In this document: in pieces, positions 1-64,000 of the stretch | Position numbering within the stretch: position 1 is the stretch's first letter | How the letters are laid out: the number at the start of each line of letters is the position of its first letter | NCBI GenBank assembly: GCA_900088475.1 | Contig: FLMG01002540.1 | Span: 63,814-127,813 of the forward strand | From: Hyphochytrium catenoides | Lineage: Eukaryota > Protista > Hyphochytriomycota | Reading direction: 5' to 3' | DNA: 64,000 nucleotides | The notes under the pieces: generated by a model | Database searches by the model: none | The model's input: the letters and a program-made list of their open reading frames with translations, nothing else | What the model was told of the DNA's origin: nothing | Program-made: the position numbers and the translations under genes

Positions 1-2600
1 AGAGCGACTGATCAGCACACAAGAGCGCCAACGTTAAAAGTCTAAGACTTTGGTATCATGAAGAAGCCAGCTAAAGTGCAGGGGGCGTCTCAGGACAATA
101 CCTGGGACTTATGGGCCTGTAACGGCTTACCATCAATATTTTGTCCTTCATCTGCCTTTCTTATCATAAAGGCCCTGGTGAGGACATTAAGGCAACTCAA
201 TAGCACAGCGTCGGTCCCCTTCTTTCCTAGAATGGACAGAAGGTCTTCGACTTCCTCCTCGGCTGAAGAGTGGAAGTGCTGCAAGGCATCGCAAATAGAC
301 AAGCAACATGAGAGGCTCGTCCATAGGTTTGCTATGGCTGCAACTCATTAGAGTATGCTAAGGACTCCAAGGAGCCAACCACGTATAAACTCTCATGGAT
401 GGTGGCTTACCGTGTTACTGCAGCAACAAAGCGCCACGACTCGGAGAGGCCATCCGATGGTGGGGTACTTCAAACTTAGACGTTTTCCCATGTTGAAGAG
501 CTCCAGCATCGCGTCGTGAAATTGCTCTTGGAACATGGTGGATGGCAACTCCCCATTACTTTGGCGGTAACCGGGACCTGGAAGCGTTCAGACACTATCA
601 GGCTAGCGGAGGAAGAAGGAAAGAGATCTGATGTATACGAGTGAAAACTGACATGACAAGTGAAGCAATACGAAGACCGTCGTCCATACTTTCAATCTCT
701 GTCCTCAGCCATTGAGATAGGGTCTGAGCCATGGAATGCCTTAGTTCCCTCTTGCTTCCCTTCCCTTTCTGTAGAGGCAGCTGGGAGACGGGATAAGTAA
801 ACCTCCATCGAGTGGAGAGCCAATTGGTCCGCAAGTTTGGTGTCAATAAGAACGAAGAGGGCTACAAATCTGCCTTGTTGATGCAATCATCAAACATGTT
901 GATCCCGTCCTCTTCCTACCTGCATCTCCTTAAGTAGCCGTAAAATTTGCAACTGATGGCTGTCACTCTTAGTGGAATCTCCGTACAAGTCAAGGTTTAA
1001 ATACTTCAACATCTTGATTGTGGCTATGTTTGAGCTAAGGTCGTTTTCCCTTGGAAGCGATAGAGTGGCCACAAACTTGTCGAGTATTATCGAGACGCAA
1101 TATCTAGAGGATTTGTCCAGGGAAGAAGTGATATACGAGCCAAAGAGATAAGTGAGCCTACCATTACTGAACTGTTGAAGCAGTTTTTCACCAAGTTAGA
1201 CCACATTTCTCGTGATGGAAAGCGAATTCTACTGTATAGAGACTTTTAGGATCAAGAGCTTGCGAGCACAGTGGGTCGGCCAATAAGGCGAAAGCCGTAA
1301 GCACTGGTATAGGCAAATATCACTATGACCAAAAAACATTAGGGCGCACCAAGCAAAGTAGTACCGTGCAATGGAACCTAGGAGTCGGGCCCAGGCATCT
1401 TTTAGCCTATCTTCAGCACGCTGTATTGCCTGCAGGCGCGAATCATCCGGGACGCTCCTAAAGATGGAAGACTTCTTTCTTATAGGAGGATCAGAGTTTG
1501 GAGAAGAGAGATCTACTGAGACCACTGATGGCTCCGATTTCAAAGCAGAGCCTGTGCTTAAGGAAAAAGCGAGGTCCTGGATGGTCCGACAGAGGGACAG
1601 AGGAAAGGTCTCCAGAGGCGGTGAGGCCTCCACTGCTCTATGAAGCACTATGGCTGTAACCCAAAATTGGCCTAGGGAGGACGAGTTTGAAGATGAGGAA
1701 AGTAGTGAGGCAGCAGAAACCAGGCCTTAAGGAACGACAGAAACGCTGTTTGCTGTTACGGACAAGCAGCACAAATGCAGGTGCAAATTGAATGATGCCA
1801 CTGCGACAACTACCTCGCAGCTCTACGGTATAACAGACCACCCTCCTCTATAGCCATGAGTTGAGATCCTTACATTTTTTCTTATTCAGAAGCACTTCTT
1901 GGCGCGATTCTTCTGAGCCATCTTGCGACTCCAACTGAACTTCATGCCATACAAGCACCGCAGTCATAAACCGCTCTGGTAGGGCGCAAAGGGAATATCA
2001 TTTGCTTGGGCATAGGGACGAAGTAGAATAACTGATTATGTACCAAGCATAGCATGAGATACGGGGTCACATGTCCTCAAGATCTTTGCCAAGTCCGACC
2101 GCCATGAAGGCTGTAGCTGGGATGGATCGGAACTTTGATCCATATCACAGCCATCCTGGCCTAGCTTCTCCACATGCTTGTTGAAGAAAGAAGAAAGAGA
2201 TTCTAGGACTCCATGAATAACCGTAAGACCTGGCCATCTTCCGTCAGAAAAAATGCGCCACATATTGAATAGAGCAGCGCGTACCTGGCTCAGGAATATC
2301 CAGTTCCTGGAGTTTTGCTCTGATCAAAGTTTCATCGCTGGACACGAAGGAAGGAGAAGCCATCTGAAGTGCTCCCGTAGCCCCGTCCAGAGGCACCGCG
2401 GCAATGAATTTTCGTCAGCCTAGAAGTGGCTATCCCAGGAGCTTCACTGCCTCAACCGACATACATACTGCCCCACTGCCTCAACCGACATACATGTTAA
2501 TCCGACGCCGATCTCTGAGTCGCTCTGAAGAACTTTTTCAGGGCCATAGCCAAGGGAAGTGTTACCTCTTCCCGGGTTTCCCAATGTCTTCACTGTCACC
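1..2600 (-). CDS. Multi-exon helical scaffold protein, Furry/TAO3/MOR2-PAG1-like N-terminal part (continues beyond left edge; 5' end uncertain)
   Basis: Phase-consistent GT-AG exons, e.g. HAML|ERFMTAVLVWHE...NKKK|LLHRAVE. Segments 'YCVSIILDKFVATLS...IATIKMLKYLNLDLY', 'KYPTIGWPLRVVALCC' and 'LLSCLNVLTRAFMIRK' follow the order of Furry N-terminal blocks as I recall them (FPAVKKKFMAEL...GMKFFRIKMY; YPLVTCLLCVS; ALESLYRLLWVYMIR). Confidence 0.45.
2445..2495. repeat. Local duplication of CACTGCCTCAACCGACATACAT (22 nt, period 29)
   Basis: Copies at 2445-2466 and 2474-2495. On the minus strand each copy contains GTATGT, a donor-like hexamer. Confidence 0.9.
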
Positions 2601-3160
2601 TGAGACGGATTAGGACCGAGTCTGGAGTTTGGACACTCTTTCTTGACGGGCTCCGTTTATCCTTGCGTCCGGCCTGTGTCCCCGTCTGAAGTATCAGAAG
2701 CCCGCCCCATCTCTAGTTCCCTCTGTTGGTTCAATTGTGCCTCTTGGGAAGATTCACACCTCCCCCGGGAGCCTAATCGTGGACGCTCTAAAACCGTCTA
2801 GTTGGTTTTCAAACGGTCCAAACCTGCGGACCAATTCTGAAGTCAGAACAACTTTCTGAAGAGCTTTGTGTTGATGTTTCCGCCGCTTGTGTTGATGGGC
2901 GGGTCTCAACCTGCGCACTGCTTTGACATTCCTAGTTGCAAGCTGACAGAGATGGCCAAGAAGGGCAGATAAGATGCTCTTTGGCTGAGCCGAGCGTCTG
3001 ATACGATGCCAGACAGCTCACTGCAAGATGCAGCATCGACGTTGAGGAGACCTTATTAATGAGGACTCTTTCCACGGCGAAAGTGATAGGTACAAGGGAA
3101 TGGGTTGGTTGTGATTGAATGGTGCTAGATCAGCTCAGTGTGGGGTCATAAGAACTTCCA

Positions 3161-5191
3161 ATGAAGCCATCTATTATGGGGCCGATCAGGCCTCGGCTTG
3201 GAGCCACCAGAACAACTATAAAAGACTCGGCAAGTCAAATTGTGACAGAGCGTAAAGAAGATGGTGGCTCTGGTCTCCGACCTCCTACTGCTCGATTGTG
3301 TCTAGTGTATGCTATTTTGTTTCATGATGCCCTATTAACGATCGTCGCTAAGAAGTGGTCCGTTGCAGGTGTCAGACGTGTATCCCACGATATACCTGCC
3401 CTCGTTGCAACGTCCCGTACTGCTCGTTGCAGTGCTATCGGGTACTGATGGATCCCTGTTCATGGTAGCTTGTGCATACTCTAACCTGGGACCGTTATCA
3501 TCATCCTTCCTACATGCCTTGAAAATCTGTCCTTCCTTTCTGAAGCAACACAGCCTCCAATGCACGGAATCGTTTTATAAAGAGATGGTGGAAACAACAA
3601 TGCGAGGACTTCAGGAAGAAGACCCACAAATGAGGAAAAAGATGATAGACATTCTCTATAATGAAAAGGGAAGACGGGATTTGGATGCATCGCAACCTGA
3701 CTTCTCTGCTGACCAGGAGGTCGACACTGTGGTAAGCGACTATACCACTAACATAAGCAGACTCCGACTGATACCCACATAGGACGAAGAGACTTACAAG
3801 AAACTGAGAGACTTGGCCTTGGGTGGTCAATTAGATATCGAAGACCTGTCGGCAAAGCAAAAGGCCGAGTTTGCTCGAGCTATGGCTTCCGGGCGTTTGG
3901 CAACCCTAATAGAACCGTGGACTCCATGGTGGGAATGCACTCCTTCCGAATATGAAAAATTGACGCGACCAGAGCGATGTGGCAAAAGGTTGATACAGGT
4001 AGTAGGAGAGGTGAGTAGTCGTCCATTCATTGACTACTCTTTGGCAGTGGCGGGTTCTGGCTGGTGATGAGTTGCAGCCGAACCTAACGTAGCACACTTA
4101 GGGAGAGGAAAGGAAAGAGCAGTCGCCGATACTGAAGTCGGTGCGGCCGATATATCCTATCTCCGAAATTGGTACCGCCAATAAGAAGCAGAAGGAGACG
4201 TCTTCCCCCTCCACTGCCTTCCCTATTCTCTTCTATAACCTCGTGAACCTGTTGTACTGCTATGCCTACGTCCTTCGTGTCTACAATGGCGAGGTCGACG
4301 TGGATATTCTTGGCGCTGTGGAGCTTTGCTAGTAAGTGCGAAGGGCTTTTAACTACAGGACTTAGGAACTAGGGTATATGGCTAAAACAAACGGAAGGGT
4401 CAGGGTATCGATGGAACTCTTGCGGGCGGCTCCGCGTGTCGAACATCCCCAAAAATAGGTTACTGCGCGAGCACTGCATAGGGATAATTGCCAACCCCGT
4501 GCTGATTTGGACCCCTTTCTGATTTTTCTTAGTTGTCTTTGTGGAGTACTCAGTCGAGACCTCAAGGCCTCTTCCTGTCGGCTAGCCTTAGAAGATGCGA
4601 TCACAAGAGTCGCTGATCCCGCAACTTCTACTCAGTAAGTTACATTCCGTTTAGGAGAGGGAAAGGACCAAGAGGTGATGGGTTCGTAGGCGAGGCTTAC
4701 GGGATAAATAGCCCAGTCACGCCGCTGCCATTCATAGATGAGGAAGCAGGAGACAGTGGAGAGGAATGCGATGCGAATATGGCTTGAGGGACGGACTGTG
4801 ATCCGAAGATGGCTTTAGGTGTAGAGAATAACTAAGGCCTTTGATTCCCTTTTCTATTAGGTCGTGGGAAGCAGCTCGACCAGTTGCTATCGCCATCCTC
4901 AAGGACGTGGAGCAGTTACTGAGTAGCAAGCTGATGATTGTGGATGTCCTCTTCCACCTCTGCAGCCTTTTCAAAGAAGCAGAAGCCCATCTCAGAGCAC
5001 AGAAGAGATCAAAGGGCAAACATCATAAAGAAGGAGTAGGGAAGAAAACTCTCTTTTTGGCGGAAAAGAAGGTTTATTTCTTTCTTGACTGGGTGAACAC
5101 GTCATTATCAGACGAGCAAAGAGAGCTGTTGCGTGCCCAGGTAAAAGGGTTCAGCATAGAAATTGGACGAACTCGTGACAAGCCCGGGTAG
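3161..5191 (+). CDS. ZNHIT2: Zinc finger HIT domain protein 2 (multi-exon)
   Basis: Removing introns 3307-3368 and 3442-3545 gives CLVCQTCIPRYTCPRCNVPYCSLQCYRQHSLQCTESFYKE (zf-HIT). Followed by LIEPWTPWW, NLVNLLYCYAYVLRVYNGE and AEKKVYFFLDWVN, typical of ZNHIT2. All junctions GT-AG and in phase. Confidence 0.85.
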
Positions 5192-5298
5192 GACTGAGGT
5201 TTCGCAGATGCCGAACAGATAAGTTATATACAAAGATAAGGATCAATAACGGTTCAGCTATGATTGCTGCTGGAATGCCAAAGTTCTATGTAAGTGTC

Positions 5299-7226
5299 CT
5301 ATACCAAAGCCGGCTGCTGGACACAGCTATTTCTTGCTAAAGACAGCTCCAGTGTAGAGGCCATCTGCTCGAGTCGCAGTACTTCGCTGGCCATTCGGTG
5401 CTCATCCCTAAATAATGAAGAGAGTTCAGGCTCCTCTGTGCATTTAGGAGGCTCGTCTTATGCTGATTCTCACTGACGATGATCCGATGGCCCATATTTA
5501 CGACTTTCATTCTCTTCTGATCATCCTTCCATTGTAGGTGGACCGTCCTGCCGCTGTCTTACTTTCTTTTGCCTTAGCCTTGATCTTTGTCTCTAAGCTG
5601 TTACTCGGTCAACAATTCGACCTGATCAAATTCCCTTACCACCCTGAATCGGCACTTACCAAGACCGCCTTCTGACGTGGGTTAACCCAGGATTTAGAGA
5701 ACGAGATAAACTTGCCGCCGCCTTTCTCAGTGTTTGAGCCCCATGGACAAGCTCTTCGAGGCGCTGTAAGAGAGGAATGTTCTTCACTGCAAGCTCGCCT
5801 AAAGGGTTACCCTCTTCGGAACTATTCGGCTTCATAGAAAAGTGAGTACTTGCTTCTTGTCCTTGTCTCAGAAAGAGGCTAAGGTCCGAGTCAAAGAATG
5901 TAGTGCACCTACGGGTAGAGTGATGACAAAGTAAGGTCCAAAAACTATAGACTTTCTTATGAGTAGTGGGCTTAACCGTACCCTTTAAGCATATCGTTGA
6001 GAGAGACGAGAGCGTTGGACATGGCATTCTCGCGATCTGTCTTCTCCTTCGTAGTACGTGTGAGACTCTATAAGGCACTCGACTACGCAAGTAAGGCTGA
6101 GTACCTTGGGAGTTTCCTGTGTCCCTAGCTTTTTTGTTATCTGCTCGCACTCTAGGTGTGCGGCTGTCCGTGCCTTTGCACATGACCAAATCCAGCCCAG
6201 GATATGAGAGTTAAACTTAGGAGTGAAAGTAGATGTACCCGACGGGGAATATTCGCTCTTACCTTGGCTACGAAATCAACCATCTCTCGTAGATCCGATG
6301 TGGAAGGCAAGTCCTCCATCAGAGGGCAGACCAGCTATTGGAGTCAACGAAGCTAAGAATATGTTGAGCGACGAAGAGGGAGAGCTCTGAAGGTTCTACC
6401 TGAATGTCATGGGGAAACAATATACACTCGGTAGAGAGAACCTCAGCCTGTGTCAGGCAGAGAAATAGTTGCATGCTTAAACTGGAACGGAATACGTTAG
6501 GCACGGTAGAGAGACCTCACCTTGTTCTGACAAAAATAGTCAACGAGCTTCTTGGCTCCACTCACATCGTTGGGCTATTCAGAGGAAAGTTAAGGCCTGA
6601 GGGAGGACGTAAAGTCCGGACTTTTCCCCCCGAGTCCCCTCGAAACGATACAACTCTTCCAATGTACTTACTGCATCAAAGGCGAACAACCGTTATGCAC
6701 TTACAGTTTCCGTGACATTGACATCGACAAGGTCCACCAGGTCTAGCAAGAGGGGCACTTTAAGCTTTCCGGAAGCCAAGAAGTCTGCAGGCTTCATAGC
6801 CTGTGCAACTACGGTTATATCGGCTGCTCCGCTGTCCCAGGCACCCTGTCACCTAAACTTACAAACAAAGAGAGCCACCTGGAAACATCCCTCTTCTCGC
6901 CATCCTTATCGCCCGTAGAACTGTCCCCCGAACCTTCAGGTTGCTGGTCCCATATTGTTTGCCCAGTAGGGGCGGAGCCATGGTATCTGAACATGTAACA
7001 CTCAGTGCTAGGAGTATAGGACGCCAAAACCTACTCTGGTGACTCACTTCTGGTAAAGCCAGTGAAGAAGGCTGCTAACCCTGAACTGCAACTTGTTTTC
7101 CTGCAAATGGTCACCGGGACCGGTATTCCGTAGCGAATTGACAATGTGGGATGGGCAGTTGAGGTGGAGCAACCTCTGCCATAATTGCCCCGCCAGGTCT
7201 TCCTCCTCAGTGGTGGGCATGGTCAT
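5299..7226 (-). CDS. HAUS7: Augmin/HAUS subunit 7-like (multi-exon; both ends uncertain)
   Basis: Spliced protein has LWQRLLHLNCP...LLHWLYQK, LLLDLVDLVDV, KKLVDYFCQNKAEVLSTECILFPHDIQLVCPLMEDLPSTSDLRE (cf. AUG7 IFSEECKLFPADVQ...LPDVSELE) and LGELAVKNIPLLQRL. Confidence 0.65.
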
Positions 7227-7697
7227 ACCATCAAACAAATCTTAGCAGAACGGACTGAGAAGATCAAAGGGACCCGGACCGTTGATCAGTGAGGAAGGAA
7301 GTGGAGATAAGCAATCTATTTGCGTTGTCGATAGGAGACGCTGAATGAGATGAAAGTACCATTGATCCATCTCATCAGACGACCGATGATGCATGTTCAA
7401 GACCAGGACGACACACTTTACAATGGATCTCCCATCAAAATCGTATCACTAGTAACGCGGGAAGGAGGGAGGGCCGCTAACGCCTTCCTAGCAGAGCTTC
7501 TCTCTTCTCTGTTGCTTTTACAGTTACCAAACATTGGAACGGTCATGCATGCCCTTCATCCTCTGTGAAACAGTAGTACTAGGTAACCCTTAGTAGTTCT
7601 TGAATCATAATAAAAACTTCTCAACAGCAGCACCGTCCGGGCATCCATCTGCTGGTAGTATTGTTCCACCCAGTTTGATGCATCTACGTACGAGGAA

Positions 7698-8175
7698 GTG
7701 TAAGAACAGTAAGGTTCTTACGAAGCGAGTGCACAGAGCCGAGTAAGCGAAGGTTCTTGCTAATGAGTACATTATCTTCCTCACTAGAGTTCGTAGGACA
7801 CACAATCGTTCATGTCAATGAAAATGGTAGAGTGAGCAGTGAGGAATAATAGTATCTTCACCTGTCCCTAAGAAGTCTACTCATGGTACCTACTTCATAA
7901 GAGAGGGTTATGAGTAGCAGGAATAAGGTAGAAGCAACAAGAAGGTGAAGAAGAAGACGAGGGAAGAAGATATATACGATGTGTTTATATATCTGCCCAT
8001 CTACGACTGGCCTACAATGCCTCTGAGGTAAGTGTAAGTGCCAGTGGTGTGGGCACACGATGAGCTTTGTGGTATGGAGCTTGTGAGTTGTATGCTAGCT
8101 ACCAGTCAATGCCTGTCATCTTGCCCCATCTGTCATTGGATCCCATGTGCGAGAGTCCCACATGTTCCAACCGAA
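7698..8175 (+). repeat. Dispersed diverged repeat, inverted homologue of 63325-63762
   Basis: Shared colinear blocks with the reverse complement of 63325-63762: GAAGCGAGTGCACAGAG, AAGGTTCTTGCTA, CTGTCCCTA, ACTCATGGTACCTACT, GTGTAAGTGCCAG, TGCCTGTCA.CTTGCCCCAT. Confidence 0.85.
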
Positions 8176-8852
8176 AGCAAGCCCGGTGATCTCAATGATG
8201 ACGTTTACTACTATAAAGCTTGACGATGGCATTGCTGCCCGTTAGGTCTGAGGCTTCGTCCGGGTGAGGTGGTTCCTATGACCATCTATTAGGGCAATCT
8301 TCCCGCTTCAGCTTCTTTCCTGTTTTATAGGCAGCGTAGCTTTCGCTTTGTACATCAAGGGTCTGCTGTTAGTATAAGTTCTGCCATTTGCTACCATTAT
8401 CCCTTTTCATACGGTATTCTTAGCCTACACCTTTATGCTACGGGCCGGCATACTGCTCTTTGGCGGGGCTGGAAAATATTAGTAAATCAAGTCCGCCACG
8501 TGCAGGGTAGGTTAGCTCGAGCTATCACTCGCTGGCTCGAGATGTCCGTGGCGGGAACTGGAGAGCAACAACGACGCATATACAGAGAAGTGTGGAGGGC
8601 CTCAGTCCTCCTAGAGGCCCAAATAGACTGTCTCGATTAGAACAAATCTTGTTGCAAGTTAACCACCATAGAGCTTTGTACACTTTAGTGAACCGCACCC
8701 TCTCTCTTTTGTTGATGAGATGGGATGTAAGGCCAAGTCAGAGAATAAATAGAAACACTGCGCCCAGGGAATATGGAGGCGAAAGGAGCAGAGATAAGGG
8801 CAGAAGGATAAGGCACCAATTAACACACTTCACCAATTTACAGGCTACATCC

Positions 8853-11800
8853 TCAGTCCTCTTCTTCCCCTTCTTCGGCAAAGGAAACCGCACAGGCTGT
8901 GCCGATCAGATCAATGCAGCTTTCGATTTCCGTATAAATACTGAAGCAAGAGATTGTTAGCCCTGGGCAGTGGATGGGAGAGAGGGAACATCCCAGAGAG
9001 TTGAAAAGAGGACAGAAGAGACGCAACAGTTGGATCCTGACGAAGCATAGGGTAGGGGCATGGGGAAGAAAAAGCGGTGGCCGTAGCCACGTCACTTCAA
9101 TTTCCCTCTCCTACCTCTGGTTGCTAGGGCTAAGAGGCTTGACATGGGCAAGCGCTTGAGATAGTAGATGCTTGACCTCATTGGGGGTGAGGTTTGCACA
9201 CTCTCGGAGAGCCATAAGAAGAGTTATGCAGCTCGTTATTAGCTGAAACATCTGTTCTCCTTCTTCCTTTCTGTCCCCTAGTCCCGCACTTGTGGGGCTC
9301 TGATGCTGCTGAATCAACTTCACTGAAGAGTTGCGGCAAGCTTGCAAAATTTCTGAATTACAATGGAGAGGGGTTGAGCAAGCAGTTGTATGTCACATAA
9401 GGAGGCAGGAATTCACCGGGTAAGAAAGAGGTTCGGGGCAAGAGCAAAAACCGCTAACAAATGACTACTTACTGTCTAGGTTTTCCTTTTGCAAGCTGCT
9501 GAGTGTCAAGCTGGTTTCACCGTTGAGTGCAGCCCAGGGGGAGCGTTCCTGATTCTGCACATATAGGAGAAAAACGCGGAATCTTCGTTAGCTAATGGTT
9601 TAAGCTAAACATAGCCTCATGTGGAGTTTAATGGCTCGTCAACCTCTCCAGCAGATTCTTCATCTTCAATCTTTAGAAGGATATACACACTCTGCACTCA
9701 TTATTCATACCTGGATATGCGACAACTCTCTAAACTTCTGCATTGCAACATCAAGCACTTCGTTGGTCCGCTCCAAGTTCGCTCTCAGCCAGTTATACTG
9801 TGCTACGAAAGGACGGGGATAATCCAGTGTGCTTTGTCCAACCGTGGTGCCCTTAGCCTTAATATTAACAAAATGAGAGGATACAAATTCATCAGAAGCA
9901 GGTTAGCAAGGGTTGGCACTCTATGAGTCGACGTAAGGGCTTGTTGCGTAGAGTAGTAAAAGAGTGATAAGCACATCATCATCACAACGGTCTGGCAGTA
10001 GGTCTTAGAGAGAGCATTTAACAGACTTACCATATTACTTGCTTCCTGGTTCATCTCTTTCAATTCTGAGAGGATAGCTTCTTTCCTGTCGAGGATTCGC
10101 CCCAGCTTTGATAAAATGTTCATTTCTCGTGGCTGCCACTTGGGGGCTTTAGCCAAAGGCAGGGAGCGTCAGATGGGTTATCAGGAGAGGTCAGACATAT
10201 TTATCACCTTGCAGCATCCGTGCGTGATTTAGCTGGAAATGAAGCAGTTTCGAGGTCGACTCAAAGGTTTCATCAGTGGAAACCATCACCTGAAGACCAT
10301 CTCAGGTCAGTTCAACCGACAGAGATGAAGTTGTAAAGTTTAACGGTATATCAGATTTCGAAAGAGAAGCCATCTCTCTTCCCGTCAAACTCTGAGTTAC
10401 TAGGTAAAGAGGACAGTCTGAAGTTTTGACGGAAAGCATGACAAAGATAAAGGCCCACAATAGGTCCACATTGACAACAAGCCGAATCTTACCTTGTTCT
10501 GACTCTCTATGGCTGCTTTCTCAGTGTCACTGAGAATAGTCACACCCACAGAGGTTACTGGAATTTTGGCTCTTTCATGGAGGAGAGGTGGGGGGTCATG
10601 GCCCTGCAATCAGGGAAGTTAAGTCAGCGTACAGCGTTGTTCCTGCTCTTAGAGCTCGAGGCCACCTTTGCCTCCCTCGCCAACCTCATTCCTCTTTACT
10701 TCCCTATGTCTGCCCATGCACCACACAATGCCTGACATTTGGCTGGGAGTGATACCAATCTCCAGTGGTCCTATGGACATTTCTTCGTCCATCTCTGTCA
10801 ATTTCCCCATAGCTATCATGCTAATAAGTGCCATACCAGGATGGCAGTATCTGGGAGAAGTTCTACTCCGAGTTGTGGGATATCAAACTGCACTCGGTAG
10901 AGACATTCTGAGTGGTCCGCCGTCAAAATCTTCCCAACATGAAGTTGTTTTGCCTTTGGGTGGTACGCTGAATGGCAAGAAGGCACCCAGGAGAGTAAGG
11001 TTATGCTTACGGATGACTAAGATAAGGTCAACCACCGTATAACAGATAGCACCGATTCTTCTCATAAAGAAGAGAGGCGCAGGCATTACGGGGGTGGATC
11101 ACTTCGAAACATTAAGAGGAGTGGATTATGCTACAGTGCAACTAGGACTGTTACCAGTTACGCGCTGGCCCACAGCCAAAGCAGCAGGAACAGCGTATGG
11201 AAAGTCCTCGGGCAAAGGACGATTTGGTTGCTTCAGATAAGGACGTCGTCAGTAGTGTGTTAGTGCTCTCTCCAGCTGCTCTCGTTCTCCATGTGTCTCT
11301 CTCGGTCTCCTCCTTAAGCTTGAGCTTGCCAAGCTGTCGAGAATCATTGGGCTTGAAGTAGCCGCAGCTCTCTTTCCTTGACATTGCTTTATCCAAAGGA
11401 AACTCACCCTGTTCTTTTGCTGTGCTCGTATTTGGTGTCTATATTCCGCTAACCTTCTCCTTTCTGCTCCTAAAAAGGCGCGACTTAACCGACGTGGGCG
11501 TCCCATCGCAGCACGAAGGATGGCCCATTCTGGACGGGAAAGGGAGGTCACCTGCCCACACATATAGCAAGAGGCGTGCCGGAGTAAGGACATGTATTAT
11601 ATCAGAGAGCGAGAGGTGGTCACTGCTATTCACACTAAGACCTGGTCAGAAGACGACAAGTAGGGGGAGACAATTGAAGAAGACAACAGTATCAATAGAA
11701 GAAGACAACAGTATGAGAGAAGAGAGACATACAGAATGGAAGACACTATTTCCAGCAGCAAGAAGCTACTTAGGCTTTCGCTAAGCTTTGCATGACAAGT

Positions 11801-14178
11801 TCAAAAGTTTGGTCCAGTATTGCGGGCGGTTTTTTCCAAATGCAGAGAAAGGAAGAGAGGCCTTGGCAAGCTGTCGTGTTATCTTCTTCGTCGCTTACCT
11901 CATCCTTTCCTTGTATCCGTAAGCACTCAATAAATTCGTTGTGCAAAAAGTATTCTCTGTCTAAACTGCTATAAAACCACTCAAACATTGCCCAGAGCTT
12001 CAGGCCCGATGTTAAGCCATTAACTAGTTCTGACACCTTAGCGGCGTAAATCTCAGGTGAAGAAGATAGAGATGGGATGGTACGCATCTTCTGGGCGGTG
12101 GACTGTTTTGACATAACCAGAAAAGGGTTGGAAGTGAGATCTCACGAGAAGGTGAAGAACGACAAAGGAGTCTGTTTGGTCGTGGAGCGACCAGTGTTGC
12201 TGGACTGCCAGAGTCCAAAAGGGAACTGAAATTGAGCAAGACAAACAACGTATTGAGAGCTGAAGCCAGGAACCTGGAAAGCCCCGGGAACTCCGTCAAC
12301 AATCTTCTTTCTCCTGTCTTTCCGCGCACCCCCAAGACCTGAGCCTCCTGCATATACTGACGCCCTCAGCTCTCCATCAGCTTGGAGCTCCATTATGGTC
12401 TCTCTACAGGAGGAAGGGGATGCAGGTTCAATTTATGCCCCTGCAACTATTCAAGAGATAGCCAACGCATGCTGTTGCACCTCAAACATCACTTTCTCTC
12501 CATTCCGATTCCTACTTTCTCTCTCTCTTGTCTTCTCCGTTCTCTTCTTTCTTTCCCATTGCACACAGCCCTCTGTGTCCTATACAGACCGCCTAACTGC
12601 CGTTTGTGCTTGGTGGTTCTTTCTGTAACACCCCTGCCGAACCTTAATTCTTTCTGTCTTGCTTTTGAAGAAGGCGTTCTTCTTGGGGTTGTCTTGGGCT
12701 TCTTCGCGGACGCAACCGGAGAACCTTCATTGAAGAGTCTTCGTTTTCCTCTCTTCCCACTCACATTCTAATCACGAGACAGGGTAGTACAAGAGCTAAT
12801 GAGGGTTTACTCGATCCGGTGCCCTTTTCATAATCTAAGTTATGCTTGTACACACTCAAGTGTCCCCTCTCGCTCCAATGAACCCCAAGATTCTCCCTTC
12901 ATACGACCAAGCGCGTGTTGAAGTTACCTGTTCACTTCTGCTTGGCACTTTGGTGCTTCCTGGACTCGTCTTGCTGGATGGAGTCTGGTTTGCCCAAACA
13001 GAGCACAAGTCATACACAAAAGGGCAAGAGTGGAGGAAGGAAATACGAGCAAGCCCTCAGTCGGACACATGCATTCGGTCTTGTTAATAGAAGGCCAAAG
13101 CCAAAAACGTAGGTTGATGAGAGAATAATGGTGAAAGAATGACAGGTCAGGGGAAGAATTTTTGGTTACAGAGATCTCTTGGTGTCTGCTGGAGGCGGAA
13201 TGAACGGGCTGCTGAGGACTATCACTGGCGAGTTCGCTGTCACTGGTGGACTCAGAATCACTACTAGCGTCACCTGGAGCAAAGGGTTAATCTAAGTCCC
13301 ATTCCTTGGTTTAGAGCTGGCGAAGACAAAATGCTAAATTGTAAGGATAGTAAATAGGAAAAAGAATAGTAGGAAGATAACCTAGGCGGAGAAGAAGAGT
13401 GAAGGAGCACCTTCAGCCAAGACTAAGAAAGTAAGAATGCCCTCACGCTAGAAGTTCAACGGATCGTTTGAGTCGCATCATCACTCAGAGGGATAGAAAA
13501 GGGAGAAACACTCACTCTTCTTGTAGAAACGCTGCACGACATCTATTAGCTCCTCAGGAGTTCCCCCGTTTGTCTTCCCTTTCTGAAGTTTGAAGTAATA
13601 TTTAACAAGTTCCACCTGCAGCAAGGTGATGCAAGCGGAGAGACAGTGGGAGAAGGAAGGAGGATGACGAGAGGCCGAGGAGACAGTCAGCAGATATGGA
13701 AAGGGGTCAAGGAAACAAAGAGAGGATCAGCGAGTAGCTGGTCGTGTGCTGGTACAAAGGCGATGGAAGAGCAGCAAACCTTGGAAAGTGCTCGACATTC
13801 TGAAGCTTTTCGAGAGGGAATAGCTAAGGCCACTGCATCCCAGTCTCTCCCATACTTGTTAAATGCTAGGGGCGGATAGTGAGTGTAAGAACCGTTACAA
13901 GTCACCGCAGAGTCAAGGAGAAACGATGAGAATAGAGCTGCAGACGGGAAACTGTGGACCAATACAGCGCACAAACAAGAGAGGGGTAGTATCAACGCAA
14001 ACGACAGAACAGCAAGCGAAGTATCAGCCAGGAAAGAATGATAGATAGACACTGCGCGAGCGACAGGGTCACCGGAAAGACTATGATTTCTTGCCGTACC
14101 GTGAAAGAAGAGCTTCACCTCTAAGTCCGTCCACCTAGGACCCAAGGACTCATACTTTCCAGGACTATGTCTCGACAT
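8853..14178 (-). CDS. LIN9: LIN9 / ALWAYS EARLY-like MuvB (DREAM) subunit with N-terminal SANT/Myb and DIRP domain (multi-exon)
   Basis: SANT: LGPRWTDLEVKLFFHAFNKYGRDWDAVALAIPSRKASECRAL after splicing. DIRP: WAMFEWFYSSLDREYFLHNEFIECL and LSRPEWAILRAAMGRPRRLSRAFLGAERRRLAEYR. Coiled coil ILDRKEAILSELKEMNQEA and LITSCITLLMALREC. Confidence 0.85.
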
Positions 14179-15260
14179 CTTGTCAGAAGACTGGTCCGAA
14201 CAATAGCTCAGAGAACAAGGCGCTCACAAACCCGAGGATGACCAACCACGACGACAATTAAAGCACCTGCGGCTCCAGCAGGTGTCGGCGGAACCTATCC
14301 AACAGCCAAACGCGCAAAGTAACAAAGCTTCAAGAGGAAAAGAAGCAGGCAAGGGCAGGTGGCATGCAAGACGGAGGAAAGTAAGCGGAGGACGGAGGAA
14401 AGCCGTCGAAGCAACGATTCAAGGACAAAGACTTCCGCTCTGTCGCGCCGCAACCCCTACAAAGACAAACACTATGACGGTACAAGGCCAACTCATAGTT
14501 CCTATGGGACGGACATCTCGTGAGTTATCGCTTATCTAGTGCGTCCTCTGTCTGCCCGTTCCTCTTGCCTTAGTTCGATAAATACGTCTTTCCCCTTCAC
14601 ACTCGCTGCGGCTAACCACCTCTCTGTCTTCCTCTCAGCGGCTCCTATTATTGTTACTTGTGACCAGGAAATTTGATGAGAAACCAAACTCATAATTCGA
14701 AGTTGGTTGGTCCCCTCTCGAAAAGAGGGAAGCGACTTTCACATCCCTCGTTCCGATTGAAAATTCATGATATAAAATTGAGAGGATATGGAACCCTCAT
14801 TAATCCTATAACAAATAGCCACGACAGACTGTTAGGTTAAATCTTCCAACTCTTGCACGACACAGTAATCATATGATAGTTATCTCTGGGAGGCTTCTAG
14901 CTTCTGATGATTGATTATGAAATGATGAGTGCAAGACAGAGAGGACGAGCACAACGTAGAACTTGGAAGTGTGAACAAGGTGAGATTTTCACCTGTGATG
15001 ATGAGAAGCGAAAGTGGAGCAGCTTGCTTGCCTGCTTCCTAGAAAGTACAAAGCAAGTGGAGCACGAAGGAGTATTGCCACAGAACTGAAGCTCCAGCAG
15101 GCAAGCTCCTCTTCAGGCTTTGCTGATGAGAACCTTCTCCTCCAGTAGAAGGCGTAGCTCGTCAGCTTATCAGGGACTTTCCCGTGAGCCAAGGGAAGGT
15201 TCAGTTTCTGCTACCTGTCAAAGCTCAGCCACTTTCTGGCGAGCATTCACCTAAGTGACC

Positions 15261-17884
15261 ATGGCATCTAAAATACCTCGTGTAGCGCCGCGACTTCTCG
15301 TAAGAGCTTTGAAGCGAGGAGCTCCCTGCCTCACTAAGGCAACTCCATTCCACAATCAATTCACTGTAACGTCTTCTGCAAGCTTAATAATAGCTCACTC
15401 TCCATATGGAATGGCAGTCATTTGCAGAAGGACGTTCTCTGCGGTTTCTGAAACTTACTCTCTTACGGATCGAGAAGAAGAGTTGAAGCAGAATGTCGCG
15501 AGGCTCAACAAAGCAAGCACCGCGACCGAGTGGGAAGAAGTAGCTGTGTCTATATCAAGAGTAATTTTAGAGCTGGATGCCTACGATGAGGAGTCCAAGC
15601 GCAGATATATCGCTGTGGTAATACACCAAGACCCAGGTTATTCTTCAGGCACTCACGAACCCTTTGGCCCTAAGCTCGGGTGGCGAAGCCCTCTTGCAAT
15701 TTTATTCTTTGTTCTTGATCGACGTGATGCAACTGTTCCATGACTCTTGTTACGTTCTTCGCCCTCTGCGCATGCAGTCCTCCTCTAACTAAAGTGAACC
15801 TCACCTTCCTTACCCCTGGTAGCCCGTTAATGCCCTCTCTTGCTCCAATGGCTCTCCTTTTAGTTCCAACAATCAGGTGGTGTGAAACGACTGATTCAAA
15901 AGGTACACGAAGGTAGAGCAGGGGTCGGGACGTGGTTCTTGCTAGCTCAGTGTGCCTCTGTGGAAAAACCTGCCCTCGCAATAATTGCCAGCGGTGCTTT
16001 GATGTATGCCCGTGCCACGCTGCTCAGAAATGGAGGAGAAAAAGAAATCGCGCTTTACTCCTTACTCTTAACAAACACCTCCAAGCATCCCTCCAGTTTG
16101 CCGGAGGTGGGGTTGTGTTCTCGGTCTCTCTGTTCGCTATTTTATCTTATCTTTATTCGTCTCCCTTCCACATAAGCTCATTTCTGTCCTCTTCCTCCCC
16201 CTAACAACACATACTCCCCTATTTCATCCCAATAGTCTTCTATTGTATGGCTTCTTCAAAGATGATCTGCCCGCTGTCTGCTAGCACTGCTTACTCGCCA
16301 TGGCACTCGTATGCCCTTAGACTTCTAGCATTTGTGCTTTCATGGACTAAGGTTATCATTCTTACCCCACTGTAGATCACGAAGCGCTCACGATGGGCGA
16401 ACGACATCCTCGAAGGCCTTGAAAGCACGTCCACCTCCGAAGTCGCCGCGACAGCCCTTGCCATAGGTATGTCCTCAATGGCAGTTTATTCCTGCATTTG
16501 ACGGTGGCATCTATTCCCGTTTAGCTCTCTTCCTAGCCATAAGGCATGGAGGTCGAGTCGCCAAACTCACCGACTTCTCTGGCGTCCTTTGACAGGCAAC
16601 TTCGTCTCTAACGTGGCTATTTGGGAGGACATAAACTGGAAGTTTCGTCGTGACCTTTTACAAAGACTCCTCTCTGCGCTGCGAGATGGACCTAGAGGAG
16701 GTTGGCATATTCGAAATGTTTATAAAACCAAGCGCTAAACGAGCACTGTGTCTAATCGTAACTCTGTGGGCTTTTCCTTATGGTCGGTGCGCTATGGCAT
16801 CTACGGTGGGTCTATCAACGCGGTGACCCAAGAATCGGTAAAACTAGCTGTAATCGGTGCCATAGGCAATCTCTGTGCGGATCACCAGGAAGCCCAGCGC
16901 TTTCTTGTAGAGGTAAGAGGTGTCTTTTCGTTCTTGGAACATGCGTTATATGCATGTTGTGAACATGTATTCGTGAGCTCCACCATTGCTTTCAGCGTTT
17001 CGTGTGCTAGACAACTGTTCCTTGTCCACTACACGGAATTGAGTGGAGGAAGAGATGGTTGAACCAGACTTTACCTTTCCTATAGTTATTCTATGTTATG
17101 ATTCTTAGTCGGTCTGGGCACTGTCTCATTTGACTCATGTAACAGCAAGAGGGGATGGGCGATCTGGTCGTGCTGCTGTCATATGCAACTTCAAGCCGTG
17201 AAGTGAGTATGCTCTCGTGTATGATGAAGACATGTCCTGACGCAATTTTCTAGTAGTGTTTCACGTGTATCCTAAATCATTCCCTACCCCCTATCGCAGG
17301 TATCCTAAATCATTCCCTACCCCTTATCGCAGGTATCACAGGCAGCGTGTTGGGCTGCTTTTCAGATTATGGGATGCAAAGAAGCTCAGGATGAATTTCT
17401 TGACCTGGGAGGCGTCGACATTTTATGTCATAAGCTTGTGCAAGCCGAGACCGAGGTAATGCAGACAAGTTTGGAAGAAGGGATTGTACATGGTTCACTC
17501 TCTTTCTTCTCCTGAGCTCCTATCTCGGTTCAAAATGTTCGATCGCTCTGCTCTCTGGGCCAATCGAGTCGTAAAGGGATGCTTTTCTCATCACGGCATC
17601 ATTTTGAATCTCTTCCTCGGTTTTCTTTGCCGTACCAGCGTCTGCATTTAGCTGACAAAGAACAATTTGATCGATCTTCTTCGGCACTGTTGTAGCCGAA
17701 TCTAGTATGTGTGGTAACAGCGCTAAGGGCTGCCTGCCGGGACAATACCAAGGTGAAAGAGAAAGTCTCCCGGACAGACGTGATAGAAAGGCTGAAGCAG
17801 ATCTGCTATGATGACGAGATGTCGGCCGCGCAGCGATTCGCAGCTATTCTTCTGGATGAACTGCAAGAGCAATCGGTAATGTGA
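15261..17884 (+). CDS. Armadillo-repeat protein with probable mitochondrial presequence (multi-exon)
   Basis: Arg/Ser/Ala-rich N-terminus lacking acidic residues, ending ...ICRRTFSA. ARM-like segments VKLAVIGAIGNLCADHQEAQRFLVE, VSQAACWAAFQIMGCKEAQDEFLDLGGVDIL and IVHALRAACRDNTKVKEKV. Stop TGA at 17882-17884. Confidence 0.65.
17267..17332 (+). repeat. 33-bp tandem duplication (2 copies, 1 mismatch) covering a 3' splice site
   Basis: GTATCCTAAATCATTCCCTACCCC(C/T)TATCGCAG at 17267-17299 and 17300-17332. Confidence 0.95.
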
Positions 17885-18368
17885 TGCAAAAGGCTCTTCA
17901 AAGTCGGGTCCCTTGAACAGTGGCAAAAAAGACTTCGACTCGGGTGCTTGCTTGTTCTTTTTGCTGAGTCTCTGCCTAGTAGTCCCTAGTACTATCGGAA
18001 TCAGAAGGGTCACCTCATCTCGATATGCAGGCATACACAGCCCTTGGTCAGTCGAATCCCGATGTAGACAGTCTCACCTCGGGAGTGATTGAGGAGTTGA
18101 AGCTTCGAGCGGGTGGTAGGACAAAGAGGAATGAAGGCCATTCAGCCTCAAGATCGACGCCAAATAATGGGTAGTATCCCCCACGTGAGTGAAGACTAAG
18201 AGCCAGAGATAGTATAGCTTAGATCATGGTTAATTATCCTGCAAGAAGCTGTATGGATTATGGGGTTCTAATAAGGGATAAGCGGTAAATGATCAGGCTA
18301 CGTGATGTCAAGATGACTTAAATTATGCTAGTAGGATAGCGCTTCCGATGGACGGAGAGATGTTTACT

Positions 18369-19818
18369 TTACACGCCATAAGGCTCCCAATGCTTCCTAA
18401 GTTTAATGGCCTCCTTCTCAGCCTTTTCGGTATTTATAGCTTCGATGGCGTTCATCTCTAACTTTAACGCTTTCATAAGAGGTACATCTGGGCCCTGCAG
18501 GAAGAAGACTGAGCTACTCTTCGAGGCGCTGAGAAACGCAGTAGCAGATAAAGATTTCGAGGACAGCCAGAGGCACAGAAAAAGGTTGAAGATGACAAGC
18601 GAGAACGGACTGATCTGTATGACACTTGGTAGAAAATCTTACCTCCACCTCCGCTAACGCTTTCATCTGTGCCTTGATGGCTTTCAAGACCAGTCCTTTG
18701 AGCTCACTTGCCGGCCGTCGATAGTAGTTGTTAAAGCAGGGCTTATTCTCGTGGGGCCGTCGATCCCAGACCTGGCCAATATTATCACCCTAAAGAGAGA
18801 GGGAAGGTTTGTGATTTGAGACATGAGCTGCTCAGCTCTATCTTCCCTCGGCACCTCAGTCAAAACCCGCGCCTGGGAAGAACTAAGCCGAGTTCCACCC
18901 AGAAAAATGCTAAGCTTGCGCGGCTTGAAGTTTCATGGTTTACCTTAACATAGATAAAGGCACCCGGGAAGCCATCAAGCGGCATGGCATTCGGAGGCAC
19001 TTCCAGAGACTCCTTTGGAGGCCATTCTATGGCGTAGTTCCACCTATAATACGAATATACGAGTAGTAGACTAAGGCTTCTGAATTGTCAACAGGTCGGC
19101 ATGTTGCCTTCAAAATATCCCGCGGCCCCTCGTTCCCTCACTTCCTCTCGGAACCACTTGCCAGTTCCTCTTCCTTTTGGGGCAACAGCATTGCCTTCCG
19201 TAAATCTTCATACGTCTCCTACCTAACGAGTAATGACTGCACTAGCTGGCCTTTTCTGGTGCTGTAAAGATTCTCTGTCCGACTCCTTTGCTGCAGAAGC
19301 GGTGAGAGTTTCCGAGGTGAAGTACCACCTTAGTCCACGGTATGCGTCAAGGGTAGCTTACCTCCGTTATTGACGCCTTTTTGGGCTTCTCTTTCTCCTT
19401 CTTTTCTTTGCCTGATTTCTTCTCTTTGTCCTTGACTTCTTTTGAAGACTTCTCCTTCTTCACCTTGACTTCTTTCACCACTTTGGTTTCTACGACCTTC
19501 TCCTCGCCCTCCCTTTTAATCCTTGTGAACTTCGTCTCGGTTGTTTTATGTAGCTTGGCTAGCGGAATGTCATCGTCGTCCATGTCAGCAGCCTCGCGCT
19601 TGACTCCGTTTGAGGTTGGAGTGCCATTGATGCCCCCCAGGGCCGCAAGTGGAAGATCATCATCACTGGGCAAGTCATTGAAATCGCTGGAAGGTTGGTG
19701 GTAGTGAGTGCAACAAGAACGTTATATTGTGAGGGTCGAATCCCGACTTGATAAACGACAGAGCCTACCCGTTAGACGCTGCGGGTTCCTCCTTCACAAG
19801 AACCGAAGCGATGTTCAT
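18369..19818 (-). CDS. Hypothetical protein with Lys/Glu-rich N-terminus and a globular-looking C-terminal domain (6 exons)
   Basis: Complete in-phase GT-AG model: MNIASVLVKEEP...SDDDLPLAAL...DDDDIPLAKL...KGQLVQSLLVRWNYAIEWPP...LDGFPGAFIYVKGDNIGQVWDRRPHENKPCFNNYYRRPASELKGLVLKAIKAQM...WEPYGV*. Confidence 0.75.
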
Positions 19819-20385
19819 GACTCCTTTATTGCACAGTCAATGTGCTAAAAGTCTGCAAGTCCCTTTATGGTGGTGCTCTTCAAGTCAGTCTCTGCCTTGA
19901 GGAGCGCTGCGTCCTTCTCATGTCATTCTCCGACTTCCTGCGGGATCACTGACAAGGGGATTCCCACGGAGACACAGCAATAAAAAGGTAAGGTGTCGCT
20001 GCGGGTTAGCAGTTAGCACAGCACTGTCTTGACCTCTACCCATCGGAGTCTGCTGACCTTGTTCGACCAGGAGATGAAGCTCTGATCTGGCGATCCTCAG
20101 CAGCACCAGAGAGCAACCACCACAGAGGCGCCGCTTGCGTCAAAGTAAATTCACAAACAAAGTGACAAATATTTGCTGCGAATAGTCCAAAAACAACAAG
20201 CTAGGAGTTAGCTTGGTAAAAACTCCGCTTCGTTCGAAGGCTTTGTCACTCAACAAGTAAAAAGGTTCCATTTTCACAGCTTATTTTCATGGGGTGTGAA
20301 TTAGCATGTCAGTTTAGGGCTAGGTCGTCAATTGCGCTGATTGTGAGTTAACGTCAGAATTATAGGACGTACTATCCGAAATATA

Positions 20386-23300
20386 GTGCGGATACCTTTA
20401 GATATTCCGTATTTGACTTTAGACTCACTGACACGGACAAGTTCCTCATGTTTCCCAGAAACTTTTTTGTGCGAAGACGAACAGTGGTTTCCCATCTCTT
20501 CCTCGACTTTCCATAAGAACTACATTGAGTTACGGTCCCTGTCGGCACTCTGTCTTCCAGGTAGCCCATGGTACAGTTCTCTTTTCTATGATTCTGTCTC
20601 TCTCAAGCTCTTACCTCAGTACAGAATCTCCGTAACCTTTTTGTCAATGTTAGTGAGAGCAGGACCAGTTGTCCATTGTGCGCCTCATTGTCCTTCTAAC
20701 CCTTACCGTCCAGGCCTTCTTGCTAAGCTGCCAGTACATTCCGATCGCCATATCCCAGCAAGAATTGGGCCTTATTCAGCTTAACGTAAGCTGTTCTGAG
20801 GACTAACCTTCCACATCAACTACCAAGTTGACCATTTAGGTCAGAATGAGACCTCTCTGCAACTGCTTGGCCCTGACTATATAGTCCACTCGAAATCGGC
20901 GCTGTGCGGCGTGAGCGACTCTAAGGGATCCACTACTGCCCGCGTCATCTAAACTGGAGAAGTGATTTTCCTCACGGCTCGGGCACTAGCACACGCAATG
21001 GTGGAATGCGGGCCAGATGAAGCGGGATGGGTCCTAATCTCGCCGGCTCAGGTTGAGGAAGACCTTAAAAGGTACTTGGACAGAGACGCATATCAGGAGC
21101 TACCTGCAGAAGAAGCGCTTCAGTCCCTGTTCGATTTGCTTCAAGGTATTACGACTCTGTCGTTCATCAGGCCAATAGTGTTATACACATTGTATACTGT
21201 TTCCTAGATAAGGAGCAGAAAGAGTCAAGCACAGAGAACAAAGAGCTCCTTCAGATTGCCCGAAAGGCTCTTTCGGCGGTTCGTTGCCTTCGCCATGAAA
21301 GGAGAAATGCTCAGCAGCTGGGCTCTTTGGCCAAGGTAAGAACCTTTGGTCGCTATCGCGAAGATCGATGTTTATGGGGCGGGCGCGAGTTGTCTGTTAT
21401 GAGGCGTATGGATGTGGGGTCTATTGTAAAAGATTACCTTCGTCATTCCACCACTCTCCAGTGACCTGGCGCCGGTCCTCATCAGTCGCTTAACAACCTG
21501 ACAGCCCGCACCGTACATTTTCTTGATATGAGGTAGAGGCTCTTAGGTTCCATATCCACGGAAGCAAGCTCTTCTTGTTGGTCATAGATCTTGCGTCACA
21601 GAGGATCTTAACTCTGTCTCTATGGACCGAACAGTTGATAGACGAGAGCAGGTCTTTCTCGAATATCTTAGATACGCTAAACTTCATCTGGGCGAAGTAC
21701 ATAAAACAATTTATGTCAGAAGGAGGAAGCGCAGAGAGGCGTGATTTTTTGTTTCATGCAAGACACAGACTTGTCTAACGAGCCGATTCCTTACCCATTA
21801 CTGCTCTTAGGTGCTACGACTGCATGCTATAAAGTCCTTCATTCATGGCGTTGATGAGTGCATGGCACAGATGAAGAATGAGGTAAGGGTGATGGTTAGA
21901 GGAAAAGAGGGAGGAAAGCAACTCATAGTAAGTCCTCGGTCCCGCAGGAGGAATATGTGAGCCTTTCATCTGAGCGTGAGGAGGAACTCCGGGTAGAAAT
22001 GAACAAGCTATATGCAGAGCTCAGACGAAGAGAGTCAGAGTGGATGGTAAGCGGTCTTTCTCTTATCTCATTCTTTTCCCATTTTATCTCGTTCTTGGTC
22101 GTCCCTTACACGCTGGAGACTGCGTTTCCCATCGTAAACACCACTACAAGGGGATAAGTTCCCTCCAATTCATGCCTCACCCGCCTATGCTTCCCTTTGG
22201 TGGCAGTGGGAGACCCCAGAGGATCGCTCAGAGCTCAAGAGTGTCTTGGACCTCATACGCGATGGTGTGCTACAGTCACTGACTGTTAGTGATTACTTCA
22301 TGGCACTCTCCCTCGGCGCTTCTCAGCTGCTGGAGCTTCAGAAGCAGACCATTCGTCCTAGGGATGCCATAGCGCTGAACGTACCCGTGTGGTGGGTAAA
22401 GGAAGCGCATGACGGCAAGGCTCGTCCTACCCCTTCGCCACCTCAGTCGCTGTCCTCTTTGGGCAACATTAGGGAGGTTAGTGATGCGGAGGCCTACCAG
22501 GACGCTAAGGTTAGTATTTAATTAGGTAGTTGAGAAGAATCGCATCATTTAAACAGCAGAATAGATGAAGTAGAACTTCTGAGGCCAGTAGATGAGGAGG
22601 AAATGCGCATGAGTAGGAAGTACGGGGACACTAAGCGAGCAGAGGTGACTGAGAATTTGACCAGACGGTAATGGGACTCTCAGCGCTGGCTATTCTGTGG
22701 CTTAGTTTATCTGGTTGCCAGGATATATCAAGAGACAAGATTGAGATCAATGGGAAGCTCTTTCTTGGCACCAACGGTTACGACATTGTCCTCAACAAGG
22801 TGGAGAACGAATTGATTAAGGTGAAGTAGATGACCTCAAATTTCCCTAATACTAATGACTCACTATCACTGAATCACTGATTCACAAGGCATCTGGCATC
22901 CTGGGTCACGGTAGCACTATGAGTGCCGAGGAATCGCGCTGTGTCAGGGCATTAGCAAAGAAGCTTCTTCAACTTTCTAACCGAACACATTCCGGTGGAA
23001 CGGCTTACGAAGTGCTCGGTGCGTGACTTTCCTGCTCTCCATGAAGTTGATTGGCTCGAAGAGTCGTCTTACCTTCACTCTTAACAGAGGGCTTACTGAA
23101 ACATCCCCGTACCTACCTCCGACCAAATTCCATGAAAGCTGGTCCGCTTAAACTGACTATTACAGGGGGTCCCTATGTTGCTGGAAAAGGTAGGAGCTCA
23201 AATCATCTCACTTCCAAATGGGCCGTCTCTCCGAAATGGCTGCACTGCTTTGGCTTCCTCTAGATCAAGTTCGAGGATTTCGACTCTTATCCTCTCCTTG

Positions 23301-24027
23301 TCCTTGTCTCTATTACATCCATTGGTTATTCTAATCCTCTAAGTCGGTGCTACACCCCTAAGCACTTCACCAGTTCCCGTCGTCTCACTACGTTCTGCCT
23401 TCTATTTGTGGGCTTGGTGTGACCAGAGGAGAAGAAAGAAGCTGGCAGTGACTCGAAACTCCAATGGGTTTGGGGCATCCGCGCTATTGTTGAGGCTACC
23501 ACTTGGTATACGCTGACTGAGATCAGCGCCTCACCAGATTCACTAGGTGGAGATGTAGGACAGCCATGGGCAGATATTGAGGCCACATTCAGAGCCAGGT
23601 TGAGCATATCGCTCTCTTCTTTCCCTTCCTCGCTTAGTGGAATGGACAAAGCTGCACGTACAGACGAAGGCACTGTGCTGATCAACGTTACTCCTCTGCA
23701 AGTTTGAGCACAACATCGATTGCAGTGTTCAATGCTCTGTATTCGGTGCGGTCATTCATCAAGCGTCATTCAATTTAGTGTAGAGTAGGACGGTAGATCG
23801 GACCCTTGTCTTTTGTCGAAAGTTTCCCATTTTCTGTCTGCTCTCCTGCCCGTCTCTGCTTTTTACATCCCTCAAACTGAGTCTTATATGCTGATATCTC
23901 CTCCACTTTATTTTTGTCTCCAATTTGTGCTCTACTCAAGTCTACCTTGTCCTCAATGCTGTTCAGTAACAAGACCATCATACTGGAGTATGTACATAAT
24001 AGTAGTGACACCGTTGAGCAGAGCTAG
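20386..24027 (+). CDS. Multi-exon hypothetical protein (boundaries uncertain)
   Basis: GT-AG-bounded open segments: EEDLKRYLDRDAYQELPAEEALQSLFDLLQ|DKEQKE, a coiled-coil stretch EREEELRVEMNKLYAELRRRE, DISRDKIEINGKLF, LLQLSNRTHSGGTAYE and LKLTITGGPY. Family not recognised. Confidence 0.5.
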
Positions 24028-24291
24028 GACAAATTTCGCTCGTTGGTGCGGAAGTGGCTTTTAAGATTCTCCCTCACATACTCTGACATGAAGGCCTGTG
24101 TATGTGCGCACCGCGAGCAATGGATTCTCTAGCTCTCTCTGATCTACTTGCTCCGCTAAGAGATCGTGCTAAAAAATATTGAGAGAAGCGATAAGTCTTT
24201 TTTTGCAGTATCTCATAAATAGTGACCCCAAGGTCTACCGCTAATCCTCATAAGGAGCATAACTGAGAAGCTTATCCATGTCGTCTCACGT

Positions 24292-27200
24292 TTATCTATT
24301 CAGTCTATGGACAAACTGCTCCGTCAACTCATTGCCGCCCCAAACCGCCAGATTCTTTCTCACCGTCTCGATCCATTTCACCTTCATCTCTAAAGTGCGC
24401 GCCTCTACAACTAAACGGATGAGAGAGCTTTGCAGCTCACATTGCTTGTACCAGGTAGAGGAAAATGCGAGAAGCCATCTGGCTCTCTCTTCACATGAGG
24501 AGAGATGGAAGCCTGTAGAGGACAGGTCCCGCATGAGGAGAGGAATATCTTCAATGTCAATATCAAACGCATGGAGGGGAAGAGCATCCGTGGCGTCAGC
24601 GATACGAAGCTGACCCGCCTTCTGAATGCAGGCCATGCACTTCTCCTTGTCCTCAGCTGTCTCTAAGTAGACACGGAACTGATGACTTCGCTTCGAAAGA
24701 GTTGAGGGCGAAGATGAATCTCTTCGCCCTTTAAAGGCGGAAAAGTTCGTGAGGAGAATATCGAAGAGATTTTCACTACCTGAAGAAGACACGTGATCTC
24801 TAATGGCAAGCACCGCATACTTCTCCTCTCTCAGTGAGAGCACGGTCTCATGAGTAGATGATGACCACAAGGCATGAGGCGACATTCTGCCTGAACTCTG
24901 GGGAGAGGAAGAAGATGAACCTTCCTCTTCTCGGGGAAGAGTACCGTCAACAGGTGCTCTACTATCCGGTGGGGGGGAGGTGTTTACATCTTCTCCTATC
25001 CTAGCACTGTCCACCCTAGAAGATGAGCCTTGCTTTAAGCCGCGAGGTAGGGGAGAGACGGTATCCGTGACCTGAACGGTCATGATCGCCGGCATACTAA
25101 GGGAAGCCGGGTGTTCCAGAGGCAAGTAAGGTGGTACCGGAGAAGAGGCAGCGCTAATAGCCTCTGCCTCAGCCTTCGAACGCATCTTCACTACTCGAAG
25201 CTCCAAACCCGTCAGCTCAAACTTGAAACTTCCTCTCTCACCCCTTTGCTTCACGACGTCACAGAGTGCATCTGGTCTCAGGGCGTCTGGGGAGAGTGAA
25301 GCCTCATCTCTCTCCTTGGAAGGAAAATCAAACTCGAACACGGCCGAGAGAGGGTAGTGGTCAGATAAATCTCTGCAGCCCATCCCGTTGAAAACAAAGT
25401 CTTCCGGGCCAAAGATAGGCGCATATGAGCATTGAGAGCGTTTGGGAAGGAGGTGGGAAGTTGAATAGAGAATGTAATCTAAGTCTTCCTGCACTCCAGC
25501 TGAGCTGACCGTTCCGCGACACTAGTTGAAAAAAGGGTGCACATGACGATGAGTAATAGTGAAAAAGAGAGCGTTCTGAAGCTACAGAGCCCACAATGAG
25601 CACATAATCCACAGTTTCAGTATGTGTTCCAGGAATGCGAAGGCGGAAGACGACGTTTGAGCATAACTGTTAGTCTTACCAGCGGATTGTTCTCCGGATC
25701 GAATGACACTTTTCTCCTAAGATCCCCTTCTCCCTCTACAAAGTCAGGATCGGAAGCTCCAAGCGCCTCTAACACCTCTGAGTACTCTGTCGACTCCGTC
25801 CTTAGAAGTCTATCGACATTAAGATCTCCCACAATAAATACAGGTTCCGTTCGAGGGATCTGCTTCTCCTCTATAAATGAGCGAAGAATGCTCACCTGAT
25901 GATAACGATAGATTAGACCGTAAGGCAACTCAGAGAGAAAATAGCGTACGCATCAAAGAGGGCCGAGCACCAGCGCCTAAGCCTTCTGGATCATACTAAA
26001 CTTTCAAAAGCGAAAAGCATTCACCTGGAGGCGACGAGTTTTCAGAGCCTCGGGCTTGTTCCACGCCTGCATGTGAGTGCCGAAGACATGGAACAGCCTA
26101 TTCTCCTTTCTTATTCTTGCGTAGATAATGCCCTTGTCGGCCACTCTATCTTCTAAGGCACAGACTGAGCCATACAACCTTGTATCAGCATATTCTATGG
26201 GCCATTTAGAGACAATGACCACGCCGCCATCTAGAATCTTCCTTGGATTCCCTTCTAGGTGCCCTACGACTGGTGTTTCATAAAGAAAGCCTTGCTGCTT
26301 CATTCTACGCAGTAGAGTAGGCCGCGATCGACGGCAAAAAGCCTCTTCGAATACTACTACATCCGCTATCGGAAAGCGATGAGAGAGAGCAGGTGGAATC
26401 CACTCTGCTCTCTTTGTTTTGAGCGGAGAAGTGCCAGAGAACCGAGAAATCTTGTCGGGAAGCATCCAAACATTGTAGTTAACAATAGAGAAAATGCATT
26501 GTAGAGGATGAAGGACTGGTGGGGGCGCGAGAGGTCGGAAAACATGCCTAAGCAGAAATGTCCCGGGGGTATTGGCTGTGGCCGTGCTAATATAAAGATT
26601 GGAGTCGTACATCTTCCTCGATCTTCCCTTGATGCCCCAAAAGGCCCCCCAATGTCCAGCTCCTGAATCGCTCCCTTTGTCTCCTTGGTGATGCACCTCA
26701 ATCCAAACTGCATCATTATAACGTACGGATGTGCTCTCGCGGTGGTCATCGAGCTGAATTGAAGCTTTGACCAAACGAAAGAGAGATGGAGGGTCTTCCT
26801 TAGAGGCAGAAACGAAGCCGTCGCCGTTATGTACGAGAAAGTGACCACTGGCCAAGCGAAGGCGGAAAGGATCGCCATACATAACCATTGTGGAGTGCCG
26901 GCACTGCAAAGAAAAAGGAAGCGAGAGCGGCAATGTTGGAGCCGTGGCGGAGTAAGTCGTTAGCCTTCTGTGCTAATGAGCGAGCCTTAGGGAAAAGAGG
27001 ATTGTAATGCGAACCGACACACAAGAAACAATGTAGCAGATCTAATTCGGCGTATCATACATGCACATAAAAGCCAAGTTGGGACAGGGAGAGCATAAGA
27101 AAAGTGAAGAGAAAATAAAAGACAAGGTATCTCGGCAGGGGGCACGGCTGGCGAGCGGGACCTCTCCGGATACCAGATAGAGAGAGTGGGCCCTTCTCTA

Positions 27201-29228
27201 AATACAGATAACAGAGATGTGTAGAACTAGAAAATTTGAGCGTATAATTTTCAGGAAACAGTCATGTGCGCAACCGCCACTGACCTCTTCATAGGGGTAC
27301 GTGATTGTCAGCACTTCTCGATTCACTTGGGCATGGGTCAGCACTAGTTTGCGGCCAGAAGAGAGAGAAAAAGAAAACCGCTGCCTGGCAGACGTTGAGA
27401 CCCATCGGCCACAGCCCTGTAGGCAAAAACTGTCCCCATAGGCCAGAATGGAGCTAGAACCGAGGGCTAAAGGAGGGAGCTGAGACTCTCTTGTAGGCAG
27501 CTCAGGGTAAGGCAAGAGAGGCTCCTCTTCAACACTTTCATTCTCCTCCTCTGTCTCTTCCAGCTCAAGCTGACCAATAGATAAGCCTTTGATGTCTTCC
27601 TCTAATAGTCTTAGACAATCTGGTATAAGAGGGCGGTAATAGCAGGTACATGAATACACTAAAGATCAACTATTGGCACCAGAAGGTAAAGCAGACAGAA
27701 CTCATCAATAGAGTGCCATGGACTAGGGAGCAGGTGGGGGACAATGATAGAATCGAAGTAGGAAATGAGTCATGTGGCGACAATCACCTGCTAGGGCAGA
27801 GGCCGTCACCTTGCCCTGTATAACGCACAAAATTTCCGTGATCCAAACCATCATCGTAGGACCATCGGGAGCGCGAAGCGCCACGCTCTCATGTGCCGCT
27901 TGTCCTGTCCGTCCGTTCTCTCCGTGGTCTCTCCTATCAGGCTCTTCCCCCTCTTTCCAGAGTAGGAAGAGATAGCTCTCCATGTCCTCCACTCTAGGCT
28001 TTTTCCCCTTGCAGCTCCATCGTCTCTCAGCGTTAGCTGTGTATCGTTCTTTGTGAGCATATAACATGCCCGACTTCCCAAGCCGCATCCAGTATAGCAG
28101 CCACTTTTTCCCCACTTTTGCATGCAGAGGACCCTCATACGCCAGCTCTGAGCCCTGACGACGGAGAGAGGATATCGAGAGCGAAGGAGGGGGAGAGGAT
28201 ATCGAGAGCGAAGGAGGGGGAGAGAAAAGGGACGATGAGTGGATCACAGGGAAGAGCTCGGTGACGTGTGAGGCCACGACAAGAGAGGAGCTCGTGCCAA
28301 CCAGCTGGAGGTTTGAAGTGTCATACCACCTAGCACACCCCATTGGAAAGATATAGCAACTCCTAATGCCCCTCACATTCCTAGCTCTCACTCACTATCT
28401 CGTGATAGTTTCATCGCCTCCTCAGATCCCTAACTTCATTGCTAGCTCTTATCAGCGGCATAGAGTCGCAAGCTAGACTAACATGGGCACTTCGTCCCTC
28501 TATTCTGTGTTCTCGTACCTCTTCTTTGTCCACCTCAGCATCATTTTCCTTGTGATAAAGCGTAAAGGACAGAATGGGTCTCAGCTGTTCTACCGCACGC
28601 CCATCTACATCTTCAGTCTATCGCAGTTCAAAAGAAGAAGTGTCATGAAAAAGAAAGAAGCAGAAAGATCATTAGGCAAAGTCTGCAAAGTTGACGGCAA
28701 TGCAATGGGAGGATATGATTGAGGAAATATAGGCAAGCATGCAATTGAATATCTGCATCCGGAGACAGGTGAGACTGGCTGCCACAAGGCGCTTTACCTC
28801 TTCAGAGCTCTTAGACGAGTCTCCCAGTTCCGCACTATCAAGGTCTACTCCGTCCGTCACTAGGGGCGGACAGACACATCATATTTGGCAAGAACAAGAA
28901 AGAAGAGAAAAGGAATAGGGTTAGTCAATACTGCTAGGCCTTCAAGATGAGGAAGAGACAGCAGACGAACCTAGCAGGGCGCGTCGACATCTAGCGAATT
29001 ATAAGGTGCTGTCATTGGAAAAGGGAGAAGAAGATAAAGAGCGAGGAAGAGAGAGAGAGAGAGACATAGAAGGCGAAAGTAAAAGTGAGCAAGCAAACCA
29101 TATTCATCTGAATCGAGTTGATGTCGCTGCGCGGCTCCCTCTGCTGCAAGTAAGGGGCTTGGCAGACTGCTTGCGGTGGCATCTGTCGTCTCCTGGTGCT
29201 CCTTTGGCCATTCTGATGAGTCCTTCAT
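24292..29228 (-). CDS. Multidomain neutral sphingomyelinase/phospholipase C (EEP superfamily) with N-terminal PH domain, beta-trefoil-like repeats and a probable second PH-like region
   Basis: EEP motifs in order: NYNVWML, DVVVFEEAF, DGGVVIVSKWPI, DKGIIYARI, HVFGTHMQAW, IVGDLNVD, SFDPENNPL, LDYILYS, LSDHYP. PH: YEGPLHAKVGKKWLLYWMRL...LRAPDGPTMMVWITEI. Repeats YGDSFCL, YGDPFRL, YNDAVWI. Confidence 0.85.
28166..28223. repeat. 27-bp tandem duplication in a probable intronic pyrimidine tract
   Basis: GAGAGGATATCGAGAGCGAAGGAGGGG x2. Confidence 0.9.
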
Positions 29229-30532
29229 ACTACTTAAAGACTCAGGTCACGGAGAATCCTGCGACTGGAAGAGAATACTACGAACCCGCGGCGGAGGAGC
29301 AAGGCCGTTACCGAGAGCCGACAGATGACGGACACACCGAACCACCAAGACGCTACGGACTGAATGGCATTTCCTTTCTTCGTGCGGTACTTCCACGACC
29401 AGTCGTAACTGAAATCGGCGAGAGAAGAATCAGGTGGAAGATAGAGAGAGATGGTTAAGAGAGGACTCGAGGATGGAGAAGGAACAGAACAGGGAGAGGA
29501 AAAGAGAAACACACGCAGTGTCAAAGGTGCCAAAGGCTCAGGCTTGAAGAGCAAGCCATGGTATCGCTGAGCTGAGATCTTGGGCTTCTCATGCCAAAGA
29601 GATCTGTCGAGCAGGGTAGGCAGGGCACACAGCGAACGGTGTAGAGTCAGAACGGGGCAGAGAGAAGCTGGCACAGAGCTCCAAGTGCAGAGATGCAGAG
29701 ATGCTGACAGCAACGAAGACACGGCTCTAACTCTTAAAGAGTGAAAGGGGAGACAGAAATAGCTAAAGCGAGAAAGATTGGAAGGAGATATGAGATGTCT
29801 TGTGTGAATAGGCTTTAAAATGAGAGGTAACAGGAGGAAGAGGGACAAATGCAGGAGCCAGAGCGTGGGTGAGAGAGAGAAAGTGGGTAAAGAGATAGAG
29901 AGACATCATGGTCGGAACTAGATTCTTGACCAAGTGAAGAGAGATGTGGCCGATGAATATTTCAACTCCATTAATACTTCCGAAAGTTATATGCAATAAA
30001 GGATAGGCAAACCAGCAAATAGAGGCTGTAAGGTTTCAATTACGAAATATTTCATGAAGTGGCATCGCTGTTTCTGACACATCAACTTCGAGTTCAGCGC
30101 CTGCCGCTGCTTACAGTTCTTCAACTAAGAAGGTCTAGGACATGACAGCAGGGCAATCAGAGGCAGCAATGTGCTGACAGTGAAGCTTGGAGACTCGACC
30201 TTCGTCTGGTGCAAGACGCCATCAGAAAGCTTCTAACGTTTCCTTCACACGTAAGGAGTGTACATTAGCCGCTAAAGTATATCTGAGCTACCGTTGCTCT
30301 CTCGCAGTGGGATATGCATCCTGTAAATATGGGACTGTCACGCACGGCGGACAGAGCTGACAACTAGCGTCTAGCGTCCCTTCCCCCATCATTAGAGTCG
30401 CCATATATGTTTGGATCTATATACCACGATCTCGGTTTTGAGGAAGTTTGATATTGTTCAAGAATGTGATGGAGGCCAAGCTCAAGTAGCATGGCAGTAC
30501 TAATCCTTTATTAGATCCGTAACACTTTTCCT

Positions 30533-32599
30533 TCAGGGAGTGATAGGTGTAGGTAGTGAGAAGTCGATCATAACCTTTGTACAGTTCTCTTTCTTTTTAT
30601 GAAAGAGCTCATAGGCCCTTGGCGCTTGGTCTATACTCACTCGATGACTTACGATTCCTGAGAAATCGTAGCGCTTGCTCTTTATGATGTCAAGGCACTT
30701 CTCCATGTAGAAGCGCGCAGGGCATCTTCCCGTTCGGAAAGTGATGTTCTTGTCATAGAAGGAGGAAGGAGGGAAAGGAAGAGTCTCCTCCGTGTTAACG
30801 CCCACAGAGGACAGACTGCCTCCAGGTCGAAGAAGAGAAAAGGCAAGACCGATGGCAGAAGAGCTGCCCACAGCTTCCATCACTCCGTCCGCTCCCCTCC
30901 CATCTGTAGCTTCTTTTACAACTTCAAGGGGATCAGAGAGAGTATAAGAAATGGCACGGGCACCAAGAGATTCTGCAAGGGCGAGCCTCTCGGGTAGGCT
31001 GTCGATAGCGTAGATTCTCTCGGCACCAAGCTCTTTCGCCCCAATAATCGCCATCAATCCGACGGGGCCGCACCCCACCACGACATACTAATGAAGTAAG
31101 GGGCGTAATTTGCGGGAGGACAGTTAACAAGGGATAGTGTGAAACGTTACATCGCGGCATCACATGGTAAGAACTGAAGACAACAAGACAGATCGTTTAG
31201 GTCGTCAAAGTGCTAGACGCAGAGGTGCGGAAAATTCTTCAGGATCCGGGCGCAGATGCTCTAAGTAAAAGGGAAAGCCATCACCCTTTTTTCAGAAAAA
31301 CTATCAACAGGCGGAAGATCTGGGCGTCTCTGCTACCGACGCAAGGAACAGCGTAGCTCAGTACTCACCACTCCTTCTGGTCTATCGGTTTCGATGCCTG
31401 CGCCTCTCGCACAATGGTATCTGGTGGTAAAGGGCAAGGTGAGGAGGAGTCAGGAGGCAGTAGACATACGGTGCGGCTAGTAGGCGTACCCGGTGGGAAG
31501 AATATCTCCTAGAAAGAGAGCCTCCTCTGTCGTCAATTCCTCTGGGATTGGAAGAAGAGTGCTTTCAGCTAGAGGAACCCGGACAAACTCAGCTTGTGTT
31601 CCGTGTAGGCCTTGCCCATTCTCCCTCCAACCAAAAAGCTACGGCTTCCGGTTAGCAGCCAGCATATTGGAGCTGAGAAAATGCAATCTCGGCTCGAAGA
31701 AGATAGGGATCGAGAGAAAATAAACAGAAGGTATAGATTCCAGCAAGAGTGTTGAGCAGCTTAATCACGACTAGAGGAGAACACAATGGCCCGAAAGTGA
31801 CGACAGTGTGCCAGGAGCACACAACCGTCACATCAGTGCGGCTCTTGCTTAGGTGCTTGCGCGGGCATACATGGAGGAAGCTAGGAGAGCGCAAGGAGAG
31901 ATAGAAATATTCGAGGTGTACTTGCAGGCTACCTGGCCAGATTCACAGCGGCAGGTGAGTCCTCTCTTGCAATAGAAGCAGTGGCCACAGGAGGTGGTAA
32001 AGGGAGAAGCAACACGATCTCCGACCTATGGCTTCCAGCAGAAGAGTCATTTTGTCAGCATGACATCATTGCCTCATTCTTTTCTCCTCAGAGTCACTCG
32101 CCCTTACCCATTCCTCTCGGATTCTACACTTCTGCACTTGTCCCCTTGCACATTGCATAACAGTCACCGTGGCTACCTCTTCTAAACTTCGTTCCCACTT
32201 TGATGCCAGTCTTCTCCTGTTACTTCCTCCTGTTCTATGTGCCACTCTGTCTCCCCAACGTCCCTCCTTCTTCCTCCCACATCTTTTTCCATCTCGACTC
32301 TCTGCATCTTGATATCATAAGCTTCTGGTTCAACGCCTGGACGCCATTACCTTGAGCCGAGTGGCGCTAGTTCCAACTTTCCACACCCTTCCGACAAATT
32401 CATGGCCCATCACCGTGCCGACCTCCAGTCCCTTCTCTCTCTCTGTGTAGGGATGGAGATCACTGCCACAGATTCCTGCAGCTTCCACCTTCACGATGTA
32501 ATCAGATGGAGAGGAGAGTTCAGGGATCGGAAGATGGTCAACAGAAAGTTGCTCTTTGCCCCGGAAGCAGAGCCCTTTCATCAACCCTGAAGATGCCAT
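30533..32599 (-). CDS. Zinc-dependent medium-chain dehydrogenase (FDH-like MDR family), 5 exons
   Basis: GICGSDLH, MGHEFVG, structural-Zn CGHCFYCKRGLTCRC, GTQAEFVRVP, LGDILPTG, Rossmann VGCGPVG, TDGRGAD. Four in-phase GT-AG introns. Confidence 0.92.
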
Positions 32600-33244
32600 C
32601 TTCCTCGAACCAGATGAGTAGAGCAGTTGATTGAACGCGTTGAAGAGTTTTGTCAATAATGCAAGTCCTGCCGGCTGAGAGGCATAGGGGAGCTAGAGAA
32701 CGTAGAGATAAGACAGAGAGAGAGACAGCAGAAGAGGCGAGAGTTACGGAGGGTGCGCTTAGAGACAGAGATGTTGGGACAGAGAGGGAGAGAGAGATGG
32801 AGAGGGCTCTAAGCTGGTGCGGCAAAGGAACAAAGGACAGGAAGGGTTTCGAAAGATCAGAACACTCCTCTCTCTCACACCATATTTCAATTAAGGGCAT
32901 CAGAGATTCCATATAACATCTGGAAAAAGGCTATTGATCGGGAATATAGCAGCTGGAGTGCCTGAAGTGGCTGAACAGCTTCAACATCAGGCTCTGGAGA
33001 GCTGGCAAGCAACCAGACAGCGACATCAGCCGTCTGCTACTCGGCTTAACAGCTTATTGTCGCTGTCAGCGTCCTGCCCCTCAGCAGCAGCACTTCGGTA
33101 GTAGCAATGGCCTCGCGGCGCTTCACCTAGTCAATAAAGGAGGTGGGGCACAACGCTCTTAATATTGCCCAAGTACCTAGGATCTATTAGGCACCTTCAT
33201 CTTGTCTTTTCTGGATTGGACTTCCCTAGAGTTTCAGAACGAAA

Positions 33245-34612
33245 ATGTTAAGGAGAGGCCTTGATCGGTTGCTGATTACTGGGGGAAGAAGGCTTCTTGT
33301 CTCTCCTGCAGCGAGCGCAAGAGGTCTTCACACTGGATTGGATGACGAAAGGAGAGAAGTCGAGCGGATTCGAGAAGAGTTGAGATCGTTAGGCAGTGGC
33401 AAAGTAACTCTGCAGCTTGATCTTCAGCTGGAAGGAGAGAAGGCGGCGGAGTATAATGGAAGAAAAAGTGCCATTGCGCTAATCACAGTAAGCAATCCTG
33501 AGAGGAAGAATGCACTAAGCGGGAAGATGATGGCTGAGCTCAGTGATTGCGTAGACTCTCTCTCTTCATGGCCAGGTTGCTGTGTGATCCTGACTGGTGA
33601 AGGTAGTAGCTTTTGCAGCGGTGCGGACCTTGGAGTGGCGAGAGAAAGACTGAACACTAAGGAAGCGGGACGAGATATGTGCCTTCTCATGACCAACACA
33701 CTGACCAGATTAAGACAGGTTAGCCCCGGATTGCCTGGAGAACGCTCTTTGGGAAAGTATCTGTTTCTCTCTGTCTCTCTACTCGTCACTCACTCTCTGT
33801 CTTTTTGATGGTGACTACCTGCAAACTTGGGTTCGCCTCAGTCACGTCCTTATATACAACTCTCCCTCCTCCAAGTTGCACTGTAGCCCACCGTAGCGTC
33901 GGCTCTGCCTTAAACCCCATTGCACTCCATATCGTCCTGGTCGTTGACATCGCCTCTCCTCTTGGCTTGACGCCCGCACAGCTTCCCATCATCAGTATTG
34001 CTGCCATCGAAGGGCCTGCCATTGGGGGCGGCGCAGAGCTTTCAACAGCTTGTGACCATCGTATCTTATCGCGGTCTGCCAAAGTCCAGTTTGTACATGT
34101 CCGCATGGGGGTCTCACCGGGCTGGGGAGGCGGAGGTCGACTGTCTCTTCTAGTGGGTAGACAGAGAGCGCTTAGAATGATCGGGACCGCGGAGCCTCTG
34201 GCTGGCCAGCTGGCGCTTGAGACGGGCTTTGCGGATGGCTTGGTGGACGAGGGAGAGGCATTAGAAGAATCACTAAAGTTAGCCAAGAGTTATGCAGCTG
34301 GGGCGCCAGGTCACCATTTTTCTTCTCTCTCAGGCTCTTTATGACTCCGCTTATAGCAATCTTGCCTTTCCACTACCCTTGCCGATTGGCCATACCCTCT
34401 CCCATCTTTGCTGCTTCTATCTATGATGTGACGACAACTAACGTCCGCTGTTATCAACAGACGCTGTGAGATCGGTAAAACGTGCGATCGCAGCGTCGGA
34501 CGACCTTTCTTTGATGGAGGCCCTGAAGCATGAACGTGAAGCCTTTGCCTCAGTCTGGGGCGGGCCATCCAACCTTGCCGCGTTACACGGCAGAAAGGGA
34601 GGGAGGAGATGA
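33245..34612 (+). CDS. ECHDC1: Crotonase-family protein, ethylmalonyl-CoA decarboxylase-like, with mitochondrial-type presequence (3 exons)
   Basis: NPERKNALSGKMMAEL, FCSGADL, LPIISIAAIEGPAIGGGAELSTACDHR, FVHVRMGVSPGWGGGGRL, FASVWGGPSN. Introns start at 33719 and about 34310. Confidence 0.85.
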
Positions 34613-34790
34613 CAATAGGCATACCCATTTTTCTTACAGGCTTGGGGTTGATGATGCTCACGAATAAACAGAATGAAGGGGGAAAGAAAGCATCGGTGTA
34701 TGCGACTTTGAAACCGATAGACTCTTGTGGCATAGTGAATAGCCACTAGTTGCGCTGCTTGCTAATGATTTACCTTGCCATATGCCAACT

Positions 34791-37699
34791 TTATATGGAC
34801 GACTCTGCCATCAAGTGCTGGAGATGACCAGCTTCTTTTTCTAGCAGCTCCTGGTAGGTCCCGCTGTCAATGATTCTTCCTTCTTTTATGATAAAGATTA
34901 CGTCCGCCTTCTTAATCGTTGTTGAGCGATGGGCAATGACCAGCACTGCTCGTTTCCTTTCTCTAATAACCCTGTCTAGTGCATCTTGCACTAAACGTTC
35001 GTTTTCTCCATCCAAACTGCTTGTCGCCTCATCGAAAAGGAGGATCTGCGGATTTTTGAGAACAGCGCGCGCGATAGCAATTCGTTGTTTCTACAAATCA
35101 AGGATGATCAGAACACGTGTCGGTCACATGATTGTGACAGGTTCAGCTTTGGAGCCTGGGATTGTATAGCGTGCGAAGAGGACTGAAGATAGATGCGGAA
35201 GAAGAGGTGAGGTAGTGCTCTGGTACAATGAAAGATTAAGCAGAAGTGGGTAGTCGCTCTGACCTCCAGAGCGTGAAGAGACAAAAACGTGCAATACGTT
35301 GAAGGAGCTTTCCGCTACCTGGCCTCCTGAGAGCTGCAATCCTCTCTCTCCAACTTCCGTTTCGTATCCATTTGGCAGCTCTTGAATGAAGTCATGCGCG
35401 TTAGCCTGTTTAGCAGCCTTCTCTACGTCCTCCTTGGAAGCGGAGGGATGGCCATAAAGGATATTCTCGTAGATTGTACCAAAGAAGAGTGCTGGCTCCT
35501 GCATAAAGAGGTACGATGAGGAAGGTAAAGTGGCAAGCCGATGTTGAGCAAGATGATGAAAAGAGTAGAAAGAGTAGACGCTACTGCCAGGGGCACAGAC
35601 CGCGGGTTGCTAACAGTACTCCCGTAGTAGCTCGTCTAGACTGATAGCCGGTGGAAAGACCCATAACATGCACAGTCGCCAAAACCCGTCGTTTCTATTC
35701 ACCTGTTCCTTCCACTCTAGTCTTTGCCCTCATCAATCTCTGTCTTTCTCACAACTCACCTGGCTGACCACGCCTATCTGGTCCATGTACCAGCTCCTAT
35801 CAAGAGTACTTATCTCGACGTCGTTCATAAGAATGCTGCCCTCAGAAGGTTCGTATAGCTGAGTAAGAAGCTTAGCAACTGTCGACTTTCCAGCGCCACT
35901 GGGGCCTACCAGGGCCACGACTCTGCCAGGAAGGAGCTTAAAGCTGACATTATCTAGAGCTTTCAGCCCTCTTCTTGTCTGGTAAGAGAAGGAGACATAT
36001 TTGAACTCAAGCGACAGAGCAGGAGAAGAAGTCTTGCCGAGTTCCGCTGATACGGACTCTGTTGAGAGTATTCTGCCCTCTCCCTTCTTACTTTTCGGTC
36101 GCATTTCTAGGATAGAGAAGAGCTCCTCACTGCAGCCCAGTACTCTCTTAACATCGCCATAGCTTCTTCCTAAACCCGCAAACCCCACTCCAACCATGAC
36201 GGAGTACATAGCAAAGGATGTTAAGGTGCCCACTGTCAGGCTCCCACTATTCACCAGCCTGGATCCAGTGAATAAGACAGCCAAAAACGACGAGTTCACT
36301 GTGAAGTTTAGCGACGACAAAAAGACTCCTTCCATCGTCTTCCACCTTCTCGCTATGGCTGAACTTTGCTCTATCAAGCGAGAGAAGGTTCTGCACTCGT
36401 CGTTCTCTCTGGCAAACATTTTCACTGTTTGGATGTTTGCTATCTTCTCCTGAGCAAAGGCAGCAGTCGCAGCCACTTGATTCTGATAACGCTTGGACAT
36501 TCTGCTCACTCTCTTACCATAGAGAGCAGCCGCAGAGCCGAGGAAAGGAACAAGCGAAATAGTGACAAGAGTGAGACGCGGAGAAAGAAGGAGAAGCATC
36601 ACTGTTGCCCCTATGGCGGAATTGAGTCCTCTTATGATTCCTGTAGCATAGCTTGTGATAGAATGAGAGAGTACGTCCACATCGGCAGATATTCGAGAAA
36701 CCAGCTCTCCTGACTTTCGCGCTGCCAAGATGAAAGGGAAATGAGAGGACAAGAAGAGGGAAATAGAGCTATCAGAAATCTACGAGGACCTAGGTCAATT
36801 GGACCGAGCTTTTGCCCCACGGGAAAAACGAAGTCTAGGAGGTGGAAAGTTCGGAGAAACCTGCGACTCCTGAGAGTCGGGATCAAAAGCAAGACGGTAG
36901 CATGATAGCAATTTCTGGTACCAGCAAAGAGAGAGACGAAGGTTGCTTTTTTGAGGCACGATTAGAGAGCGAACAGGGCAACGGTTACGAGAGCACAGAG
37001 AGAGCGACGAGTAACGAGGGGTGGACGGAGCACTCAGACCAATTCTATGGGGAGGAGAAGGACAACTCACTTTCAAAGAACTTCATCTCTTGGTGCACAA
37101 TGGATTGGAACAACTTCGTGCGCAGCTTAGAGGCCACCCTCTCCGTCACCATTCCTAAGCTAGAGACGCGAACGTAGGAGGCAGCAGCACCCAAGGCAAA
37201 CACCCCCGTGGCAGCGATGAAAAAGCGTGATGGTGCCAGTCCGCTCGGGTCTTTTCCCGTGGCTATATCGATCGCTTTTCCCATAATGCGAGGGAAGCTT
37301 AGATTTGTTATGCTGTTCACCATCAGGGCAAGGCCACCAACAAGCAGGTGAGTTGTTTCTCCCTTGAGCGTGGCAAGAACCCGGAGAAAAATGTCCGAAG
37401 AACTTAGAGCTCCCGATGCGGTGGGGGTGCCTGAGCAAAGACGCGAATAACGGACAGCGGACTTAGTCAAGGGATCAGGCTGGGGACCGCCGAGACGCAG
37501 AGAAAATGAGGAGCACGGTAGAGTACGTCCGAGGAGACCAAGCTAGATGTCTGTCTGGGAAGTGTCGGCTGAAGTTAGAACTCCTAAACGCTAAGGTGCT
37601 GACTATCGGAGCAGACTAAAGAGATTTATTGGTGGTCTGTCCGCGCATCGAGGTGGTTGGGGGTTACTTACTCTCTGATTCATCGTCCTGCGCTGCCAT
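34791..37699 (-). CDS. ABC-B half transporter, ABCB10/MDL1-like (5' end uncertain)
   Basis: TMD with [39 protein letters not shown]. Walker [11 protein letters not shown]-loop VSQ|EPALF, signature LSGGQ|KQRIAIARA, Walker [13 protein letters not shown]-loop IAHR. Confidence 0.9.
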
Positions 37700-38446
37700 C
37701 TTCAACTAATTCACAAGACCAGTGGTTCTGACTAGCGCTCTATTGCGGGTTGTTATCCGTCGGCTCTCAGGGAATGCTGCTCTTGGAAGTGTAGCCTCCT
37801 ACGTGCGGAGCTACATGCAGGTTCTAGGAGGTAGAGGTAACTGCACTACCTGCTCCATGGATCTCTGGACGTACGTCCTCATTGCGCTTTCGTAAGGTTG
37901 GTTTGTTCTGAACTTTCGTCTAAGAGAAAAAGACGATCATAATTTACAATCTGCGCATTCTTGACAGAGTTTTGATTAAAAAAGCTGTAGAGAGGAAGCC
38001 ATTTGAGAAGGGCTGCCTCAGTCCCAACAAGAACAATCTTTGCATATTGTCAAAATACTATTGGCTTTACTGCGAAAAAAGCCAAAGATGTCAAGAAATC
38101 TTCAAAATCCAAAGCACGGTCGAGCACTCTGGATGACTGATGAAGATCTCCTCCTCCCAGAGATTATGGGCTTCATCGACGTCCTAGCACCATTCTCCAG
38201 CTTCCACAAGAGAGCTTGTCTGAGTGATGAGGTCAAGAGTCACTTTTTATCGGGCAAAGATATGGCTGACAGGTTAGGGCTAACATGGTTGATGGAGGAT
38301 CAGAAGCAATGCACTTGGTCCTTGAAGGCAACCAGCGTAGTTGCCGTCTAACGCAGGCCAAAGGAATAGACGTTGTTAAACAAGCTTCACATGGCTGGCT
38401 TGGCCCTTCTTGGTGACACCTATCCCTGTAAGAATTGCAATTCCCT

Positions 38447-38947
38447 TTATAGCTGATGATGGTGTGCGGTGGAGATGTTCCCAACTGGCTTGCAGGACAA
38501 ACCTTGATCACATTCCTCCCTACAATCCTGAGAGTCATCTCTGAGCTTAATTGTTTGGACGTCCCCGATCCGCAAGCATATTAGATCACCGCTTGGCGAG
38601 TGAGGAGTCGTCTCAAGAACTCCCTCGTTCATGCAGTCCACCCATCGTGCCCCTGTCCTACTAAGCTGCTGCATTCTTATGCAGAGATGCTTACGCATAG
38701 AACGATCATCGGTGATAGAGGTCTTGGGACAAACCACGCCTGAGCCTTACTGAACCAGTCGGGTGGATGATCGTTGTCCTAGAGGAGCTCTCACACACCC
38801 ATCCAGCAGCTCATACTGCTCGGGATGAAGGCTAACATCATTCAACCAGTCATTCACGTTGCCCATGCCTGCGCCGCTCCCCCTTCCGAAACTGTCTCGC
38901 GCAGGAATTCTCAAGCACTCGGCCCATAACCTCGCGTACGGTACCAA
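38447..38947 (-). pseudogene. Decayed repeat-protein fragment, possibly ankyrin-like
   Basis: Two listed ORFs share one frame separated by a single stop at 38747. Recurrent G-centred helix-turn-helix-like words (AGMGNVNDWL, MNEGVLET, RIGDVQTIKL, PVGNISTAH). No usable gene model. Confidence 0.3.
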
Positions 38948-40025
38948 CTCGTCGTATTGGGAACGTGGAGAGAGAGAGGATAAACGGATAATAGAGGCGG
39001 GATACGTATGACAGATTCGAGAAGCGAAGGAGGGAAATCCTTCTCGTCCTCCTACTCAAGCTGCGCGGTCGTTGATCGCTTTGGCGGTGACATGGGCCAC
39101 AGCGCTTTAAACCGAACGGCATCTTTTCTCCGACCTCATGTTGTAAAGCACTGCGCCGTGTGCAGCTGCCATGCGGAGGCTCCCTATCTATCTATCCCAC
39201 ATGACAGAGCATCCGGACGTCCTAGAGTTGTCCGTAGATTTGAGGCGCTGGTTTTGTCTTGGATGGCCAACTATCGACAAGTCGCGTCAGAATTGCTGCG
39301 AAAAACATTGAGCTCGTGAAGCTTGGGTGTGGCAGGTACAGTTGCACAGTTAGCACCAGCCCTATCTCACTATGGAAGTGCCAACCTCTAAACCGCCCAC
39401 TTCAGCCAGAGAGTCTCTACTCTCGCTACGCTTTATGGATGCACCCAAATTCTACGGAGAGAATTATCTTCTTCTATCGTGCGTACTGAGAAAGGTGTGG
39501 TGGTTTGATTGGTGAGGATGGGATGATCCATAACGCCGATCGACAATATCAACAGGAGTCCATTTCCCCTCCTAAGTTTGAAGGCGTACACTTAGACGGA
39601 GCACGTCGACGGCAGACAGTAGGAGCACACCCAATCTCCGTGAGGTTGAAGCGGCAACTCTTAGATTTGCGTTCCCGTCTTATCGATAATGGCTGTACAC
39701 ACTGCTGAGGGGCAGGTCCTCATAAGCCTTTTGGTTGGCGACAGACTTATCCTGACTCTAGCTGTACAGCAAGCTCCTTTCCGTACTCCTGGCCTGCCTT
39801 TGCGATGCTGAATGAACCGTCGGTCGTTAACAGATGTCGTCTATATTATAGGTATCCATACAGAAAGACTTATGCTTTTGCAGCAGCAGCAAAAGAGGAA
39901 AGGCTTGTCGATCAGCGAAGAGAAACCATAAAAGAAGATGAAGGCTTGTACAAAGTGATAGGAGAAGGAACAGACAAAAGGGGAAAATATAGCGAGCACG
40001 AAGGGAAGGCATGACCAGCTGCGGC

Positions 40026-43000
40026 CTAAGAGGATGATCCCTTCCTGATCTTTTGAGCTAGTTTCTCCAGTTTACTTTCTAGCCTCTCTCTTTGTGTTTC
40101 TAGCTCAGACAGCTGCATCTCGTCAGCCTGTTCCTGGGCACGTGCTGGGTTTTAAGACGACCCGAGAAAAAGAATGTGAGGAGGGAACCCGGCAGCACGT
40201 CGCTTGTGTCCATAATTTACCTTCAGCCAGCAGCTCTTCAAGCTTTGCTGTCCTTCTCTTCTCTTCAGCCACTCTTCGGTTTAGCTCTTGGCGCTTCTCC
40301 TCTATGTCTTGGGTGTCATCGGACTAGTAAAGAAGGCGAACAAGATGGCAAGCATATTAGGCTTGAAAGGAAACGTAGCAAACGACCACCTTAACATCAG
40401 GGTGGGCACGAAATGGCAGGGACTTCGGGACAGGCCACCATACACAGGAGCCAGGACAGCGAGAAAGCTTGACACAATATTACAGCAAGCACGTAGAAAG
40501 CAACGCACCAAAGCTTCTTTTGCTTAAGCCTTTTGATGAAGAGAGATAGTGAGCGCCAGAGTGGAGAACAGGACGGAACAGATCGAACAAACACTGGTGA
40601 GAGGAAGCGCGCAAGTCACCTTGGACCATCTCCATTCAGGCCTCTCCTGCAAATAGTCCAGTACACCGCTAGAAGCAACTACTGAGGTGATTGCATCGAC
40701 ATTCTTTTCCGCCTTCTCCATTAGTTCAATAAAGTGCTGATAATAAAACGAAGCAGGTGGATGAGTGTCCGGATGTCGATGGGACGTACATGGACCTATG
40801 GATGGATGGGACGAGCTGGAAGGAGACAAGGGATATTTCCTCACTTGCCTTGATCTGCGCTGCCTTTCTGGCTTCTTCCTTCTCGAGATCCAGAATCCGC
40901 GTCATAACGCTATCTGAAATAAAAAAAGCACCGAGCGCTTCTAATAGCTAACACATCCGAGTAAGACAAAGATAGTGAGTCGGACAAGGACCATGGATGT
41001 TAAGAGGGATGGGGGAGCACCGAGCCCCTGTGTGACCGTAGTCAACGGTGCCGTGCCCAGAGTTAATAAACAGATTATGATCAGAGCCGCAAAAACGTGA
41101 ATTTGAACCATGAGCACCTAGTAAGGCCCAAGGCTACACGTCGCACCCGACACAGAGAACTACAGGGAGAAATGACAAGGGAGGATGGGACAGCAGAAAG
41201 TAACACCTAGCAGGGAGCACACCTCTGAGTGGAAGTCTGGGCCCACGTCCATGTCCATAATAGCTTTCCGCCCAGCCATGGTTTCCTTCGTTATAGTCGT
41301 ATAATACTGGATGTCGTCTATTGATTTTACAAGCCTCTCCAACTCATTCGATGAGTCTTTTCCTGTCATTCAAAGAAGAAGAAACACATAGAGTAGGTTA
41401 ATAAAGGTATGAGTTCAGCGCAACTAGCCAAAGGCCCGGAGTGCAGATCTGCAGGAAACCAGATCTTTTTTTTTATGCTGGTTGGTGTCGGTGGTGAACT
41501 GGAGAATAACTGTAAGGGGGTTCACTGACTGTTATACCTTTTGACTTTCTCTTCTCGCCCACTTGGAGGCTTCTGCTTCCCTTCCCAGCTCGATGCTTAT
41601 CCTCATCGCTATCCTCTTGGCGGGACTGATGGCCACATAGTGCAGTTTCATTTCACAAGCGCAAGAAAGATGCCCAGCAGGAGAAGTTAGACAGCTGGAT
41701 GATATGGGTAGTGACGATTGGAAGACTCCATCACAACTCCACCCCTTAACACTATGGATAAGAGAGTTATCTAAAGAAGAACTTGGACGAGTGGTATCGT
41801 GACTATCTTGCTGAAAAGAAAGGTACCTCTTCTGCTTCCCTTGATTTCGCGGCAGCCGCCCTTGCTGCGCGTGCCTGAGCTGAGCCCGCCTCGAGAATCC
41901 TATATTCTATTGCCTTCACCGCATTATCTGCTTCTAATAGCAACGCGTTGAACCGCTGCAGTCAGAGGAGTAAGTCTACCCACCGTGACTGAGCGGAGGA
42001 GCAGGAGGTGGTGGGCGAGCACTCACACCACGGTATATTTTTCTTAGGGGTAAAAAATCTCCAGACACGTGGCAGCAAATGAGTGGCGCAAGTATTTACC
42101 GAGTTCTGTGCAGCGATCGTGTTCGCTTCTTCCTCGCACTTTCGTATGTAGGTCACACAATCGCTTGGTAATTCTTCCGGAAGTCGTCGGTGCGTGAACT
42201 GGGAAAAGCAGCATAAATACATATTAAAAACGGTTAGTGCTCAGGTATCTCGCATCGTGGCCTCTTAAGCGAGCTGCGCAAGAGAAAGATTCGAAATGGC
42301 TGCCAAAGCGAGTTGTTGGCTGCCAAAGCGAGTTGTTGGTCAACTCCATACTTTAGACAGAAAAAGACCCTTACAGGTGATAGCAGAATAGGCTCTGGTT
42401 GTTGCGAAAATATTGCCTTCCGAGTCTCTAGTTTCTCTCTCAGGTCCCGCAGCTTATCGTGCACCTCCTCCAGCGTTTCTCCTTCATTCCCTAACAAGGA
42501 CACAGCAGTATGGCCCCGCGCTACAGCAGGATGATAGCCAATAAGACAAGAAATTAGGGACATCGCTAACGTTACACGGCAGTCCGATTCCTTGTGTCGA
42601 TTGAATTTCCTATTCACCTTCGGCCAGTAGCTCCTCGAGATCCCGAGTTCTTCTCCGCTCTACACTAAGCCGCCTCTCTAGCTCCTGTTTTTCGCCCTCG
42701 AGCCCTTGGGCTTTAGCGTGTAGTGCCGCCAACTCCTGAAGGAAGCAATAGCAGCAAGAAACGAGCAAGGAAATGTCTAAGCTATGAGGCTACAACGCAG
42801 TAAGAACCAAAGAAAGATTACTCAAAAAATGAGAAACAACCTTTCGTCTTGCAGCGTTAATCGTACCTGTTCCAGCCCCACTCGATCCCTTTGAAGACTG
42901 AGCTGTCCGGCGAGAGCAACTCCTGAGGCACTCATCATTTCCTCTATTGTATTCTCCAGTTCTTTTCTCTCTGCGTGCGTCCTCCCAACCACCGCTTTGG

Positions 43001-46000
43001 CAGCCGATAGTTCTTTAGCAAGCATATCCACTTGCTCTCGAGATGCCTTCAAGTCATCAGAAAGGAGAAGGATCCTCCGTTCCTGCTCTTGGAACAGTGA
43101 CATGTAATTTTCCTTGGTTTCTAGGAGCTCCTAATTTGGGCAAAGAGGTGTGAGACAGCGCTTTGAAAAGTAGCCTGATGACATGCGCAGGGTTACACTA
43201 CTGGTGAGAGATGTAGTGTGACCCTAGAAGCGATAGACACGATGAGGGTAAAACAAAGCTCTTACATCTCTTTGGGCTTTCAGAGCCTTCCGCTCCACAT
43301 CCTCGACCTCCATTCTCTTGCGGGTGGCCTCCTCTTTAGCTGCCAGCTTTTTGTATGAAACTCGCAGCTCGTCGTATTCTGTAGCTAGCCTATCGTTTTC
43401 GGCATTGCTGACAAAGCAGAGAGACATGATTAGATGGTGCAGAATACAGGGCGATAGGAGCTCGTGACATCTTCTTGTGGGGTCTGCAAGAACCAATAGA
43501 ACAAGCAACAGCGAGGAGAAAAAGAACGATTTTTGAACGAGAACATCTCCTATACAGAACAGAAACCTCTGAGCTACAGAACCTCTGTTCCCCATCCAGT
43601 GGTTGACAAAGAAGAACACCTCCTAACTTGATTATGGAGTCTCAGTCTCCACCTTTGGACTTACAACTCTGCCAATTTGGCCTTGTAAGCTTCCTTCTTC
43701 TTTGTCATCTCTTCCAGGTCTCGCGCGAGAGATGCTGCCTCCTTCGTAGAATTCTTATAGTCCTGAGAGATGGCCGCGTTGTCTGACGTATGGATTGCCG
43801 ATAGGCCATCATGGTAGATGAATGATAGCGTGTGAGACAATCAAAGCAGAATATTGAGGTCACTGTCATGTGACATGCTAAGGACAACTAAGTGCCGGGG
43901 GAAAAAGGGCAAGCGGTGACAAACCTTCTGAGAGTTTTTGACGGAGCTTTTCACTGGCGGCTAGCTGGCCCCTTAGATCCTCCTCTCTTGCCTCCAGCTT
44001 GCTGATCCTTCTTCTTTCCTTCTCCAAGGACTGTGAACACATGTCAGAGCAAGTTCTAGTTTTCACATTGCCGCTTTTACGAACAAGCGATCCTTTTCTC
44101 TATACTGTCCTAGATCCAAATAATGCTCTTCCTCTCACTGGGCAAGGACAGTGGCTCTCCGTCTAATTCGAAGCCCCACCTCATGGATAGAGTCAGCCTT
44201 GCGATATGCCCGCTGCAGGTCACTGTCTTTTGCATCTAACTTCCGTTGCAAATTGGCATTCTCCTCCATCAGTGCTTTATTAGCGTCTTCACATGATCTC
44301 GCTGCAACGTCCTGGACAATGGACGATGCCACAAAGTGTGAAAATTGCTTGAAAACCTCAGACACTGCACGATAGCCTCAAACATCGGATGGAAGGAGAT
44401 ATGAGCGACAGAGGGAGAGAGCTTGAGAACGCGGCTCACCGAGATGGGGATCCATCTCATTTGTTAGGAGTAGCAATTAGAAAAAAGTGCTTGCTTGGCA
44501 GAGTTATTAACAAAGTAGCTACAGTTCTGAAAGGCAAAACTTACAGCCCTGTCTGCTTCAAACTGAAGCTCGTCCCTTTCTTTGTCCAACTGGATAAGTC
44601 TCTCTCTTTCTTCCCTGAGAGCTTGCTCCTTCTTCTTTAGTTCATTCTGAAGATCGCAAATTTGTTTGCGAAGGGCTTCCACCTACGCAGACAAGTCAAA
44701 CGCAGCATAAAAGGTCATAAGAGGTTCCGTCAAGCAGAAGTCAACTCGCTGGGAAAACTGTGAGAAGCCCCACAGAGCTAGATGCATCGTCGCACATCCA
44801 TTTCAGATTAAATCTCCGTAAATGCATGGGATAGGTGAGTAGTGAGAACCTGGCTTTCATGAGAATCCTGCTGCTCTTGTAGCCGATTGAGCTTCCGCAT
44901 AAGCTGTCCTCTAGTCTGGTCCAATTGGACAAAGAGAGACTTTAGGCGTTCGACCTCTTCGTCTTTTCCCTGAGTGCTGTCCATGCATTTTCTCAGCTCT
45001 TCTTCCGCTGCGTGAAGCCTACAGCGATGACGTAGGAGTTAGGGCATACCGAGAGCAGTTACGGTATCGAGAGCTTTATTGTATGTGATCCATTGGCATG
45101 GACTTACTTGTCCATCACACTCTTTTGAGCGGCTTTTGCGGATTTGAGTTCGTGCTGCAGCTTGGAGTTCTCATTTTCCATGTTCAGGAGGCGGGATATC
45201 CTCACATTCTGGTCCACCTCTAGGGACTGCACCTTGGTCTCGAGAGACTCCGACTAGCCGTGCAGGAGACCATTAGTACATGTTCTTATTTGGCAGCCCA
45301 AAAGAAGGAGACGGGGCCAGTGAAATATGGGAATGGTTGTCATAGGACTAAAGGGATAGATACTTAGAAAAGGGATAGATACTTAGAAAAGGGACACAAT
45401 ATTGCTCCTTGCCATACATAGGCTTTGATTTCTATGATTTCCGCAGCTTTCTCTTCAAGGGCAGCAAGTGCCTCCTCACGCTCCTTCCTAAGGGTCAAAA
45501 GCTCCGTATACGCTTTCCGAAGGTGCTCTCGGGTTTCTTCTGTCTCACGGTAGACCTCGTTGTCTTCTACAGCCAAAGGACATTCAATCGACGGATAACT
45601 GTTACGAAGAACCATCGCGCACAAGCCTAAACCTATTCCCGTGCTTACCGGCCCGACGCCTTAATAGCTCATTTGAAGCCTCATTCTTAGCAGCTCTTTC
45701 AACGTATGTCTCCATCCGTTTCCTGTAGACCTCCTCCCTCGTCTCCTGGCCCTAGTTTTAGAATGGTAAAGGTTGAGACAGGGATTAGGGGCGATGGCAA
45801 AGGATGAGTGGTGGAGTCTTATGCGAGCTTATTCAAGGTCGAACCTTTTGAAGAAGAACCTTGATTTGATCATCCTTGTTATTCAGCGAGGTCTCCAGGT
45901 CACCCAACGTTGCCTAACAGAGGGAAGCAAATCATGGTTTGAGCGGCAGGGTATGTAGCAAATGGCAACGAAAGGCGCCCGATAGATAGAAAACGCAAGC

Positions 46001-49000
46001 ACAGGTATATCTGTCAGAATACAGTGAAGTCACTATCACTCTTGACAATTGTGGTACCTCAAGTCTTCTTCTTGTATCCTCGCTGTCAGCGAGCAACGCC
46101 CTATATTCTTGCGCTGTGAATTCCACAATTTAGGAAGTCAGAATGTACCTCTATCTATTGGGGTGTAGGGGGTTGAGAGGTAACGGAGGCATAGGTAGGC
46201 CAGACAGTGAAGCAAGGCCACGATAAGTGTGGCACAAACGAGCGTAATGGGCAGGGTGGTGGTTGTGGCGCAGATGTGACGGTGAAATCCCTATCGTGCG
46301 AATGCTGTACCGTGAGCCTCAGAGCTTTCCAGATCAGATTGTAACCGATGCACGTCCTGTTGCAATGCGCTCACTTTCCTTTCTAAATCCCGGCAGACGG
46401 AAGCCATATGAGAGTATTCTCCACGCTCTCCTTCCAAAAGGCGTTCACGTGACGTCCAAGCTACGTATTGTAGGTGGTGAAAGTGTGTTAAAAGCGATGG
46501 GGCTAAGGCAAGGTAAGAAGAGATTGACCTACTCTGGGTGGACGTCAGGTCCAAACTTTCTTGCAAGAAAGAATTCTCCTTCGACAGGCGTTCTACACGC
46601 TCCTTTGACCTCTATACATTCAATTAGAGGTACTTTTGATCGCCAGCTAAGTATGCTTCTTATCACCTTCAATTCCATGTGGACAGACGCCAACTCCTAG
46701 AGTTATCAAGAGCGAGATAAGCAGGGTCAACAACGCTTGTGAGAATAGCACACAGCATTAGCGGCTCTGTCATTTCATGCCTATGGTACCTTTCGCAGAG
46801 CCTCCATCTTGGTGTTTAGCTCTCTTATCATGTCAACGCGGGCGTCCTTTTCCTCTTCTTCCTCCTCAATATCTAACGGGTAGTTTGTTCAGTCTATAGT
46901 CACTTTTTCCATGCGATATATCAGGCGCTCTTACTCTTTTCTTCCTCCGATGGCGACCTTGTCGCCATATCCGTCGCTGACGAAGCTCGTTTCTCCAAAG
47001 TTCCCACTTTATCCATCAGTATCTCTCTTTGAGCTCCGACTCTGTCTAATTCTCCTAGAACGCTTTCCAATTCTTTCTTTAGCATCTCCTTCTCCTCCCT
47101 AAGAGAGTCCGCAGCGTTTCGAAGGCTCTGTATATTAGACGTTGACATGTCTAAATTCTCTTTGTACGTAACCGCGAGTCCCTCCAGCTTGACAGTTTTC
47201 TGAAAACAAAGCGGAAAAAGTGGGAGTGATAAGTATGGGCAGTCGGGACACGAACGGACGTTCTGTCCTACCTTCTCCTCCTCAGCCAAGGTCTCCTGGA
47301 CCTGCGCCAGTCGGTGCTTCAGGTTGTCCACTAATGATTCCAAAGACCTAGTGCGGTGAGTTGGAGGCGGCGCGTATATGTGCGGGGATCACGGGGAAGG
47401 GCAAAGATTCGAGAGCTAATGTGAGGCAGATAAAGTCAAGTCCTTTGCAAATAACTTACGCGATCCTTTCCTTCTCAATTTTGTTCAGTTCTTCCTTTCC
47501 TAATATCGTGTCGGGATCAAAAGGGTACGTGGCCCAATATACAAGATTTACTATTGCTCACCTCTAATATCTGCTAAGCCGTTGTCGACTCTTGCTCTCG
47601 CCAGGTCGCTTTTCAACTTGCTGATCTCCTGCTGGTGTTGCCTGAGCGAATCACACAGAGCCTAGCAGAAGTACGGACTAATTGTCATTATCGGAGCTCA
47701 ATGTTCTAGCAATGAGATGCGTCACTGTCTCCAGATACCCAATGCCTCCTTCTTCCGTTAGACTCATCCAGTATCCCTCTCTGATAAGCTGGAATTTGCG
47801 GCTACCAGCGAAATCCATTTACCTTATTCTCTGTCTCCAGGTAATGGATCACTTGTTGGTTTGATGATGACTCGCCTTCTCGGTTTTGTGTTGAAACACT
47901 TTGGTTGCTTTCTGCACTCTTCTGAGTGCTCTTTCCCTGAGTAGATCTCATGGACACTTCACTTTCAGGCAAAGATGGAAGAGTCGGATCTCTGGATGGT
48001 ACTCGAGTTCCACCTCGGAGCCCCTGTCTTTGGATTCTTCCAGTGAGGTGCCGAACTTCTACTTGAAGCTTCTCATTCTGCTCTCTAAGTTGCCTGTGTG
48101 GTAAAGGAAAGTCAGATAAACGCCCCTGCCTAAGGTAAGCTATGGGGTAGCATAGCTCCCAAGTGAAAAGGAGGAAATGGAGTGAATGATTGAGTAATTA
48201 GCCCGAGCTCGTTGTTCGTCATCTCACTTCAATTCCTTGATGATGTCGCTATTCTCATATTTGAACTGCCGAAGAGAATCTAACTCTGCGTTCATCTCTG
48301 CCATCTCCTGTTCGTTGATTGCAAGCTGCTCCGTCACAAATTCTAATTGCTCCTTCAAGCTTAGAATGCGATCCCGCTGATTATCCTAGTCAAAACGCCA
48401 TGTCAGTTAGACCGCTAACTCAAGCCTGCTTCAGGCGCTGCAGGAAACACTTTTACGTCTCGTGGTGCTCCGAAGTTCTTACAAACTGGCGACCGTCTAG
48501 TCACTCCAGTTCACCTGCTTCGACCCAAGGTGACCATGCTTCCGATATTTTATAACAATCACCGATTATCTCTCTTTTCTTCGTCCGTCACGTTCACAAA
48601 TGGCGCACTTGTTCTGTAGGTTTGGAGAGCCATCCTTACCAGAGATGTTGACGATGCGACATCAGCCGTGTTCTCAAGTCTATAAATTTCCTTTTCTCTA
48701 TTTTGAACTTGCGCCGCCAACGTCTCGTTAGAGGCTATCAGCTTCTTGTTCTCCTCTATGAGATCCCGAATCTGCTGGCCCATCTTCGATAGCACTTCAG
48801 CTCCCGTGGTCGACAAAAAGGGGACGGAAGGGTCCATTGTAGTGGGTGGCGGTACCCGAGGCTTCGCAAGATCGCTCAGGCTGATTCCCTTCTCAGTATA
48901 TTCAGTTAGTTTCCGCAGGAGAGGGCAATGCTTCGAGCGCGAATAGGAAGTCTATAATGTTAGCTAGCATGGGGACCCAGACAGAGGACGTCGGAGTTGA

Positions 49001-50049
49001 GGAAGAAGCTGAAAGGAAAGTAAGGTTGGATAAGAGCTTCGGGAGAATAATGGGCAACGGCGAACCCAAAGGCGTATGCAAAAACGCCGAAGGGACAATG
49101 CACCTGGAAAGGAGGATAGCACAATGGGTGATCACAATCTAACCTTTCCTTCCGTTGCCTTTGCCAGCGTGACTTGGTTGGCCTTCACATAGAATGTCGG
49201 TATCCCCTTCGTCACGGTCTCAAGCTTGCTTTTCAGTCTTTGCAGCTCTGTCTCCTGTTGTTTAACGATATATTTTTTCTGGTTGCTAACAAAACGTGTC
49301 TCTAGTAGTTGCGCTTCCAGTTTCTTCATATCAATCTGTCTCTGCCGTTCTCGAGCGTCGTACTCCTCCGAGAGTTTGATCATGTCAAGATGGAGCTAGA
49401 TAAAGGGAGTTACACCGCGGGGCAGAGAGAACCAGAGAAAGAGTATATAAACGCTAGCAATATGAGGAGAAGGAACAGCTCGCTAAGACGAGATGCTGAC
49501 GGACCAACAAATTGCACTATCAGTAAGGCAGAAGGAATAGTAATAGGGCCGCGGTGAGCTCAACGACCTCTGAACAAATATGCGTCCTCGTCCGATGAAT
49601 GGTGAAACTTTACGTGTCGTTCAGATTGCTTGCGAGCGCACTAAGACCAATTCTTACCGTGTTGATTTCTCTGCGCAGCCTTGCGTTTTCCTTCCGGAGT
49701 GGGGCGATTTGATGTCTGAAGTTATTTGCTTCACTTTCAAAGTTCTGGTGCTGTTCGAGGAGTTTCTGATACGACTCGGTGGTGACAACAAGGTCGTTGA
49801 GCAGCCTCTCAACTAGCAGGACAGACTCTAGACCGAAGCTCTGAAGGTGGAAAGCCATGTCGATTATCACATGGCAAGTGGCAAGAAGAGCGCAAGACGC
49901 CATGAGCCACCTCTCGGGCTGCGTAGGAGGATCTCTGCAAGACTTACCTCATGGTAGTTCATGGCAGCTAGCTTCGTCCTGAGAATGGCTTGCTTTTTGC
50001 GAAGCAAGGCCTCTGGAGGCGAGCTCGGATGTCCCATTTCCTGAACCAT
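40026..50049 (-). CDS. CEP135: Centriolar coiled-coil protein CEP135/BLD10 (~30 exons)
   Basis: N-terminus LRTKLAAMNYHESFGLESVLLVERLLNDLVVTTESY...PLRKENARLRREINTLHLDMIK. Also QVQNREKEIYRL, LKEQLEFV, QLDKERDELQ and C-terminal LEELLAEARAQE. Exons join in phase from ATG 50049 to TAG 40026. Confidence 0.85.
42297..42339. repeat. 20-bp intronic tandem duplication
   Basis: TGGCTGCCAAAGCGAGTTGT x2. Confidence 0.9.
45350..45394. repeat. 19-bp intronic tandem duplication
   Basis: AAAGGGATAGATACTTAGA x2. Confidence 0.9.
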
Positions 50050-51173
50050 GGTTCAGGAGAGAGAAAGCTTGGATGCGTGGGTAAAAACCTCACTACACAA
50101 CAGCTGCTTCTGTAGTCGACCTGAAGCAAGCCACAAGTAAGGCGTGACGCCACTGATAACCAAGCGACATCTAACTGTTATCGTCGTCGAGCGAAGACCA
50201 AGCAGGACTGGCCGAAAGGTTCCCTGGTGAGATGAGCAGATACAATGATGACAGACAGGAGTGATGACTATTTTTTGTTTAGATTTCAAGGAACGAAAGG
50301 GCCATAGAGAGCTACGCCAGTCGCTCTTCAACAGTCGACTTGGGCACAAGCTCAATAGTGTACAGAACAGCAGCGCAACGCTTCAGCGCACCCATCATCA
50401 CGCCACCGCGAGGCAGGAGCAGCAGCAGGAGGGAAGAAAAACCTGATGATCAGGGGATGTCCTCTCGTTTAGCTCTGGTCCACGCCTGACTTACAGGCAG
50501 GAGGAGGAATTCAAATCCTGCCATCATCCCGATAAGCAGAGGAAAGCGCGCCATTGAGACTCAGCTGCCATTCGAATTAAGAATGATCTGTTCCTCGCTC
50601 TGGAATGATGGCTAGTAATTAAGCTAGGATTTGTAATAGCTATTGTGTCTTTTTGCCTTTCACCCGATTAAAGTTCTTCTTTCCCTTGCCTTGTACCTTG
50701 TAAGGCTTCTACTTGTAAGGTCTTATTACCAAAAAGCCTTGATCTTTCTCTTCTTCCTCTCACGCCTTCTTCGTACTATAGGTGTTCATAATATGATAAA
50801 ACGGACGTTGTTGATTGTAAAACTATCGCTCAACTGGTTCGTAAGAGAGAGAAATCGAAGATCAATCTGGCCTCGTTCGGCTGACTGGGCATGCAGTTCT
50901 TCTTCCTTTCCCTCCCTCTCTCGCTGGAGAGCTTTCCCCGAGAGAAGAATTCGGCAAGAGCTCTCCTACCAAGGCACGTCTTGCGATCCTGGTTGAAGTA
51001 GAAAGGAGTTCGATATATTATGTACGGAAAAGCGACAGCAAGACTGGGGAGCCTCAATCCTACAGGCAAGGAAGGGAGGAGTGAGACGTACCACCAAGGT
51101 GGTGGACGAGATACCCAGGGTGCAGCAGTAGATGTTGCCGCCAGCCTCCTTCCGCAGAAAGCGGAGAGATATT

Positions 51174-51893
51174 TGAGGATGGTCAACGATCAGATGGGGA
51201 TCGTAGAAACAAAAAACTGCGGTCTCAGGGAAAGCGAGATGCACTCGCTAGATACTTGTGGCGGGCACCCGGTGGTGTCCCGAGTTTGGCTTTAATGGAG
51301 TTCGTCAGCCATCGACAGAGCCTTTGGGAGTTGGAGGAGGAGGCACTGTCAGAGGTTCACATAACCCCAGCTGCCAGGCTCCCGGAGCAAGGGATGCCTG
51401 CGTGGGCTTTGTTTGGGTACAACGGTGCCCATGGGAGGACCGACGAGCTTACCCTCCTGCATAGCGTCCGGCAAGCTTGGGCAAGTCTGGTACACAATAG
51501 TGTCCGATGGCAGGCCAGCGATCCCAAGTTCGATGGACGGTCGTTCCCAGAGGCAGCAGGAAGCAAGATCATGGGTTTGCATATGGGTAGATCGCATTAC
51601 CACCAGTAGCAGCATCGAGGAGTTTGCCCTCGTAAGGGACATGACGCGCTGCGGTTTAGCACATCACCAGCTAGACATTCGAGATTCCATCTGCTAGGAA
51701 AGGAGCAGCTTTGGCGACACGGAAGCGGCTATAAAAAAAGAACTCCCAAAGGCTCTGTCGATGGCTAAGGAACTCCATTAAAGCCAAACTCGGGACACCA
51801 CCGGGTGCCCGCCACAAGTGTCTAGCGAGAGCATCTCGCTCTTCCTGTGACCGCAGACTCCCGCTTCTACGATCTGATCGTTGACCATCCTCA
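51174..51893. repeat. Long inverted repeat (arms 51174-51332 and 51741-51893, ~408-nt spacer) of a gene-family fragment
   Basis: Core of about 100 nt has 4 mismatches. Both arms translate DALAR(Y/H)LWRAPGGVPSLALMEF(V/L)SHRQSLWE. Confidence 0.95.
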
Positions 51894-51894
51894 G

Positions 51895-52012
51895 ACATCT
51901 TCAACGTCCTATGGCAGTCATTATCAGTAGCCCACCTACAACAGCAGCAGCAGCCAGGTAACCCCGAGGTCCTCCTCCTACTCTTCTCCTGCTGCTGTCT
52001 TCTTTCCTCTGG
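51895..52012 (+). repeat. Dispersed repeat, copy 1 (copy 2 at 57527-57650)
   Basis: Shared CATCTTCAAC..TATGGCAGTCATTA..CCACCTA..ACAGCAGCAGCAG..AGGT.ACCC.CGAGGTCCT..CTACTCTTCT. Confidence 0.8.
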
Positions 52013-53175
52013 TGCACTGTAAACCGAAAACTGGTCATCTCTCGGTCATTTAAGGCTGGCCAAGCCACGAACCGGATAATCCTTCACAGAATTATTTTGG
52101 GTCGTCCTCGGAGAGTTACTGTCAACTGCTTGCAGACCTGCTGCATGGTGAAGCTTGGTCTATAACGACAATTGGTGGTGTCTCGACCTTAAAGAAAGGG
52201 GCAATCCGAGGTATAGTCCCCACCATCGACGCACTCTTGAGCAGATACTACCTCGAAGAATAAGGCGCTTGGTGGTGGGTGCATACATTCCCGGCCCATT
52301 CTATACCAATCGCAACTCTTTTTGAATTCTTCGTCCTCCGCAACGTCGTCAATATCTTTTTTTCTAAGCTTGCATATTCCTTTTCATTGGAATTAGTCGA
52401 AGGCGGCTCTTCAATCTTCCCTCCTCCTTGTGACGCTCTGTTGTTGTGACTACTATACTTGATCAGCAAGTTCATCAAGGTGCCACATACAATTCACAGA
52501 GGAGTAATTGGCTACCAATTGTAGTCTAACCATCGCTTCGTGGAGAGACTATATGTGATAATATTTATCATGGCCCTTAAGAATGTGTCTCCACCCCCCT
52601 TTCGTGAGTGCGCTTATGGCGAACCTTCTGATCTGGAAGACTTCGTTCTCACCTAAAGTAGGCAGCGGCGGCTGTACCTTGGTTTGTCAGCCTGGTGTGA
52701 TCATCATCACTTACCGTGCGAGCACCACGTTGCCTTATTGCAAAGTAAAATGAGTGTTTGACGCTGCAAGTGGCATCCGACGAACAAGCAGCCGACAAGT
52801 TTAGTAGTAGGGTCACATAAGAAGAAAGGGGAAGTAGATGCAGAGATGATCCAGGTCCGTCCTTCATTATTAAGCTGAGAACCAACACAGTGGGCCAATC
52901 GAAAAATATCGTCCCTTCCCTTTTCTGATACTTGTGAGTGCCTGCAAAAGGCACAGCAGAATAGCAAGGAAGATAATGTAAATGGGCTCTATCTTCCGAC
53001 CGAGTTGATGAGGCTGCCAACATTCAAAAAACATTTTATAAAAAATTATCTGTCTTTACTAAGGCCTTATCTTTTTTGCTATTGAACTCTATTTCACCCA
53101 TCATAGTTTCAGAGGGAGTTTCGGGACGGGCAGTGCGCCGATTGCCTTATTAGTTGTTCTTTGTCTGTCTAGAGC

Positions 53176-53436
53176 GGTATGGTAAACCGATTGAGACCCA
53201 CGTTGTATTGGGCGGTGGTATGGTATACTACTCGTATACTCGCACTTCATACCGAATTCCATCAGAGGGGTATGGTATACCGCTGGGTAATACGGCCTTA
53301 GCATCTGCGGGGTATGGTATACCGTATAGAACTACGGTATAAAGACCTAGTCCGACACCAACTTTACTGTCGCCGAGATTAGTATCGGTATCGTTATTAC
53401 CGGTATTATGGATACCACACCCCTCTGGTATGAAGT
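53176..53436. mobile_element. MITE-like or DNA-transposon subterminal repeat cluster
   Basis: GGTATGGTA(T/A)AC at 53176, 53217, 53269 and 53311. Imperfect inverted pair 53244-53280 / 53411-53436. Hairpin ATACCGTA-N6-TACGGTAT at 53319-53340. No clear TIR or TSD found. Confidence 0.45.
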
Positions 53437-54117
53437 TGAGCGTAACGGCATGGGAGATGGGTAATAAAATAAGGGGGCCCTTGAATGCCCAGTGTAAAGT
53501 GATAGTATAGCTGGAGAGGCACACACATCATAGAGACAGAACTGTGATAGGTTGTAACCAACATTCTGCTGTTCTCTATGTCATTTGGACAAGATTGATG
53601 TTTGGTGTATGATGAGAAGGAGATTTGGGGTGCGGTTGTGATGATCAAGAAGGCTTTGTCCTCTTCCTCCTTTCTTCATGATTGCGGGAAGCGTTGAGAG
53701 TAGGTAGCCCTAGGAACTAGAAGGAAGGTTATTACACAGTTGAGTCTTCAGTATTTCCAGGAGGAGGACCGTCTTACCTCCTGCTGGGATCGGGATCGGA
53801 TGATTGGGCTCTTCTTCGTAGGAGGGAGGACCTGATGACCATACCGATGGTACGAGACGAGTCAGTCTGTAGGCGATGCTCAGCCCTCATGAAACTCAGT
53901 AAGAAGAGAACCTTACCATTTGCGCGAAAAGAGGTTTGTTGTCCAAGTTCTTCCTTGACGGGAGTTCGGAGATAGTCAAGAGACGAACAACTAAGGGTAC
54001 TCTGGGAGGTTGCTTAGACTTGTCGTAGTTCAAGGGGAAGCTGAGATCACGTGAAAGAACGGAAAGACATTCTACTTCAACTACCGATACTCAGTGTTTC
54101 ATTATATAGAAACGGAT

Positions 54118-56301
54118 ATGGCCGCCTCCAACCCGGAGGGCTCACTCTTGGTGACAGAAGCAACACTGCTCACAAAGATCTTCTCATCGCCTCGTAGGAC
54201 AAAAGCTACCTCTAGAAGACTCCGTGTACAACCACTCACGATGTCTCAGTCTCGAAACCCAGATGGCCCAGCTGAAGAGAGAGATACCTCAACAGTTATC
54301 CAGCGCGTCACAAAACACCTGAGCTGTGAGCAATCGTTGCCAAGTGGTGTAACAAGTCGCACGGGTCAGACAAGGAGGGCTATTACCCTGGTCTCCACGC
54401 TTCCGTATCAGGAGTTCACGACTCAAGAGAGCCAGACAACTTTGCTCATGCGGATGTTCCCTAGCAAGTTGCATCTGACTCAGTCTTGGATAAAGTACAG
54501 CCGCTACATGCAGGCGGTCACGCAGGTCTCTTTGATCATCACAGTGATCATCTTTTTCCTGCAAGCAGTTGACTTTAGCGCGAGTGTGCAACGCCCACTC
54601 AGTGTTTTGTGCTTCTTTTGCGCACTGATTGTCACGCTGGCTTATTTCGGCAACATCAACTACCGGCTCCTCTCTATTCTGCTGCTGTATTTGGAGACTC
54701 TCTTCTTTGCGGGAGAAGCGCTAGTATTTGCATTTTCTCTCTGGGGAGTCTTCTGCTTCTCTGTTTCGGGTTTCTTCATCAGTGCTGCAGCCCTTATGTC
54801 AGGGTTTTGGTTTATTCTCTACGATGCGTTCCCTCTCTATGTGAGGCAGACCTCCTTACGCTGGAGTTGCCTTTTAGGGTTCTCAGGATTCAGCTTTCTG
54901 TTGTTTGGCGTGTCCATGAGACTGTTCAAAGGGATGTGCTTCAATCGGATGGACATCTTTCGAGGGCTAATCAAAGAGGATGATAGGACTGTCTGGAGTT
55001 TCTCCATACAAGAGGCATGCCTGAACGCTGGGTGTACGCTCTTTCTCTTGGCAGTGAGAGCAGTTCTTGTGGCCGTCTTTCGGCCTTCGCAATGCGTAAT
55101 AATTCAGGCTCCTCTGCGGCATGTAACGACACACACAGAGAAGGAGCAGGCTATTGTTGACGAAGAAATATGCCGTTGGACTAGAAGAATTGCCTTGGCT
55201 GATCAACGAGCTATCTCACTTCAGCAAGCTCGCGAGGAAAGTTTGATAAGGTCAAGCGTGACCAGACTTGAAAGCTCACCTTATCGTTCGCCGCCCAAGT
55301 GGAACTTAATCCTGGTGTCAGAAATGCCAGCAAAGAGGCTGAATGCGTTGGAGAGCTCGATGACCTGGATGCTGAAAATCTGTGGGCAGCGGTACAACAG
55401 CTTCTTTTTGAAGAATAGCAAACTATTATCTGTTTTCCTTGGATCCGTTAGCCTCATATGGTTTCTGGTCTTTACGCATTTGTATCCTCACAACATCTCA
55501 GAGTTTCGCGGACTTGGTTTCCAAATTTCTGGCGTCATGGCTCTGCTTCAACTTGGCCAAATGTATGCTGCCGTAACAAATTGCACCTTGAGTGCGATGG
55601 TCTACAGATCGTTTGACACTATGTTCATATTGGGTGAATGCTTTCTGCTCTCAGGGTCTCTATTCTTTGTGCTCTGCCCTACCAAGCCTAGCCCCTTTTA
55701 TGCGATCTGCTTCTTTTGCGCGATCTCTCTGTTGTCTGTACCTTACGATGCGATCTCCCCTAACGCTCGTAGAAAGCTGCTTAAGGGCTTCGGTATGACG
55801 GTAATCAGCTTGGTGCTGTTGATGTGCTTCATCCATTTTCACTACCTGGGGACCATGTGCAATTGCCTTTACGATATGGGCTATGGGTTCACGATTCTTC
55901 AACCTGTCCGCGGCCTTGACGATACCACAAATTTGCTTGTTACATTGCATAAGGAAAGGAAAAGGACGGGCGAAGACGCAGCGTTTGGAGGAATATCTAT
56001 TCTGGAGTTCTGTCTTACTCGCTGCCTCACATTGCTCATCCTGCTCAGTAGGGTCATCGTCTACGGCATTCGGTGCCCTGGACTATGTACTCTTCTGCAA
56101 TCGCCCATTCGGCTGTTGGAAGGAATTGTGGCTGGTGAAGAGGAGGAAATTGTCACAGGTGAAGGAAAAAAGGAGTACGACTGCAAGGCGGCATCAGAAG
56201 TTGTTGTGGCAGCAACAGAGAGTAGTTCATCGGGCATTACTCAACGCCAAGAAGACATACCTCAGCTTCGCAGTGGCGAAGAAGTTACTATGAAGAGCTA
56301 G
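54118..56301 (+). CDS. Intronless polytopic membrane protein built from two homologous multi-TM halves
   Basis: ~727-aa open frame from ATG 54118 with many hydrophobic segments. Internal repeat: YDAFPLYVR/YDAISPNAR, SIQEACL/SILEFCL, RPSQCVIIQAPLR/CPGLCTLLQSPIR. Confidence 0.85.
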   Translation: MAASNPEGSLLVTEATLLTKIFSSPRRTKATSRRLRVQPLTMSQSRNPDGPAEERDTSTVIQRVTKHLSCEQSLPSGVTSRTGQTRRAITLVSTLPYQEFTTQESQTTLLMRMFPSKLHLTQSWIKYSRYMQAVTQVSLIITVIIFFLQAVDFSASVQRPLSVLCFFCALIVTLAYFGNINYRLLSILLLYLETLFFAGEALVFAFSLWGVFCFSVSGFFISAAALMSGFWFILYDAFPLYVRQTSLRWSCLLGFSGFSFLLFGVSMRLFKGMCFNRMDIFRGLIKEDDRTVWSFSIQEACLNAGCTLFLLAVRAVLVAVFRPSQCVIIQAPLRHVTTHTEKEQAIVDEEICRWTRRIALADQRAISLQQAREESLIRSSVTRLESSPYRSPPKWNLILVSEMPAKRLNALESSMTWMLKICGQRYNSFFLKNSKLLSVFLGSVSLIWFLVFTHLYPHNISEFRGLGFQISGVMALLQLGQMYAAVTNCTLSAMVYRSFDTMFILGECFLLSGSLFFVLCPTKPSPFYAICFFCAISLLSVPYDAISPNARRKLLKGFGMTVISLVLLMCFIHFHYLGTMCNCLYDMGYGFTILQPVRGLDDTTNLLVTLHKERKRTGEDAAFGGISILEFCLTRCLTLLILLSRVIVYGIRCPGLCTLLQSPIRLLEGIVAGEEEEIVTGEGKKEYDCKAASEVVVAATESSSSGITQRQEDIPQLRSGEEVTMKS

Positions 56302-57526
56302 TCAGCTCAAAAGTATACACTTCATCTTCAGGTAGACATGATCACTAAGACTGCCGCTACTGCCACCGCCGGAAATCTTTATCGGGCAATGAAGAGACTG
56401 TTGACAAGCTCGTAGTTCGTGACTTTGGTTATTGAGCTCGACGGAGGCTAATATTTGCTTTCAACAAGAATACTCCGTCTTCTTGGGACTGGTTCTGAAC
56501 TGCAATGGCTTCATGTTCTTAAGAAGGGGGGTGCTAGCTGATACTGTCGGGATGCGGACAAGTTAAGTGGCTGAGACGTAGAGAAGGATGTCACATTCGA
56601 GTAGTAGCGAAAAGCAATTGACGTATTTGTGAATGCGTATAGCTATTAATAAGAGTAAGGTGGGTTAGGGGTCCATATCGCAGAAGCCTTCGTGGACATT
56701 GAATCCTTGACGAGAAGCATCCACTTCTGGTGTCATCCATCGCCCACCGGATGTGGAGACTACGCCGTTGGACAACCACCACCACCGCCAGGTGAGAGCA
56801 AGGACCACTCTACTGTGCCCTTTGCTTTATGTTATTAGGACTGTGAATGAAGTCTTTCTGTCTATTCGTTCGCCTATGTAGAGAAGAGCCGTCCCTACGA
56901 TGGAGCAGCAATCTTTAGCTGATGAGTCCTTTGCACACGGGCAAGCGAGCGGTGGTTGTCATCGTGCAGGGAATGAAATGCTTTAATAGTCGGGTTACTT
57001 GTTCGGCGACTGTTGTTGTCATTAAGGGGCATGGTCTAACCTACTATTAACAAGAGTGGGCAAACGTTATTGAACATTAGTGCAATGGCAGCTCACAAAG
57101 TTAGGAGATGTCTCGCTTTCGAGATAAGAACGTCAAAAGACTATAACGTCGTCCGCTAGTAGAAAGTGCATGAAGTCCTGATGTGGCTACCAGAAGGTAA
57201 AAAGGCTCTTTTTGTTGTCAGCTCTTCTCGTCATTCAGAAAGTGAAGACGTAGCGTCTAAGTGGGACATAACAACAAGAGAGGCCAAATCTCCGTGACTG
57301 AGACGTTGTTCTTCTAGTAGACACCCTATCTCACGGCGGCAGTGCTCTGTTTCACTTCTTTCTCGCGGATACATGTGGTCATCAGCATTCTTTTTCTCTG
57401 TTTGTCAGACCTATTTGATGGATGACAGTTACCTCTTGGGGCTCAAGCGAAGCATGCAAGATTATTGATGGATACGAAAAATAGCTAGTAGAAGTATTGT
57501 TGCTTGCAAAGAGAAGCATCCCTCTC

Positions 57527-57650
57527 CATCTTCAACCTAATTATGGCAGTCATTAGTAGTCCACCTAACAGCAGCAGCAGTGATAGCAAGGACGGCAAAA
57601 GGAGGTGACCCTCGAGGTCCTACGACTACTCTTCTGCTGCTCACTTCTGG
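57527..57650 (+). repeat. Dispersed repeat, copy 2 (copy 1 at 51895-52012)
   Basis: Same conserved blocks as 51895-52012, with a ~20-nt indel. Confidence 0.8.
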
Positions 57651-59885
57651 TGGTTCGCTCCCATTCATGATGGAAGTAGTAGTGCTAATAAACCCAATTC
57701 TTATTCGTTATAAACAGCGGAAGATGAAGAACTACTATGTCTTCATGGCGTCAAGGAGGATCGAGGAACAATAGGGATGAGGATCTCACCACACTCATCA
57801 TCAAACAGAAAGGGGATCGCACGAGTAGCCTACTACGTACCTCTAATAATAGTAGGAGGCGGAACCATGATGGCGGAATGACGACCTTTCTCGTCTTTTC
57901 TTGGTGCTTTGGAAGATGATATGGCTCATTGTCATCAAATATAAATAAGTGCATGTTGTTGGGGCTTTCCTCGTTAGTTAGTCCTGCATCTACCACGACT
58001 TCCGCCGCTCGCGGCGCCGTGGTGCACTGTTGCTGCTTGAAAAATAGTATGGATAGGTCGTTGCAAGAGACGTAGCAGAAGAACGAAGAAGGGGGAAAGG
58101 AGGAGAGAAGAAGAAGAAGAGTACTGCGTAGCGGTGCTCTCACCATCACTGTTCTATTACTTTTCACATTGTCTTCTACAACGAGGTTAGTTACAAGAGG
58201 AAGACGGATAAAGCCCAGTAGTCTGCTGATCAATAGAAGAAGAGAGTAGCTAAAGCTAACCGTAGTATCGCGAACACAAGCAAGATAGAAGACGGACTAT
58301 ATCTTTCCTACTCGGACTTAAAGTGACCCCCTCGGTCCATAAAGCACTCCCTGCTGACTGTTTGTTGGGTGGTAGGGAAGGCAAAGACGGACATTACTGC
58401 TCCTCCGCTCGCTTCTGTCATGGACGCGCCTAACCCACCAGTGCCCTATTCTCAAGGTGATGAACGCTCCCCTAGCTCCACCGCAGGTCTTATAATGAAT
58501 TTGAGCCCGACAATGTTCGTCATGAAAATAAGTGTCGAAAGTGCTTGGTGTACGCCGCTACAGACGTAGCGACACTTCCCGCTGCATGATGATGATGTTA
58601 CGGAAAAGGAAAACTACATTTGCTGCACGGAATGGTTCGTGAACAGTTACGTCAAAGGTCATGCAGCAACAACGCCAGGTGGGACCGTAGTCCTCGGCGT
58701 AACAATGTCACTGACCAGGGTAGCCGCGATTGGGAAGAGTTCAATCAGGCTGCTCTTCTTCTGCTTTATTAGTAGTCAGAAGGTCTGCTGGTCTTCTAAC
58801 CGCACCTATCTATTATCATGATATTCCCAAGACCATCTGGAGTTCCATACAAGGTTTCATCTAATCTCAGAGGTCGTCAGTCCTACAAATGATGCCATGA
58901 TCTTGACCATCACTACGCCGCCTACATACTCCGCCTAAGGTGTAGGTGGGTGGTGGTGGTAGACAAGTCGCCTGCTTGCTATTATGTCGTCGGTCAAATG
59001 GCACATGATGGTAGCGCCGCCCTTCTTTGGTCCAGGCTCTACCACCTTTTCTAGGCCGCCCAGTGAGCGGTGGAGACGACGTCGTTGAGAGAATAGACTT
59101 CTTGTTCTGTGATGATGCTAAAGATTTCATCTTTTTGTCAAACTGCTGGTGGAAGAAAGCTGCAAGCTCATGGAAGGAAAGTCTTTGAGTGGAACCCACA
59201 ACTGGATGAAGGGGGGACCATCCTTTGTAATGATCTATAATATGAGGCCTTGGATGCAGAATCATTATATTTGGTCCAGTGTGAAGCTCCCCAGCATTCT
59301 CTTGTATTCCTGATATCAGACGGGTCGGGGATGTCCATCATCTGATTGTGGGCAGCATGCGGCACCACCTCAGCCGCTGACTTCCAAACTTCCTTGCGAC
59401 ACAGAGTGGGACAAGAAGACGGGGTTATGACACCTAGAGATTTGGACTGCCGCTGGCTTGTTGATGCTGATGGATCTTCTTTCTGTAAGACACTACTACT
59501 CCTCCTCGTGCGCCGTTCTCGCTGCACTCAGCAGCATGATGGGCAGGTAACAAAGAGACTCGACGCCGCAACGAGAAGGCCGTTTCTCCTCATGTATGAA
59601 TGATGAAAGCCTTATATTATCGTCTTTAGTAGTAGTTCTTCAGAGGGGAAAAAATAGGAGGATTGAGTGAAGAATGATTGAGTACCAGCAGTTCGCGACA
59701 GTATATACAGCGGCACAGGTGGTCTGATGTTGATGGAAAAGGCTGGTACCATCTCACACTGCTGATGATCAGCCCAATGATAACACGGCCGCATATATAT
59801 TATAAGCCATCATCCCCACCACCGACGACCGACGCCCATCCCAGCAGCATACGGGAGGAAATAGTTACAACCAACAACGTCTATC

Positions 59886-62357
59886 ATGATAAGGAGTACC
59901 ACTGACACATCATCTTCTTGGACATCAGCAGCTTCAGCAGTTGTTGACGATGACCGAAGCGGCGTCGAGCTTTCTGCGAATTCCTCCTACCTTAGTACTG
60001 AGGAGAGTAACAACAAGAGATTACATGGCAGTAGCAGTCGAAGCCTCGGAGGAGTGGGTCTTGCACCTAAGACTGCGAGCTTCGGAACACTCTTGCATGT
60101 TCTAGACGGGAATGTCAACTTGCGCTCCCAGGTAGAAGCGGTGCTGGTCCTACGCTGGGCACTTCAGAGTGCTTACCAACCTGAGGTTGATATAGCGGAG
60201 ATCCAACAAGAACCGCTCGGGAAGGAGAAAGATGAAGCTGGTCAGGAGCGCGGTGGTGCCACGCTGAGAGATAATAAGAGAAGGGGCCAAGCGGTGACAA
60301 GGTCCGCCGCCATGAAAAAGGGTAAACTGGCGCTAATCACTGAAAACAAAGGCATAGGACAAGGAAAGGGAGAACAGCAAGCGGCGCTCCAGCATGAGGA
60401 GGGCCACCACGCTGGAAAGGTTGAAGGCGGTGGACTCTGGCGTCAGCGCGGTCTCGCTGGAAAGAATCTACTGCAGAGAGTCATGAATGACATCATAACT
60501 CAGAACGAAGACGCCTGCCTGTTATTGTGGGACGTCTGGCATTCAGGAATTCTTAGTTCGCTACCACTCGACGCATGGAGCCTTATAGCGGAATTTACTT
60601 TCGAGGGAAGCAATCAAGGCTTGCTCATGTCTCAACGGCTGGCTCAACTCCTAGGGCGTTACCTTCAATCCCAAAGCCTAGGCACCACGGAAGAGGAAGA
60701 CAGCAAGGTGCATGAAGAATTGGCCAGGATACGTTACAGAGCACCAATTCTGCCTGTGTCTCTATTTGCGACCGAAATGTCTCATGACGATCCAGATGAC
60801 GTCTGGTTCGTGCATGATCGGCTTTTGGGGATGGAACACTCAAGGAGGTACAAGAGTAGTGACGACGAAAGTGAACAGGAGAGTGATGAAAGTGATGACG
60901 ATTGCTGCTCTGACTGCGAGATCTGCTTCTGCAAGTGCCTAGAAAAGTTGCCAGGTATCTACACCTATCAAGGAGATGTTTGCCGGTGTCTTTTGCCGCT
61001 GCCACCTACTGGACTGAGTACTAAAGCTGCGACGAAGTGGACATCCCACAATCTCTGCTCGTCAGTCGAAAAGCCGTATATGACCACTTTCCACCGAAGC
61101 ACAGAAGTAAGCGGGGAACAGATTGTGGCGATGTGGTTGAATGCCCTTTTGTCAACGGTGGACGGGCTCCATGCGCGGTTCTTTCGAGGAGTGTGGACAG
61201 AGGGAGTGTCGGACATTTCGTTCGAAGTCTACGCCGCGACCATGGTGGGTTTCTACCTGTCACTGGGGTGGACTCAGCAGCTCAATGTATTCCCAGAGAC
61301 CTGTCACAACCTGACGATTAGGTACTATAAGGAGTGCTGGGTTACCGCCCTACAGGAGAGCTCCCAACTCTTTACATGGTCTTTTCATCATGGATCCGAT
61401 GGCATGTACGACCAATGCTCCCTCTTTCAACAACTCTTGTTCAAGGCAGTCTTACGTATTTGCAAAGCTCACAAAACCTTATACACTCATACGTCCGAGG
61501 ATAGTCTTCCTTGGAGGGTAGATGACGTACTGCAAGCTTTCTGGGATAATTTTGGTTCTAAGTCTATCCCTTCCTTGGACTCCGGCTCAAGAGCAGACCA
61601 GGCCGCTATACGTCTTCAAAGCTCACATAACCGCCCATTCTTCTTAGCCTCCTCCGCATGGGGCGATGAGGACAGCCTCCCTTTGTCGCTGTTGCGGGAC
61701 TTTCTCTTTGCATGCCACCCCATGATGCTCCACAAAAACCTCTGTGTTGCTTTGAACAGCGCCGTCAGGGAGGAGATGTTCTCGAAACCATCGCGAGAAA
61801 GTTTTGACCTACTTTTCCGTAAGATGGTTCAAAGAAACTGGTTACGATATCGAGCGGTTCCTCAGAAGCCGGTGCAGGAAGGAAGTGTAGTGGGTCCTAG
61901 CGACCCCCCGGAGCTCACGGTTGACGAAAAGGAAGCGGCTGACAGAACACGTTGGATAGCCAACAAGTTGGCTCTGGCGGAGTTCGAAAGTCGACTTGAG
62001 TGGGCCAGGATTAAGGTATATCCCGAACCCATGCAGCCATCTATCTCACGATCGGTGGCGAAGACCTTTGACTTGGTTTTGATCAACGAGGATGACGATG
62101 GGATCTGTACAGTCAGAGATCAGTCACTGTTTGCCGGAGCGAGCGACAGTGTCATCCAGATAATCAGGTCGAAGAAGGATGCGCTGCTTAAAGAGATGGC
62201 TGATAACCGACTCAAACTCCCAGGAATGCGAATGGAGGAGTTTAATACTGATGAGACCCATCGCGCTTGGCTTGCTCCTCATCGCGTAACTTCTTCGTCA
62301 CCGGCCCCGCATCCATGTTGGGACCTTCGTGATGGGTTTGGTCTTTCTCTGCAGTAG
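59886..62357 (+). CDS. Intronless 823-aa hypothetical protein with an F-box-like word and an acidic/Cys-rich patch
   Basis: Uninterrupted 2.47-kb ORF containing LSSLPLDAWSLIAEF and SSDDESEQESDESDDDCCSDCEICFCKC. Confidence 0.8.
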   Translation: MIRSTTDTSSSWTSAASAVVDDDRSGVELSANSSYLSTEESNNKRLHGSSSRSLGGVGLAPKTASFGTLLHVLDGNVNLRSQVEAVLVLRWALQSAYQPEVDIAEIQQEPLGKEKDEAGQERGGATLRDNKRRGQAVTRSAAMKKGKLALITENKGIGQGKGEQQAALQHEEGHHAGKVEGGGLWRQRGLAGKNLLQRVMNDIITQNEDACLLLWDVWHSGILSSLPLDAWSLIAEFTFEGSNQGLLMSQRLAQLLGRYLQSQSLGTTEEEDSKVHEELARIRYRAPILPVSLFATEMSHDDPDDVWFVHDRLLGMEHSRRYKSSDDESEQESDESDDDCCSDCEICFCKCLEKLPGIYTYQGDVCRCLLPLPPTGLSTKAATKWTSHNLCSSVEKPYMTTFHRSTEVSGEQIVAMWLNALLSTVDGLHARFFRGVWTEGVSDISFEVYAATMVGFYLSLGWTQQLNVFPETCHNLTIRYYKECWVTALQESSQLFTWSFHHGSDGMYDQCSLFQQLLFKAVLRICKAHKTLYTHTSEDSLPWRVDDVLQAFWDNFGSKSIPSLDSGSRADQAAIRLQSSHNRPFFLASSAWGDEDSLPLSLLRDFLFACHPMMLHKNLCVALNSAVREEMFSKPSRESFDLLFRKMVQRNWLRYRAVPQKPVQEGSVVGPSDPPELTVDEKEAADRTRWIANKLALAEFESRLEWARIKVYPEPMQPSISRSVAKTFDLVLINEDDDGICTVRDQSLFAGASDSVIQIIRSKKDALLKEMADNRLKLPGMRMEEFNTDETHRAWLAPHRVTSSSPAPHPCWDLRDGFGLSLQ

Positions 62358-62840
62358 CGATCAGCTGCAAGGCAGAGTTACGGACCAGGATCACGCAGCA
62401 CAGCAGGACTGCTCTCGTTGATATACCATTAGCAGTGCCGTTTACCCGCCGTGAGGCGTTTAGTGAGAAATGGTAGACTCAGCAGAAGTAGGAGTTGGTA
62501 TCTTTGTTAACATCACGATCATAGGTTATCATCATTATTCGTCTTGCGGTTCAGACGAAGATTTATTGAATAAACTCAACCACAAGAGAGCTCTACAGCT
62601 CTGATGATGGTGTTTTGCAGAGGAAACTTCTTATTGAGAAAAGGTGGTGATGATGACTAATGCCAATCAATGGTGTTGATTCTTGTCGCGATGGCGCTAC
62701 GAGGGTTGACTTTCTTCGCTGATGATGAGACTTTGTTGTTGATGAGTTATTATAGGCGGCGGCACGCCGCTGATGCTTCTTGTTGCTGCCGATCGTCAGC
62801 GAGACCTCACCACCCCAAACTACGCTAAATCTAATGTTTA

Positions 62841-63545
62841 CTAGCCTGACGGGTTTGTCATAAGCACCGAAATCATAATAAAAGGGAGTGTCGTAGTGAG
62901 GCGGCGACCAATATCCGTGGGAGCCGCAGCGATTGAAGGGTCAATTTGCCGCAACAATTCCACTCTCTTTTGCAGCAGAGGATGCTGGCTACTACTCTCT
63001 ATAGTTATAACCAGAGGAGTCTCACACCCAGCCCATTCCGGCAGCACGAGCGCCCTCACGAGGTCAAGGTTATTCTTTCAGACCATTTCTTGCCATGTAA
63101 GACGTTTGAGGGAGCAACCAAGCAACAACGAGGCTCACAAGGCAGGATATAAGACCTTGGGTCAGCGCGACGCGACGTCGTGACAAAAGATGAGGTGCAG
63201 CAGGGGTATCATGAAATTACCTGCCCTCAGCTTACCCTCGCTCACTACCAGCCGTCTCGGTCATACCTCCTTTTTGAGGGCTATTGCCTCGATGGTATTG
63301 TCCCAGTAATGCAGTCTTCGGTGGGTTCTGTTGCAGCATGTGGCTCTCTCACACTTGGGATACGATGATCAATGGGGCAAGCTGACAGGCATTGTTGACT
63401 GGCAGCCAGTATTATAGGGGTCACAAGATTTATGCCGCATGCAAAGCCTAATCGTATTACCACGCTGGCACTTACACGTGCCTCGTGGACAGATATGACC
63501 ACATTCGTAGTTCTCCTCTTCTCCTTCTTTATCTTCTTGCTTCTA
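62841..63545 (-). pseudogene. Decayed reading frame interrupted only by TGA codons
   Basis: 233 codons between TAG at 63543 and TAG at 62841, with TGA at 63369, 63261, 63162, 63135 and 63078 and no TAA/TAG. Protein-like text ...LTWQEMV*KNNLDLVRALVLPEWAGCETP. Confidence 0.4.
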
Positions 63546-63762
63546 TCAACTCTCTATTTATGAAGTAGTAGTAGGTACCATGAGTCCTTAGGTATAGGGA
63601 CAGTGAGGTTACTAGTTGTAGGTCACTCCACTACTTCCAATGACATCAACAGTGTCACACTATTATTGTTGACCAACTACAACTTCTTACTAGCAAGAAC
63701 CTTGGCTTACTCTGTGCACTCGCTTCCTAGGAACCTTATTTACTCTTCTTACAGGTTCACAT
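63325..63762 (-). repeat. Dispersed diverged repeat, inverted homologue of 7698-8175
   Basis: Reverse complement shares the colinear blocks listed for 7698-8175. Confidence 0.85.
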
Positions 63763-64000
63763 ACGAGATACTCTCTTTCCGCATCTTAACTATTCTAATA
63801 ACTACTTTTATTATCCAGATTTAAGAATTAAAGAAGTACTACAAATCTCTGCACTACCATCCTAGGAATAAACCTACCACTAGTTCTTACGCTTTCTTGA
63901 GGCCGATTACTACTATACTAAGTCTCCTCCGTCTGCTGCCCTCCTCCTCTCCTTCTTCGCCGCACCCTCCGCTGCTGCTATTGGTGCTGCTGTAGATGAT

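Follow-up and report, generated by a model that had tools for sequence, protein, structure and literature searches.

The characteristic site of CEP135/Bld10 is the cartwheel spoke tip or pinhead, and its binding partners are SAS-6 and microtubules. [quoted passage not shown] Bld10p makes up the distal spoke, with its C-terminal part overlapping the tail of SAS-6 (PMC4113102). Chlamydomonas Bld10p deprived of its C-terminal 35% gives shorter cartwheel spokes and often eight triplets (PMC4113102). The human gene additionally codes CEP135mini, composed of the first 233 residues and a 16-residue tail, which results from alternative polyadenylation in intron 6 and represses centriole duplication (PMC6724517). 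The window analysed here, a stretch of 64,000 nucleotides from Hyphochytrium catenoides to which all positions refer, carries a gene of this family in which the exon ending the conserved C-terminal block appears twice. The two copies (exon A and exon B) are separated by a cassette of seven further exons (c1 to c7), and exon B is followed by the last exon (L).

The gene model (40026..50049, minus strand, as for all exons described below) comprises 36 exons and 35 introns, with a CDS of 4821 nt coding for 1606 aa. It runs from an ATG at 50049 to the stop codon at 40028-40026, with the frame kept throughout and no internal stop. Introns measure 55-296 nt (median 142) and 34 of the 35 are of the GT-AG type, the sole exception having the donor GCAAGT. 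A 30-nt micro-exon (exon 12) is predicted at 46667-46696, between introns of 93 and 55 nt. Downstream of the gene, a 165-aa open stretch of the minus strand (37048-37542) has, by eye only, the look of an ABC-transporter membrane domain.

Exon 2 (49658..49840) codes for the conserved CEP135/Bld10 amino terminus domain, which in the family measures about 70-90 residues and is the microtubule-proximal end. It directly matches the PDB chain 9qzc_q, annotated "Centrosomal protein, putative" (E 9e-8), and 118 proteins of the representative library, about 12 of which are 900-1460 aa long. A word search from one library match added seven proteins of 1050-1400 aa, and the library match P0092 in turn matches 7bji (human "Centrosomal protein of 135 kDa", E 5e-28) as well as 5fcm ("Basal body protein"). 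A profile built from this exon and 12 orthologues, to which it is 39-46% identical, recovers 9qzc_q (4e-23), 5fcm "Basal body protein" (3.5e-11) and 7bji CEP135 (3.5e-6). The exon has one copy genome-wide, the genome searches covering a 61-Mb assembly. The rest of the protein is very divergent: pairwise search detects the amino terminus only, Pfam gives weak generic coiled-coil matches on the exons and no family specific to this gene, and the library and word searches returned no relative above ~50% identity nor any protein from this genome. The carboxyl terminus was compared by means of a profile of the last ~300 residues of 17 orthologues, whose order is colinear with that of the exons. Exon 24 (43665..43782) lies at profile positions 3-44 (E 1.1e-4), exon 26 at 95-137 (a weak match) and exon A at 190-224 (E 9e-5). 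Exon 24 is a degenerate counterpart of the conserved MT(R/K)ENQA block, with which the C-terminal region begins, the MTRENQA motif itself being degenerate in this gene. The length fits the CEP135/Bld10 range (roughly 1000-1650 residues) with the cassette and exon B (1606 aa) or without them (1309 aa). By its N-terminal matches to 9qzc_q, 5fcm and 7bji and its colinear C-terminal profile, the gene is identified as the organism's single CEP135/Bld10 orthologue, in agreement with the earlier note, which had named it CEP135/BLD10.

Exon A (42618..42735, 118 nt) is assigned by profile as the copy in the ancestral position, at the end of the conserved C-terminal block. It is the top profile match among 216 open stretches (E ~1e-4, 16 bits), colinear after exons 24-26. 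Exon B (40221..40323, 103 nt) is a diverged copy of the last ~30 codons of exon A; it matches profile positions 195-224 with 7 bits, a poorer fit to the family than that of exon A, and ends at the same profile column. Both exons start in phase 0 and end in phase 1, with the donor GAA G|GT(G/A)AAT in each. Their Smith-Waterman score of 87 is the best of 630 exon pairs in the gene. The runner-up pair scores 50 and involves much longer exons, and shuffles score 28.7 +/- 5.1 (z ~11 for the real score). In the genome, exon B matches itself and exon A (E 0.002) and nothing else. Judged by these scores, exons A and B are true paralogues, well above the coiled-coil background. The paralogy proposed in the earlier note is thereby borne out, and its shared phase-1 donor, exon coordinates, translations and phases were all reproduced.

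The two copies are identical at 18 of 34 residues, the last seven included. Their DNA shows saturation at synonymous sites (pS 0.7-0.8) against a pN of 0.23-0.32, with identities of 18/29, 22/29 and 11/29 at codon positions 1, 2 and 3. The last seven codons carry four silent differences and no replacement, and the seven residues that they encode vary among orthologues. Synonymous saturation combined with low pN argues that the duplication is old and that both copies have been kept under protein-level selection; exon B therefore is, or long was, translated. The introns that flank the two exons may be weakly alike: the similarity ranks 4/595 downstream and 2/595 upstream, and was not recovered by MAFFT global alignment. 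The arrangement departs from that of mutually exclusive exons, as the copies differ in length, are separated by 2.4 kb and seven coding exons, and can both be used in one mRNA that stays in frame.

The cassette region carries a clear coding signal. With a codon model whose training set was exons 1-26 only, the ten later exons that were held out (c1-c7 and B among them) all receive positive scores, highest in the chosen frame, and the scores of the cassette introns are all negative. An independent dynamic-programming gene finder, which combines codon, donor and acceptor scores, gives a best path of 241 bits, compared to 228 for the present gene model and 84 +/- 14 for shuffled sequences (about 11 SD). 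It places c2, c3, c5 and B at identical boundaries and retains the core of each of c1, c4, c6 and c7; it departs from the gene model at four boundaries and proposes two additional mini-exons with poor support. The existence of an in-phase exon chain was rejected as coding evidence. A valid GT-AG path is also allowed in 60 of 60 shuffled sequences, so that such a chain says nothing in itself and the scored path was used instead. With these two measures, the statement of the earlier note that the segment between the exon copies is in frame and resembles coding sequence is upheld. No cassette exon has a match in Pfam, no paralogue of a cassette exon was found in the genome, where c5 and c7 match only themselves, no Atlas look-alike of c5 or c7 was found, and a metagenome scan with c5 gave no relative. 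The region contains no Rfam family and no plus-strand ORF above 79 aa.

The chain c1-c7 amounts to 788 nt (~263 aa), and addition of exon B defines a skippable unit of eight exons, 891 nt and 297 aa. The earlier note had counted eight in-phase exons and ~255 aa between A and B: seven exons lie between the copies, and the number eight is reached when B is counted. Exon c1 (42375..42490) opens with a GNEG hinge, continues with a short predicted coiled coil that is out of register with exon A, and has a proline-rich end; its donor may be at 42375 or 42417. The c1-c2 intron holds a perfect 20-nt tandem duplication (42297-42336). Exon c2 (42100..42198) contains Pro and Cys and is not coiled-coil-like, and c3 (41827..41955) corresponds to an Ala-rich helix. 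Exon c4 (41538..41625), which leads from phase 0 to phase 1, codes for a charged, low-complexity linker and has a weak acceptor placed at 41625 or 41613. It is followed by c5 (41223..41362), by c6 (40849..40947, acceptor at 40947 or 40913) with its GC-AG intron (donor AAG|GCAAGT, 40843-40848), and by c7 (40620..40736, donor at 40620 or 40642). The boundaries of c2, c3 and c5 are the same in both models. At the c5/c6 boundary (41163-41223, 40913-40947) two frame-compatible options exist between which the sequence does not decide: either c5 is short and c6 long, or c5 gains nine codons and c6 starts ~34 nt later. A candidate relationship of c1 to the last exon, as a diverged copy, was rejected (score 27, shuffle p 0.22, not significant).

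The last exon L (40026..40144) has a phase-1 acceptor and codes for 39 residues followed by the stop codon. Its junction Ala is completed by the phase-1 base supplied by A or B and precedes RAQEQ, so that joining either exon to L reads ...LEELLAE-ARAQEQ..., whereas joining A to c1 gives "GN" instead of "AR". Heptad periodicity, examined around the junctions only, is unbroken where A or B meets L and shifts by two at the junction of A with c1, the site of GNEG. The earlier note had related the last exon to the CEP135 C-terminal block. This is supported by profile for exon A; only inspection by eye shows a likeness of L to the tails of the orthologues, in the "AR" that directly follows the block, and a short orthologue-tail profile, which has no power here, did not match L. 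Skipping of the unit keeps the frame, 891 nt being 297 codons and A and B both ending in phase 1. The suggestion that a splice from A to L would yield a canonical-like protein is thus sound in sequence terms: the product would have the size of an orthologue, be colinear with the family and keep an unbroken heptad register.

Mucochytrium quahogii and Epipyxis sp., which are stramenopiles, are represented among the 17 orthologues compared, and some of the others are presumably animal and ciliate proteins, to judge from their appearance. All 17 are contiguous at the point of the cassette, with nothing inserted there, and each has the conserved block once only, followed directly by "xR..." with an invariant R (17/17). 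From 13 to 255 residues follow the block. The protein without cassette would have 1309 aa, compared to 1309-1456 aa in the closest orthologue group. The absence from all 17 orthologues identifies the cassette and exon B as a lineage-specific insertion, as the earlier note had anticipated, in which the sequence of B reconstitutes the ancestral junction to the last exon.

The preferred explanation, to which a probability of roughly 0.55 is given, is that this segment is a constitutively included, lineage-specific insertion in CEP135/Bld10. The exon that ends the conserved C-terminal block would have been duplicated long ago in this lineage, and ~2.3 kb with seven further coding exons would now separate its copies. 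The normal mRNA would include everything and code for the 1606-aa protein. In this protein the canonical rod would reach the end of exon A and then break at the GNEG hinge. The next ~263 aa would be only partly coiled coil, made up of a short coil, a break rich in proline, a linker of charged residues and a helical part, before re-entry through exon B brings back the ancestral 'LEELLAE|AR...' junction to the last exon. Other species have the conserved C-terminal end near SAS-6; here this end would thus be kept and tethered to the rod by means of a lineage-specific insert. Constitutive inclusion and any structural role of the insert are presumed from these features, and an effect of the insert on centriole geometry is conjecture.

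Some observations speak against this explanation. The boundaries of a number of cassette exons are ambiguous, the fit of exon A to the profile is better than that of exon B even after a very old duplication, and removal of the cassette gives exactly the orthologue size and an unbroken register. A also shares with B the last seven residues and the phase, as would be expected if some transcripts still joined A to the last exon. The gene would then produce two regulated isoforms, its A donor being spliced either to c1 (long form, 1606 aa) or to the last exon (canonical-like form, 1309 aa), with exon B as an adapter that provides both forms with the same C-terminal junction. This is a tentative alternative, clearly less probable than constitutive inclusion. 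The skip preserves the frame and the junction sequence is identical in both forms. The short form is colinear with the 17 orthologues, has their size and keeps the register that is shifted by two when A joins c1. The identical seven-residue ends, maintained despite four silent changes, fit two copies that abut the same exon, and the weak likeness of the flanking introns could reflect shared splicing signals, although it is absent from the global alignment. The splice features point the other way. Joining A to L means skipping eight exons at once across an intron of 2473 nt, eight times the largest of the gene, all of whose introns are at most 296 nt. The competing acceptor of c1 is strong (97th percentile of the acceptors of the gene) and close (127 nt from the donor of A), whereas that of L is weak (23rd percentile) and is paired across a 76-nt intron with a strong donor, that of B (97th percentile). 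No convincing inverted repeat that could pair the A-c1 and B-L introns and loop out the cassette in the RNA was found. Neither the splice sites nor the intron size suit frequent skipping, and together they lean towards constitutive inclusion and against a switch. A word search of the protein collection with the open stretch containing exon A returned no transcript-derived fragment. The more specific proposal, that a stage-regulated eight-exon skip toggles CEP135 between the canonical rod and a form with a ~260-aa non-coiled module near its SAS-6-proximal end, is slightly more doubtful still. Read-through of the donor of A (42609-42617, minus strand) meets a stop after two codons (GE-stop), so that retention of the 127-nt intron would give CEP135 without its conserved tail, a cheaper path to a short isoform than the eight-exon skip.

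Two further explanations dispense with the long protein. The short form could be the only one, the 2.47-kb interval being one large intron in which the cassette and exon B are decaying or are chance open frames. That a frame-consistent GT-AG path is also found in all of the shuffled sequences, and that the cassette exons are devoid of any homologue, Pfam family or Atlas look-alike found, would fit this proposal, which is nevertheless quite improbable: the combined codon and splice score stands ~11 SD above shuffles, every cassette exon is positive and best in its frame whereas every cassette intron is negative, the pattern of exon B is that of purifying selection and not of decay, and the 2473-nt intron would again exceed all others by far. 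Least likely of all is the presence of two transcription units, with CEP135 ending just past exon A and a downstream gene, started at an ATG inside the A-c1 interval, that encodes the cassette and a copied CEP135 tail. Read-through of the A donor does give ...LLAEGE-stop, the frame of c1 is open back to an in-frame ATG ~25 codons upstream (open stretch 42659-42237), and in some orthologues only 13-14 residues follow the block. Yet the stop and the ATG would be only ~45 nt apart, the A-c1 interval is non-coding in all three frames under the codon model, the A donor ranks well (77th percentile in the gene), the c1 acceptor is excellent, and CEP135 would lose the R that follows the block in every one of the 17 orthologues. 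The probability that is left after these readings is assigned to errors of the model.

Constitutive inclusion remains the preferred reading. As it stands, the predicted H. catenoides protein is a lineage-specific length variant of a protein whose tail already varies widely. A natural insertion of 297 residues just before the conserved C-terminal end, placed between two selectively maintained copies of the same heptads, is a ready-made variant that could serve to probe the tolerance of this region of the spoke for additional sequence that is not rod. Were the insertion switchable by splicing, it would offer a route to CEP135 isoforms unlike that of human CEP135mini. If the skip were moreover stage-regulated, one gene would vary the architecture of the cartwheel spoke tip, with the duplicated exon as a shared-junction adapter.

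The protein has in common with human CEP135 and Chlamydomonas Bld10p the N-terminal domain, the long coiled-coil rod and the colinear C-terminal region, and differs from them by the 297-aa insert that is found just before the last ~39 residues and is bracketed by the duplicated exon. Length variation at this end is usual among the orthologues too; here, in contrast, the extra sequence precedes the re-created end of the block instead of being appended to it, and the resulting 336-residue tail is the longest in the set. Exon duplication is a known source of alternative or mutually exclusive exons. The present case likewise involves one exon copied within a gene, perhaps with parts of its introns, and with phase and donor kept, but its copies are non-adjacent, of unequal length and not interchangeable, and both are usable in one mRNA. 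CEP135mini provides a precedent for long and short proteins of differing activity produced from one CEP135 gene (PMC6724517). The hypothetical short form considered here would differ from it both in mechanism and in product, keeping the entire rod and the carboxyl terminus and being devoid only of the internal insert.
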